In this document: piece by piece, positions 1 through 64,000 of the stretch
How positions within the stretch are numbered: position 1 is the first letter of the stretch
How the letters are laid out: every line of letters starts with the position of its first letter
Source: Paraspadella gotoi
Lineage: Eukaryota > Animalia > Chaetognatha
Reading direction: 5' to 3'
DNA length: 64,000 bases
Assembly (NCBI GenBank): GCA_051294375.1
Contig: CM119264.1
Coordinates: forward strand, 11,259,832 to 11,323,831
Notes under the pieces: model-generated
Database searches by the model: none
The model's input: only the letters and a program-made list of their open reading frames with translations
What the model was told of the DNA's origin: nothing
Position numbers and translations under genes: made by a program

Positions 1-233
1 GACGGAGGGCAACGTGACGCGAGCAATAGAACCGTCTATCACGATGTGGTTTTAAGTGTATAATTATGTTTTATCATATCCTTTTCTTGTTTTTTATTTC
101 CTTGAATACGTTCCTAATCTTTTTTTTTATTCTTTTCTTTTCTTTTCTTTTCTTTTCTTTTCTTTTCTTTTCTTTTCTTTTCTTTTCTTTTCTTTTCTTT
201 TCTTTTCTTTTCTTTTCTTTTTTTTTCTTTCAT

Positions 234-316
<83 letters not shown>

Positions 317-1043
317 CACCGTCAGCAAAGCGCGTGTTTCGCTGACTCCTGTTCGTCGCTTCCCCGATTCTTAGAATGACGTCTTCGTCGGCGTCGAAGT
401 CTCCCTCTGTGGCGCCCAGGCCTCCATAGGAGGCGTCGATGCTCCATTTGGCCAGCGCGTTGATGTCTTTGGAGTCTCTGGCGACGTTGGAGGTTCTGGC
501 GTTGGAAGCGGCGTCTTTGCCGCCCGAAGACCGCGCCGAATCTCCGGTGACGTTGATGAGAGTTTCGAAGGATTCCGCGTTTTTCGTCTTCTTCAGGCTG
601 TGATTCATTCGCTGCGACAAGCGGGCCACTCGGAATCCGTGGGGCTCCCAGGGTAGATCATTGTGGTCGTTTTCGAGGCTCGGAAGATGCATCACCGACA
701 TTTCATGGGGGGGGGGCGCTACTACGAATATATCGCCCCTTAGGGAAAAGGAGAATGAGCTTAGCCTCTGATTACAGACATGCGGGGGCCCCCTTTCTTG
801 TCTTTTATTTCTTGGGTTTTTTTTCGCGTCTTTTCCCTAGCTAAAAACCGGAGTCTCGATTCGCTATTCAAATCGTCGCTCCTGAGGACGAAGTACGACG
901 GACCGAGAAAGGTAAATGGATTTTTCATCGTCACTTAGTCTCAAGAAATTCGGCGATCGAAGATCTCAAGGGGAGATACGAACGGGACCGATGATCGAGC
1001 GAGATTCAAACATGAGATTTAATTTGGGCTAAAACTTTGTGTT

Positions 1044-1142
<99 letters not shown>

Positions 1143-2082
1143 ATTCTGTTCATTCTGCCCCTCAGTTGTATTTACTTGTTCTATCCGTGAGTCAGCATGT
1201 ACTTTTCGTGTCTCGCAAGATGACACTTAACCTTCGTGTCAAAGATATATTCTCGTTTGCGGAGATAAGAAATGGAAAAAAAGAAGAGAAAGAAAATGCA
1301 AAAGAAGAAATTTCCGATAAGCGACAAGTTAAAAACAAATTTAAAAGAAAAACCCTGATCTTTTGAACTCTGCCTTCTGCTTTTTTTGTGCACTGAATCA
1401 AACCGGCTTAAACTTTTTTACTTTTTTACATATTATTGCTAATATTGTAAATTATTGTCAAACGTCTTTTACTATTTTATACAAAATTATTTTTTGTAAA
1501 ATCATTAATAAAAAATCGACAGAAATTTATTCATTCAAAAAAAAATTAATAAGAAAAAGAACAATTAAAACCACAAAAAAATTATTCTTATCGACTTCGT
1601 GAACCGTCGCCCATCGAACAACTTACTTGACTCCATCACAAAATGGCGACGAACCTTCGAACTTCCCTTCACTTCTTCCTCTTCCTCTTCGTCCTCCTCC
1701 AGCTCTGCCTCGTCGGCATTTCCTCCATCTTTCGCGCCACCCTTACCTTCATGGAGAAACAGTTTCAGATCAGTTCCAAGATCAGGTGAGGCTCGGGTGG
1801 GATCAGGTAGAAGCCGGTTGGGGGCAAACCTTTGAATCTTAATAGCAAATAGCAATATGAAAAGACAGGCGTAAAAACATAAGAGTAATTGACGATCCTA
1901 TCCTTTCTCTCTTTCTGTCTCCTCCCAGCGGTTTCATAGTAACCAGCAACGACATCCCTTCTCTGCTGCTGATCATCCCGACGACCTACTTCGGCGTCCG
2001 ACTCCATCGACCTTTCTGCATCGCCGTCGGCGGCGTCGTCGTCGCCGTCGCTTGGGCCGCCGTTGTCGCTCCTCACTTCTTT
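1..2082 (-). CDS. Spliced gene of unknown function (hydrophilic, low-complexity); partial, antisense to and probably nested in an upstream OATP intron
   Basis: Six phase-consistent GT-AG exons: 2082-1894 (KEVRSDNGG...KDRI), 1837-1627 (IQRFAPNRLL...MES), 1251-1203 (YIFDTKVKCHLARHEK), 881-780 (SDDLNSESRLRF...GPRM), 738-320 (GDIFVVAPPP...RFAD), 35-<1 (GSIARVTLPSV). Start codon not located and no recognisable domain. Confidence 0.55.
123..315. repeat. (TTTTC)n/(TTTC)n microsatellite, representative of dozens of AG/AAAG arrays in the window (e.g. 1048-1137, 17000-17365, 19109-19218, 51955-52078, 62555-62666)
   Basis: Direct reading; these arrays generate the SLSL/RERE/FFLS pseudo-ORFs. Confidence 0.95.
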
Positions 2083-2496
2083 CTGCGTGAGAGGACGGCG
2101 AGAGGGAGGGGCAGAGAGAGAGAGAGAGAGAGAGAAACGGATCTATTGTATTGATAAACTAACTTCAACTGCAATTTAAAAAAAAACTGAGTTTGGACAA
2201 ATTTTTCGACTTAGCCTAAGCTCTTGTCCAGACAGCAACCTTTCAGGTTTTTATCATTCCAGAGATGGTATATTTCCATTTTCTTTTTCCTCCTATAAAA
2301 CGAACCGTGCTAAGTTTAAACGCTTCTTTAATGAATAGCGGGTTCGTTCGATCGTTTATTTTTTGTTTTGTTTTTCTTGTTTTTTCGATAATTAGTTGGA
2401 TTATTCGTTCTTATATTCGTTTTTTTTTTGTACTTCTAACGTTCATTCGTTTTTTTTTTGTTCGTTCGTTCTTTCCCTCTCCCCTCCCTCCCGCAG

Positions 2497-9880
<7,384 letters not shown>

Positions 9881-9892
9881 GAGATTAACAAC

Positions 9893-9898
9893 AATAAA
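9893..9898 (+). terminator. Candidate polyadenylation signal of the OATP gene
   Basis: AATAAA starting 13 nt after the TAG stop at 9880. Confidence 0.45.
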
Positions 9899-10447
9899 TA
9901 AATGAAAACAAAAGTATCAATGTGAAAATACATTTTTTTAATTCAAACATTAAATACCACAGCGATGATGAAAGAGTACAAAACGAAGCTGATTTAAAAA
10001 ACAGAACGAAACAGATAAACAGAAAAATGTTTTTAAGAACCATACGTATTTTTTTTTTTTTTTGGGGGGGGGTTCAGTTTCGAAATACGATTGTCTTTTG
10101 TTTGTTGACAGAGAAGATCAGTCGTTTGAGCGTAACTGGGAACAAGATTTCCCGCGATCAAAAAAAAAAAAAAAAGATTTAAGGAGAAATTGAAAGAGAG
10201 AAAGATGAGACGGAAGGAAAATGAAGAGAGGAAATATTGAAGATAATAAAAAATAAGAAGATTTAAAAAAAATTGGAAAAATGAGAAAAAAGAAGACATA
10301 AAAAGAAATAAAAAACAACAGAAAAACAAAACGGATCCAAGAAATGTCGGGACCACGAGGTAACGGGACGGAGTGGCGAGGGGTTCACGTTTGGGGTCAG
10401 GGTCAGGGTCAACGACGCATCGACGTTACTGAGGGAATCTAGATTTC

Positions 10448-11007
10448 TCAGAATTTGAGTCGACTCTCGTCTTCCGCCGTCAGCGTTTCTTCGCTCGGCG
10501 TCGACGCCTCCATCTCCAACGGACTCTTGGCGCCGCCCACTTCCGGTCTTGGCTTCTGCCGCACCCACAGTTGAAGGGCGGTTTCCGACGAGACGACGGG
10601 CCGCGTCTCCATGGTCCGGGCGTGGAGAACGCCGCCGCCGCCTCCGTTGATGGAGAAGACGTGGGGCGGGTTGAGGGCGTTGACGGGGTTTCCGAGCTGA
10701 TCGGAGACGGGCGTCGAGATGGCGCTCTGAGTCAGCAACGGGAATTGAGGCATGGCGGCGTAGTCCGAGGCGACGGCGTAGCGGGAGAAGATGGGACTGT
10801 CCACGGCGGCGACGGCGGCTGCCGCTGCGGCGGCGGCGGCGGAAGCGGCATCGGCGTCAGACGCGCAAGAGGAGGGCAGCGCGCTATTGTCAGACCGAAG
10901 GACACCGTCAAACGCCCGCGAAGGACCCGGCCCGCGGTATCGTCCGCGCCCTAGGGTGAAGGAGGAGTATAGGGGGGATTGCCCTGGGTTGGGGGGCGAG
11001 GAATCGC
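10448..11007 (-). CDS. GC-rich terminal exon with poly-Ala, probably the long cytoplasmic tail of the PLPPR-like gene
   Basis: CAG acceptor after a pyrimidine tract at 11008-11010; phase-1 open frame DSSPPNPGQSPLYSSF...AAAAAAAAVAAVDSPIF...DESRLKF*. Linkage to PLPPR is inferred from strand and phase. Confidence 0.65.
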
Positions 11008-14000
11008 CTGGGGGGTAGGGGTAGTGAAGGGCGGAGAGGGTTGTAGGAAAAGGGGAAAGAAAAACAGAAGTTATATATAAGTATTAAATCTTTAAATTAC
11101 CTTAAATGTTTCTAATTGAATGAAAAGTTAGCGTGCTTTAAATTCCAAGCTGCTTATATTGTAAGTGTTTAGCTAACATGAAAACAAAAAAAAACACGTT
11201 TTCATGATCCGATTTGCAATAATATAATCGCCTTTTCTGATAAGATTTATTGGGTTAGCATTCCGAAATGAACCCATAAGCTATGGCAATCAATGATTGT
11301 TTACACTCTGTCACGAGTGTAATTGATTGTTAATCGAATATCAAGCGAGCGTCAAAAGCTTTTTGTTGGTGCCGACCAAAGAAAAAAAAATCATTGGGGG
11401 GAAGAAAAATCGATACAGTACCTTTCTCATTCAATCACTCACATCACACTTTTCCTCTCTATCCGTATGTTCGGGACTCAGGGTAGGGAGGGCACGAAAA
11501 GAAGAATGGGGTAAGGAGAGATGAAAGGTAGAAAAGGGGAAAGAGGAAGGTTAAAGCAAAATAGTTGAGAGGGGAGAGGAAAAGTAAGCAATCGAGGAAG
11601 AAAGAGGGAGTAAAGAAAAAAAGCGGAGATGTTAGAGAAGAAAAACCAACCAAAGAAGAGAAGAAAGACAAAAGAAAGAAGGGAAAGAAGAAAAATAAGA
11701 AAAAAAGTAGGGGTAGGATCGGGGAGGGAGAGGGGAAAAAAAAATTTGAGTTCGCAGGTGCGTAAAGCCGTCGCGAGGGCGGAGCGAGGCGGGGCAGAGC
11801 GAATGTCACCTTTCACACCTTTCAGAATTTCAAAAGGCGGAAACGTGCTAAGCTTTCCCGAAAGGGGGAAAAGCGGGGGAGGGGCCTCTGAATCAAGGAG
11901 GTGGGAAATGGTGGGTGCGTGGGGGTGGAATCTGAATGGAGTGAAGAGTGGAGGTGTGAGAAAAGCCTGTAGTAGGTTTCGCAACGGGAAACCATAGACG
12001 CGGGGAAAGAAACCGGAACTGAGGCGACAACCCGGATTCGTTTCCGGAATTTTTTTTTTCCCTTTCGCTCGGAGAAACACGAAAAGTGAAGGATGACGTT
12101 GGTTTTTTATGTCGGTGAATTTTTTTTTCTTTTTCCGCTGTCGGATTAACCTATCGATCGAACAACTTTCGATATTTCACTCCGACGTAGTCACTACGCA
12201 TCGTTGCATCCCAATGGTGAGTGTCCTCCTGTTATGAACTTTCTTTACCCTTTATCCCAACCGTCGTCTTTCCATTTAAAACGACCTTTCAACTTCAACC
12301 TTAGTCGGTACTCTTAACCTTTCACCTTAACTCACACTTCAGCGTTACTTTAATTATGCATGTAAATTGTAGAATTGTGGAATTTGGGGATAAGGCGCTA
12401 CGTGGGCTGAAGACTTCTGGAACGGGTCCGGTGCTCGATGGTTTTCTTGGCCCTCAAGGTCTTACGGCCGTCCTAATTCTTCTTTTAGCGTGCGTGGGGA
12501 TCGATCTCAGTGCCTAATGGTCATAAGATGATGACTTAACTCAATGAGCTACCGGTTTCAATGGTTATTGTTTGAACCTTGCAATGCCCGACTACATGCA
12601 TCTCTGCCTCAGTCTTGACCCTTCATCTCTAGTTCAGTTTCGACCCTTCATCGTGACCATTTCCATTAAACCTTCCTTTTGAGTTTGACCCTTCATCTCA
12701 ACCAGGTTCTCAACCTCGTCTTGACCCTCCGTCGTTGCTTCGGACTCGGAAGTTGGCGAAGATGGTTTTTAACCTCGGCATTCGACCTTTCGATTTCCCA
12801 TTTTCCGACCACTCATTTTTCATCGTCTCGCATCTGAGATCAATCCGACACTGAGTTGACCCTGAGACCTCGTTCCCGAGATCCCGAGACCTTGCGAACC
12901 TCGGATGATAACAACTCGATATAACTGGTGATCGAAAAAACACGGTTCAGCAGGGAATCTTCCCGCTTTGCATCTATTTTAGCCACTTGTTAGCCAATAC
13001 ACCGCTATTTCTTTTCCATTTAAAAAAAAAAAATAATGAAACGATGTAAATAAAATTTGGCAGTAGACTATAGCAATACTTTAAAGTTAGAATGTCAAAA
13101 CAGAATTGGGAAAAAGGGATAACCGTATATTAGCGTTGATGACACTTCATTTCTGACTCATGCTTACGATTTGGAATTAACATAATGATAATGAAATTAA
13201 ACATATAGAAGAGTAAGCAAAAAAATTGTTTTACTTTTCTATAAAAAATTGTTTACAATTACTTCAAAAAATGACATTTTAATGATAAATCCTAAAAATA
13301 TTCTTTTTTTAATTGTGTTAAAATGACAAAATGTAAATAATGGTTTTGTGGCGAATCCTAAATTCGCCTCCCGTATAGCTTGGTGAAACTCAGCTCGTCC
13401 CATTGACTTGGACAGCTAAGTACTTGTTCACGAACCGTGAGTTCCGGGTTCAATCCCCTACCGGTCACGCTGGTTAAAGTGTGATGGTGTCATCATAAAC
13501 ACGCCAGTGACATGAGGTGGTCACTGCAGGTCCAAAGCCTTGAGCGCCAGCTGTCGGGAGATTCTTCACACCCCAGGCATCACACATGTCCTCCCCTTTT
13601 GCCATAGATTCAATAAAATTGTAGGAAATGGACCAGAAGATGGATCTGATAGACCAAATGGTTTGCCTATCTTGGTTTTTCCATCTTTTCTCTTTTCTCC
13701 TTCGACAGAAAGAAAAGAAATTGGTTGTGAAAAAGCTTTGAAAATAACTTAGGGTAAGTTATCACTAATCTGCTTGTTCGTTTCTGGTGAAAGATTGTTT
13801 TTCCATATATGTTTTATGTCTCTGAATCTCTGTAAAATCCAGCCATCCAATACGGTATTTTTTGGTATGAAAAAAGTGGCTACTTTTGTGAAATTTAAAA
13901 GATAATTAAAATTTCTGTAATACTTAATCCTTGTAATCGAGTGTAGGCTAAAGATCACGCATTCAGACCCATATCTTCTTACATTCCTATTTAAATAATA

Positions 14001-17000
14001 CTACTCATACAATTTACTAAACAAATCGTTCTTACCTTTGCCCGTCTTGATAATGCCGTTCCCCACGGACGAAGGAAAGTAGATGTCGTTGCCAATTCCG
14101 TTGGGCATCGCTGTAAAAACGAGTGAGAAAAAAAAAATCTTTGATCGACTTTGAGAATAAAATTGCCTTTAAAAAAGTTCCTTTTAATCGGTCAGTTCAA
14201 GGTCAACGGGCGTCGGGCAGTCGGGCGGCGAGGGGCTATAAAACGACCCTTAACTCAAAAAGGAGAAGCGACTAAAAAAAGAACCGCGATTGAGAGTAAA
14301 AGAGAAAAAGATAAGAAAAAAACTTGACTTTTATAAACTCGACTCAATTATGGAAATATGCGCAAAAATTTTTTTGTATACGAGAGCGATGTTTATACTA
14401 AAAAATATCTTTCACGAGCTCCAAAAACAACGTCACTAGAAAACAGTAAATTTTGATTTATTACGATATATTAATTAAAATAACGTAAAAATTAAATATA
14501 CGTGATCGCCAAGTCAAAAAAGCGTCGCGAGAGGAAGTGCCCAGTAGGCAATTCCCTGCTCAGGTTCAACGACACAACACAAGGGGTCGTTTATTTCAGG
14601 ATCCCCTCGCCCTCGCTCTATATCCCAAGATTTTATGACCGCAAGATTGGTAGCAGCTGACGCCCAACATCAACATCAACAACAACAGCCTATTAAATCG
14701 AAAATTAACTACGACATCGCCAGCTGAGAACCGCCACTACCTACATCGGATCGGACCAATACGCATTATGTAGGCGTTCGAATCCCCGCCAGAAAAAAAT
14801 TTCGGGCAACGAGATAAAAGGCAGATTCGATCACACGCCGATCGACGACGACGACGTCAACTGACCCGCTTCTTGGCCCAAAGGATCGTCCCGGTCAAGG
14901 CGCTTGTTGTTGTTGTTGTTGTTTCCGATGGATTCAGTTTCAAAACGATTTCCGTTTCGGCGTCGGAGGCCAAGGGAAATCCCGCCGCGGTCTTCTGAAG
15001 CTGGTGGTGATTGTTTGGGGGGGGGGTAGGGTTGGGGGGTGGGACAGAAAGGGGGATGATTTAGAAAATGAGGGGGGGTGGACGAAATTTAAAAAAAAAG
15101 AGTTAATTATCGTCGTTTTGTAGTTAAGTAATATTACTACCCGCTGGATGTGAACAAATGAACCTTCCACGGCATTCCGTACCTAATCGCCTTATCAGGT
15201 CGAAATGCTACTTTCAAAACGCATTAGAATTTAGATGCGGGGGGCTCTCCACTGGAGAGTCTCCAGTATCCAGACCGTCAACCACCCAACTTCAAATTCT
15301 CCAAAAAGATTCGTAGTCAAAAAGAAGGGATTTGTCGTAGAGAAAAAGGAGGAAAAGTAAGAAAAAAAAACGGACTAAGAGCGGAAGATGGAGGGCGGGG
15401 TGAGGGGCTTATATGGTTAAGAGTAAGTTTAGGAGGGGCAGTTGCGGTTCGGTCGGTCGGAAAACAAGAGCGGCGACCGAAAGACAAAAAAGGTGGAACT
15501 CGGGTTCAAATTTCCGCGGGAGACCGTTTAAAACTCTCGCGGGGTCGACCAATACTTTAAAAATAGACATAAACATTGGCGGAAACGCAAGGTTTTATTT
15601 TTACACGTTTCCGGGGTCTTTTGGGGTTTAACTCGGGCACGTTGGGTTTTAACCAATATAAAAGGCGATTGTCAAGTGATATAGATTAAAATAATAAGTG
15701 GAAAAATTTTAAATTAATTTAAAATAATTTAAACTAATCGAAGGAATTTTAGTATATGAAAAATGTTATATTAAAACTTAATATATCATTTTTCATTAAG
15801 TAACAATATTTGATATAATTTTTTTCTTAAAACTAAATGGAAATCGCAATTTTTTAATATTGTAATTTAAAAAAAAATAATAATAATAATACTTTATCTA
15901 TGAAAGTATAAAAACAATAAATAATCATCCATTCATTATTTTATTTAATATTGTCCAAGCCTCAAGGACATGCTATGCTGGCTATGGATTTAATGCAAAA
16001 CTTTGTATATCTAAAACAGTTACAAAAATTTAGCTACCTAACTTGCTCTGAAGCTGGATGTGGTTTGAGTATAAGTAAGAAGGAAACGCGATAAAAAGAA
16101 GCCCGAACTCAATTTTAGCGCAAACTTTTTTTTCAAGTTTAAAAGACGTCGCAAAGCCAGACACAGTTTCTGTTCCCGCATTGTATGCACAATGTACATA
16201 TAAACTCACCCCTGAACATTTTTTTTTTAGTTTTAAAACTAACTTCCCCTTTTTACCGGGGATACATTTTCATCGACTGTTTACTTTTGGCATTAATTTT
16301 CGCATTATTTACTCTTTGCATTGTTTACTTTTCGCATTTGTTTACCCGGGCGACGAGGAGAGTTGGAAGACTTTGGGATCGGGAGACGATGAATTAGACG
16401 TCGTCGTCGTTTTTCTCGGGTTGGTGATGGCGCCACCGCTGTCGCTATCTGTTGCGGGTAAGGGGGGGAGGGTAAGGATAATGAAGAGTTTGTTAGAGAT
16501 TGAGAGAGTTTGTAATCTTATTGGTTGGGCCGTTGTAAGTAGAAAAGCTTTGTTTGATGGAAGACTATGAAATTGCAACAACCAATATAAAATATATATA
16601 TGTATATATGTATATGATGATGAAAAACAGAAAACTCTTGTTGACCTTGTCTTGTCTCTTTGTTATTATCTTTCTATTCGCTTTAACAAACGTTATTAAA
16701 GAAAGTGACTCAGCTTTTTTCGTCGTTGTTGTTGAAAGCTTGACCATTACGACTGGCCAACGGTGATATATCTGCGCGATCATATGGGTGAAGTCGAGGG
16801 GCAATAAAGAGGTTTGTACGCTACAACGACTCAGCAATGTAAATCGGTATTAGGAAGACATTATGGAAATCCGTGACGTCGAGTGGCAATGATTATGCCA
16901 ACCGATGATATGATAATCGCGGCGAAGCGACCGCTCCGCATTGGGTTTAATCTCATCTCAGAAATAAGAACCAGTGCTTTTCTCTTTCTTTTTGTACTAC

Positions 17001-17269
17001 TTCTCTTTCTTTTTTCTTTCTTTCTTTCTTTCTTTCTTCATTGCATTCATTCTGACTTCCATCTCTATTCCCCTCTCTCACTTCTTCTCTTCTTCTCTCT
17101 CTCTCTCTCTCTTCTCTCTCTTCTCTCCTCTCTCTCTCTCTCTCTCAATCTCTCTCTCTTTCTTTCTTTCTTTCTTCTTCTCTTTCTTTCTTTCTTTCTT
17201 TCTTTCTTTTTCTTTCTTTCTTCTTCATATCATTCTCACTCCCACTCTATTTCTCTTTCTCTTCATTCT

Positions 17270-17343
<74 letters not shown>

Positions 17344-18666
17344 CTCCCTCTCTCTCTCTCCCTCTCGGCTCGTATGAATCTTCATTTGCATCGAGGTCTT
17401 TCGCTTCTTCTTTCCTCTCCAGCAGCTCAACTCCCGGACTCACATATTTTGTTTCCGGTCATTAGTTCACATTCGTAGTTCACATTCGTAGTTCACACGG
17501 AAAGTTCCTTTATCCGTTAGTTTTATCCCGACTTTGCATACAAAATATTTAACTATTTTAACCTCCAATATCATATTCACAGTCTTAATCATTTATCACA
17601 ATGATATTATATAACTTGTTCTTCAATTATAAGTTTTAAATATTTAAAAAGCTGGAGATGTTATCCAATTTTAAAATACGTGCCTTGACGTTTGTCAGAT
17701 TTTGTATTTGGAAATTGGAGCGATGTAAATTTTTTGATGGTCGCCTCAGCATTGTCGTCCTCCAATAACAAACTTTCCCTGCTGACTTTTTAGTTCTCGT
17801 TTCGATTTTGCAATTGCAATTGCTTTCGCCTTTTTGTATCGCTTTCTGACTCTATTTCGAGCATCGGCCTTGGTTTGGCGCGAATGAAGTGTCGCGGTGA
17901 ACTCACCTTGACCTTACCTCGTTTACCTCGCCTCTCCCCGCCGATCCTGATATCCGTGGCTCATTTCACTCGCCTCCGCTTTTATTTTTTCTTTCCAAAT
18001 TTTTTGCCTTTTTCCGCCAAAATATTTTTTCTATCTTTGATCCTGATTTGAAACACGAACATGTTTAAAAAAAAATATATATATATATTATATATAATAG
18101 GTAGGTATTGTCGTATAGTATCTTTTAATTGCGTTTGATTTAATTTGTTTTGTTCACAAACAGAGAATTTGTTTTTATTTTGATTAAAAGTACATATATC
18201 ACGTTGAACAAAACAAAATTCTTCATTTAATGATTCCATATTAAACAAAATAAATAAGCAAGTTAAAATCAAATAATTCAACATATTCGAAGAAAACTAC
18301 TAGAACATATACTACATAAATGAATTTAAAGAATATTTCAACTTTTCTGTGCATGTTCCTGGTTCATATTTGTACATTTGTACATTGTATATTGTACAAT
18401 GACATTTAAAAAAAAATTGTAATTCGTAAAACAGCTTCATTTAATTCCACTCAGATTCGTTGAGATTCGTGAAGCGGCTGCTTTTTTGTTTACCCTTTAT
18501 CATCGTTTCTCTATTTTTCCTCTTTTGCCGAAAAAAAGAAAGAATCATTATTTGCCCCATCACCCTTGACATCTATTTGCCCTCTTCTTTTCTATTTTTC
18601 TCAAATCCACTGTTTTTCTCTTCCGTTGATTTGAAAGCAGAGAGAGAGAGAGAGCAGAGACCCGAG

Positions 18667-18706
<40 letters not shown>

Positions 18707-19109
18707 TTAATTATGATTTTTTTTGTTTCTGGGCTTGGAAGGCCGGTCCGCGTTGCGACGTCAAAATATTCCGAGATCTCGACACGAATTTTCGGCAGAT
18801 TTGAGTGAACTTCGAACTTTGCGCTGGTGATTTGATTAATTAATGGTTAATTTGCCGCAAACTGATTTGAACTCTTTGTCTTTGAACTTTTTTTTTTGCT
18901 TAATTCAAGAAAAAAAAACTGATCTTACGGTATTTTTTGGTACCGAAATTCTCCCCCGCAGAGTTTCCTGTTAAACCCATCACCGTTTTGTCAGCCTGTC
19001 TCTCTGTTTGCGCGGCTGTTTTTTATTTCTATCAATAACTCTCTCTCTCTCTCTCTCTTTTTCTCTATCTCTCTCTTCTCTTTGTCACGTCTCTCTCTCT
19101 CTCTCTTGA

Positions 19110-19201
<92 letters not shown>

Positions 19202-21164
19202 GAGAAAGAAAGAAAGAAATTCTCCACCCCATCGCCAACACACCTTGAAGTATGTCGTCCGCCTTAAGGAGATCCTCTTCCTCTTCCTCTCCAAATTCGT
19301 CGTCGAGTCCAAAGTCTTCCCCGAATCTCTGCAGCACGAAAACGGCCAAGTAGATCGCCATCGCCGAACCTAGGAAGCAGAATGCGGCACGATCAGCCGT
19401 AGGCGAATGCGGCAGATGGTGCTGCACCCTCCAGAGAGTACACACCAGTCAACGTCTTCAAACAAATGGTAAAAAAGAAAAAAGGCTTTCCGTATCTGAT
19501 TATACGAGAAAGAAATTGTAAAGTATTAACTAATGGGATGTTAGCTAATCGCCTCAGCCATAAAGCCAAAGGAAATATCGACGCAAAAGAAAATCCATTC
19601 TTAATTCAATCATTTTTTTTTTCATTTGGATTTTATTTCCATTTTTTGTTGTTTTTTATTAGAGACAGGCAGAGAGAGAGACAGAGAGGAGAAGAGAGAG
19701 AGAGACAGAGAGAGAGACAGAGAGAGAGAGACAGAGAGTGAGAGAGTGAGAGAGAGAGAGTGATAGAGAGAGTCGATCCTAATAACTTTTTTTGCGGTTC
19801 GAAAGTCGAAATTTTCTCGTTTTCACCCAAATGAATTCGCACCATAAATTTTCACCCGTCAGCAAAATAAAAAAAGGGGAAAAAAAATAGACTGTGATTT
19901 CGAACGCTAATTTTGAGGTCGACCTATTTCAATATTATTTTTATTATTCCTTTTGAATTTGTTTCATTCAATTTTACAAAAATAAATCTCTTAAGAGTGC
20001 ACCTTTTAAGCACTAAAATCTGAGATTAAAGCAATGTTTATTGTTAAATTTAAGGATCCATTATTTTATAAATCACTCACACCGAACTAAATTACCAGCC
20101 ACTCTACTTCTTAATCTTTTTCTCGAGTTCCTAAGCTCTCTACTCCTCTCGGACCTTGGCATCTCCTCCCATAACTGGACATAAATCATTGAGATCAGCC
20201 TCATCTCTCTCGTAATTTCATCGTCAGTCGCTCATGGTATAAATCACGTGGAGCGGCATCAATTCTCTCGGAATTTTATCGTCGGTGAGGAAATGAATTC
20301 TTGCTGAATGCAGCATCGTAAAAGAAATCTATGTTTAGTAACAATTTACATAACTCGATTGTAAATCATTACGTTTTATAATATCATTTTTTCCATTTTT
20401 TTCATATGTTTATCCTTATCTTATTCAGCTTATTATCATTTCAAAACAGAACCCCAGCCTCCTAAAATAGTCACATCTCACACAATCTCACAGTCGACCT
20501 TCCGTGATGTATAAATCATCAAACCTCACCAACTTCTAATCTCTTCGTCCGAAAGAATTTCTCACTTTTCTTTCGGACAAGAAGGAGAGGCCTCGCCCGC
20601 CGCCTCGCCCGCCGCCTCGCCCGCCGCCTCGCCCGCCGCCTCGCCCGCCCACGAGTCACTTACCAAGAGAGTAGCGCCCTCGACCTCATCCGGGTCGTCC
20701 CGTCCAAACCTCGGAGCGTAATAGTCGAAAGGTGGGTTTCAAACTCACCGCCGCCCGCTCCCCATCCCTCCCGACCACCTAACCACCCCCGCACCACCCC
20801 GTCCACCCAACTCGGAGCCTTTCTTAGCCTCACTCACCCAGCGAGAAACCAGCGGCCACGTCGACCCCATGACTTTTATGGTGCGCGAGGCGAGAGAGAC
20901 CGGAAACGAGGGAAACGCCCCCGAGGCCCAGGCAAAGAAACGAACGCAGGATGTAGACGCCGTGGCCCTGGGTTTAGAAGGGGGGGAGAATGGTTACGAG
21001 AAACGGGGGGAATGGCTTTCTTTTTTTTCATTCGGGGGAGCGGGAAGGGAGAAGGTTATGTATAGTTTTTTGGGTTCCGGGAGCAATGGGCGTGGGCCGC
21101 GGGGAAAGGAGCCCAGGCTGATTAATGACGGTTTGAAAGGGGAAATGAATCGGCGGAATAGTAC

Positions 21165-21260
<96 letters not shown>

Positions 21261-24200
21261 CGCAAAAACCCTCTCTTCTCGAGTCTTTTTTTTTGTTTCC
21301 TTCCCCGCCGTGCCGCCAGTCGTTTCGAATTTCGACCGCGGGAGTCGAGAAGATGCTTTATCCTCGTAAAGTCGTAACGCTTTCAAGTTTAGAGCTTAAT
21401 GTTCTACTATATAGCACGCCTTACTTAGTATTCGAAGAGTGCTACTTTTTTTTATAGAACTTACATATTTTTCGGTTTCGTTAAAGTAGATTAAAATGAA
21501 AAAAATTGATCTTAAAAATTTTTAAATTTGAAATGAAATATCAGCGATACTAATTTAAATTGCGAAGAACGTAATAAATACTTTATTATTTAAAATAAAA
21601 TTCAAAAGGATATCCGCTCGTTGACAGTGGCCACCCCATGGAAAAGTGAGTATGTGCCTTAGCTTATTTCAGTGGACCCCGAGAGAAACGAAAATCCATC
21701 GAAGCTGCTTAGCTGCGCTGCGGTTTGGTGCTGAGTTCCCAGCTTTCGCCGCAGAAATCTACAGCTGCTGTTCATTACCGATAGTCGTCACTGAGGTTAT
21801 TCGCTACCACGAGTTCCCTAGGGCCACCCAATCTTCAAGCCCCTCACCCAAACCGCGATTCCTTTCCCTCACCTTGAGCGCTTCGTGAATATAGATGGCG
21901 GTGAAGACGGCTGCGTAGGCCGAGAGCGAGGCGTGGAGGGAGGGAAAGCTCAGCCTGGCCTCGCGGTACCACCAAGAGTTGTCGGGTTGGCAGGACAACA
22001 ACGAGTCGGCCCAACCTGCCTGAGAATGGAATCGTTTTCGTTCACCTGCGGGAAAGAGTCGGGCGTGGCAGAAGGGGGGGGGCGGGGGCGGGCGGGGGAG
22101 CGGGGCAGGGGAATTTGTAAGGCGGGGGAAAATTTTAAGTTGCAAATAGTCGTCGGGTGGGAGATTTGTCACTTTAGATCGTCGATTTGAGAGTCGGTCG
22201 ATTTAGTTTGATAAATCGATTTGGAGCAGAGGAAACCATTTCGAATAAGTTGTACTAGTCTGCTTAAAAGGGCTTATTATTTCATTTTGACCGTCTGAGT
22301 AATGGTTTACTAAAATTAAAAGCAGCGCTTCGCGTCTCCTTATTCTTATTTTCGTTCCATGATAATTCCCGCAATGCCGCAGTGGAGAATTGGCTGATCA
22401 AGAAACGTACTTGTTATCGTATGACGACTGGCGCGCCACTGGTGTGAAGATATGGCCCCCCCTTTCCCCTTATTTTTTACAAGCTCGCGCTTCTCTCTCG
22501 GCGATCGAAAAAAGAAGCCGAGTGGCGCCGGGTGGCGCCGAGTCGCCGCGAGAGGGATTTCTCTTGTTTACCGCTTAATTTATTCATTCGAAATTCTCCC
22601 TAAAGACTTGAGACTCAACACGAAGCCGAAGGTTTGACAAACAGTTTTTTTGGGTTTTTTTAGTTTATATTGAAAACAATTGATTTTTAATAAAGATTGG
22701 AACTGTTTTAGCTAGCTCGTGTTCTCCTAAAGACGATTCATTGACCTAGGAGCTGAGTTGGAAGTATGACGTATTTATATAATTATATATATATATAATG
22801 AATCAGAGGACAGTCACAGTCCGTCAAATTCTCATAATGATTGACTGTAAACACAGCATCTAATTTAATAAAAAAAAAATGGCGGGCCCACTCACTCGAC
22901 CATTCAAACAACTGTGTCCTCTTTGTCCTCTGCGTTGAAAACAGTTTTGCAAATTCATGGCACAATTTACTACGCAATTAGTCGAACGATGTGGTAAATT
23001 AAACATAGCGAAAACGATGGCGCAGATTTAAAAAAAAAAACGAAAGAAACCAGGTAATTAAAGCCCTTCCCCTTGCCCTTCCCTTCCCCTTCCCTTCCCT
23101 TCCCTTACCCCGCCGCGCCGAAGCGATCGAAGAGGAACGACCTTTTTTTAATCGCGAAACCCAGATTAATAAAAAGCTCATGAAAGATGGATTGAGCCCG
23201 GCGCCCGATCTATCAAACTCCTCCTTAAAAAAAAAACCACCTGTGGGGAGAAGAAGAAATGGAGGTGAGGAAGGAAAGAAACGAAGAATTAAGAAGGAAA
23301 GAAACGAGGAAAAAGGAAAAAAAAAGGAAATAATGAAGGCGGAAAAAGAGAGGAAAAAAAGATGAGAGAAGAAATGAAGACAAAAATAACAGTGATTAAG
23401 AAAAACTGGGACTGAAGCCTCGAGAAAGGCGCGTTTAAAGGTCATTACATGAAAAGGGGGAAAAAGGGAATTTTGCCCACAGTTCAGAGGAGAAAAAGAA
23501 AAGATGAAAAGAAAATTATCAGTTAAAAAAATAAGGAGATATTTCGAGAAAGAAAGGCAGTTAAGGCAAAGGGGGAGGAGAGCACTTGAGGTGGGAAAAA
23601 CGCTGCGAGGGAAAAGGAAAAGAAATAAAGAAAAAAGGAAAACGAAAGGAGATTTGAAAGGAAGAAGGCAAAAATTCGCTTGGGGAAAATATGTACAAAC
23701 GATAAGCAATGGGTAAAGGAGAAAATAATGAAGGGGAAAAACGCCCCGAGATGAGATGAAAAGAAAAAGAACATACATGAGGAAACACGCTTTCAAATCT
23801 ATCGAGCAAGAAAAAAATAGACAAATGAACGCATAATGAGAAACGAGCGCTCAAGGCAAAAACGGAAAAGAGAAAGAAAGAAAGAACAATTCCAAAAAAA
23901 AAAAAAAAAAAACAGAGAAAAAAATGATTAGAGAGAAAAAGAAAAGTAAGACATATTCCATCGATCTTACTCTTCTCATATTTAAAGGGAGGAACAGAAC
24001 GGGAAAATAGAGAAAAAATAAAATGGTAGGAAACGGAAAAAAAAAAATGTGATAGAAGAAGTAAAAAGAAACAAACAAAGTTAAAGCTTGCCGATAATAG
24101 AAAAGAAAGATAGAAAAACAACAACAAACAACGAAACAAAAGTAAACCTAGACGAAGAAGAAAAGGAAAAGAAAAAAAAAAGAAAGAAAAAGACGAAACG

Positions 24201-25498
24201 ATCAAATGTTTAAACGGAAGGAAAAAGAAAAAAGAGTAAAAAAAAAATGAGGTGGAAAAACTCTCGCTTTTCCGAGGAGAGACAAACCTGATAAGGCAAG
24301 GTCGCCTCGATTCCTTGGTTCACTCAATAATTCATTAATACATTAATTAACTAATTCATTCATTCATTCATTCATTTTGTGATTAATTAATGAATTCATT
24401 CTTTCGGTGAATTTTTTTCATTTATTCCCTTATTCATTAAATTATTTTCATTCAACCTAATTCATTATTTAATTCTGTCAGGCGACTAAAGTCGACTAAA
24501 GTAAAGAGAAACAAACAGAAACAAAGAGACAAAGAAAATGGAAAAAGGAAAAACGCGAAGAATAAAAGAAGTACAAATGCATAAATCGAGATTCACATTC
24601 TTCAGTTGGAGACGAAGGTTTATTCGTTCTGCGTCGCGACTTTGGGAGACGAAAGAATTTGTCAAAGTGAAAGAAAATGAAAGGAATGATAACAATCTAA
24701 AGATAAGGTGACTCGTCAAAGAGACAAACAAACAAACAAACCAGGCGACAGTCGGCTAGCGCACAGTCCGTGCGTTCCTGGTTCAATCCCGCGTAACTCC
24801 GGCCTCCCTCTTAGTTAGCAAAGCGTGATGGTTCTGGGGTTTTCTTTTTTCCTTCTTTTTTTCTCTATTCTATTATGTTTTCGTTTGCTCCGACTTAGTC
24901 TATATTTGTTGATTATTTTCGCACCGAATCAACCTTGTTGTATTCGAATAAAATCGAATGTATTAATTATAAGTATGAAGCTCCCCCAGCGCTTGATAGG
25001 TGATCCGCGCCGTTGACATACGATTCCAATTTAAAAAAATTGCAATGAAAAAATTAAAACGTGACATAAATTCGTCTTTTAAAACCGGAACGGACGCCAT
25101 CTAGATTTTTTCCCCCAAGAACCAACAATCGCCTCCTTTACTTTCTTCAATATTTTGACCAGAAACGAAACTTGTTTACTTTTCCCCGTCCCCATGGAAA
25201 CGGGGTTTGTTTTCGACGACGCCCGACCGGAAAATTGGCTTGGAGAGTTGTTCGAAAATGGCGAGAGGATCGTTTTGGACGAAGGATCGGGTTACATCCG
25301 GGGCCAGTCGATTTAGCAGCGAGGAGAATGGCAAAAGAAAGGGAGAAGAGAGAAAGAGGGATAGAGACAAAGATAGAAAGGCTTAAGACTCAATCGCTAG
25401 TATCAAAAGACTTTGATCCCTATTTTTGACCCTGGCCTCGCTCGCTCTTATTCTTTCCCGTTGTTCCTCTTTTTAACTTGATCCCTCTTTCTTCAAAT

Positions 25499-25540
<42 letters not shown>

Positions 25541-25583
25541 TCCCCGCTCTCTCGTCTCCTCTCTCTTTTCTTCTCTCTCTCTT

Positions 25584-25627
<44 letters not shown>

Positions 25628-25653
25628 CTCTCTCTCTTCTTTCTCTTCTCTCT

Positions 25654-25692
<39 letters not shown>

Positions 25693-26650
25693 ATCTCTCT
25701 CTCTCTCTCTCTCCCGCCACGAAACTCATTGGACCAGATGCAGGAAACGAAAAGAAGGGCGACTCAGGAGATCAACTTCTCTCCGATTAGATTTAAATAT
25801 TCGACCGGAGGTTTAATGGGCACATATAGTTTTCGCCTTCATTTCCTCGCTCTCTCCCTTTCTCTCTTCCCGTTCGTGAGAAGAGGGGGGGGGTTGAGGG
25901 GAGTGGGGGGGGGTAGGATGGTGAGAGAGGTTGGGGATCACGGGTAGTGGGGTTAGGGTCACGAATTTCGAGGTGGGCAAACGGACGGAGGTACTAAGTG
26001 GTGATTTGAGATCCGAATAAGATTTTGTCGTTGTTGATGAAAGTCGGGAAATGGCGCGAGTGGGAGAGATTGCGGTGTGACGAGTGCTTTTTTAAAAAAA
26101 TTCCAAAGTTTGAAAATTCTCAAAAATTTTAACCGATAATCGATCCTGAGTTTGTATCACAATTTTTTTCGCTTAGAGTCGTTTTGAGATCGAACACGAA
26201 TACGAATCGTCAGCTTTTTTTTAGTGGGGGTGTAGAAAACGGGGGGGGGGTTGTTTTAGCCTTCGTCACACCGCAATCTCTCCCACTCGCGCCATTTCCG
26301 ACTTTCATCAACAACGACAAAATCTTATTCGGATCTCAAATCACCACTTAGTACCTCCGTCCGTTTGCCCACCTCGAAATTCGTGACCCTAACCCACCGT
26401 GATCCCCAACCTCTCTCACCATCCTACCCCCCCCCATCCCCTCAACCCCCCCCTCTTCTCGCAACGGAGAGAGAGAAGAGAGAAGGGAGAGAGCGAGGAA
26501 ATGAAGGCGAAAACTATGATGCCCATTAACCTCCGGTTCGAATATTTAAATTCTAATCGGAGAGAAGTTGATCTCCTGAGTCGCCCTTCTTTTTCGCCCT
26601 GCATCTGGTCCAATGAGTTTCGTGGCGGGAGAGAGAGAGAGAGAGAGATG

Positions 26651-26701
<51 letters not shown>

Positions 26702-26728
26702 CGAGAGAGAGAGAAAGAAGAGAGAGAT

Positions 26729-26759
<31 letters not shown>

Positions 26760-26761
26760 AG

Positions 26762-26810
<49 letters not shown>

Positions 26811-29800
26811 GAGAGGAGAGAGCAGAGAACGAAGAGAGAGAGGAGAGAGAGAGAGAGAGGTAATTTGAAGAAAGAGGGATCAAGTTAAAAAGAGGAACAA
26901 CGGAAAGAATAAGAGCGAGCGAGGCCAGGGTCAAAAATAGGGATCAAAAGTCTTTTTGATACTAGCGATTGAGTCTTAAGCCTTTCTATCTTTGTCTCTA
27001 TCCCTCTTTCTCTTTCTCCCTTTCTTTTGCCATTCTCCTCGCTGCTAAATCGACTGGCCCCGGATGTAACCCGATCCTTCGTCCAAAACGATCCTCTCGC
27101 CATTTTCGAACAACTCTCCAAGCCAATTTCCGGTCGGGCGTTCGTCGAAAAACAAACCCCGTTTCCATGGGGACGGGGAAAAGTAAACAAGTTTCGTTTC
27201 TGCGTCAAAATATTGAAGAAAGTAAAAGGAGCGATTGTTGGTTCTTGGGGAAAAAATCTAGATGGCGTCCGTTCCGGTTTTAAAAGACGAATTTATGTCA
27301 CGTTTTAATTTTTTCATTGCAATTTTTTTTAAATTGGAATCGTATGTCAACGGCGCGGATCACCTATCAAGCGCTTGGGGAGCTTCATACTTATAATTAA
27401 TACATTCGATTTTATCGAATACAACAAGGTTGATTCGCGTGCGAAAATAATCAACAATATAGACTAAGTCGGAGGCAAACGAAAACATAATAGAATAGAG
27501 AAAAAAAGAAGGAAAAAGAAAACCCCAGAACCATCACGCTTTGCTAACTAAGAGGGAGGCCGGAGTTACGCGGGATTGAACAGGAACGCACGGACTGTGC
27601 GCTAGCCGACTGCTCGCCTGGTTTGTTTTGTTTGTTTGTCTCTTTGACGAGTCACCTTATCTTTTAGATTGTTATCATTCCTTTCATTTTCTTTCACTTT
27701 GACAAATTCTTTGTCTCCCAAAGTCGCGACGCAGAACGAATAAACCTTCGTCTCCAAACTGAAGAATGTGAATCTCGATTTATGCATTTGTACTTCTTTT
27801 ATTCTTCGCGTTTTTCCTTTTTCCATTTTCTTTGTCTCTTTGTTTCTGTTTGTTCTCTTTACTTTAGTCGACTTTAGTCGCCTGACAGAAATTAAATAAT
27901 GAATTAGGTTGAATGAAAAAATAATTTAATGAATAAGGGAATAAAATGAAAAAAATTCACCGAAAGAATGAATTCATTAATTAATCACAAAATGAATGAA
28001 TGAATGAATGAATTAGTTAATTAATGTATTAATGAATTATTGAGTGAACCAAGGAATCGAGGCGACCTTGCCTTATCAGGTTTGTCTCTCCTCGGAAAAG
28101 CGAGAGTTTTTCCACCTCATTTTTTTTACTCTTTTTTCTTTTTCCTTCCGTTTTAAACATTTGATCGTTTCGTCTTTTTCTTTCTTTTTTTTTCTTTTCC
28201 TTTTCTTCTTCGTCTAGTTTACTTTTGTTTCGTTGTTGTTGTTGTTTTTTCTNNNNNNNNNNNNNNNNNNNNNNNNNAAAAAAAAAAAAAAAAAAAAGAA
28301 ATTCGGAACGTTTAAAGCCGGAAATTTAAAACTGATCCAGAATCCAAAAAAGAAATTGGCTTATAATTGGTTGTTAAAACAACAAATTGACAAAATTTAA
28401 AAAATTCAAGCACTGGAATCATAATGCTAAGTTATGAGCGATTTTTTGTCTCATTTTCCAGCAAAAACGAAATCGAATTTTAGCCGTCTCTGTCTTTTTT
28501 CTTTTGTCCTCTCTTTCCTCTCTTTATCCTATCTATTTTCTCCTCTCTCTCCTCTCGGGTCGGCCATTTAATGAAATTCAATTCCGCTCATTTAAAAGAA
28601 CCACCCACAACTCACAATATTCCTCCACGCCGATTTTTCTTTTTTTCTTTCTCAAGAGTTGAATTGAGAAGAATATTTTCTGAGCTCGTGTGTAAAATCA
28701 AATTAGGTTGCACTCTCTCTAGAATTGCGAGAAAATATTTGAGAAAGGAATCCTTTAATCCAAGTTGAAAACTATAGCATTGCGTTTTCAGATGCTCTCA
28801 CGTATAAAGGTTGATTGGGGTATCGTATCGATCGAGTTTAAATAATATTTTTTCTATTTTTTCATGTTATAAAAACCTCACGAATCTCCATCTATAATTT
28901 GACGCAAATCAGTTTTCATCTAACCTTGCAGATGGAGAGAAAGTAAGGTCTGGGCATTCCCGTCATGATTTTGATGAGGTCGGTGAGAATGAGGGTCATG
29001 AAAATTCCTGAAACGCAAAAAGGGGGCGTGGAGGGAAAAAAATAAATAACATTTTTCCGACCTTTCTCCATCACGGACTCCGTGATGTTCGCGCGTCGCA
29101 TCCAAATGTGACGTGATTCACGTGAGACGTATTATTAATCACAACTCACCCAGAGAAAAATTGGCGAAGAATCGAACTAATCTTTTCATGAAGAGAGGAG
29201 TTTGACATCGACGGCAGCAGGGTTCCCCCCTGAAAATTAAAAATGAAAATTTGATTTATTAAGGACAAAAAAGACTTTCATCGCTCTTTGCTGGGAATTT
29301 CGCGGATTTTCATTGCGAGTTGAAACGTGAATACTGATAGTGGGACAATCGAATTGGAGCCATTAATTTTTCTGAAACCACGGGCATTATCTATAATTAA
29401 TTATATGGTTTATATTAATAACATCAATTATATTTAAAACGAGAGATTGCTTTGGGATAAGGTGTGACAAAGGTGTTGGCATCTGTGCTCAGATGGGATA
29501 GCGGGACGGGAATCGTCATCTTGTAACGTCAAATAATGTAAATCTTGTGAAGTAAAATACATAAATTCTGCAATTTGTCGAAAAATTAATCACCGGGCGA
29601 GAAACTTTCAAATCCTTCAAATTCAAAACTTTCAAATCTTCGACGATTAAAAGGATTTTCCCTTCGCGTTGCTAAACTCGCCGACTTTTTATTGAACAGT
29701 CAACTCTCAACTTTCGCTTCAGCGCCCGGAGGTCTCGACTTCTCTAGAGCGCACGTCGTACGCTCGTACGTCACGACGATGAGACAACCCAGCCCCCGCC

Positions 29801-30604
29801 GCTCCTACTACCCGACTCTATTGCTGCTGCCCTCGCCGTGAATCGAGGTCCGATCGCGCGCGAGGTTGTTTTGTCCCTTGTTTACAACTTGGGACAAGGC
29901 GAGAATCACGCTCCATGAGCGGGAGATGAATTTACGAGATCGAACTCGGGATGGGGAGTCGCTTTTTTAAGGGGACGGTGAGGAAACGGAAATTATAAAA
30001 GTTTGCGTGAGATTAAATTAAGATAAAAAGTTATGTGAGAGAAAAAAGCAAAAAAAAAACAATAATATTGTTTGTCAATACATAATTAATAGGTTCGATT
30101 GTTAAAACAGTTAAAATATCAAAAAAACTATCACATAGATAACTAATCCACAATAGCCATTCGAGGCAAGATAGCTTATTTATTGAATAAATGGATAATT
30201 TTTAGGATGGTTGAACTAATATCAGACTCCTCGGGCTCATGTATGACGAGTTATCAGAATAAAATCTCAAAAACAAAAAAAATTGGATGTTGTATATTCA
30301 AAAGCAACTGATCAACTTTCAAATGGGCCGTTGTAAATTTAAAAAAACCTGCCGCAAGCCGGTAACTCACCAGGCTCATGCCTGACGCACATCCAGGATC
30401 AAATCCCAAATCAGGCGCGGGAAAATTTGGATGCGAACCGCGAGCAGGAGAGATCCCGAGATGAAAACTCTCATCACCCAAAATCCCTTCTCACATTTTA
30501 AAATCCCCCGAGCCTCTTTCTATTTTTCTTTCTTCTTCTTTCTTCTTTTTTCTTTTTTTTTTGTTTTCGACGACCGACTTAGTCGAAATGAAGGTGGATA
30601 AATG

Positions 30605-30694
<90 letters not shown>

Positions 30695-31963
30695 GAGGGA
30701 ATAAAGAGAAAAAAAAATAAAGCAAGAAGGAAGAAAAAAAGAAGAAGTAGAACAGGAAAGAAAAATAAATAAAAGCAAAACCCGAAAAAAAGTTATCAGT
30801 GGCGCTCGCGGGACCGATTGACCCAATTAACGTCGGCAATCAAAACAAAATGGCGGCCAATAAAAAAAAAACTGGGACGAGCGCGAACGCCGTCTCTCGT
30901 TTCACAAGTGGAAAGAGAGAAGAAGAGGGAAATAAAAACTCGACTTGGCCAAGGAAAAGGAGGAGGGAAAGAGAGGGGGAGGAGGGAGGGGAAAGGTGGA
31001 AGGGAACGGTGAACGGGGATCGGGGAACGGAGACGGGGGCGTGGAATCTTAAGAGGAGGGAAATAGAAAAAGCAACTTGGAAGCTCGACAGGTGGGAGGA
31101 AATAAAAAAGGAAAACTTGGAAAGTTGACAAAAGAAAATAATAAAAAGAATCTTTCCGGTGGTGAAAGGTGAGAAACGAAAATGTAAAAAAGAGGAAATC
31201 TCGGGGTGAGAGAAAAAAAATGATAGTTTGAGAGTTGAAGACCATATTTTTTTAAGAGAAACGAGATATATTAAGATCGTAAAAGTAAAATTCTAAACTC
31301 GAAATGGCGAAGCAGTCAATCAATCAATGAAATACAAAGAAACTTTCGCTGTCAAGATACTATTACTAAGAAAGAAAGAAATTCTCGGCTTCGGCTTCAC
31401 TGAAAAGTGGGAATAGAGAAGGAAATAAAAAAGGAGCAACTCTGCAGCGGGCGGGCGGCGGGCGGCGGGCGGCGGGCGGCGAGAGAAGGGAATTATGGCG
31501 GATAATGCGATCGGCTCGAGACAATGGCCCTTCGGAGGAAAGGCATTAAGATAAAGGGATAAATAGAAACGCAGACCCTCGCGCTTTTTAAAAATGCATG
31601 CCAACTACTTTTTTTTTCTCGATTTCTTCATTACTGAAACGGTTTCGGTAATAAGCGTAAACAAAAAGACGTGAATAATTAATTCGCGGCTTGTTTTTCA
31701 TCGTGAATTTTATCCATTATTTTTTTTTTTTTTGATGCGATGACGAAACAGTTGTAAGCAGGGAGTTTCGGACCATGACTTGAGAGAACGTTTAACCTAG
31801 AAAATGGTAATGAACCAAAAAAAAAAAAAAAACTTGGAGGGAAAAAAGAGGAGATGAAGACTTGAAGGACGGCGTCACCTTATTGACCCCGCGTTGGACG
31901 CCGAGGCCGACGACGAGACCAACCCCGACAGCGACGCCAATAAAGTGTCGAAGACGAAACTGA

Positions 31964-31996
<33 letters not shown>

Positions 31997-32085
31997 ATTA
32001 AACGACTCATCGCTACGAAGTTTCGATTTAAATTGAGAGATGAAGTCAGCAGAAAAAATAAGAAGAAAAAAAAGGTGAAAAAGGA

Positions 32086-32127
<42 letters not shown>

Positions 32128-33200
32128 AGAGAGAGAAGAGAGAGAGAGAGGAAGAGAGACAGTTAGTTCTCATCACTTGATTCGTTCATCGCAATTCTCA
32201 TCGTTACGATCAACGAGATAATCAACACAACGAGCGTAGTAACGCTCAATGACCATCGTCAACAACGACAACAAAAAAAAAACAACACTAATAAAAAAAG
32301 GAGGCCGTCGGCGGCGACGGTGTCAACTCGGAATCGATTTCTCTTCTTTTAACGACGTCGATTAAGCAAATGTGACAGAGAGAAAGAAACAACCGGAGAA
32401 CAACGGCGAGGTCGTCGTGGTTGACGACGACGACAAGAACGACGACGACGACGACGAGAACAACAACGACGACGACAACGACGACTTTGGCGACCATCGG
32501 CGTCGATAACAATAAACGCCGTTGACATCTTAAAAGTCAGTGACAGCGACGATGATAAAATGGGCAAGCGAGAAGAAGACAATCTCGATCACGCCGCCGA
32601 CGCCGCTTCCGCCAACGTCTTTTCCGTGTCAGTTTGTGAGAAGACTGGATCCAAGAAAATCCAAGCTTTCCACCTTTGAAGCTTGACGTGGAGAAGGCAC
32701 AAGCCTTTCCTTTCTTTTCCTTTCCTTTCCTTTCCTTTACTTTCCTATATTTCCTTTCCTTTCCTTTTTCTCCAACATGCACCACCTTGTCTGACTCAGA
32801 ATCGCTTTTTTTCAACTTCAAAAAGTGAAAAGACAAAGAACATTTTTATTTGAAAATAAAAATGGTTCTGCTCGATAAAAATGAAACTCGTAAATGCCGA
32901 TATCTCTAAAATACAGACGGCGACATATTTCTTTCCGAAAAAAACCGCCGCATTGGAAAAAAGATTGACACCCGCGGCCCCGAAAAACGTGGCACCCCTG
33001 GTGGCGAGAAAATGGACCGAGCCATCCGAAAAAAAAAGATCCATGCGCCACACGACGACATAAAAAAAAAAATCCGGAAAAACAAATAAAAAAAACTAGA
33101 GATTGACTACACTGTCAAGAAAAAAGAGGAAGAGGAAAAAGAGACCGAGGTTGTCGAGGCAAAAAAATCTCCCTCTCGAGAAAAGGATTCGCTTTTTATG

Positions 33201-33271
<71 letters not shown>

Positions 33272-36200
33272 CGATGATGCGGAGTGGCAGAGGGGGTTGT
33301 CGAGGTCTTCGGGGTGAAGTCGGTTGTGGGAGAGTTCGATCGATTTGCCGGTAGGTGGCGGTGGAGATGAGAGAATCCTTAGTACTCTGGAAAAGCTCCG
33401 ACGATTTCGTTGAGATCAAGATGAAGGACCACGTTGCATTGCAATTGCTTCAATTATCAGTTTGCGAGCGTTGGACTAACAGTATTTTTTTCCATTTCTT
33501 TGAGTTCTAGTAATTTTCTTTAGTTTATTTAGTAAGTTTATTTTATTTGGTCAATATTGTGGATAAAATTACTATTATTGTTTTCAGTAGAGGATTCTCG
33601 GTTCTCCGACAGGAGAACATTTTTTTAACAACCGCAATATACCAAGGATATGATATAGAAATGACTACAACCACTTTATAATAACCAATATGAAACTGGA
33701 TATATATTCATTTAAAAATGAAAAAAATTTACCTAAAGAGTCTTCATTTTATTTTAACTTAGATCTTTTAACATAAAAAAAACAAAAGGTCAGAGGGTAG
33801 TTAAGATTAAAACAAATAAAAACAAGTTTAACAATAGAATTAACAACGCCGCCCACTTAGCACCTTCGTCGCCAGACTGGCTCGAATTATATTTTTTTTT
33901 TCTGGACCAAAGAAAAATGGCGGTTAATGCGTGCGTATAATGATGAGAAAATGGGTCCTTCATGGCTAATGAATGTTAATGGATACGAACTCAATATCGC
34001 AATCTCTCTCTCCCCCCTTCTCTTTCTCTATCGCTCGTTATTTCTCTCCCTCCCTTTTTTCTCCCTCTTGCCTCTTCTTTTATGGTCGGAGATTTTCGGA
34101 TAGAAAGGAGGCAGAGACCCCGACGATTCTTTTTTCGAACTTGATACCAGGTGGCCTTTTTATTCATCCATCTGGCGACAGGTTTTTTTTTTTCGGTGCC
34201 TGCCTCAATAATAATGTGTTTTCTCATCGAAATCGTACAATCGTTGATTTATCTTTTTAATTATGACATCGATTACATTATTAATATGAGATCATTACTA
34301 AACAAATAAAAATAAATAAATAAAAACAAGTTTTCTATAAGAAGTTAAAACGCCAATGCAAAAAAGGGAGGAAAGAGAATGGGAGAAAAATATATAAATA
34401 ATTTGGATTAGAAAGGAAGAAAGAGCACGTTTCTAAGAAAAAAAAAACATTCCAAATAGCAATATAAGTTAAAACTCACTTAATTTAATGATAAGAGCAA
34501 GAATAAAATAGAAAGTTAGTTTGAAGACGAGAGCGAAAAGGAAAGATTTGGGATTAAGCGGAAAAGAGTCTCTTTAATGGTTACGTTTTACGGGAAGACG
34601 TTTCCCCATTTTCTCCCAAATTCTTTTTTATGCCACAAAAAAAAATCCATTCGCTTTAAACTCTGCGCGGGTTAAACTATTTTTTTCACTTTCCAACCGA
34701 ACTTTTCACTGACAAAAGACGAAACGGAGGTGTTAAAGTCGTTTCCGTCGTCGTCCTCGTCGTCGTTGCCGTCGTCATTCTCTTCCTCTTCATCGAGAGA
34801 GACGTTCTTATTTTAGAAATAAAAAAAAAGGTTTGATGACCCCTCTTCACCCCAAACAATGAGGAAAAGACTCTGCTTTCTATCCGACAAAGAGCAAAAC
34901 GCGCCAAAGAAATGCAATAATTGCCATCTTCATTTTCATTTTCTCTAATTGAATTCTTTAGATTTTAATTGTGGAAATGAATTGGGAGAGAATAAAGTTA
35001 AAATTAAAGAAGATGAAGAATAAACCAGAGGCTGCGCAAATACATGTAAATCGCTTTCAATGGCTTAAACTGAACTGCTACTATCGCACAAATAATCCCA
35101 CCCACCAATACATTAAACAAAGTCGCAATCTTTTAGCGGGCAAATGCACCATCCTGATCTTGCGTTCGGGGATCAATCCGGGCGGCTTCTAGATAGTTCT
35201 AGTGGTTGAAGGCGATCAACAATGATCCGAAGCTCTTAACGCACTGCGCATCACATTTTAAAAAGAATAATTGTTAAAGAAGCTGTTTAATAGTTATATG
35301 TACATTGTACACGGAGCTACTAAGTACCTTCGAGAGGCGCATTCACGCGACGAAAACTGTCCGACCGCCCGCCCGCCCGGCCCCGCCCGCCCGCCCGCGC
35401 CCGGCGACCGACCGACCTGTTCCTCACTTCGACATCCGTTCCCGCCTCCAAAGCAGTCGGATTCGCCTCGAGAGACGTATTAAGAAAGGGCCAGGTTCTC
35501 CCTAATTGAAAATTTTTTTTTTTTTTTTTCTAAAAATAAAATTCAAACAATTAAGGATCATTGCGGACATTGCAAATTGGAAAAGTATTAATTGAAAAAG
35601 AGCCTCTTTTTTCGGATTTCGGAAGCGCAAATGATTTCCGACGAGGGGCGAGGCCGCGGAGACGAATTAGGGGGCAGGTCGCTCCTTCTCGCGCCGACCA
35701 AGCCTTTCGTTTCACGTCGGCGTCGTCGTCGTCGTCGTGTTCGTTTTCGAGGTCGTCGTCGTGATCGTCTTCGATGTCGTCGTCATCCACGAAGCCGATT
35801 CGACGGGAAGAAAAGTGAGGAAAAAGAAAACGAAGATCGATAATGACGAAGACGAGAACAAAAGTGACGATAAATGCGACAGTAAGGATGACGACGATCA
35901 TGATCGTGAGGATTATTATTTAAAGACGAGAGCGATAAAATAGCGAAGACGTTGAAGATAGAAATAAAAATGACGACGCAATCGCCGATGATGATTAGAA
36001 GGACAAAGTCTGGCTGGTAGAAAGGGAACAACGGTGAAAAGGAGGAAAGGAGAAGAGGGCAGAACCAAAAAAAAAAAAAAAAAGAAAAGCAGCAGAATGA
36101 CCCTTTGGCCATTGTGCAAAGATGCCATCAATGATGGAAGGAATATCGGCCGAGATATATAAAAAGCCATTTCCATTCCCATTCGCGATATCTTATTTTT

Positions 36201-39200
36201 TACTCTTTTTTTCCAACTTCCTTTTATTTAAGCTTTTCATTTAACTCGATTTAAATATTATTTTATACATTTTAAAGTACGAATTAATCGCAATAAGAAA
36301 GTTTACTCTTAAGATAATTGAGATTTCGGGTTACAAGGAATTTAATTCATTTAGAATTAGATGTGAAGCCAAAAAATTAAGTTGGTTATCTAACTCACTG
36401 TATTATCTACTTAGACTTTGAAAACCATAAAAAGAGTTTTTTATAATTGATAATAACATATAGTCACCAAAAACTAGTGTTTCATTCTAGGCTAAAATCT
36501 GTCACCGAAAATAAATTTTCATAATAACAATAGATATCCAAAATCCCCATTAATCTTCGATATTTTTGAACAGTTACTCTTTCCCAAATTTCAAAGTACA
36601 ACCCCCGCGTCTTTGGCCAAACCGTAAAACACGGATGTTTCGTCTTCGATCAGAATGCTGGGATCTTCGAATTCGATCACTTCTCCCTGATGCATCACGA
36701 TCACTTTATCATAATCGAGGATGGTGTTTATGCGGTGGGCAATTGTCAACACCGTCGCGCCGCCAAACTCTTTCGCGATCGTCTTCTGGATTAATTCGTC
36801 CGTCCTCACATCGACGGCGGCTGTGGCTTCGTCAAGAACGAGGATCTCAGAATCCCTCAGGAGCGCCCGCGCGAGACAGACGAGTTGACGCTGCCCAACG
36901 GAGAGGTTCTCGCCCGACTCTGCGCATTGGTGACTGAGACCTTCGGGCAGGCTGGAGATAAAGTCTTTCAGATGCGATAGGGTCAATACTCTCCAAAGTT
37001 CTTCGTCTGCATGGAGATTAAAGGGGTCGAGGTTCATCCTTAACGACCCGGAAAATATTATTGGATCCTGGGGAATGATGGAGATTTTCGAACGGAGATC
37101 GTGCAGGCCTAAATTTTGGGTGTCCTCTCCATCGATCACAATGCTGCCCGATGCCGCTTCAAGGATACGAAATAAAGCCAGAGTGAGGCTAGACTTTCCA
37201 GCACCAGTTCTTCCCACGACACCGATGCGTTGTCCACCAGTGATGCGAAGGTTGATGTTTTTCAATACCAATTCCAAATTTTCTCTATATTTAACATTGT
37301 AGTTTTTGAAGAGTATGTCGCCTTGATCTGGCCAGATGTTTTTCAGGGAATCAGAGCGATCATTTCTCCAGGGAGCTTCGACGGGTAGGGTCGAGTATTC
37401 TCGCACCCTTTCAACGGCAACAAATTCGTTTTCCATTTCCGAAGACTTACGAACAACGTGTGTCATAATGTGCACGAAAGTTACGGCGTAGGCTATTGTA
37501 AGCCCGGCATCACTGACCGTTGTTGACGTGTCTAAAATTGTAGAGAGTGTGCTAAAGAGAATTATGGGCGAAGCGAGTTGTTCAATTACAAACGTCATCC
37601 ACTCATCCACTGTCCACATGAGGAAAGCCGATTTGAGATTTTCTTTCACGCGTCGACGAATCTCTTCTTTGAAATGGTTCTGCTTGCCAAAGGCTCTGAT
37701 AACCACGAGTCCTTGCAACGTTTCAGCAAACAGCGAAAAAATCGGAGACCTCGTGATTGACTCAATTCGACGAAGTTGACGAGTTGAAGAAATGGAGAAT
37801 CGCTGGACAATGAAGAATAACCCAAGGAAGAAGGGAGCTGGGACCAGGAACCAGGGCTTCACTATGGCAATGACGATCGGAGTTCCGATCAAGAAAATGA
37901 CAGTGTTGTAAAAGAGGAAGAGAATTTCGGGAATTTTAACATCGATACCATCCATGTCGACTGAGAATCGATTCATGATTCTACCCAAAGGGGTAATGTC
38001 AAAAAAAGTCAAGGGGCAAGACAGCACACGCTTCACCAAATATTCGTGAAGGCGACGAGAAGCCCCGATGGAACTGTATATGTGAAATCTTATAGCGATG
38101 AATATTAAAACTGATGCTCCGAGTCCCACGCCGACGTAGATGCTTAGATTATGAGAATTCACTACAGTTAAAACAGTTGAATTTTTTCGATTTTGAATCT
38201 CATCAGTCCACTTGGAGAGCTGAAAGTTTGAGGTCATCTCCAGGACTCGTGCCACGATGAAAGAGAGAAACATCATTATGGTAACAAACTTTCCCGAGGA
38301 TGCCAAATAGGCAATGAACATTTGAAAACTCACGAAGCCGTGCTGCCTTTCCTCATCTTGAATTAGTTTCCCATCCCCCTCAGTAGTTTTTTCTTCGAGG
38401 CTTGGCTGATTTGACTGATTAATATCCAATTGATCTTTTGCTGTATATTTTTTTTCATTTAGTTGATTTCGAAAATTTTTTACATATTGAGAAAAATATC
38501 CGTTACCACCGATTAGATCTGCATACTTTCCTTTTTCTAATATTCGTCCATCTTCAAGGAATAAGATATTATCCATTGCAGGGAGGTAGTTTAGCACATT
38601 AGTGACAATGATTCTGCTCTTTGTTCCCAGTAGTCCTTCAAAAGATAGAACTTTGTCATAAATGTGTTTTCCAACATGCGCATCTACGGCGGAAAGTGGG
38701 TCGTCCAAGAGATAAAGATCTGCATCAGCATATATAGCTCTCGCAAGGGAAACCCTAAGTTTTTGTCCTCCAGAGAGATTGATGCCCCTGTCGCCAATCT
38801 CTGTGTCATCACTAGCAGGTAAAGTTTTCAGATCAAGTTGCAGGGCGCAAGCCGTGATGACCGAATGATACTTTTTAGCGTCCAATGGCTTTCCAAACAA
38901 TATGTTATCTTTGATTGTTCCATTTTGTATCCAAGGTTGTTGAGAAACGTATGACACCTTTTTTAAGATTCTTACAATACCCTGTACTCTGTGGATTTCC
39001 CCCAAAATGGCTTTGAGTAAAGCAGATTTTCCTGATCCAACTCTTCCGACTATAGCAATCATTTGACCGTTTTTTACTTTAAAATTTAAGCTTTTAAGGA
39101 ATGGCTCATCATTTTTATTCCATGCAAAAGATGCATCTGTGACGTTTACGGCGATGTCTTTGGCATGTTGATGGATTGCTGAATCAAACTGAAATTCCTC

Positions 39201-42200
39201 ACTCACTAAAAATGCGTCAATGCGTTTTCCTGACACAAACATATGAATACTGCTTATGAGACTCATTGGTAATACCCACAATGGTACTCTTATGTTGTGA
39301 AGGACAGAAAGGGTTACAAATGCTCTTTTCGCTGTCAGAATACGGTCATCCAACAGAACAAACACTGAAAACAAGACTATGATTAAAAAAATTGGAGTAG
39401 CTACAATAAAAAATTTTATAAAACCATGCCACAAAAGTTGCACCCGATACATTTTGACTTCACTATCCCGAATTTGATTGATTTGATCAATGAAAGAACC
39501 TTCCCAAGCGTAAAACTTGAGAATTTTGATGCTGTTAAGGACTTCACTAATTTTTTTTACTCTTTCATCCTTGAATTCCATGTGCTTCTCCTGCAATGTT
39601 TTGGTTTTGTTGCCAATGAGAATGCAGATGGGAAGAAAAACCACAAAGACAGCAAGACCAGCAAAAACCGAAACCCCAACCTGAGAATAAATGATCCAAG
39701 TGCCGAGTAAAATGTGAAGGGGAGTGAAAATCCCAATTATAAAGAGTTCTAGACCATCAAAAAACTTTCTTGCGTCAACGCTCATGAGATTAACGATTTC
39801 TCCAACTGGCTTTGCCTGAGATGCGGCCGAGGTTAAGCGAAGGCTTTTGTCAAATATGGCTATGGTGAGAATGCTTTGAACCTTTAGACTTAAAATGCGA
39901 TTCAATAACCAAAATTGATTAATGCAGTAGGGCAGGGTGAAAGCGAGAACAAAGATGAGAGCGACGTAGAAAGCACCTTTCCAGTACCATTCACTTTCCC
40001 TCTCTTTGCTGTCAAAACCCTCTGTAGGTCTGATTGACAAGTGGTTCAACAACCAGCCAAGGATGAGTGGTTTTCCAAGTTCGTTAAGTATAAAAATGAT
40101 TCTTAAAAAGCTAAGAAAAAAAAGAGTTTGAATATGGCGCCAGAGCAAAATTCTATTCACTGAGGAAATATTTTTACAATTATCAAATTTAACCTCTGAA
40201 TCATTTTTTTTATTATCTCCTGCTGCAGAGGGATCTTTATGAGAGTTTTTGAAATATTCTTCATAGAATTTAGTCATAATCTGCTCTATCTGCAACTCCT
40301 TTGGCAATTCCTCTAAATCTTGATTATCCAGAGGCTTCTTGAAGCCTCTCCACAAAAGCGGTGTCAGCCAAAAGAAGGTTAGCCTGGACAACGCGCTGGC
40401 CGAATCAAAAGACGATCCGGTAAGATTCCAGCTTTGGCACAAATTTACAGACAAAGAAACGAAGGACATTATTGTCATCAAGGAGACCGTCACGAGGATT
40501 TTCTTCTCCAGAACCTCTTCGAGAAAAGGAACGCTTCCAAGATTGGCCCGCGCGTAGTGCTGCAGCCGGAGAAGTTGACCGAGAAAGTGTAGAAGCCAGA
40601 AAGAGAGGACAACTGCGGATGCGGAGCTGGAGTATCTGGAGAGTCTCGTCAAGACGGCGACTATGATCAGAGAGACGACGAGCATAGAGCGATTAACGAG
40701 TGGCGCCGCAGATGCGTAGAAGATGGATGAAGCTGTTGATGACGCCGATGATGAAGCTCCTTCGACGACGAGCGCCAACTCGGCCAACGTTATCGCCGTC
40801 GCTAGGCCGATAACCATCTGCTTGAGCCAGTAATGACATCGCGAGTTGCCGTCTTGCTTCATTGAATATTTCGAGATTTTCGCAATGAGTTTTTTAAGAA
40901 ATAAGGGGAGGGCGAAAAGGAGAAATATGGAGGGAACCCAGGTGGGGATCGTGTCCAAGAAGCAGAGGGTCAAGTCAGGGCTGGAAGTGTACCACGAAAC
41001 ACGCTGATCCCAGAAGGGAGAGGCTCCGCAAAAATCCCCAAAGTAGATCGTCGCGTTTTCCAGGGAGGCCATCGTTTTAATTATTTTTTAAAAAGATGTT
41101 TAGTTTACTATATTTACAGGTTTAGTTTCGCATAAGTAACTTATTGATTGTGTTATTTTAATATTTTAAAATATCGTTAAAAACTTTTTCGTATCTTCCG
41201 AGGGTAAAATCGTTTTATGTGTGAAAGTAATTTTAAAAGATCCTGTTTGTTACCCAATCATTTTTAAACGCGAATTCAGAATGAAAAAAGTGGTCAGGTA
41301 AGTTTTTCTCATATTGATTCTGCAACCCTATTTAAAATTACACTGAAAAAGTTGGACTTTCGAAGCTGTAACAACAACAGATAGAAAAGAATTTCAGAAA
41401 GCACGCGATATAAAACCCTCCGAAAAGGGTTTCTGCTATGAGCAATTGAGCAATTGAGCATAACAGGACTTAATCAGAAACAATGACATCTGAATCTTAT
41501 TTTCGATTGAAAGCCAGTATGCGAGCGAAAGTGTATGTCAGCTTGCGTGTCTGTGTGTCTGAGAGACAATAAAACAGGGAAAGAATCAGACCGAGATTGT
41601 CATTGTTTCTGATTAAGTCCTGTTATGCTCAATTGCTCAATTGTAATTTTTACATTCGTTATGCTTACAAATGTCTGTAATTTCTCGGCGAGAAATTACA
41701 GACATTTGTAAACATAACGAAAGTAAAAATTACAAATGGTGTGGTCTTTTTGTACAATTTAAACATTCTTTGAAATATTTTCCACTTCATTGATAGGGAA
41801 GCCAGGTACTCTGGGAGTGAATAAACGAGACTGTGACTGTGTGAGAGAGTCTTGATTGAAAGCTTGCAGGGACCTGCTATGTCATTAACTTGTAAGAGTT
41901 AAACCACCCAAGCATGTCCAAAGTCATAGGTAAGATAGCTTATTTATTAAAAGAATGGATAATTTTTATATTGGTTGTACCAATTTCATATTATAGTATT
42001 TGCCATCGTCTTCATCAAATTCATTATATAGAATAGTAATCATGTAACAAGGCCAGAGTTAAGGTCCTGTCCGTCTGAAGTGGGAAGCCCTCTCTATTGA
42101 GGAAGGTTCTGGGTCGAAGTTTTTGGCGTCGTCTTCGTCGTCGTCGTCGTCGTCGTTCTCGTCGTTGTCGTCGATGAAAAAGAAATTCGAAGTCGAGAAA

Positions 42201-42295
42201 AAGTCGGCGGCTGAAATCCTTTAAGAGAAAACAAGACTCTCAAACCATTTGCCCGATGGCTCTCCAAGAACGTTAAGTAGATAGGAAGGGAAGAG

Positions 42296-42341
<46 letters not shown>

Positions 42342-44090
42342 TAAAGGAGAGATTCGACCAAGAGAGAGAGAGAGAGATATATAAGGAATTAGGATCGCGT
42401 TAAAAATAATTTTGGAAGGGAAACTCTGAATCTCGAGAGGAGAGATGATTGAGAGGAGGTAAAATATCGATAGAAGCTAAGAGTGACCCAAGAAAATTGG
42501 AAAAAAAAAAGTTCGTGACGCCACGAAGGAAATCAGTGGCAAACGTCCGAATGTCGAAATGATGGCATCACGAGGCCGTTTCCAAAGTGAGAATGGCGAA
42601 AAAGAAAATAGTGGCAGATATATAGAAACGCGGAATCGCTCGTCCGAAGAGTTTAAAAAAATTGTCGGCGTAAAAGATGAGTTTTCACGCATAAGTGAGT
42701 AAACAAGAAGGCTGTGAAAGTGAGTTAGGGACGACCGAGATTTCAAGTCTGCAAATAGTCGCTTACTCGTTGCCCAAAAACTTTTCGGTTCGCCAGAGAT
42801 TTCTCTCCTTCTTCACTGCGCGAGACGGTTGCGTTTGTAAAGAGGTTTATCTTTTCCCAAAATACGCGTCACACTCGATGTGACTTTTACGACAAGCTTA
42901 AGCCCGGTTTATTTTTATTTATATATTTATTATTTTTTATCTAAGCGATTTTTTTTTCGGTAGCGTTGTTGATGAGTAACGAGTTTTTTTTTTTTTTTAA
43001 ATACGCGAAGGAAGATGTTTACGAAACGTAATTCATATCAATCGTAAAAAGAAAAAAAAAATGTTTTCAGTTTCTCGTCCGTAAACCATTTTTTAAGCCA
43101 AAACTCGTGATTCCCGGGCGAAAACACGTTCGCCGCCCAAAACATGCGCCCCCCTTCTCCTATCGCGCATCACAGAGATCTCTACGAGTCGGCATCTCAA
43201 TACTCGATCCCTCTCCCCAGTCCCCACTTTCCCCTTTTCGATTCCTCTCACCTCTTGTCCCTGCGAAGACTAGAAAATGTCCACAGCGCCATCTCTCCGA
43301 GAAACACCAAGGCTAGCGGCGACGCTAGGCTCAGTATGTACAGCAGCTCGTAGGGGAGATCTGGAATGGAAAAGCGAGCGGTTCACTAAAAAAGACAAAA
43401 AATGACAATAATAGATCCAACAATTTATAAATAGGTTGTAAAACTACTGAATTTTATGATTTCAGATGACTCTGATCATTTGAAATTGTATTACGTAAAA
43501 AAACTATCGCCATATAGTTTAAGTATCGTGTCTGCCTACTTATACGGTATCTAATACGACAGTTCTTTCACCGAAGCGCATTAAAGCCGGTTCAGAAAAA
43601 AAATATCTGTTTTTTTGGATGGGTTCGTCTAAACTGTGCCCCGGGAGGCGATTAAGTGCATCTGAGCTGCGACGCAAAATTTTGCGGAAAAAAATAGAAA
43701 TTTGCTCGAACTGCAACATCAGATAGAAAAATATAAATTTGCTCAAACTGCAACATCAGATAGAAAAATAGAAATTTGCTCGAACAGCAACATCAGATCG
43801 GCCCCGAAATTAAAACACGGTCTAATGACGGATACTGTGTTATTCAATTACCGAGACTTATAACGTCACAAATTAAACTATTTTAATGATTTCAAGAATA
43901 ACGCCACCTAATTTTTTTCCCGTTAATTAAAGAAATTAAAATAAATTGTATACATGTATAAGCAGGAATAAGAGGTCAAGATTGTGAAACAAACGTAAAA
44001 TATGCGTCACCTGGAACGAGGACGTCTGAACGGGGAGAATAGGGGTAACTGAGATCCGGGTCTTTGCAGTTGAAGTGGAATTCTCTGCAT

Positions 44091-44124
<34 letters not shown>

Positions 44125-44126
44125 AG

Positions 44127-44165
<39 letters not shown>

Positions 44166-46680
44166 CAAGAAAATAATTATTTCTAATGCAATGAAGGTCT
44201 CGTCTCGCCGCAACGACTCTCTGTGCGTGCCAGGTCAATTTTTCTCCATAAAATGTTTTTTCTTTCATCTCGTCATAAAAAAAAAAAAAAATTCATGGCG
44301 AATATGATCCGGTTGTACGTGTACCATGATCTACGTACATATTTAGTTCAAGACTTGATATGACATTTCTCCGACAAAACCAAAGTCCGAATTAACTTCT
44401 TCTTTCTGAAATTTCTTTCCTTCTTACTTAAATCGATGAAGGGGAAAGAAAACCTCCCAGTGGAAAAACAAACTCATAACGCGGAAGACGAAAGATTGGG
44501 GGAAGGCAGAAAGCAAAACAAAAAACAAAAAATCCAATTACGAGTCAACGAAAAAAAAAATAGTGCGATTAGATTTAAGAAGGAAAATAGTTTATTTTCT
44601 TCGCCTCATTTCTTATTCATGGGGATTTTTTTCTCTTTGAGTTTCTCCTCCTTTTTTCTTTCGTCTTTTGTTGGTTTTTGTTTGTGACTTCTGTTTGTGG
44701 CCAAAATACTTGGAAAGACCGACTCCCGACTACCAAATCTTTGCACCGACACCCGAAAGCAGACGCCCGACGCTCGACAACAGACGCCCGTTGCCCGACG
44801 AGTTCTTTTTCTCGTTCCATCATCGTCGCCATCTTCGTTGTCAACGTCAAGGTCGGAGAATGCGCGTCGACGTCGTCGCAATCATCATCGAGGGGAGAAA
44901 GTATTTGTCTAGCTCTATCGTCGTCGTCATCGTCGTCTCTACCGTCTCTATCGTCGTCTTCATCGTCGTCTTCATCGTCGTCTCTATCGTCGTCTCCATC
45001 GTCTCTAACGTCGTCTCTATCGTCTTCATCATCGTCTCTATTGTCTTCAAAGTCGTCTCTTTCGACGTCTTTATTGTCATCTCTATCGTCTCTATCATGG
45101 TCTCTATCGTCGTCTCTATCGTCTTCATCATTGTCTCTATTGTCTTCATCGTTGTCTCTATCTTTGTCTCTACCGTCTCTATCGTCATCTTCATCGTCGT
45201 CTCTATCGTCTTCATCATTGTCTCTATTGTCTTCTGCATCGTCTCTAACGTCGTCTCTATCGTCTTCATCATCGTCTCTATTGTCTTCAACGTCGTCTCT
45301 ATCGTCGTCTTTATTGTCGTCTCTATCGTCTCTATCATCGTCTCTATCGTCATATCTATCGTCTGTATCGTATTCATCATTGTCTCTATCGTCTTCATCG
45401 TCGTCTCTATCGTCCATATCGTTGTCATCTTTTCCTCGTCAATCACTAAACGGAATCTTCCTTTAAAGTAACTTATAAACGTGATACTGTGGCAGCAAGA
45501 CTTAAAGCTGCCTCACTGCTGTCCGTCCTCAGCCTCGTCTCAATGGCTGAGCAGGCTAAATCATCTCATTCCATCCGTGCGTCCCGGGTTCAATCCCTGG
45601 GTATCCCGGTTCTGGCTTAAATGTGACGGTGCCGGTATAAACATGCCAGTGACAGGAGGCGGTCACTGAGGGTCCGCAGCCCCTACGCCAGTTGGTGAGA
45701 TACCCCGCGCCCCGGGTATCACAGGCTATCCTCCCGTTGCCATAATACCAGGCAGGAGGATGTTATATCATCTCCGTATTGATCCATTAGTTAGACCGTC
45801 GTTCACAATCGTCGTCGACTTCGTCGTCGTCGTCGTTCGCTCTGGGGATGTTCGTCGTCATTTTTCAACCTGGTTTCTCGGTGTTTCGACTGACCAAACG
45901 TCCGATTCGTCGTCGTCGTCATCGTTGTGATTGTTGTCTCCGTCGTCGTTTTCGTCGTCGTCAATCGTCGTCTTCGTCGGTTGCTTGATTCTCACATATA
46001 CAGAATACAGATACTGATCCCATGACCCGAAGTCATTCCGCAAATTTGAACAGACGAAACAAGAGAATCCTAATTGTGACGAACTCGACGAATGCGGATC
46101 AAATCGATGCCAAAAGCAAGAAAACACTTGCGGTGTCCTTAAGCCCGAAACAAAGAAACAAAGAAACTTAAATTTTAACAAAACGGCGTAAAAACAATGC
46201 ATAAGTTCCGGGTGGTGCCATCAGCGAGCGACTACGGAGAACAATAACGCCCGAGTCCTCACCTGATCGGAAAGAGGGCGGCGTTCTCCTTGAGCCAGAA
46301 GCGAAGGAAAAGCGCGAACGTCACCAGCGCCGTCAAGATGAGACCGGAATTCGTCACCAAAATTCCCTGCGGGGGACGAGACGAAAAAAAAAAAAGATTA
46401 GCGGGCCGGAGTAGATCCTGTCGGTTGGGGGCTCAAACTCGATGTCGCGGAAACAAAAGCCACCTGCGCTGATTTTTTTTTTTTGGTTTTACCTTCGTTA
46501 GCCTTCTTCACCTTTTTCTCTCTTTTTCTTTTTTTTTTTTGGTTTCTTTGCGAAAAAACAGGTGGCAGTTTTTTTTTAATGTGTTAAGATTGACTACTGC
46601 CTACTGGCTAGACGAAGATGCTCTTGCGGTGAGAAGTTGTATTTTATTTCTTTTTTAGTTTTTTTAGATTAATATAACAG

Positions 46681-46739
<59 letters not shown>

Positions 46740-47775
46740 TTGTTTTGATTTTTTCTGGCGAAATTCCCTCCAAGCGACGCCATCCGCGTTTCTCTTCTTC
46801 CACCTGTTCTTCTCACCGCAAAACAGAATAAAAAGTCGCATGTTGGCGTCGCAACCAAGAGAGAGAGAGAGAGAGAGAGCGAGAGAGCGAGAGAGAGAGA
46901 GTAAATAAAAGAACAAAACTCTTAGTACTACTAAAACGTTTCAGGTCAATCAGCCCTTTCAATTTCTTAACAACATTCTTTTCCAAATCGAATAAATTAT
47001 TTTTATTTATATATTTATTTATTTTAATATTAATTTTTAGTTTGTAATTATTTTTAGTTTTATTTTATTTATTTAATGAAATTTTTTTTACAAACAAGAA
47101 TTTTTAACGACTCCATATTTTCAAAATGTCCGCCATATTAAAAAATCGTCCCGACTTTGATGGACGTCGACGAAATCTGTCTCCAACGCTGCGTCGCTGC
47201 GGTTGACGTCGACGCGTCGCTGACCAATAAATCCGCGAAGGTCGCTAGAGGGAGAAAGGAGGGGAAGTGAGAGAAGGAGAGAGGCCAGAGGGTGCTTGGA
47301 AATGATTAGAGTTTTAGACGAGAAGCTGTTGGGCTAGAGGGAAGTTGATTGCACCGAGAATGAAAACGGGGATCTGAAAATTCTATGATAAATCTTAAAA
47401 GAAAAGAGAATTAATGAAAAAAAAAAAGGATGGAATCGATGAGGCTTCGTCAAAGTGGCAGCGATAACCAAGCTTGACAGTGAACTGACATTTGTCAGCA
47501 CATTAAGCGGATGTCGTCACGACTGGCTGATGTTAAAGATTATTTTTAGACCTTGGAACGTGATTGAAAGAGAGTGGCATCGACGCCACCACTTCCGACA
47601 TTAGCGTTGCTTCCGGATTGAGGTGCAGCAGCGACAACGAGGTGCTTAGAATAATGGGCGTGGAGTTCCTGCCACAGACTCTTAGCTCGAGGCTCGAGAC
47701 TTTTTTTTTCGCGCCAAAGAAACTCGAAGACAAAATTGGGCTTTCGCTTCAAAACATTGGTTTCTTCCTCAACCG
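10448..47775 (-). CDS. PLPPR: Phospholipid phosphatase-related protein (PAP2 superfamily, PLPPR/PRG-like), probably catalytically inactive
   Basis: Core exons 46366-46263 (TM1), 44084-44011 (EFHFNCKDPDLSYPY), 43360-43252 (LLYILSLASPLALVFLGE), 29229-29150 (KRLVRFFANFSLG), 29007-28925 (C1: TDLIKIMTGMPRPYFLSICK), 22019-21873 (C2: RLSFPSLHASLS), 20967-20838 (C3: SRLAHHKSHGVD), 19369-19244. Phases are consistent. Tentative: 5' exon 47775-47552 (or ATG at 47803) and tail exons 15000-14866, 14110-14036, 11007-10448, joined by phase only. Confidence 0.85.
13347..13606 (+). mobile_element. About 260-bp solo-LTR/MITE-like element with tRNA-type Pol III boxes and twister ribozyme (divergent subfamily)
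   Basis: Ends TGTGGC...GCCATA; flanks GTTT/GATT (3/4 TSD); 5' hairpin ggcgaa/ttcgcc; B-box GGTTCAATCCC 13447-13457; same order of modules as 45488-45744. Confidence 0.8.
13469..13551 (+). ncRNA. Twister ribozyme, P5-type permutation
   Basis: P5 GCTGGT 13469-74/GCCAGC 13546-51; P2 GTGT 13479-82/ACAC 13499-502; conserved GA 13483-84; T1 TGG 13485-87/CCA 13532-34; short P1 TG/CA; UAA 13496-98; GC 13503-04 (T2 with GC 13537-38); P3 CAGTGAC/GTCACTG; P4 CAGG/CTTG; L4 UCCAAAGC. Confidence 0.85.
20590..20650. repeat. GC-rich 12-bp tandem repeat (gcctcgcccgcc) x5
   Basis: Direct reading of the tandem copies in a PLPPR intron. Confidence 0.85.
24112..28252. repeat. Long inverted duplication (arms about 24112-26083 and 26263-28252, spacer about 180 bp)
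   Basis: Arm 2 is the reverse complement of arm 1 with mostly small indels (for example ORF 25172-25429 + mirrored by 26885-27208 -); arm 2 ends at the N gap. Confidence 0.92.
28253..28277. other. Assembly gap (25 N)
   Basis: Run of n characters. Confidence 1.
30168..30226 (+). repeat. Fragment of a dispersed AT-rich repeat (also about 41932-41990 +, and a short reverse match near 2843-2865)
   Basis: aagatagcttatttatt.aa..aatggataatttt...tggttg.ac.aat.tca is shared between copies. Confidence 0.55.
36591..41072 (-). CDS. ABCC: ABC transporter subfamily C, long MRP type (ABCC1/2/3-like), intronless, 1493 aa
   Basis: Single uninterrupted ORF. TMD0 (FCG..PFWD...PDLTLCF), L0 ASALSRLTFFWLTPLLWRGFKKPL, NBD1 GRVGSGKS/LSGGQ/YLLDD, NBD2 GRTGAGKSS/LSVGQRQL/ILVLDEATAAVD/IAHR. 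Confidence 0.97.
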   Translation of the reverse strand: MASLENATIYFGDFCGASPFWDQRVSWYTSSPDLTLCFLDTIPTWVPSIFLLFALPLFLKKLIAKISKYSMKQDGNSRCHYWLKQMVIGLATAITLAELALVVEGASSSASSTASSIFYASAAPLVNRSMLVVSLIIVAVLTRLSRYSSSASAVVLSFWLLHFLGQLLRLQHYARANLGSVPFLEEVLEKKILVTVSLMTIMSFVSLSVNLCQSWNLTGSSFDSASALSRLTFFWLTPLLWRGFKKPLDNQDLEELPKELQIEQIMTKFYEEYFKNSHKDPSAAGDNKKNDSEVKFDNCKNISSVNRILLWRHIQTLFFLSFLRIIFILNELGKPLILGWLLNHLSIRPTEGFDSKERESEWYWKGAFYVALIFVLAFTLPYCINQFWLLNRILSLKVQSILTIAIFDKSLRLTSAASQAKPVGEIVNLMSVDARKFFDGLELFIIGIFTPLHILLGTWIIYSQVGVSVFAGLAVFVVFLPICILIGNKTKTLQEKHMEFKDERVKKISEVLNSIKILKFYAWEGSFIDQINQIRDSEVKMYRVQLLWHGFIKFFIVATPIFLIIVLFSVFVLLDDRILTAKRAFVTLSVLHNIRVPLWVLPMSLISSIHMFVSGKRIDAFLVSEEFQFDSAIHQHAKDIAVNVTDASFAWNKNDEPFLKSLNFKVKNGQMIAIVGRVGSGKSALLKAILGEIHRVQGIVRILKKVSYVSQQPWIQNGTIKDNILFGKPLDAKKYHSVITACALQLDLKTLPASDDTEIGDRGINLSGGQKLRVSLARAIYADADLYLLDDPLSAVDAHVGKHIYDKVLSFEGLLGTKSRIIVTNVLNYLPAMDNILFLEDGRILEKGKYADLIGGNGYFSQYVKNFRNQLNEKKYTAKDQLDINQSNQPSLEEKTTEGDGKLIQDEERQHGFVSFQMFIAYLASSGKFVTIMMFLSFIVARVLEMTSNFQLSKWTDEIQNRKNSTVLTVVNSHNLSIYVGVGLGASVLIFIAIRFHIYSSIGASRRLHEYLVKRVLSCPLTFFDITPLGRIMNRFSVDMDGIDVKIPEILFLFYNTVIFLIGTPIVIAIVKPWFLVPAPFFLGLFFIVQRFSISSTRQLRRIESITRSPIFSLFAETLQGLVVIRAFGKQNHFKEEIRRRVKENLKSAFLMWTVDEWMTFVIEQLASPIILFSTLSTILDTSTTVSDAGLTIAYAVTFVHIMTHVVRKSSEMENEFVAVERVREYSTLPVEAPWRNDRSDSLKNIWPDQGDILFKNYNVKYRENLELVLKNINLRITGGQRIGVVGRTGAGKSSLTLALFRILEAASGSIVIDGEDTQNLGLHDLRSKISIIPQDPIIFSGSLRMNLDPFNLHADEELWRVLTLSHLKDFISSLPEGLSHQCAESGENLSVGQRQLVCLARALLRDSEILVLDEATAAVDVRTDELIQKTIAKEFGGATVLTIAHRINTILDYDKVIVMHQGEVIEFEDPSILIEDETSVFYGLAKDAGVVL
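41443..41643. mobile_element. About 200-bp MITE-like element with about 46-bp terminal inverted repeats
   Basis: caattgagcaattgagcataacaggacttaatcagaaacaatgaca and its exact reverse complement at 41598-41643; no clear TSD. Confidence 0.7.
41641..41735. repeat. 95-bp near-perfect palindrome (fold-back mini-element)
   Basis: ttgtaatttttacattcgttatgcttacaaatgtctgtaatttctcg-g-cgagaaattacagacatttgtaaacataacgaaagtaaaaattacaa, 2 mismatches. Confidence 0.85.
43690..43798. repeat. 37-bp tandem repeat x3, possibly inside a small non-autonomous DNA element (about 43544-43838)
   Basis: tttgctc(g/a)aac(t/a)gcaacatcagata starts at 43701, 43738 and 43775; weak inverted ends acggtatc/gatactgt. Confidence 0.75.
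44913..45430. repeat. Triplet-based satellite (atcgtcgtctct / atcgtcttc units) with a 240-bp higher-order duplication
   Basis: 45001-45050 is identical to 45241-45290; unit lengths are multiples of 3, so four frames are open. Confidence 0.85.
45488..45744 (+). mobile_element. 257-bp solo-LTR/MITE-like element with tRNA-type Pol III promoter and twister ribozyme
   Basis: Ends TGTGGCA...TGCCATA; exact 4-bp TSD ATAC (45484-87, 45745-48); A-box TGGCTGAGCAGG 45544-55; B-box GGTTCAATCCC 45587-97; 5' hairpin ggcagc/gctgcc; 3' hairpin gataccc/gggtatc. Confidence 0.88.
45612..45691 (+). ncRNA. Twister ribozyme, P5-type permutation
   Basis: P5 CTGGC 45612-16/GCCAG 45687-91; P2 ATGT 45621-24/ACAT 45641-44; GA 45625-26; T1 CGG 45627-29/CCG 45674-76; UAA 45638-40; GC 45645-46; P3 CAGTGAC/GTCACTG; P4 AGGG/CCCT; L4 UCCGCAGC (one conserved A is C). 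Confidence 0.8.
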
Positions 47776-48361
47776 CTGAAACGAACGCAACCACAACCTT
47801 CATAACCGGCGTCACCACCACGACACCCACAAAACGCTTCTGACGCCGGAAAGACCACAATCAGCGTAACCGCAGCAGTCCCAACTACTGTTACAATTAA
47901 AGTCACAACGGACGCAGCCAACACAACCGCAACAACCACCACAATCGCATTTGAAAATTTATCCTGAAAAACGGGGCTTTTCTCTCCTGAGATTCGAGGC
48001 TGCGATTCTTTTCAATTCGCGGAAATTATCGTTTTGCGTCGAAGTTTCGCTGATGCTCATTTTTTCTTTGAAGAATCGAAACGCAAAAGCTGAATTTTGA
48101 TTACGTGTATATTTTTTCAGTTATTATTAAAAACTAAAAAGGAAATTTTTTTTAAAAAAACCAGATGTATTTGTATGTAAATTTTTAAAACATTTTTTAA
48201 TTGTTTGTTGTGGAATAAATTATAAAAAAAAAAGTTATTCGTCATTCAGGCTGAAAGAGTTTTTACTTTTCTTTTCTTCGCTCAGCGTTTCTTTCCCTTT
48301 TCTAAAATCCTCGGGAATCAAAGATGATCCACTTTTCTTTTGCTTCGCTCCGAGTTAAGAC

Positions 48362-48388
48362 GCACCTGGCAGCACCTGGCGGCACCTG
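48362..48388. promoter_or_regulatory. Three GCACCTG E-boxes at 10-bp spacing
   Basis: CACCTG at 48363, 48373 and 48383, about 600 bp upstream of the most 5' PLPPR exon found; function is inferred. Confidence 0.35.
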
Positions 48389-48686
48389 TTGCCGCGCTCG
48401 CATTTGCGACGCGGCACATACGTGACAATACGGCTCAGTATCGTCCAGGCGCGATGAGACGACAAACAAACTCTACTCTATGATAATGTTTGTTCGTCGT
48501 TCGCCGTTCGCCGTTCGCCCTTTGCCATTCGCCGTTCGCCCTTTGCCATTCGCCGTTCTAACAACTAGCAGCTTTTCTCAAGGCGCAACTTCCGTTTTTC
48601 GGCGTGAAACCGAAGAAAAATTTGCGGCGATAATTTTTCCGCTGATTCTGTGAAAAAATCCCGCGAGGGACAGAGAAGTAAAAAAA

Positions 48687-48755
<69 letters not shown>

Positions 48756-48903
48756 AGGGAGGTATACTGAAGGAATGATGGAGAGAAGAAAGAATTTTTT
48801 TATTTATGGTAACTATGAAATCCGCGTTATCTTTTAGCGAGAAAAAATCGAATGTATGGAAACGAGGTTATCCTTTTTGCAAGATGAGAGTGAGAGAGAG
48901 AGA

Positions 48904-48940
<37 letters not shown>

Positions 48941-49091
48941 AGAGACAGGAGAGGAGAGAGTTAGTATCTGTAAAACAAAAACAAACAAAAAGCTAAGTGA
49001 AAATGGTGAGAATACTTCATGATACAAGTAGAAACTTCCAAAGTGTTTGCCAAGACGAGGTCAGCAATAGAGAGAGAGTGTTTGAGGAGAG

Positions 49092-49127
<36 letters not shown>

Positions 49128-50543
49128 AAGAAAGGAGAACTAGCGCGGGGAGAGACCAAAGATCAAAGGCAGTAGAAGACATTTCCGGAATTCGATGATT
49201 GCGTTCGAATTTCGCGCCTATTTTTTTAGCGGCGTCTCGCTTCTCCAAATTAGTTATACAAATTCCAGTACAAAGACGCATTTTTTGGGGCGTTTCTCAT
49301 TTTTTCCCCGTTTTTCCTTTGAAGATTTTTAAAGCGAAAAAAGATTAGTCGAGCTCGCTTGGCGGGGGATGGGAAGGGGGGAGCACACTCACGACGAAAT
49401 CTGCTTTCTTCTTCATGCAAAATTTATCTCTGCTTCGTTCGATAAGCAAAAAAGAAGAAAAAAGGGGAGAAAAAGAAGAAAAATCCGCACGTTCTCTTCC
49501 TTCTTTTATAATTCACTTATCGAGGCTCCTCTCCGCAACTTCGCATGAGGGGTGACATCCCTTCTCTCACCCCGTTGTTTCACCTTTCACCTTTCACTTG
49601 TAATTTCACCGTAGCGATTCTTATAAAAATTGTCAACTCTCTAGCCAAACCTTAGAACTTTTTAGTATTCAGATTGACATACCTTCTCAGCCAATTCTCC
49701 ATATGCTACTGCACCACTCCGATATTATCTCTTTCATCTCAGCTCCTAAATAACGTTTCCCTTGACTCGTCTCGCTCTCACTAATCTAGATATCCTCTTC
49801 CCCGATAACCCTTTTCCCCCGTCTCACCTTCGTCCGGGCGACTTCTTTATTTTTGTTTATTCCTAACCCCTTTAACCGCGGGACCATTTTTCTCTTTGTT
49901 TGTTCCTTACCCCGTTTGTTTTTGAGCTGGAGCTTGTTTGTTTCTTCAGTCTCGTGATCTCACGGAACCATCTTCGACGACTTCTCCCGTCGCGCGCGGT
50001 TCTTGGGTTTTTTAAACTCAATGCGTTTTAAGCAAAGTATAAAAGACTCATTCTCTCTCCACCCAAAAAAATCTCTCTTCTGACGCCGACGGAAATAAAA
50101 GAGACGCAATCCAATAGGAATCAGCATCGACGTGTCGTCACGCAATCGACGCTTTTCTTGTTCCGGGCACGCCTCCGAATTCCGGTTCCATCCTCGCGGT
50201 TCCATCGCTTCTCGCGACGTTCAAAAGACGGCCACCAATTTGTCTCTTCAGAGTCGGTTTGACATTTTCTTCTTTCTCTTCTCTCCTCCCCCCTCTTTCG
50301 CCCCCCCCTGAACTCAGAAGGATTTTTTTTCTCAATTCCTATTTTTCTTTTCATTTCTTTCCTACTTTTTTTCTTTCTTTTATTCTTTGGTTCAAGCGGC
50401 GTCGGTTGCGATCCGAAGCAATCTTTGAACCCTGGCGACACCACGGGGCGCGCCATGGGAGAAAGAAAGAAACACCATTTTCTACACATGATTTCTTCCC
50501 GTTTTTCGCCCAGAAATCCAGTCTACGGATTCGAGGAGCTGGA

Positions 50544-50587
<44 letters not shown>

Positions 50588-51300
50588 CTTTCTCTCTCGT
50601 TCCCCCTCCCTTATCTCATTTCCTTCTCCCTCATTTCTATTTCTCTCACTCTCAATCATTCTCTTTTTATCTTCTCTATAAAAATATCCGTTTCTACCTG
50701 GTACTCAACTTGGCATTCGAATCGACATTAAGATCGTCAGTCCATTTTTTCATATCAAACAGTTTTCATTTTTAATTGTCGTTTTTTACAGTAAGTAAAT
50801 TTTCTGATTAATATAATCCTTCTCTGCAACAGAGTTGGCTCTTCTTCAATTAAGGATTTAATGGAACCCCTGCTATTTTGCAACTTTAGACATTTATCGT
50901 TCTGTTTGCCTTTTTTTTTAATCAATTTTATTTTATATCTTTTTTTTAACTCGTTTTTCATTAACTTTTTTATTCTCTGAGCGACAACTGTTTTGATTTT
51001 TTTCACCGTCTCTTAAAATTACTTAGTATTTAAGTAAAAACCGAAATTTAAGTCGTAATAATTTTCTTGATTCTTGTATGGTATCAAGCTGTTATATTTT
51101 TAACTATCTTTTAAGTATATCGCTAAAGAACTTCCTCCTCCAATAAAAAACTTTTGATTCTACAAGATATTTTTAAAACTTAGCAAATAATAAATAACTC
51201 TTTTTCTCTATTCTGGTTCTTCATCTCCCTTTTTTCTGTTTAAAGACGTTTTAGTTTCGCCTTCGTTTCTATTTTCTTTTTTCTGCGACTCTTTTTTTGC

Positions 51301-51337
<37 letters not shown>

Positions 51338-51952
51338 CCTTCTCTTTCGAGAGCGCCATCTATTTCGCCTGGGAGACTTTCACTTCCTCGTTCATTTTGA
51401 ATTTAATTCCCTCGAGAGTTTCTATGGGAAAATAACAAGAAACCGTTTTTCTAATCAAACGATGAAAAAAAAAATTTTGTTTGTATTTTTTTTTTCATTA
51501 CAAAAGCCGCTAGATCAAAAAAGAAAATAAAAAAAAGAGAATTTGTGTAACACCTTTTTTTATTTTCTCTAAGATCAAAAAGAAAAGAAAAGAAAAAGAT
51601 TGTGAAAGCGAACCGTCAACGATATAACTTAAATTATAAGACGCTTTCGTCACTTCAATTCTCTAGCTTGTTCTTCTGTCTCACTCTCTCTCTATTTATT
51701 TCTCTCACATCCTCTCTATCCGTTTCCTTCCCTTTTACACATCCAAATATCACACGATTGCGAACAGATATTGATCCTTTCCCCTTATCAATTGAGGTTT
51801 AAAAAACAATGGAAAGGGTGCCTCCAGCGCTTTTCAACATTTTATTTTTATTTTTTTAATATTACATTTAGACTTAGAGAGAAAAATGGGCGGAACTGAA
51901 ACTTAGTCTTTCGTTGGCGGATTTTCTCGCTTGTTTTTCACTCTCCGAAGAG

Positions 51953-52082
<130 letters not shown>

Positions 52083-54645
52083 AAAAAAATAAGAGTGGAA
52101 AGAAACAAAAGAGAAAGAACCCGAGAGAATTTCTTCCCCGTCTTTGCATCTCATTCGATGTCCCGTCGGGCCTCTCCCGCAGAAAAGGGTCTAGTGGTTG
52201 TTTGTTCGTCCTCCTCTTTCAAGCTCTCTACTAGAAAAGTCGCTAATCGGGACAGGCGTCCCCGGAGGCGCCGCCTGTAATCGGGTAAACAAACAAACGG
52301 AGGAGGGGTGAGCATTTCTCGGAAAAGAGAAGGCGTGTCGCGTCGGTGTCGATCCTGGAGATCTTTGCGGCCAAAAACCGGAAGCGAGGGATCGTTCAAA
52401 CGGGCGGCGAATGAATGGGACGGACGGGACGGAATGGGATTCCGAGTCCCGTCTGCCTCGTTCGTTAACTGGGAGGAGGGCCGTGGGAATCGCCCGTGGC
52501 CCCGCTGCGCGCTTGGGCCCGATGACGAGAGGCGGCGCTGAAAAACGACGAATCCTCGAGCCGGCGGCGCGACCTGCGAGATTGGAACAAATGACTAACG
52601 GAAGACCGCGAGATGCGAGGCCGAGATTGGGTTTAATCAGCCGCAAAAACGACGTAAGCCTCGGCGAGAAACCCCGGGGTTTTTTTTTTTCATCTTCCCT
52701 TTTTTTTTAATTTTCAAATATCGACGAGGCGCGAAAATTTGAATAAATGAGCTTCGTGAGATGAGCCCTTTCGGAGCGTGAGAAAAAAAAAAAGAAAGAA
52801 GAAAAAAAAAGTGGGAAGATAATGGAAATAGGTCTGGAATTATCTCTCGCTCTTTTTCTCTTGTTTCTTTTCATAAAATTTAAATATATAAGCCTTTTGA
52901 CGGTTACGATAACCTTTTTAACTTCTTCGGGATAAATATCAACGAGGGCGCGATTTGCATAACAGAAAGATTCCCTTCGATCAAATATTATGCAAAGTTG
53001 ATAAGCGCTACTCTCGAAACTTGTCTCTTCGCTACGCAGACTTTAAATTTTTTATTTTTTTTTATCCCAATAGTGCTTTAGCATTTTAAATTAGTTCTTT
53101 CCGCATGAGAGACAACAGTGAGATTGGTTTGCAATGGAATACTGCGGAATGATTTGATTTGCATATAAAAAAAGAAAAAGATAAAAAATTATGGAGTCCC
53201 GAGTTTCCTAGTGTCTTGTTTTTATCAACTGTTTCATTCTCAAGATGGATTACCCTCTTAACTTTATTAGTCCGACTTTCAAATGGTATCACGCTATTTT
53301 TTTTTTAAATGTAATTATTTATAATATTTTTTTTTAACTTTCTAAATGTTCTTTTATGGGTAAATGCAGTTCTCTATTAACGCGGAAGACACGTCTTCAA
53401 AAGAAGAGCGAATTGGTACATCGTGTTTCTCATTCAAATCTAAATTACGAGGTAAGGAAAACATCGGAGCCCGAACGTGTCGTAACGTGTCGCAACGTGT
53501 CGTAATAAGAGAGAGTAGTACGCTTACGGTGATTCGCGACGCTACCGAAGGTCGTAGTAAAGAAACGAGGAGGAAACCCGCGTGGTTTATCGCGCGTCGG
53601 AAAAGATAATTCCCGAACCCATAATCGCCCGGCACCATAATTCCCACGCAACATGGCCTCTCGGTTATTGCTCAGTGTTTGTGCTCATCTTCGACATCAG
53701 TTTTCCCATTTTCGCGGTCGCGACGCGCGACTCGCATTTCTTGAGGGGGGGGTGGAGGAAAGGCGGGAGGAGATGCGAAGTCGGACGAGACGGGAGATTT
53801 TTAGGGGGGGAAGAGAGAAAGTTGTAATAAAGGGGGGAACCGGCGATGGACTCAGACTGAGTGAGGGAGGTCTTCGATCAATTCAGATTAAAAATAAATA
53901 TTCCAACTTTGAAAAAACAAAGATGACGAGATAAGCTTTCAAATTAAATGGACATGCGAATAATAAAAATAAGTTTCATAGATTCAAAAGTAATAATCAC
54001 GAAACGGAACTGGATTTCAATCGAAAACGAAAAGGAATAAAAGAAATTTGAATCAGGATCTCTGGAATGAGAAATACCGAGTAGACAGACTGACTTCGAG
54101 AGAAGCGTAGCATTCAAGCATTTCCTGGTCAGACCAGATTGAAAGCCAGAGGCGGCACTGGGCGTGGCAGATGTTTGGGTTGGGATGGAGGCGAGGCGTA
54201 GAGAGCGTGCCCAAAAATGAATCGCGCTCTCCCCCGCGGGAAATGGAAAGTAGAAGCGGGAAAATCTTTTCCTTCCCCAAATGAGAAACTCATTTTCGGG
54301 ATAAACAATGAATCCAGTGGCGACCATACGCTCAATAACCCAGCGCCGGTTTAGATGGCGCATATGGCGCCGTTATGGCGCGATTTTTGGCGCCGTGTCC
54401 ACCGAGACCCGTTGGAAGAAATGGGAGCTGATAAAGCGAAAAGACGACGACGACGACGTGGAGCGAAAAGTAAACGACGCCAACCACGAATTTTGCAATG
54501 CCGAATTTTTTCGCCAAGGTGATTTTTTGTCTATTTTAGTGTTTTTATTTTCTTTCTCTTTTTTTATCTTACTCTTTTTTTTATCTTCTTTAGTTAAAGT
54601 TTCTTTCTTTCCTTTTTTGTTTCCTTTTATCCTTTCATATATATT

Positions 54646-54684
54646 TATTCATTCATTCATTCATTCATTCATTCATTCATTCAT

Positions 54685-54779
<95 letters not shown>

Positions 54780-54882
54780 TTCATTCATTCATTCATTCAT
54801 TCATTCATTAATACATTCATTCATTCATTAATTCATATTCATTCATTCATTCATTCATTCATTCATTCATTCATTCATTCAT
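54646..54882. repeat. Compound (ATTC)n/(ATTT)n microsatellite
   Basis: Direct reading. Confidence 0.95.
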
Positions 54883-56846
54883 TCCTTCCTACATTTTCCC
54901 ACTCCTCCGATCACACGTTCTCACCTGTAAACAAATTCTGCAAGTGAGGTTTGTTCTTTCCAGCGTCCTTCGCCTCATGGGTGAGGTTCCCTCCTCCGGG
55001 TCAGTTCCTCCGAGCTCCATCTGTTGTTCACTTTCGGCGCGACGCTGCTGTCGACGTGGCGACGTTGCGTTCCTTTATGTTTGCTTAAATCCGTTAGGCG
55101 AATATCGACGATTCAGGTGAAAAAAAAAATTGTTCATTTCATTTTGTTATCATCGCCACGCCCTCTGGTTCTTTGGCCTCTCGTTCTTCTCATTCTCTTC
55201 TTTTTTCCCTTTTTTCCGGTTATATTATTTAAATTCCTCTCCTCGAAGAGAGAAAAAAAAATTCCTTTTAAAATATTCAGTTATAATATTTAAAAAGTAA
55301 TTTTCCCGAAACGCGCGCGTCTTTTCTCTTTCCTAGGAATTTTCGTGAGCATTTCTTTTCTTCCCCCTTTTTTCCTTTTTTTCTTTTTTCGACTTTGAAA
55401 AAGTCGCTCAATTTCATCCTTTTCTCCGTGAGAAAAACCCGCGGCGAAGCATGGCCGAGCAGGCCGAGGAGGAAGAAGGCGAAAAATACGACGAAATCGA
55501 CGACGAAAAGAGGACGAAAATAAAAAAAAAAGGACGGATGACCGACGAAGTTTTTAAAAAAGTTGAAAGAAAGATTATTCCGAATACCGGGCGCTGTTTA
55601 TCGCGCGCGAGTTTTCCTTTTTTTTTTTTTTTTTGCTTTTAATCAAACGAACTCGATTCTATTTTTTTTTAAAAAATTCTTTATTCATTAATTCCGTTCG
55701 GTTCCGTTTTGTTTATTAGTAGCGTCATTTTTCATTTCGATCCTTTTTTTTTATTATTATTACTTTTATTATCCTCCGCCGCGGAGTTTCAGTTCGCTAC
55801 AAAAAAGCTCGTTGTTATTATCCAAAAAAACAAAACAAAAAAAATGTAAAAATAAATTCAGAATTTTTTGTTTTGTTTTAGGATCGTTCCTTCTGTCCAC
55901 GGATCTTTGCAAAGGATCTGAAATTGAAAAAAAAAATTAAGACGATGTAAAATCGATTAAGGATTTAAAATTAAATTTAACGAGGAATTTATTAAAGTTT
56001 TTAACGAGAAAACGCTAAGCGGATGCGTCGTTAGAGACGAAACTCAAAGAAGAGGCTGAGAGAGGCGAGGGGAGCGAAAATTGAGAACAGGCCGAGGGGA
56101 GCGACAAAAAGAGGGGAGGCTGAATGGAGCGAAGGCTGGAGCAAATGGCACAAAGGGAGGGGGGGGTTTCAAGAATAACGGGGGCGAAATTAACTGAAAA
56201 CACGATTAAAAAAAAAAAATTGATCTCTTTTTTTTTCTTTTTATATTACTATTTCATCTTCGCGCAATCGCACGCAATGCACGCAGAATGCTCGATTTTT
56301 TTGCGTGTGAAATGAAGACCGAGAAAATTGAGAGAAGAAAAATTATTTAAGGCGAGCGCGGTGTCTTCCTCCCTTCATGAATATGCGCGAGGCGAGACGA
56401 GAAAGACTGTGATGTTATTGTTAGGCCCAGCGGTGAAGACGACGACCACGACGACCACAAGAAACACGACGGCGACCACGACGACGACTTTGACGAAAAG
56501 AGAAGCAAAGGCGTAGATTTCGACTAGGAGACTTGCTCTAGAGAAAGAAGCTGGTAAAATTCGTTAAGGTGATCTTTTCGTTCGATCTCGACTTGTGCTG
56601 GAGTCAGATTTATTTTCAGATTTTGGTTTGATTTCGATTCGTAAGATTTATTTGTAGATTTGTGTCTGATTCGGGTTTAGAGTTCTAATTAAACACCGAG
56701 TCGAGATATTACGCGGGTCAAACCCCCAAGATTTACTTCACTTCGTTCTGTTGCTAAGAGACTAAGAGACGCCTTCGGTGTACTGTACTAGGCTAAGATA
56801 AACTGGGTTAAGAAACTACGAAAACCGGGACGAGCGAGGACGACAA

Positions 56847-56883
<37 letters not shown>

Positions 56884-58791
56884 AACGAAAAACAAGGACG
56901 ACTTGATTAAAAGAAAAAAGCTGATATCATTACGATGAGAAAAGACAACGACGACGAGGATAACGGGGAAGAGGATCATGTCTTTCCTCACCAGCCCTCG
57001 TTGTTGTCGTCGTCGTCGTCTTCGTCGTCGTCGTCGTCGTCGTCGAGATTTGCTCTCACGATAACTTTCGATCTTATTTTTGGAGCACCTGTCGTCGCCG
57101 TCGTCGTTATCCTCGTCATCGTCTTTGTAATCGTCGTCGTTATCGTCGACGTCTTTGCATCGTAATTTCAGATTGAAAGGGATCGAAAACGCTGACGTTT
57201 TTCGTTGAATGATTTAACGTGCGCTTTCTGTGTAAACTGTCCTCGCGGAAAAGGGTCTGACTTAGTGACCCCGAAACGCTCATCCCCATTTTCACGCCCA
57301 CGCGGATTCGTTTTAGCGCTTCACGCCTCGTCACTCCCCGGCCCCTCCCCCTACCGCCACCCCGGACGAGCGCTCGATCGTTACGCGCCTCCTAAGTTGT
57401 ACAGTAAAGCTCGTCTTTTTCTCGTTTTCGAAAATTAAGACCCTCTTCCCCTCATCCTCAATCCGACGCCTCCGTCTTCTCATTTGCTGAGTTTTACTGT
57501 AAACCTGACTCGAGGGTTAACGAGAATCGGAGGGAAACCCCGGATGTAAGACGAGCATCTACATTTCCCAACTTACCCCCCCCCTTCCGCCTCCCCAAAC
57601 CCGAAATAGCATAAATTCGAAAGAATCCAGGTAGAAAATGGGAGAGAAAACCGTTTTTTAACTGCTTCTTCCCGCGAGCGCGAGATTTTTTTCGTTCCGT
57701 GTTGTAAAAAATAAAATTTTATATTCGACGTCGGACAAAATCGATCGAAGCGAAAACATTTTCTGACTTATTTATTTTTTAATTTAATAAAAATAATTCG
57801 ATAATAATATCAATAATATAATTTCGTTTAAAAACTACCCTCCCGAGTCCGACTTAGCCAAATTCTGCGACCGCCGTTATGTAGCGGGCGGTCTGCCGAA
57901 CGTTAAAACTTTTTTTAAATTGTCTAAAAATTATTATTTGAGTGTATTCAATTTCAGGACGTTGGTACAGTTTTCTGACTCACGACGTAAGGGTATTTTC
58001 GGTTGAGAAAAAAAGTTTTTTCTCTTTTTTAATTGAACGACGTTTCAATTTAATCCTCGCTATTTTATTCGACTAATGAGAAGAGAACGAAAGTTGAACA
58101 GCGACGACGATGTCGTTTGGGAATTGGTGAAGTTTCATTGTTGAAACAAGATCCGAAATTTAATAACACGCCTCGTTAATGTTATCTCGTTAGGCCGAAA
58201 CAACATTTTTCTTCCCAAACGGTTTTCGCCTCAATTTTTAGGTTTTTTTTGTTTTATATTTTTTTTTTGAGTTTTTCTTTTATTTTTATAATTTGTATTT
58301 TGTGTTGTCGAGTTTTAGTTTTGGAAGTTCTCTGTGTTTTCCGGCGTTGTCGTTGTCGTTGTCGTCGTAGTTCACTTAGTTTGCACTTGCGGTCGGCTAT
58401 TTCATCTTCATCGTCATTGTTATAAAATTTAAAAAACTTGATTTAATTATTCATCTTAATATTGAACATCACGAAAAAAAAGTAAAAATAGGTTCCTTTT
58501 ATCTCTACATCCTGCCCTTTTTGTTTCCTCTCTCTTTATTTCTTTCTTTCTTTCTTTCCTTTCTCTTTCTTTCTTTCTTTCTTCTTTCTTTCTTTCTTTC
58601 TTTCTTTCTTTCCTTTTCTTTCTTTCTTTCTTTTTCTTTCTTTGTCTTTTTTCTTTCTTTGTTCTTCTTTCTCTCTTTCTTTTATATTTCTTTCCTATTT
58701 CTTTCTTTTGTTTGCTCTTTCAATTCTCTATCTGAGCTTACTCGACGTTCTGTAACACAAATGAATATCGAACGAATAAGCCCGCCCCGGA

Positions 58792-58867
<76 letters not shown>

Positions 58868-60187
58868 CTCCTCTCTCTCTCTCTCTCTCTCCTACTCCGT
58901 CAGGCAAAGAAGCATTTGTCAATCGAAGAGATTTTCGAGGGAGAAATCGAATCTCAGTCATCGACAACATCTTAGTTTTGGTTTTGGTTTTTATTTTTCT
59001 GGTTCCTGTTTTTTTTCTTTCTCTTGATTTTGATATTCTAAGTTAGACATCGTGAATTTCCTTTCTTTTTCGTTGTGATTGCGTATTGGAAGACGTTTTT
59101 AATGTTTTTCTACAACGACTTTATTTGTAAAAACGTACATGTTTCGGCTTACATACAAGCCTTCTTCAGCGTTAACGATATTCTAAGTTAATAATTGTTA
59201 ATCGTTAATTGCTAATGATTTGTGATATACTAAATTGTTAAATTGCTGAACGAAACTTATCGTAATAAATTTTAAATGTTTCTTTTCCAGTGGCCCCACT
59301 TTTTTTCCTTCCAAAGCTAGTAGTAGTATTTTCCCTCGTAATATTTTTTTATATTTTTTCTACATTGCTATTAAAATGTTACCGGAAAAGATTTGCTTTG
59401 AAGGTGCATTTAACTAAATTGTAACAGTAGGGAGTACAAGTTATTTAAATTTGTTTTTATTTTCTCAAACAGCTAAAGAAAAACAACTCCAACGTCCTGT
59501 CAAAGTTGGGCAGACGACATCAAGAGAAATGTTGGCATCAAAAAGACCAGACTGGGAAATCGAGCAAATGTTCTTTTTCTTATGGCCCTTGTCGTTGTCG
59601 TTGTTGTTTTTGTCATTACTTTGATTTTCTTTTTTATCCTATGCAAAAAGTTAACATTGTGAAGGCTAAAGACAAAGATAGCATTATATTTTATCCGTAA
59701 TTATATTTGAAGTTAAAAAATTTTAAAAATTAACAAATCAAGAGGGCACATAAGCTCTCAGCTTCATCAAGAATAAAGTTCTTACATTTTATACATTTAA
59801 AACATTGTAATAAAAATTTAAGTACATGAATTAAATATATAAAACTGCATATTTTTTGATAACCGTTCTCCATAAACAAAGGAAATAGTTTTCTGAGTAT
59901 GATATTTCATCCCATATGTTAAATTTTTTCCGGATATAAAAAATTATCGATTCGCAAATCTCGAATTCCCACATCCGTTTTTTTTACGGCCACGTTCCAT
60001 CTCGTCGGTTTTTCCGGCAAAGTAGGATTTACGGGTTTGAGACAAGGCGGCACGTACCGATTTCCGGCAAAGTTGTATTAAAGGCTTCCAGTCAAGGTGT
60101 CGGCGAAATCTCAGAATTTGAATTTCCGAATTTATCGAAAAATAATACGATGACGTAGAATCTTTTTGCGATCTTTCAGTTACCGGA

Positions 60188-60245
<58 letters not shown>

Positions 60246-60546
60246 AGAGAGAGAAGAGAGAGAGAGAGAACGAGAGAGAGAGAACGAGAGAGAGAGAGAG
60301 AGAGTGATAGAAGAGAGAGAGTTAGAGAGAGAGAGAGATAGAAAAGGAGAGAGGCATGTTGGGGTAGACCGAAAAAAATAAAAACGGAATTGAACAGGAG
60401 AGGAAATTATGAATAATTCGCCCAATCGCCGACAAAAAAGGTCACGAGTTGGTTTCTGCTTCGAAGATCACGAATACAAGAAAAAAAAATTACTTCTTTC
60501 ATTTTTTGTTTAGTAGAGAGAGAGAGAGAAGAGAGAGAAGAGAGAG

Positions 60547-60593
<47 letters not shown>

Positions 60594-61874
60594 AGCTCGC
60601 GCGCTCACTTTCAAACGCGCGATTTTGCCCGACGCTAACGCGAAGGAGGAAGGCGAAAGAATCGCGCGCAAATCCGACGTCAACGGAAGTTGCGCACGCG
60701 ACGCGCGCCACACGCCACCGCGACGTGGAAAAAAAGCTTGGAGAAGGGAGGATGCCTTCTGGAGGCGGGGAAAAGGGCTGGGGGGGCATAGGGAGTGGGG
60801 CTGTTCTGTGGATTAGTTCTGACTCTGAGGTGGAAAATGCGATAAATGACAAGCGGAAATTGTGTAAAAATCAGAAATCGATTCGATTCCACGATCGTTC
60901 GATTTTTGGGCAGATGGCGGCGCCGTCGACAGAGTTTTTCTTCGGTAACCCGCGCCGCAATCGAGGACCCGCTGGCCATTGGCGGAGCAGCCCCAATCAT
61001 TGCCCCTTTCGTCCTTCCGCGCCGTCGCCCACAGCGCAGCGGCGGTCATCGCTAAAGCGTGAAATGTTGACTGGGATCCATTTAGAGAGCGGGGGAAAAA
61101 AAATTCTGCTCGGGGGAGTGAGGAATGTGGGAGAAAATGGGTGGGGAGAGAGATGTCGAAAGGTAGGGGAGATGAGTAAAAGGGGAGAAAGGGTGGGGAA
61201 AAAAAACAAGAGCGGCAGAAGATCCTCCCGCGGGCGGAACATGGAAAATATGGGCGAGGAAAAAAGAAAATTAAGGAAGAAACGGAAGGAAAGGGGAAAG
61301 AAAAAGAGAGAGAGAAATGGAACTGAGCCGAATGAAGGGGGAGCGTACTACAATGGAAGTACGCCCAAAGAGGGGGTTATGACGTTTTTAGTTGAAAGAG
61401 AAAGTGACGGATGTGACAACTTATTTTGAAAAAAAAAAGTAAATCGAAAACCGATGGGTTCATCTCTTTCGGCGTCGTTTTCGTCTTTATCGTTGTCACT
61501 GTCGTCGTCGTCGTCGTCGTCGTCCTTGTAAGGTGGTCGGCGGGCAGCGGCACGACGGAGCGGGCGGCGGCGGGCAGGCAAGCGGACGGAGAGGGCGGCG
61601 GCGGCGGTCATTGAAGACGAAAAAAGACATTATTTTTGTAAACCAGATGATGTTTTTACTTGACGACGTGAACCTTCAGCAATAGATTTTTTACACCTAA
61701 TAAAGATTCAAACTAATATTTTGAATGTTTTTGCTAAATATACTTCGATGTGATTAATAAGAATGCTAAAGAACATAAAATTAAGCGTTTTCTGCAGTTG
61801 ATTTGAGCCGAAGCAATGCCATGTGGTTGGGTCATATTGAATGATTCCTTCCTTTCTTTTATTCTTTCTTTTTT

Positions 61875-61965
<91 letters not shown>

Positions 61966-62550
61966 CTCTCTCTTTTCTTCTTTGTTCTTTCTTTCCCACT
62001 TGATCTCTATCTACTGTGTGGAGTGACAAAATACAGTGAGGCCTCCTTACTGCCTGGGAAGAAAACGAAAGAACCGCCTTAGCCAGTCAGCTTGCGCGAC
62101 TGCACAACACCGGCGGGCGCGGGCGCATCAGCTCGGGATCCCGTTAAGCGAAATGCCGGATGACCTTTTCCATGGAAAATTGAAAGCCTGGCCAGGGGGC
62201 GAGGAGGTAACCAGGTAAGCAGGATGTTTTTCTCTCTTTACAGAATTACTTTACCCAACAGCAAGAGATTAACGAGGAAATTAGCTACGTTTTATGTAAA
62301 AAGACTAATTTTTTATCTTCAAGTGTTACTTTTTTAAGATTGTAAGGCTCAGAGTCGGGGAGACAGCTTTTTCACCCGAAACTTTTTTTCTTTTTTTTGC
62401 GTTTGGAAAGAAAGAAGAAACCTTTTGCAAAAATTGGAAGATGCAGAGTCGCAAAAAAAAAGGAAATGTTTCTTAAAGTTAAATGGGTTTCAGAAGACAG
62501 TTTAAAAAAAGGAAAATAATAAAGAGACAAACATTGAGAAAAGGAGACGC

Positions 62551-62671
<121 letters not shown>

Positions 62672-62908
62672 CTGCCTCGTTTTTCCCTCGCTTTCCCGCG
62701 ACACAAGCTGGAGCCTTTTTTTTTTCGTTGGCCTTTGAGATTGTCAGTTCCGTTTAGCGAATTCGTTCGATGGCGTCTCGGTCGCCCGTTTAGCGCCTCT
62801 CCGGTCTCCGGTTCCTCCTCGACCTCCGCCATCGCCAGTTTCCGCCCGGCATTTCTTCCGCCATCGCCTGAATCCGCCCGGTACTTCCCCGCCTGTCGTT
62901 CGGAAACT

Positions 62909-62944
<36 letters not shown>

Positions 62945-64000
62945 GGATAATTCGGGCAGAAAACGGAAGAAAAGTCGACGAAGGCGAAAATTAAGGAAAA
63001 TTAATAAATCAGCCGCTTGGGACTTTTGACTGAGTCGAGAAGCGGAGACGGGAGACTGAGATTGGGCGTGGAGGACTTAGTTAGTGAGAGCGAGATGAGA
63101 GACAGAGATTCGGCGCTGAGCACTAAGCAGTGAGCATTTAGCGATTGAGGGTGATACTAAAATTGGGCGCTGAAGATTGAGCGATCGAGAGCGAGACGAG
63201 AGACTGAGATTGGGCGCTAAGGATCGAGTGACCGAGGGAAAGACGTTGACATTTGGGAGTGAATATGGAGAAAACAGGACGGAGAAACTACTACAGTTTG
63301 ACCAAATAAGTTACATGTTTGTAAAAATCAATAAGATCGTTATATTGCAGCGACATTATATCATCCTGTATTTTTGAATGCGCTCTTCTTCATTCTCTGA
63401 AAATTTTACTGCTTTTTGCTAAGCGATAAGGGCCGCTATTAACAATACGGTATATAGGCGCATTTTTGATTTAATATTATTTAATAAAGTACGCTCTTTC
63501 GGCGAAAAAAAAACAACAACTTGGGACTGGAAAAAAAATGGAGGTGCCATCCTGGATGGCATCCCACGTCCCCACCGCTCTCCGCCCTTCCTTCCGCATT
63601 TACGGCCGGCGCTCGAAAAACTGCCATTAGCTTTGTGAAAGTAACACAAAAGGCTGAACGGAGGAGGAAGGGATAGTACGCGGTCTCGAGGGAACAGAGG
63701 ATCGTAGCGGTTGAGGGGGGGGGGGGTGGGTGACGACTCCATTGGATGCAGCAGAAAACTTTAACGTCGCTTTTTTCATCCAATCAGATTTGTTACTGTT
63801 ATATTTAATTTTACTTTTCTGATATTAAGTTAATTTCGTCCTCTGACGTTAACAGTTGGTTATGGTTCATCCTCAGAGAGTATTTCTTATAAATTAATTC
63901 GTAAAATGTTACTATCACGACAATGAAGTTAAAAGTAGCGATTGTCATTTTGTCCGTTTCCATCGTGAGACTGACAGAGGGATTTGCGTGATTTTGAGAT

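What the first reader, a model, noticed from the sequence alone, without database searches (positions are those of the whole stretch)
13469..13551. Intact P5-type twister ribozyme, supported by covariation with a second copy at 45612-45691
Seen: the order P5-P2'-GA-T1-P1-UAA-P2-GC-P3-P4(L4)-P5'. Between the two copies paired bases change together: P2 GTGT/ACAC versus ATGT/ACAT, T1 pseudoknot TGG/CCA versus CGG/CCG, P4 CAGG/CTTG versus AGGG/CCCT. The unpaired core (GA, UAA, GC, L4 U...AGC) stays fixed. Known: this matches the twister core (L4 UCCYAAGC, UAA-N4-GC, general-base G just after P2') in the circular permutation opened at P5. Inference: the RNA self-cleaves at U/A in UAA (13496/13497 and 45638/45639). 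P1 is only 2-3 bp.
Basis: partly seen in the sequence, partly recalled or inferred. Interest (0 to 1): 0.92.

Follow-up and report, generated by a model that had tools for sequence, protein, structure and literature searches.

The report
Twister ribozyme inside animal LTR-like repeat
A twister-type RNA fold, predicted to cut itself, sits inside a 260-base repeat that is very abundant in this animal genome; the repeat's fixed ends, 4-base target duplication and tRNA-type promoter boxes suggest it is likely the left-over end piece of a tiny LTR retrotransposon that would spread through a self-cut circular RNA, as hammerhead 'retrozymes' are thought to do in plants.

Summary
The twister is real as a fold. 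All 27 predicted pairs, both pseudoknots included, hold in both copies, although 11 of 48 paired positions differ (4 pairs change on both sides). One core base differs in copy 2. Rfam gives no twister-P5 hit and folding predictions do not favour the active fold, so cutting is untested.

The ribozyme is the middle of a 257-260 bp dispersed repeat: TG start, 5' hairpin, Pol III-type A/B boxes, twister, 3' hairpin, TA end. Sequencing runs show it at roughly thousand-fold depth with sharp ends; copy 2 has a perfect 4-bp target duplication. Copies begin 150 nt before the cut site and carry no tail, unlike SINEs or twister-headed RTE elements.

Best reading (0.5): solo LTRs of a Helenus-type miniature LTR retrotransposon working like a plant LTR retrozyme, with a twister instead of a hammerhead. 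Two published wasp Helenus LTRs hold an unremarked type-III hammerhead at the same position (read by eye). No two-LTR copy, primer site or circular RNA was seen. No paper found describes this combination.

The parts
13347..13606 (+). Whole repeat unit, copy 1 (subfamily A), 260 bp, starts TG, ends TA, imperfect 6-8 bp terminal inverted repeat
   Evidence: sharp family boundaries
13343..13346 (.). Left target-site duplication of copy 1 (3 of 4 bases match 13607-13610)
13350..13368 (+). 5' terminal hairpin (7 bp); copy 2 has a 6-bp hairpin of different sequence at the same place; lies upstream of the predicted Pol III start
13404..13415 (+). Degenerate A box (clear A box in copy 2 at 45544-45555), 43 nt before the B box in both copies
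   Evidence: alignment
13447..13457 (+). B box in the loop of a T-arm-like hairpin
13470..13550 (+). Type-P5 twister ribozyme fold with P3 stem, copy 1
13483..13484 (+). G-A after P2': predicted general-base G and partner of the trans A-A pair
   Evidence: position by analogy to solved twisters (PMC5408937, PMC6154101)
13496..13498 (+). UAA junction; predicted cut between 13496 and 13497
   Evidence: sequence; cut site by analogy (PMC8501958 section 17); not tested
13531..13538 (+). Loop L4 carrying the T1 and T2 pseudoknot strands
   Evidence: partial Rfam twister-P1 match
13560..13581 (+). 3' hairpin after the ribozyme (7 bp, 13 of 14 cells paired across the two copies, one double change)
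   Evidence: helix 8
45488..45744 (+). Whole repeat unit, copy 2 (subfamily B), 257 bp, with a perfect 4-bp target duplication at 45484-45487 and 45745-45748
45612..45691 (+). Type-P5 twister fold, copy 2; predicted cut 45638/45639; C at 45677 in place of the conserved L4 A
4205..4465 (+). Copy 3 (subfamily B-like), decayed: general-base position, first L4 base and T1 altered, 28-nt insertion beside P1; lies in sense orientation in an intron of an OATP gene
24759..24832 (+). Short fragment: B-box hairpin plus the start of the ribozyme, then a T-rich tract
   Evidence: E 0.0013

Best explanation
The motif is a type-P5 twister fold in the middle of a 257-260 bp high-copy repeat with fixed ends and Pol III-type A/B boxes, and that repeat is likely the solo LTR of a Helenus-type, protein-less LTR retrotransposon in which the twister would cut the transcript once in each LTR to give a unit-length RNA that is probably circularised and reverse-transcribed by a Gypsy-type helper. 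Shown: the fold and its covariation, the repeat's anatomy, its abundance and sharp ends, a 4-bp target duplication. Inferred: transcription from the A/B boxes (start near 13397); cutting at U/A; a two-LTR parent with primer site and polypurine tract; ligation of the 5'-OH and cyclic-phosphate ends into a circle; integration by a Gypsy integrase; solo LTRs by recombination or short cDNAs. The reason for preferring an LTR route: copies begin about 50 nt before the promoter boxes and 150 nt before the cut site, so a linear RNA made from one unit could not regenerate its own 5' end, whereas an LTR-type or circular template can.
For: Fold: (11 of 48 paired columns differ, no pair broken). Abundance: summed contig depth 193,743-416,808 over the unit against 95.7 in the flank in run X2 (the tool warns that this is not a copy number). 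Fixed ends: in X2, 56+65 contigs leave the reference at 13346/13347 into unlike flanks (agreement 0.42), with 57+63 in X5 and 46+56 in X8; on the right the loose-end consensus runs through GCCATA and then turns AT-rich; no tail (best-supported rows only). Target duplication of 4 bp, perfect in copy 2 and 3 of 4 in copy 1; animal Helenus and plant retrozymes both make 4-bp duplications. A and B boxes lie inside the unit, as in Helenus LTRs. A hairpin upstream of the predicted start is kept with different sequence in the two subfamilies, as expected if the whole unit ends up in the RNA. No T4 run in copy 2; copy 1's only T4 is in its last 10 nt, where the family's loose ends show none. Precedent: Helenus-2_SyJa and Helenus-2_SyUm LTRs (277 bp for SyJa, 4-bp duplication, tRNA-Trp primer site) carry a complete type-III hammerhead after the B box, read by eye from the paper's DataS1. 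Mechanism by analogy: PMC4918200 Discussion.
Against: No two-LTR copy, primer-binding site or polypurine tract was seen: the window's copies are solo, and none of the 15 joints shown (of 74) goes back from the 3' to the 5' end. The right end is TA, not the usual CA (one animal Helenus LTR also ends so). ARAGORN and Rfam find no tRNA; copy 1's A box is degenerate. Rfam twister-P5 gives no hit. Predicted pairing probabilities of P2 and P4 are 0.04 or less in both copies without pseudoknot energy. Copy 2, and copy 3 with it, has C at the conserved L4 A. The covariation rests on two sequences and on a structure read from them (20 of 500 shuffles reach 5 double changes). No twister was seen by eye in the animal Helenus LTRs of DataS1 parts 5-9, and three L4 motifs gave 0 hits. 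The internal part of the wasp element has several T4 runs (by eye), so Pol III read-through is not assured even there.
Confidence: 0.5

Rival explanations
1. A tRNA-promoter SINE-like or Penelope-dependent monomer with an internal twister, analogous to the schistosome SM-alpha repeat (Pol III promoter plus hammerhead) or to animal non-LTR retrozymes; it would be made from tandem masters elsewhere in the genome.
For: Pol III boxes plus a ribozyme is the SM-alpha layout (PMC6765202 passage). Unchecked notes of this scan report P5-type twisters with weak P1 in Naiad pseudo-LTRs. No internal LTR part was seen.
Against: Copies have fixed ends that are not at the cut site or at the tRNA-like start, no tail, no tandem or inverted partner in the window, and a 4-bp duplication. 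Penelope-like insertions are 5'-truncated and tandem or inverted (PMC8557442 passages). No RT or GIY-YIG family among the 110 ORF scans.
Confidence: 0.2
2. A Helenus-type LTR that replicates by the ordinary linear route; the twister only trims or destroys transcripts, or frees the RNA from upstream read-through, with no circular stage.
For: Most Helenus families have no ribozyme and still spread. No circular RNA evidence here.
Against: A cut in both LTRs removes the terminal redundancy that linear strand transfer needs (PMC4918200 Discussion); the fold is kept by compensatory change across subfamilies.
Confidence: 0.15
3. A miniature DNA transposon (short terminal inverted repeats, 4-bp duplication) that carries a captured Pol III-twister cassette as a passenger.
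For: Fixed ends, short inverted termini and solo copies fit cut-and-paste spread.
Against: Termini match over only 6 of 8 bases; compensatory changes in three separate RNA modules are not expected for cargo that plays no part in transposition. That MITE termini are usually longer is recalled, not tested.
Confidence: 0.1
4. The twister likeness is a relic or coincidence and no copy cuts.
For: No Rfam twister-P5 hit; active fold not the predicted MFE; core change in subfamily B.
Against: All 27 pairs and 13 of 14 core positions are kept at 72% overall identity; the descriptor is rare in shuffles.
Confidence: 0.05

Closest known systems
Twister ribozyme, type P5 (class of Roth et al. 2014, not held and not read; described from PMC5408937 sections 8 and 11, PMC6154101 and PMC8501958 passages)
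   Same: P2 of 4 bp, P4 with the invariant G-C, T1, T2, UAA, G-A, optional P3 present, termini in P5.
   Different: P1 is only 2 bp with a 4-nt loop; no Rfam twister-P5 hit; subfamily B has C at the L4 trans A-A position; sits in a eukaryotic repeat behind Pol III boxes.
Helenus (TRIMp3), Kojima 2024, PMC10886601 (main text parts 1-4 and 6 of 6; supplement parts 1 and 5-9 of 11 plus one search)
   Same: A/B boxes inside a short TG-starting terminal repeat, 4-bp duplication in animals, solo LTRs common, length in range.
   Different: Carries a twister; no cloverleaf detected; ends in TA; internal part not found. The paper mentions no ribozyme in Helenus, although two Synergus LTRs contain a hammerhead by my reading.
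Plant LTR retrozymes, Cervera et al. 2016, PMC4918200 (passages and Discussion)
   Same: Non-coding, self-cleaving motif inside a terminal repeat, 4-bp duplication, solo LTRs, ribozyme predicted in a blocked fold.
   Different: Twister instead of type-III hammerhead; animal host; Pol III-type boxes; two-LTR form and circular RNA not shown here.
T-variant twisters of Perere-3 (RTE-type non-LTR element), Liu et al. 2021, PMC8501958 (passages, section 17)
   Same: Twister tied to a retroelement of an animal.
   Different: There the twister is type P1 at the 5' end, the duplication abuts the cut site and an RT follows; here the cut site is 150 nt inside a non-coding unit.
Schistosome SM-alpha repeats and animal non-LTR retrozymes (PMC6765202, PMC7761336, bioRxiv 10.64898/2026.07.22.740005; passages)
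   Same: Short non-coding animal repeats with a ribozyme, SM-alpha with a Pol III promoter.
   Different: Those use type-I hammerheads and occur as tandem arrays; this one is dispersed, monomeric in the window and has LTR-like ends.

Membership tests
Twister ribozyme | P2 (4 bp) and P4 with invariant G-C | tested here: met
   helices 2 and 7, 100% paired in both copies
Twister ribozyme | Pseudoknots T1 (3 bp) and T2 (2 bp) | tested here: met
   helices 3 and 5; T1 has one double change
Twister ribozyme | Conserved core: UAA, G-A, GC, L4 U and A-G-C | tested here: met
   13 of 14 core columns identical in both copies
Twister ribozyme | L4 adenine of the trans A-A pair that extends T1 | tested here: inconclusive
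   A in copy 1, C in copies 2 and 3; effect on cutting not found in the passages read
Twister ribozyme | Stem P1 | tested here: met
   2 bp in both copies; P1 typically has at least 2 bp and is dispensable
Twister ribozyme | Site-specific self-cleavage at U/A | not testable with these tools
   no raw RNA reads were offered
Twister type P5 | Termini in stem P5, P1 closed by a loop | tested here: met
Twister type P5 (Rfam family) | Score at the Rfam gathering threshold | tested here: not met
   0 hits at gathering; no twister-P5 hit at E up to 10
Helenus (TRIMp3) | A and B boxes inside the terminal repeat | tested here: met
   A box clear in copy 2, degenerate in copy 1
Helenus (TRIMp3) | Similarity to a tRNA gene | tested here: inconclusive
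   boxes and T-arm only; ARAGORN 0, no Rfam tRNA hit
Helenus (TRIMp3) | 4-bp target duplication (animals) | tested here: met
   perfect in copy 2, 3 of 4 in copy 1, not readable in copy 3
Helenus (TRIMp3) | TG...CA termini | tested here: inconclusive
   TG...TA in both copies; one listed animal Helenus LTR also ends in TA
Helenus (TRIMp3) | Two LTRs around an internal part with PBS and PPT | tested here: inconclusive
   not in the window; 15 of 74 joints shown, none goes back; no genome held
LTR retrozyme | Type-III hammerhead in the LTR | tested here: not met
   the ribozyme fold is a twister
LTR retrozyme | Circular RNA between two cut sites | not testable with these tools
   only contigs available
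tRNA-derived SINE | tRNA-like head at the 5' end and a LINE-like or simple-repeat tail | tested here: not met
   boxes begin 57 nt inside the unit; no tail in the window copies or loose ends
T-variant twister of RTE elements | Copies begin at the cut site, RT downstream | tested here: not met
   copies begin 150 nt before the cut; no RT family in the scanned ORFs

The most novel reading that the evidence does not exclude
Animals have LTR retrozymes after all: Pol III-promoter miniature LTR retrotransposons that replicate through a self-cut circular RNA and accept any small ribozyme in the slot behind the B box, a twister in this genome (thousands of copies, at least two subfamilies) and a type-III hammerhead in gall-wasp Helenus-2. 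This would give type-P5 twisters a defined job in eukaryotes and join Helenus and retrozymes into one class.
Probability: 0.4. Interest if true: 0.82.

Novelty: new variant of a known kind. Interest (0 to 1): 0.7.

Why it matters
In the papers read, the role of genomic twisters is established only for a type-P1 variant at the head of a non-LTR element, and LTR retrozymes are described as hammerhead elements mainly of plants. A twister inside a Pol III-type LTR of an animal, in a family with very many copies and at least two subfamilies, would be a third way of using the ribozyme. It would make the circular-RNA model of LTR retrozymes testable outside plants. The copies are also a natural mutational series for the twister core (2-bp P1, C at the trans A-A site). 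The same layout with a hammerhead in published wasp elements suggests that the ribozyme class is interchangeable.

Tried and rejected
Rfam at gathering on the whole window: 0 hits. No whole genome is held, so copies could not be collected, and subfamily B's abundance, ends and core conservation remain unmeasured; only copy 1 was laid against sequencing runs.

A 21-letter pattern shared by both copies gave 3 viral and 17 metagenome loci; 0 of 20 pass the twister descriptor or match the repeat beyond the pattern; Rfam found only tRNA hits and a sub-threshold tmRNA hit in the 3 viral loci and nothing in 4 of the 17 metagenome loci scanned.

No RNA holder listed. Run X9 is only guessed to be RNA; it shows 248 contigs on the unit, a raised depth at 13415-13474 tied to one variant, and its lowest depth relative to X2 around the predicted cut, but the dip is slight relative to X5, and contigs cannot show ends: no evidence either way.

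My first idea, that published Helenus LTRs generally carry twisters, was rejected. A plain SINE was my first reading and was dropped on the ends.

Host phylum: a protein search timed out, a second found nothing at E 1e-30, and the Atlas was not discriminating. Roth et al. 2014 is not held.

Literature searches without a description of a twister in an LTR, TRIM or Pol III repeat: 0 papers; 0 papers; judged from listings and from the passages cited. Most subscription journals and Repbase entries are not covered, and the supplement of Roth et al., which lists twister loci by organism, was not seen.

Full report
1. The observation. The sequence at 13469-13551 reads P5, P2', GA, T1, P1, UAA, P2, GC, P3, P4 with L4, P5', and 45612-45691 repeats this in register. 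A descriptor using only the generic twister core finds these two places and no other on either strand. With 3 bp of P4 required, shuffled windows give a mean of 0.04 hits, at least one in 10 of 300 and at least two in 2 of 300. Without P4 the descriptor is weak (at least two hits in 39 of 300). P3 (7 bp) and P5 (5 bp) come on top and were not in the descriptor.

On the two-copy alignment all 27 ribozyme pairs are standard pairs in both copies; four change on both sides (one in P2, one in pseudoknot T1, two in P4) and three on one side. Eleven of 48 paired columns, 7 of 19 loop columns and 1 of 14 core columns differ. The controls are modest, because there are two sequences and the structure was read from them: 20 of 500 shuffles reach five double changes over all 34 pairs, while slid partners pair at 31-40% against 98.5%.

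Results against the reading: Rfam has no hit at gathering, no twister-P5 hit at E up to 10, and only a partial twister-P1 match on copy 1 (17.3 bits, E 0.86). The differing core column is the L4 adenine that forms a trans A-A pair extending T1 in the crystal structures (PMC5408937 section 11); copies 2 and 3 have C there. The nested twister fold scores -18.9 against an MFE of -30.8 kcal/mol in copy 1 and -20.2 against -26.7 in copy 2, pseudoknots not counted. A short P1 is not an obstacle: P1 typically has at least two pairs and is dispensable.

2. The surroundings. The window is animal-like: microsatellite-rich, with a multi-exon OATP gene at 2220-9880 (+) and an intronless MRP1-like ABCC gene at 36591-41072 (-) whose best solved relatives are labelled MRP1. 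The phylum was not resolved. The ribozyme is one module of a dispersed repeat. BLAST and a profile search find copy 1 (13347-13606), copy 2 (45488-45744), a decayed copy 3 (4205-4465) and a fragment at 24759-24832. Each full unit has a TG start, a 5' hairpin, an A box and a B box 43 nt apart, the twister, a 3' hairpin and a TA end. The A box is clear in copy 2 and degenerate in copy 1; no tRNA cloverleaf is detected. The 5' hairpin is kept with different sequence in the two subfamilies, and the 3' hairpin has 13 of 14 cells paired. Copy 2 has a perfect 4-bp target duplication, copy 1 a 3-of-4 one.

Four of nine listed runs were laid on copy 1 at 80% likeness; all are contigs. In X2, 2958 contigs lie on the stretch, with summed depth 193,743-416,808 over 13355-13564 against 95.7 in the left flank. 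The tool warns that this is no copy number; I read it as an order of thousands. The ends are sharp: 56+65 contigs in X2, 57+63 in X5 and 46+56 in X8 leave the reference at 13346/13347 into unlike AT-rich flanks, and on the right the loose-end consensus runs through GCCATA and then turns AT-rich, with no tail (best-supported rows only; 774 not shown). X2 reports 14 places with at least 3% other letters; I could place 13, none in the catalytic core, and one C-to-T place is among the rows not shown. Copy 1 differs from the bulk of its family at four ribozyme positions (two in the P1 loop, one in the P3 loop, one in P4). The competing fold predicted for copy 1 uses the P1 loop, so copy 1 may not be typical. 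A homogeneous family does not by itself show selection; the comparison between subfamilies does.

3. How it most likely works. The unit starts about 50 nt before the predicted Pol III start and 150 nt before the predicted cut. A linear RNA made from one unit would lack its own 5' end, so a plain SINE or a twister-headed RTE element (PMC8501958, where the duplication abuts the cut site) does not fit. Fixed ends, short imperfect inverted termini and a 4-bp duplication fit integrase-type insertion. Internal A/B boxes in such a unit define Helenus LTRs, whose animal members make 4-bp duplications, leave many solo LTRs and are thought to use Gypsy helpers (PMC10886601). A ribozyme inside an LTR is the layout of plant retrozymes: cutting in both LTRs removes the terminal redundancy, and the RNA is proposed to circularise before reverse transcription (PMC4918200 Discussion). 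I therefore propose solo LTRs of a Pol III-type miniature LTR retrotransposon that works as a retrozyme with a twister (0.5). My separate estimates: the fold is a selected twister, about 0.93; typical family members cut, about 0.85; the unit is an LTR, about 0.65.

A supporting precedent turned up in the Helenus supplement. The LTR consensus sequences Helenus-2_SyJa and Helenus-2_SyUm hold, after the B box, what I read by eye as a complete type-III hammerhead with complementary loops I and II; the SyJa family is listed with a 277-bp LTR, a 485-bp internal part, a 4-bp duplication and a tRNA-Trp primer site. The main text mentions no ribozyme in Helenus. This was not run through any tool. The other animal Helenus LTRs in parts 5-9 showed no twister by eye, and three loop motifs gave 0 hits in the file, where line breaks can hide matches. 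The internal part of the wasp element has T4 runs, which is a caveat for Pol III read-through.

What is missing is the two-LTR parent. Rivals: a SINE-like or Penelope-dependent monomer (0.2), a linear-route LTR in which the twister only trims transcripts (0.15), a miniature DNA transposon with the cassette as cargo (0.1), a non-cutting relic (0.05).

4. Comparison and novelty. It has the defining sequence and structure features of a type-P5 twister but fails the Rfam threshold, and activity is untested. It is not an LTR retrozyme by strict definition (no hammerhead), and Helenus membership is open on the internal part. Nine searches aimed at this combination showed no description of a twister in an LTR, TRIM or Pol III-type repeat; a July 2026 preprint still places LTR retrozymes mainly in plants, with type-III hammerheads (passages). 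Earlier notes of this scan hold no look-alike sequence and none combining Helenus with a ribozyme; they report P5-type twisters in Naiad elements, unchecked. Papers seen as passages only: PMC6765202, PMC10085705, PMC7761336, PMC5680766, PMC6154101, PMC9901934, PMC8782182, PMC12859917, PMC8557442 and the preprint. Roth et al. 2014 was not available.

5. Verdict. Observation confirmed with two small corrections; interpretation partly supported and incomplete. New variant of a known kind, interest 0.7; 0.82 if the animal LTR-retrozyme reading holds (probability 0.4).

Noticed in passing
PMC10886601 supplement, DataS1: Helenus-2_SyJa-LTR and Helenus-2_SyUm-LTR: Both published wasp LTR consensus sequences contain an apparently complete type-III hammerhead after the B box, with loops I and II complementary over about 12 nt; the paper's text does not mention it. 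Read by eye only.
   Followed up: partly
window 4205-4465: The one copy lying in sense orientation inside an intron (OATP gene, 2220-9880) is the one with a broken core; a single case, but what selection against self-cutting introns would give.
   Followed up: partly
window 24114-26083 and 26263-28249: A 2-kb inverted duplication at 95% identity whose arms differ almost only by single-base indels, with the window's N run at 28253 beside it; probably a fold-back assembly artefact. It means single-base errors in this assembly are possible.
   Followed up: partly
window 36591-41072 (-): A 1493-aa MRP1-like ABCC transporter in a single open reading frame, in a genome whose neighbouring OATP gene has introns; possibly a retrocopy.
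   Followed up: no
window 13625-13700: A second, less abundant repeat begins about 20 nt after copy 1 (summed depth up to 16,286 in X2).
   Followed up: no
run X9 on window 13379-13471: One variant of the promoter half makes up about a quarter of the depth in X9 but under 3% in the DNA runs; it could be one highly transcribed copy if X9 is RNA, which is only a guess.
   Followed up: no
L005:1940-2110, L017, L020: Three related metagenome contigs share a conserved non-coding-looking stretch with a GA-NNN-hairpin-TAA-NNNN-GC likeness to the twister junction but no matching L4 within 80 nt downstream and no Rfam hit.
   Followed up: partly
window 35122-35180: Weak match to the A/B-box part of the repeat (E 0.063); no ribozyme follows.
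   Followed up: yes

What the first reader, a model, noticed from the sequence alone, without database searches (positions are those of the whole stretch)
45484..45748. Possible new mobile element class: integrase-type ends, tRNA-type Pol III promoter and twister ribozyme in 257 bp
Seen: TGTGGCA...TGCCATA ends, exact 4-bp TSD (ATAC), about 50 nt of conserved sequence with a covarying hairpin upstream of the tRNA-like part, A/B boxes, twister, 3' hairpin, and no poly-A or simple-repeat tail. Three copies in 64 kb, in two subfamilies. An ordinary SINE starts at its tRNA head and has a tail and longer TSD, so this does not fit. Known: TG...CA-like ends with 4-bp TSDs are typical of Gypsy-type integrase. 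Plant LTR retrozymes carry hammerheads in their LTRs, Cassandra TRIMs carry 5S-derived Pol III promoters, and tRNA-bearing LTRs have also been described. Inference: these are solo LTRs of a non-autonomous Pol III-driven twister retrozyme, whose two-LTR parent would be cut LTR-to-LTR into a unit-length, possibly circular, RNA. I do not know a description of this combination but cannot verify novelty.
Basis: partly seen in the sequence, partly recalled or inferred. Interest (0 to 1): 0.9.

Follow-up and report, generated by a model that had tools for sequence, protein, structure and literature searches.

The report
Twister ribozyme inside tRNA-promoter LTR
An abundant 257-base repeat in an animal genome has fixed ends, a tRNA-type promoter motif and a well-formed twister self-cutting RNA fold; it is likely the leftover end-repeat of a small parasitic retrotransposon whose RNA would be cut to unit length, a design I found described only for plants and only with a different ribozyme.

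Summary
Element 45488-45744 has TG...TA ends, an exact ATAC duplication, A/B boxes starting about 57 nt inside the 5' end, no tail, and a twister fold in type-P5 order. All 27 modelled pairs hold in both subfamilies, 4 by compensatory change; Rfam scores are far below cut-off. Public contigs show fixed ends at many loci. The best reading is a solo LTR of a Helenus-like Pol III TRIM carrying a ribozyme, i.e. an animal LTR retrozyme. A two-LTR parent, cleavage and transcription were not shown. Support came from the Helenus paper's own supplement: two gall-wasp families (two LTRs, PBS, PPT, 4-bp TSD) have the same LTR layout with, by eye, a hammerhead where this one has a twister; the paper does not mention it. 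Against: a 72-bp palindromic MITE in the window shares the first 9 bases and a 4-bp TSD, keeping a DNA-transposon reading open. It is a new variant joining two known kinds, not a new class.

The parts
45484..45487 (.). left 4-bp target-site duplication (ATAC)
   Evidence: sequence
45488..45744 (+). 257-bp element, subfamily A; likely solo LTR
   Evidence: contigs leave at 45488 and 45744-45747
45488..45515 (+). 5' terminal hairpin; its first 9 nt match the reverse complement of the 3' end at 7 of 9 positions and equal the first 9 nt of the 72-bp MITE
45544..45555 (+). Pol III type-2 A box match (offset 57)
45583..45601 (+). tRNA T-arm-like stem-loop holding the B box (45587-45597); the commonest variant in run X1 (T45598C, 8% of depth) turns a G-U into G-C
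45612..45691 (+). twister ribozyme fold, type-P5 order: P5 45612-16/45687-91, P2 45621-24/45641-44, L1 3' strand 45625-29, 2-bp P1 45630-37, P3 45647-68, P4 45669-84, T1 45627-29/45674-76, T2 45645-46/45679-80
45638..45639 (+). predicted U^A cleavage site (after offset 151)
   Evidence: alignment to the Rfam consensus UAA; cleavage not tested
45699..45720 (+). 3' hairpin, 7 bp (subfamily A)
45745..45748 (.). right 4-bp target-site duplication (ATAC)
   Evidence: sequence
13347..13606 (+). 260-bp copy, subfamily B; twister core matches the Rfam consensus loop; flanks GTTT/GATT; TTTT at 13597
4205..4472 (+). decayed subfamily A copy (A box deleted, the general-base G changed to A, 28-nt insertion); lies between two OATP-matching stretches, so probably in an intron; 3' end approximate
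9229..9300 (.). separate 72-bp palindromic MITE (31-bp perfect arms, exact 4-bp TSD ATAG) sharing the first 9 nt with subfamily A; context for the rival reading

Best explanation
This 257-bp repeat has fixed ends, a 4-bp target-site duplication, an internal A/B-box motif and a twister fold, and it is likely a solo LTR of a non-autonomous, Gypsy-mobilised, Helenus-like TRIM whose RNA would be cut LTR-to-LTR by the twister (an animal LTR retrozyme). Shown: fixed ends, TSD, repeat nature, box matches, twister pairing kept between two subfamilies 72% alike. Inferred: Pol III starts about 40-50 nt inside the 5' LTR, reads through (subfamily A has no run of four T), the twister cuts after offset 151 in each LTR, and the unit-length RNA has no terminal repeat and is probably closed into a circle. 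A tRNA-primed Gypsy reverse transcriptase copies it, regenerating the 5' part that lies upstream of the promoter, and the integrase inserts it using the short imperfect terminal inverted repeat. Solo LTRs arise by LTR-LTR recombination or as LTR-length cDNA. The two-LTR parent is inferred, not seen.
For: (1) About 50 nt of element lie upstream of the tRNA-like part in both subfamilies (A box at offsets 57 and 58), so an RNA started at its own promoter cannot rebuild the 5' end unless the unit is duplicated, as in an LTR. (2) Fixed ends without tail in 39 and 16+21+16 contigs of run X1; the loose-end consensus ends in ATAT on the left and, for the 45747 group, continues the ATA match with T on the right, a weak hint of an AT-rich 4-bp target preference. 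(3) Animal Helenus make 4-bp TSDs and have TRGCY and GGTTC boxes in LTRs (PMC10886601). (4) Helenus-2_SyJa and -2_SyUm: LTR 277 bp, internal 485/487 bp, TSD 4 bp, PBS shared with Gypsy-32_NVi; their LTRs start TGTGG, then hairpin, A box, B box and, by eye, a type III hammerhead at the place of this twister. (5) Twister pairs kept between subfamilies: 27 of 27, with compensatory changes in P2, P4 (two) and pseudoknot T1, which points to selection on the RNA; a P5-order descriptor hits only these copies (2 strict, 3 relaxed) and 0 strict, 1 relaxed in 597 Mb of shuffled window. (6) Plant LTR retrozymes use this logic, with 4-bp TSDs and solo LTRs (PMC4918200).
Against: No two-LTR copy, PBS or PPT seen: 0 of 3 window copies has one, and none of the 15 joints shown of 34 links the 3' end back to the 5' end. 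Only 1 of 3 copies has an exact TSD. The 3' end is TA, not the CA usual for integrase ends (a few Helenus consensus LTRs also end in TA, by eye). A 72-bp MITE shares the first 9 nt and a 4-bp TSD. Subfamily B has TTTT 6 nt before its end, which could stop Pol III in the first LTR. Rfam scores are about 50 bits below cut-off and no type-P5 model was reported. Subfamily A has C where the Rfam loop consensus has A (45677), and P1 is only 2 bp. Covariation rests on two sequences (23 of 500 shuffles reach it) and the descriptor was written after seeing the element. The Synergus hammerhead was read by eye only.
Confidence: 0.6

Rival explanations
1. Non-autonomous DNA transposon of a Ginger2-like (TGT ends, 4-bp TSD) transposase that captured a tRNA-derived, twister-bearing RNA gene; it moves as DNA and the RNA parts are cargo.
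For: 72-bp MITE at 9229-9300 with the same first 9 nt and an exact 4-bp TSD; the 9-mer occurs 3 times against 0.05 expected (two are the MITE's own arms). Ginger2 has TGTNR termini, 4-bp AT-rich TSDs (PMC2836005). All three copies stand alone.
Against: The element's own inverted repeat is 7 of 9 nt, against 31 bp in the MITE and 50-180 bp in Ginger2; the right end reads TATGG, not TGTNR. DNA-level movement does not explain compensatory changes in the ribozyme, pseudoknot included.
Confidence: 0.14
2. LTR-only retrozyme with no internal region: tandem copies are transcribed by Pol III, cut twister-to-twister into a 257-nt circle, reverse transcribed without a tRNA primer site and inserted as monomers by a borrowed integrase.
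For: Only monomers seen; fixed ends and 4-bp TSD; ribozyme under selection; LTR-length cDNA from circular templates is proposed for plant retrozymes.
Against: No head-to-tail joint among the 15 of 34 joints shown; no known primer; the closest published layout has an internal region.
Confidence: 0.13
3. Short retroposon inserted by target-primed reverse transcription (SINE-like, or the end-repeat of a Penelope-like or RTE element), the twister trimming its RNA.
For: Twisters are known at the 5' end of RTE elements (PMC8501958; PMC7761336); other scan notes report tRNA-headed and twister-bearing Penelope ends in other genomes (unchecked).
Against: Promoter and cleavage site both lie well inside the element (offsets 57 and 151); no tail; both ends fixed; 4-bp TSD, whereas animal non-LTR retrozymes have larger TSDs (PMC7229834).
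Confidence: 0.08
4. Ordinary Helenus-type solo LTR in which the twister-like fold is inactive or incidental.
For: Rfam scores 15-17 bits; one loop position off consensus in subfamily A; 2-bp P1.
Against: All 27 pairs kept with 4 compensatory changes; subfamily B matches the Rfam loop and junction words; frequent variants in run X1 fall in P1 and one junction base, not in the core; twister keeps activity without P1 (PMC5408937 abstract).
Confidence: 0.05

Closest known systems
Helenus (TRIMp3), esp. Helenus-2_SyJa and Helenus-2_SyUm of Synergus gall wasps (Kojima 2024, PMC10886601; parts 1-4 and 6 of 6 of the text and supplement parts 1 and 5-9 of 11 read)
   Same: tRNA-derived A/B boxes inside a 250-280-bp terminal unit, 4-bp TSD in animals, TG start, solo copies; in the two Synergus families the same order of hairpin, boxes, ribozyme motif (by eye) and 3' part.
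   Different: Twister rather than hammerhead; most animal Helenus LTRs read have the tRNA near the 3' end and no ribozyme; the paper describes no ribozyme; no sequence likeness noticed by eye; here the two-LTR parent is not seen.
Plant LTR retrozymes (Cervera, Urbina, de la Pena 2016, PMC4918200; passages read)
   Same: Self-cleaving ribozyme inside a roughly 300-bp LTR, 4-bp TSD, solo LTRs, proposed Gypsy mobilisation.
   Different: Plant, type III hammerhead, no Pol III promoter reported (the 2020 review says retrozymes seem to lack promoters); circles shown there, untested here.
Twister variants of Schistosoma Perere-3 and other RTE elements (PMC8501958, passages read; PMC7761336, passages read)
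   Same: Twister ribozyme in an animal retroelement.
   Different: There it defines the 5' end of an autonomous non-LTR element; here it is central in a non-coding unit with integrase-type ends, in P5 order, behind an A/B-box motif.
Ginger2 DNA transposons (PMC2836005, passages read)
   Same: TGTNR 5' end, 4-bp AT-rich TSD.
   Different: Ginger2 has 50-180-bp inverted repeats; this element has 7 of 9 nt; fits the neighbouring 72-bp MITE better.

Membership tests
Helenus / TRIMp3 | tRNA-derived sequence with box A (TRGCY) and box B (GGTTC) inside the terminal unit | tested here: met
   box A is weaker in subfamily B and deleted in the 4205 copy
Helenus / TRIMp3 | 4-bp TSD (animal families) | tested here: met
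   exact in 1 of 3 copies, 3 of 4 in another, unresolved in the third
Helenus / TRIMp3 | two LTRs around an internal region with PBS and PPT | tested here: inconclusive
   0 of 3 window copies; no such joint among 15 of 34 shown; no genome held
Helenus / TRIMp3 | sequence likeness to a catalogued family (Repbase/Dfam) | not testable with these tools
   consensus file read by eye only; no likeness noticed; Repbase and Dfam not available
Twister ribozyme | stems P1, P2, P4 and pseudoknots T1, T2 in a P1, P3 or P5 permutation | tested here: met
   P1 only 2 bp
Twister ribozyme | conserved L1 and L4 nucleotides (UAA cleavage strand, GA-GG strand, loop ending AAGC) | tested here: inconclusive
   all match the Rfam consensus in subfamily B; subfamily A has C for one loop A (45677)
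Twister ribozyme | Rfam gathering score | tested here: not met
   15.2 and 17.3 bits to twister-P1 against 67.2; that model has the other strand order, and no P5 model hit was listed
Twister ribozyme | self-cleavage at U-A | not testable with these tools
   needs an in vitro assay
Plant LTR retrozymes | hammerhead ribozyme in the LTR | tested here: not met
   the motif is a twister; no hammerhead hit in Rfam
Plant LTR retrozymes | unit-length circular RNA | not testable with these tools
   only assembled contigs were offered
tRNA-derived SINE | element begins at the tRNA head | tested here: not met
   about 50 nt precede the tRNA-like part
tRNA-derived SINE | poly-A or simple-repeat tail | tested here: not met
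Ginger2-type MITE | terminal inverted repeats of tens of bases with TGTNR at both ends | tested here: not met
   7 of 9 nt; right end reads TATGG

The most novel reading that the evidence does not exclude
This family and the Synergus Helenus-2 families are the first members of an unrecognised animal class of Pol III-driven LTR retrozymes: a tRNA promoter starts the RNA, an interchangeable ribozyme (twister here, type III hammerhead in gall wasps) cuts it to unit length in place of a terminator and an R repeat, and Gypsy enzymes copy the circle and insert it.
Probability: 0.45. Interest if true: 0.8.

Novelty: new variant of a known kind. Interest (0 to 1): 0.66.

Why it matters
LTR retrozymes are described from plants with hammerheads, and animal retrozymes are described as non-LTR. 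An animal LTR-type element with a twister behind its own tRNA-type promoter would extend the retrozyme life cycle to animals and to a second ribozyme class. It would give twisters a second defined genomic job besides RTE 5' processing, and show how a Pol III TRIM can define its RNA ends without a terminator. The same layout with a hammerhead in already published consensus sequences suggests convergence and makes the idea testable at once in gall wasps.

Tried and rejected
No whole genome is held, so copy pairs and TSDs could not be tabulated. Pattern scans for further copies: metagenome contigs gave 1 hit, L001, a chance match in a bacterial gene; viral contigs gave 0 and then 11 hits, none with a twister-order core or more than a 21-nt match; genome contigs gave 0. 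No RNA holder is on record among the 17 runs listed; X9 and X10 are only guessed to be RNA and are contigs, so they say nothing about expression. Summed depth over the element in X1 (0.53-0.96 million against about 100-700 on unique flank) is not a copy number, as the tool warns; I use only the junction counts. A second laying of low-coverage runs to look for an internal region gave no result, so that question stays open. Host lineage: the intronless ABCC/MRP1 gene has insect best hits at only 30-39% identity, a second search found nothing and the Atlas gave no lineage; I conclude only 'animal, probably'. MFE folding does not recover the twister (z 0.03), as expected for a double pseudoknot. 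The Rfam RsmY, SNORD39 and sR1 hits (E 2.9-6.8) are chance. The 24767-24790 B-box-like fragment has no twister or element ends and was not counted as a copy. No reverse transcriptase or integrase family was found in the 18 of 65 ORFs scanned. The original twister paper could not be opened (two recalled ids not held); the consensus used is the one Rfam printed.

Full report
Observation. The element spans 45488-45744 (257 bp), starts TGTGGCA, ends TGCCATA and has ATAC on both sides. BLASTN of the window finds two more copies: 4205-~4472 (75% over 275 columns) and 13347-13606 (72% over 178 columns; flanks GTTT and GATT). The first has lost its A box, carries a 28-nt insertion in the ribozyme and has a decayed 3' end. 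A 24-nt B-box-like match at 24767 has no other element feature and is not counted. The host is probably an animal: an intronless ABCC/MRP1 gene at 36591-41087 has insect best hits at 30-39% identity and OATP exon fragments lie at about 2550-2770 and 9480-9570. No genome is held.

Fixed ends and abundance. Of 17 runs listed, 13 hold the stretch or part of it, under four organism labels and one metagenome; 4 of the 17 were laid. In run X1, which may be the source of this DNA, contigs leave the element at 45488 (39 contigs) and at 45744, 45745 and 45747 (16, 21, 16), into unrelated sequence with consensus agreement 0.44-0.48; 16 of 363 loose-end rows were shown. So both ends are fixed at dozens of loci at least and there is no tail. 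The later 3' stops are most simply flank that begins like ATAC; with a left-flank consensus ending in ATAT this hints at an AT-rich 4-bp target preference (inference, weak). Partial matches lie in runs of two other organism labels (X10, 184 nt identical; X11, up to 151 nt with 20 differences), at depth about 5.

Promoter. An A-box match starts at offset 57 (58 in subfamily B) and a B box at offset 100 (101). They match the TRGCY and GGTTC words reported for Helenus, the A box less well in B. ARAGORN finds no tRNA. A T-arm-like stem-loop surrounds the B box, and its commonest variant in X1 strengthens the stem. About 50 nt precede the tRNA-like part and fold into a terminal hairpin in both subfamilies with different stems (z -2.21 and -2.15). 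Subfamily A has no run of four T; B has one at 13597.

Ribozyme. Rfam finds nothing at gathering level in the window and no twister in a 451-nt E-value scan. In narrower scans twister-P1 is the best family for both copies, at 15.2 bits (E 0.56) and 17.3 bits (E 0.4), cut-off 67.2. The printed consensus shows why: its 3' segment (UAAA, P2 strand, GAGG) lies 5' of the cleavage strand here, closed by a P5 stem, which is the type-P5 permutation described in PMC5408937 (abstract and first two parts read). With that structure all 27 pairs form in both subfamilies; 4 change on both sides (P2, T1, two in P4) and 3 on one side; 23 of 500 shuffles reach this and slid controls pair 30-42%. Only two sequences are compared. 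A descriptor in P5 order hits 45622-45684 and 13480-13542 strictly and the 4205 copy when relaxed, with 0 strict and 1 relaxed hits in 597 Mb of shuffled window; it was written after seeing the element, so this overstates significance. Against activity: P1 is 2 bp, and subfamily A has C for a consensus loop A at 45677. The review's abstract says twister keeps activity without P1. Among the 40 of 42 variant rows shown, the frequent ones in the ribozyme fall in P1 and at one junction base. The residue roles (general-base G, T1 register) are partly recalled from the structure papers and agree with the env22 pairs quoted.

Mechanism. Promoter and predicted cut (after 45638, offset 151) both lie inside a unit whose two ends are fixed. 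An RNA made from one copy cannot contain the first 40-50 nt, and after cleavage lacks the first 151. The unit can therefore be copied through RNA only if it is duplicated in the parent, as LTRs are. Cutting at the same site in two LTRs gives a unit-length RNA without terminal repeat, which is the plant retrozyme cycle (PMC4918200, passages read). The TG start, 7-of-9 terminal inverted repeat and 4-bp TSD fit a Gypsy integrase. These steps are inference. No parent was seen: 0 of 3 window copies has a PBS or PPT beside it, and none of the 15 joints shown of 34 links 45744 back to 45488; a polymorphic internal region would be broken in such contigs, so this is weak. Scans of three public collections found no true further copy.

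A published layout twin. Helenus (PMC10886601; text parts 1-4 and 6 of 6 read) are TRIMs with tRNA-derived LTRs and, in animals, 4-bp TSDs and Gypsy-type PBS. The text has 'twister' 0 times and 'ribozyme' once, in a reference title. I read parts 1 and 5-9 of its supplement; parts 2-4 were only word-searched. In most animal LTRs read the tRNA lies near the 3' end, often followed by a T run, and I saw no twister. Two families differ: Helenus-2_SyJa and -2_SyUm (LTR 277, internal 485 and 487, TSD 4, tRNA-Trp PBS like Gypsy-32_NVi). Their LTRs start TGTGG and carry a 5' hairpin, A box, B box and then, by eye, a type III hammerhead: GUC triplet, 7-bp helix I, CUGAUGA, 4-bp helix II, GAAAC, helix III and complementary loops. 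They account for 2 of the 5 'ctgatgag' hits in the file. This reading was not run through any program. It shows that a ribozyme behind a tRNA promoter in a true two-LTR animal element is plausible, and it is the main reason for my 0.6.

Rivals. A 72-bp palindrome at 9229-9300 has 31-bp perfect arms, an exact ATAG duplication and the same first 9 nt as subfamily A. It fits Ginger2 (TGTNR, 4-bp AT-rich TSD; PMC2836005, passages read) and keeps a DNA-transposon reading open (0.14), though the element lacks a real inverted repeat and DNA movement would not conserve a pseudoknot. An LTR-only circle (0.13), a target-primed retroposon (0.08) and an inactive fold (0.05) are less likely for the reasons given in their entries.

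Novelty. Ten full-text searches (listings seen) found no twister in an LTR element and no ribozyme in Helenus. Passages were read in PMC8501958, PMC7761336, PMC5680766, PMC7229834, PMC13570524 and bioRxiv 10.64898/2026.07.22.740005 (its supplements are closed). They place twisters at RTE 5' ends and describe animal retrozymes as lacking LTRs, PBS and PPT. Subscription journals, Repbase Reports and Dfam were not searched, so the family itself may be catalogued. The scan's notes hold nothing on this sequence or genome; related unchecked notes concern other DNA. Verdict: a real feature, a new variant joining Helenus and LTR retrozymes, interest 0.66.

Noticed in passing
PMC10886601 supplement DataS1, Helenus-2_SyJa-LTR and Helenus-2_SyUm-LTR: By eye a complete type III hammerhead with complementary loops lies downstream of the tRNA promoter in these two-LTR gall-wasp TRIMs; the paper does not mention it. 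They would be animal LTR retrozymes.
   Followed up: partly
window 9229-9300: 72-bp MITE with 31-bp perfect arms and exact 4-bp TSD ATAG, sharing its first 9 nt with the element; Ginger2-like ends.
   Followed up: partly
window 36591-41087 (-): Intronless 1492-aa ABCC/MRP1 gene with TMD0, only 30-39% identical to its best hits, while the OATP gene nearby is split into exons; possibly a retrocopy or a lineage-specific expansion.
   Followed up: partly
window 24114-28249: About 2-kb inverted duplication (95.6% identical arms, 180-nt centre), ending at the window's single N (28253); a foldback element or an assembly artefact. It contains the B-box-like fragment at 24767-24790.
   Followed up: no
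window 41638-41738: 101-bp AT-rich palindrome with 50-nt arms, 94% complementary; no TSD seen at these limits.
   Followed up: no
window 30164-30224 and 41928-41988: A further 61-bp dispersed repeat, 84% identical.
   Followed up: no
window 2220-2777, 9428-9877 (+) and 21807-22202 (-): Exon fragments matching OATP and, weakly, PAP2 families.
   Followed up: no
window 45809-45837: Short (TCG)n-type stretch next to the element draws very high depth in all four runs laid; a common microsatellite word, not part of the element.
   Followed up: no
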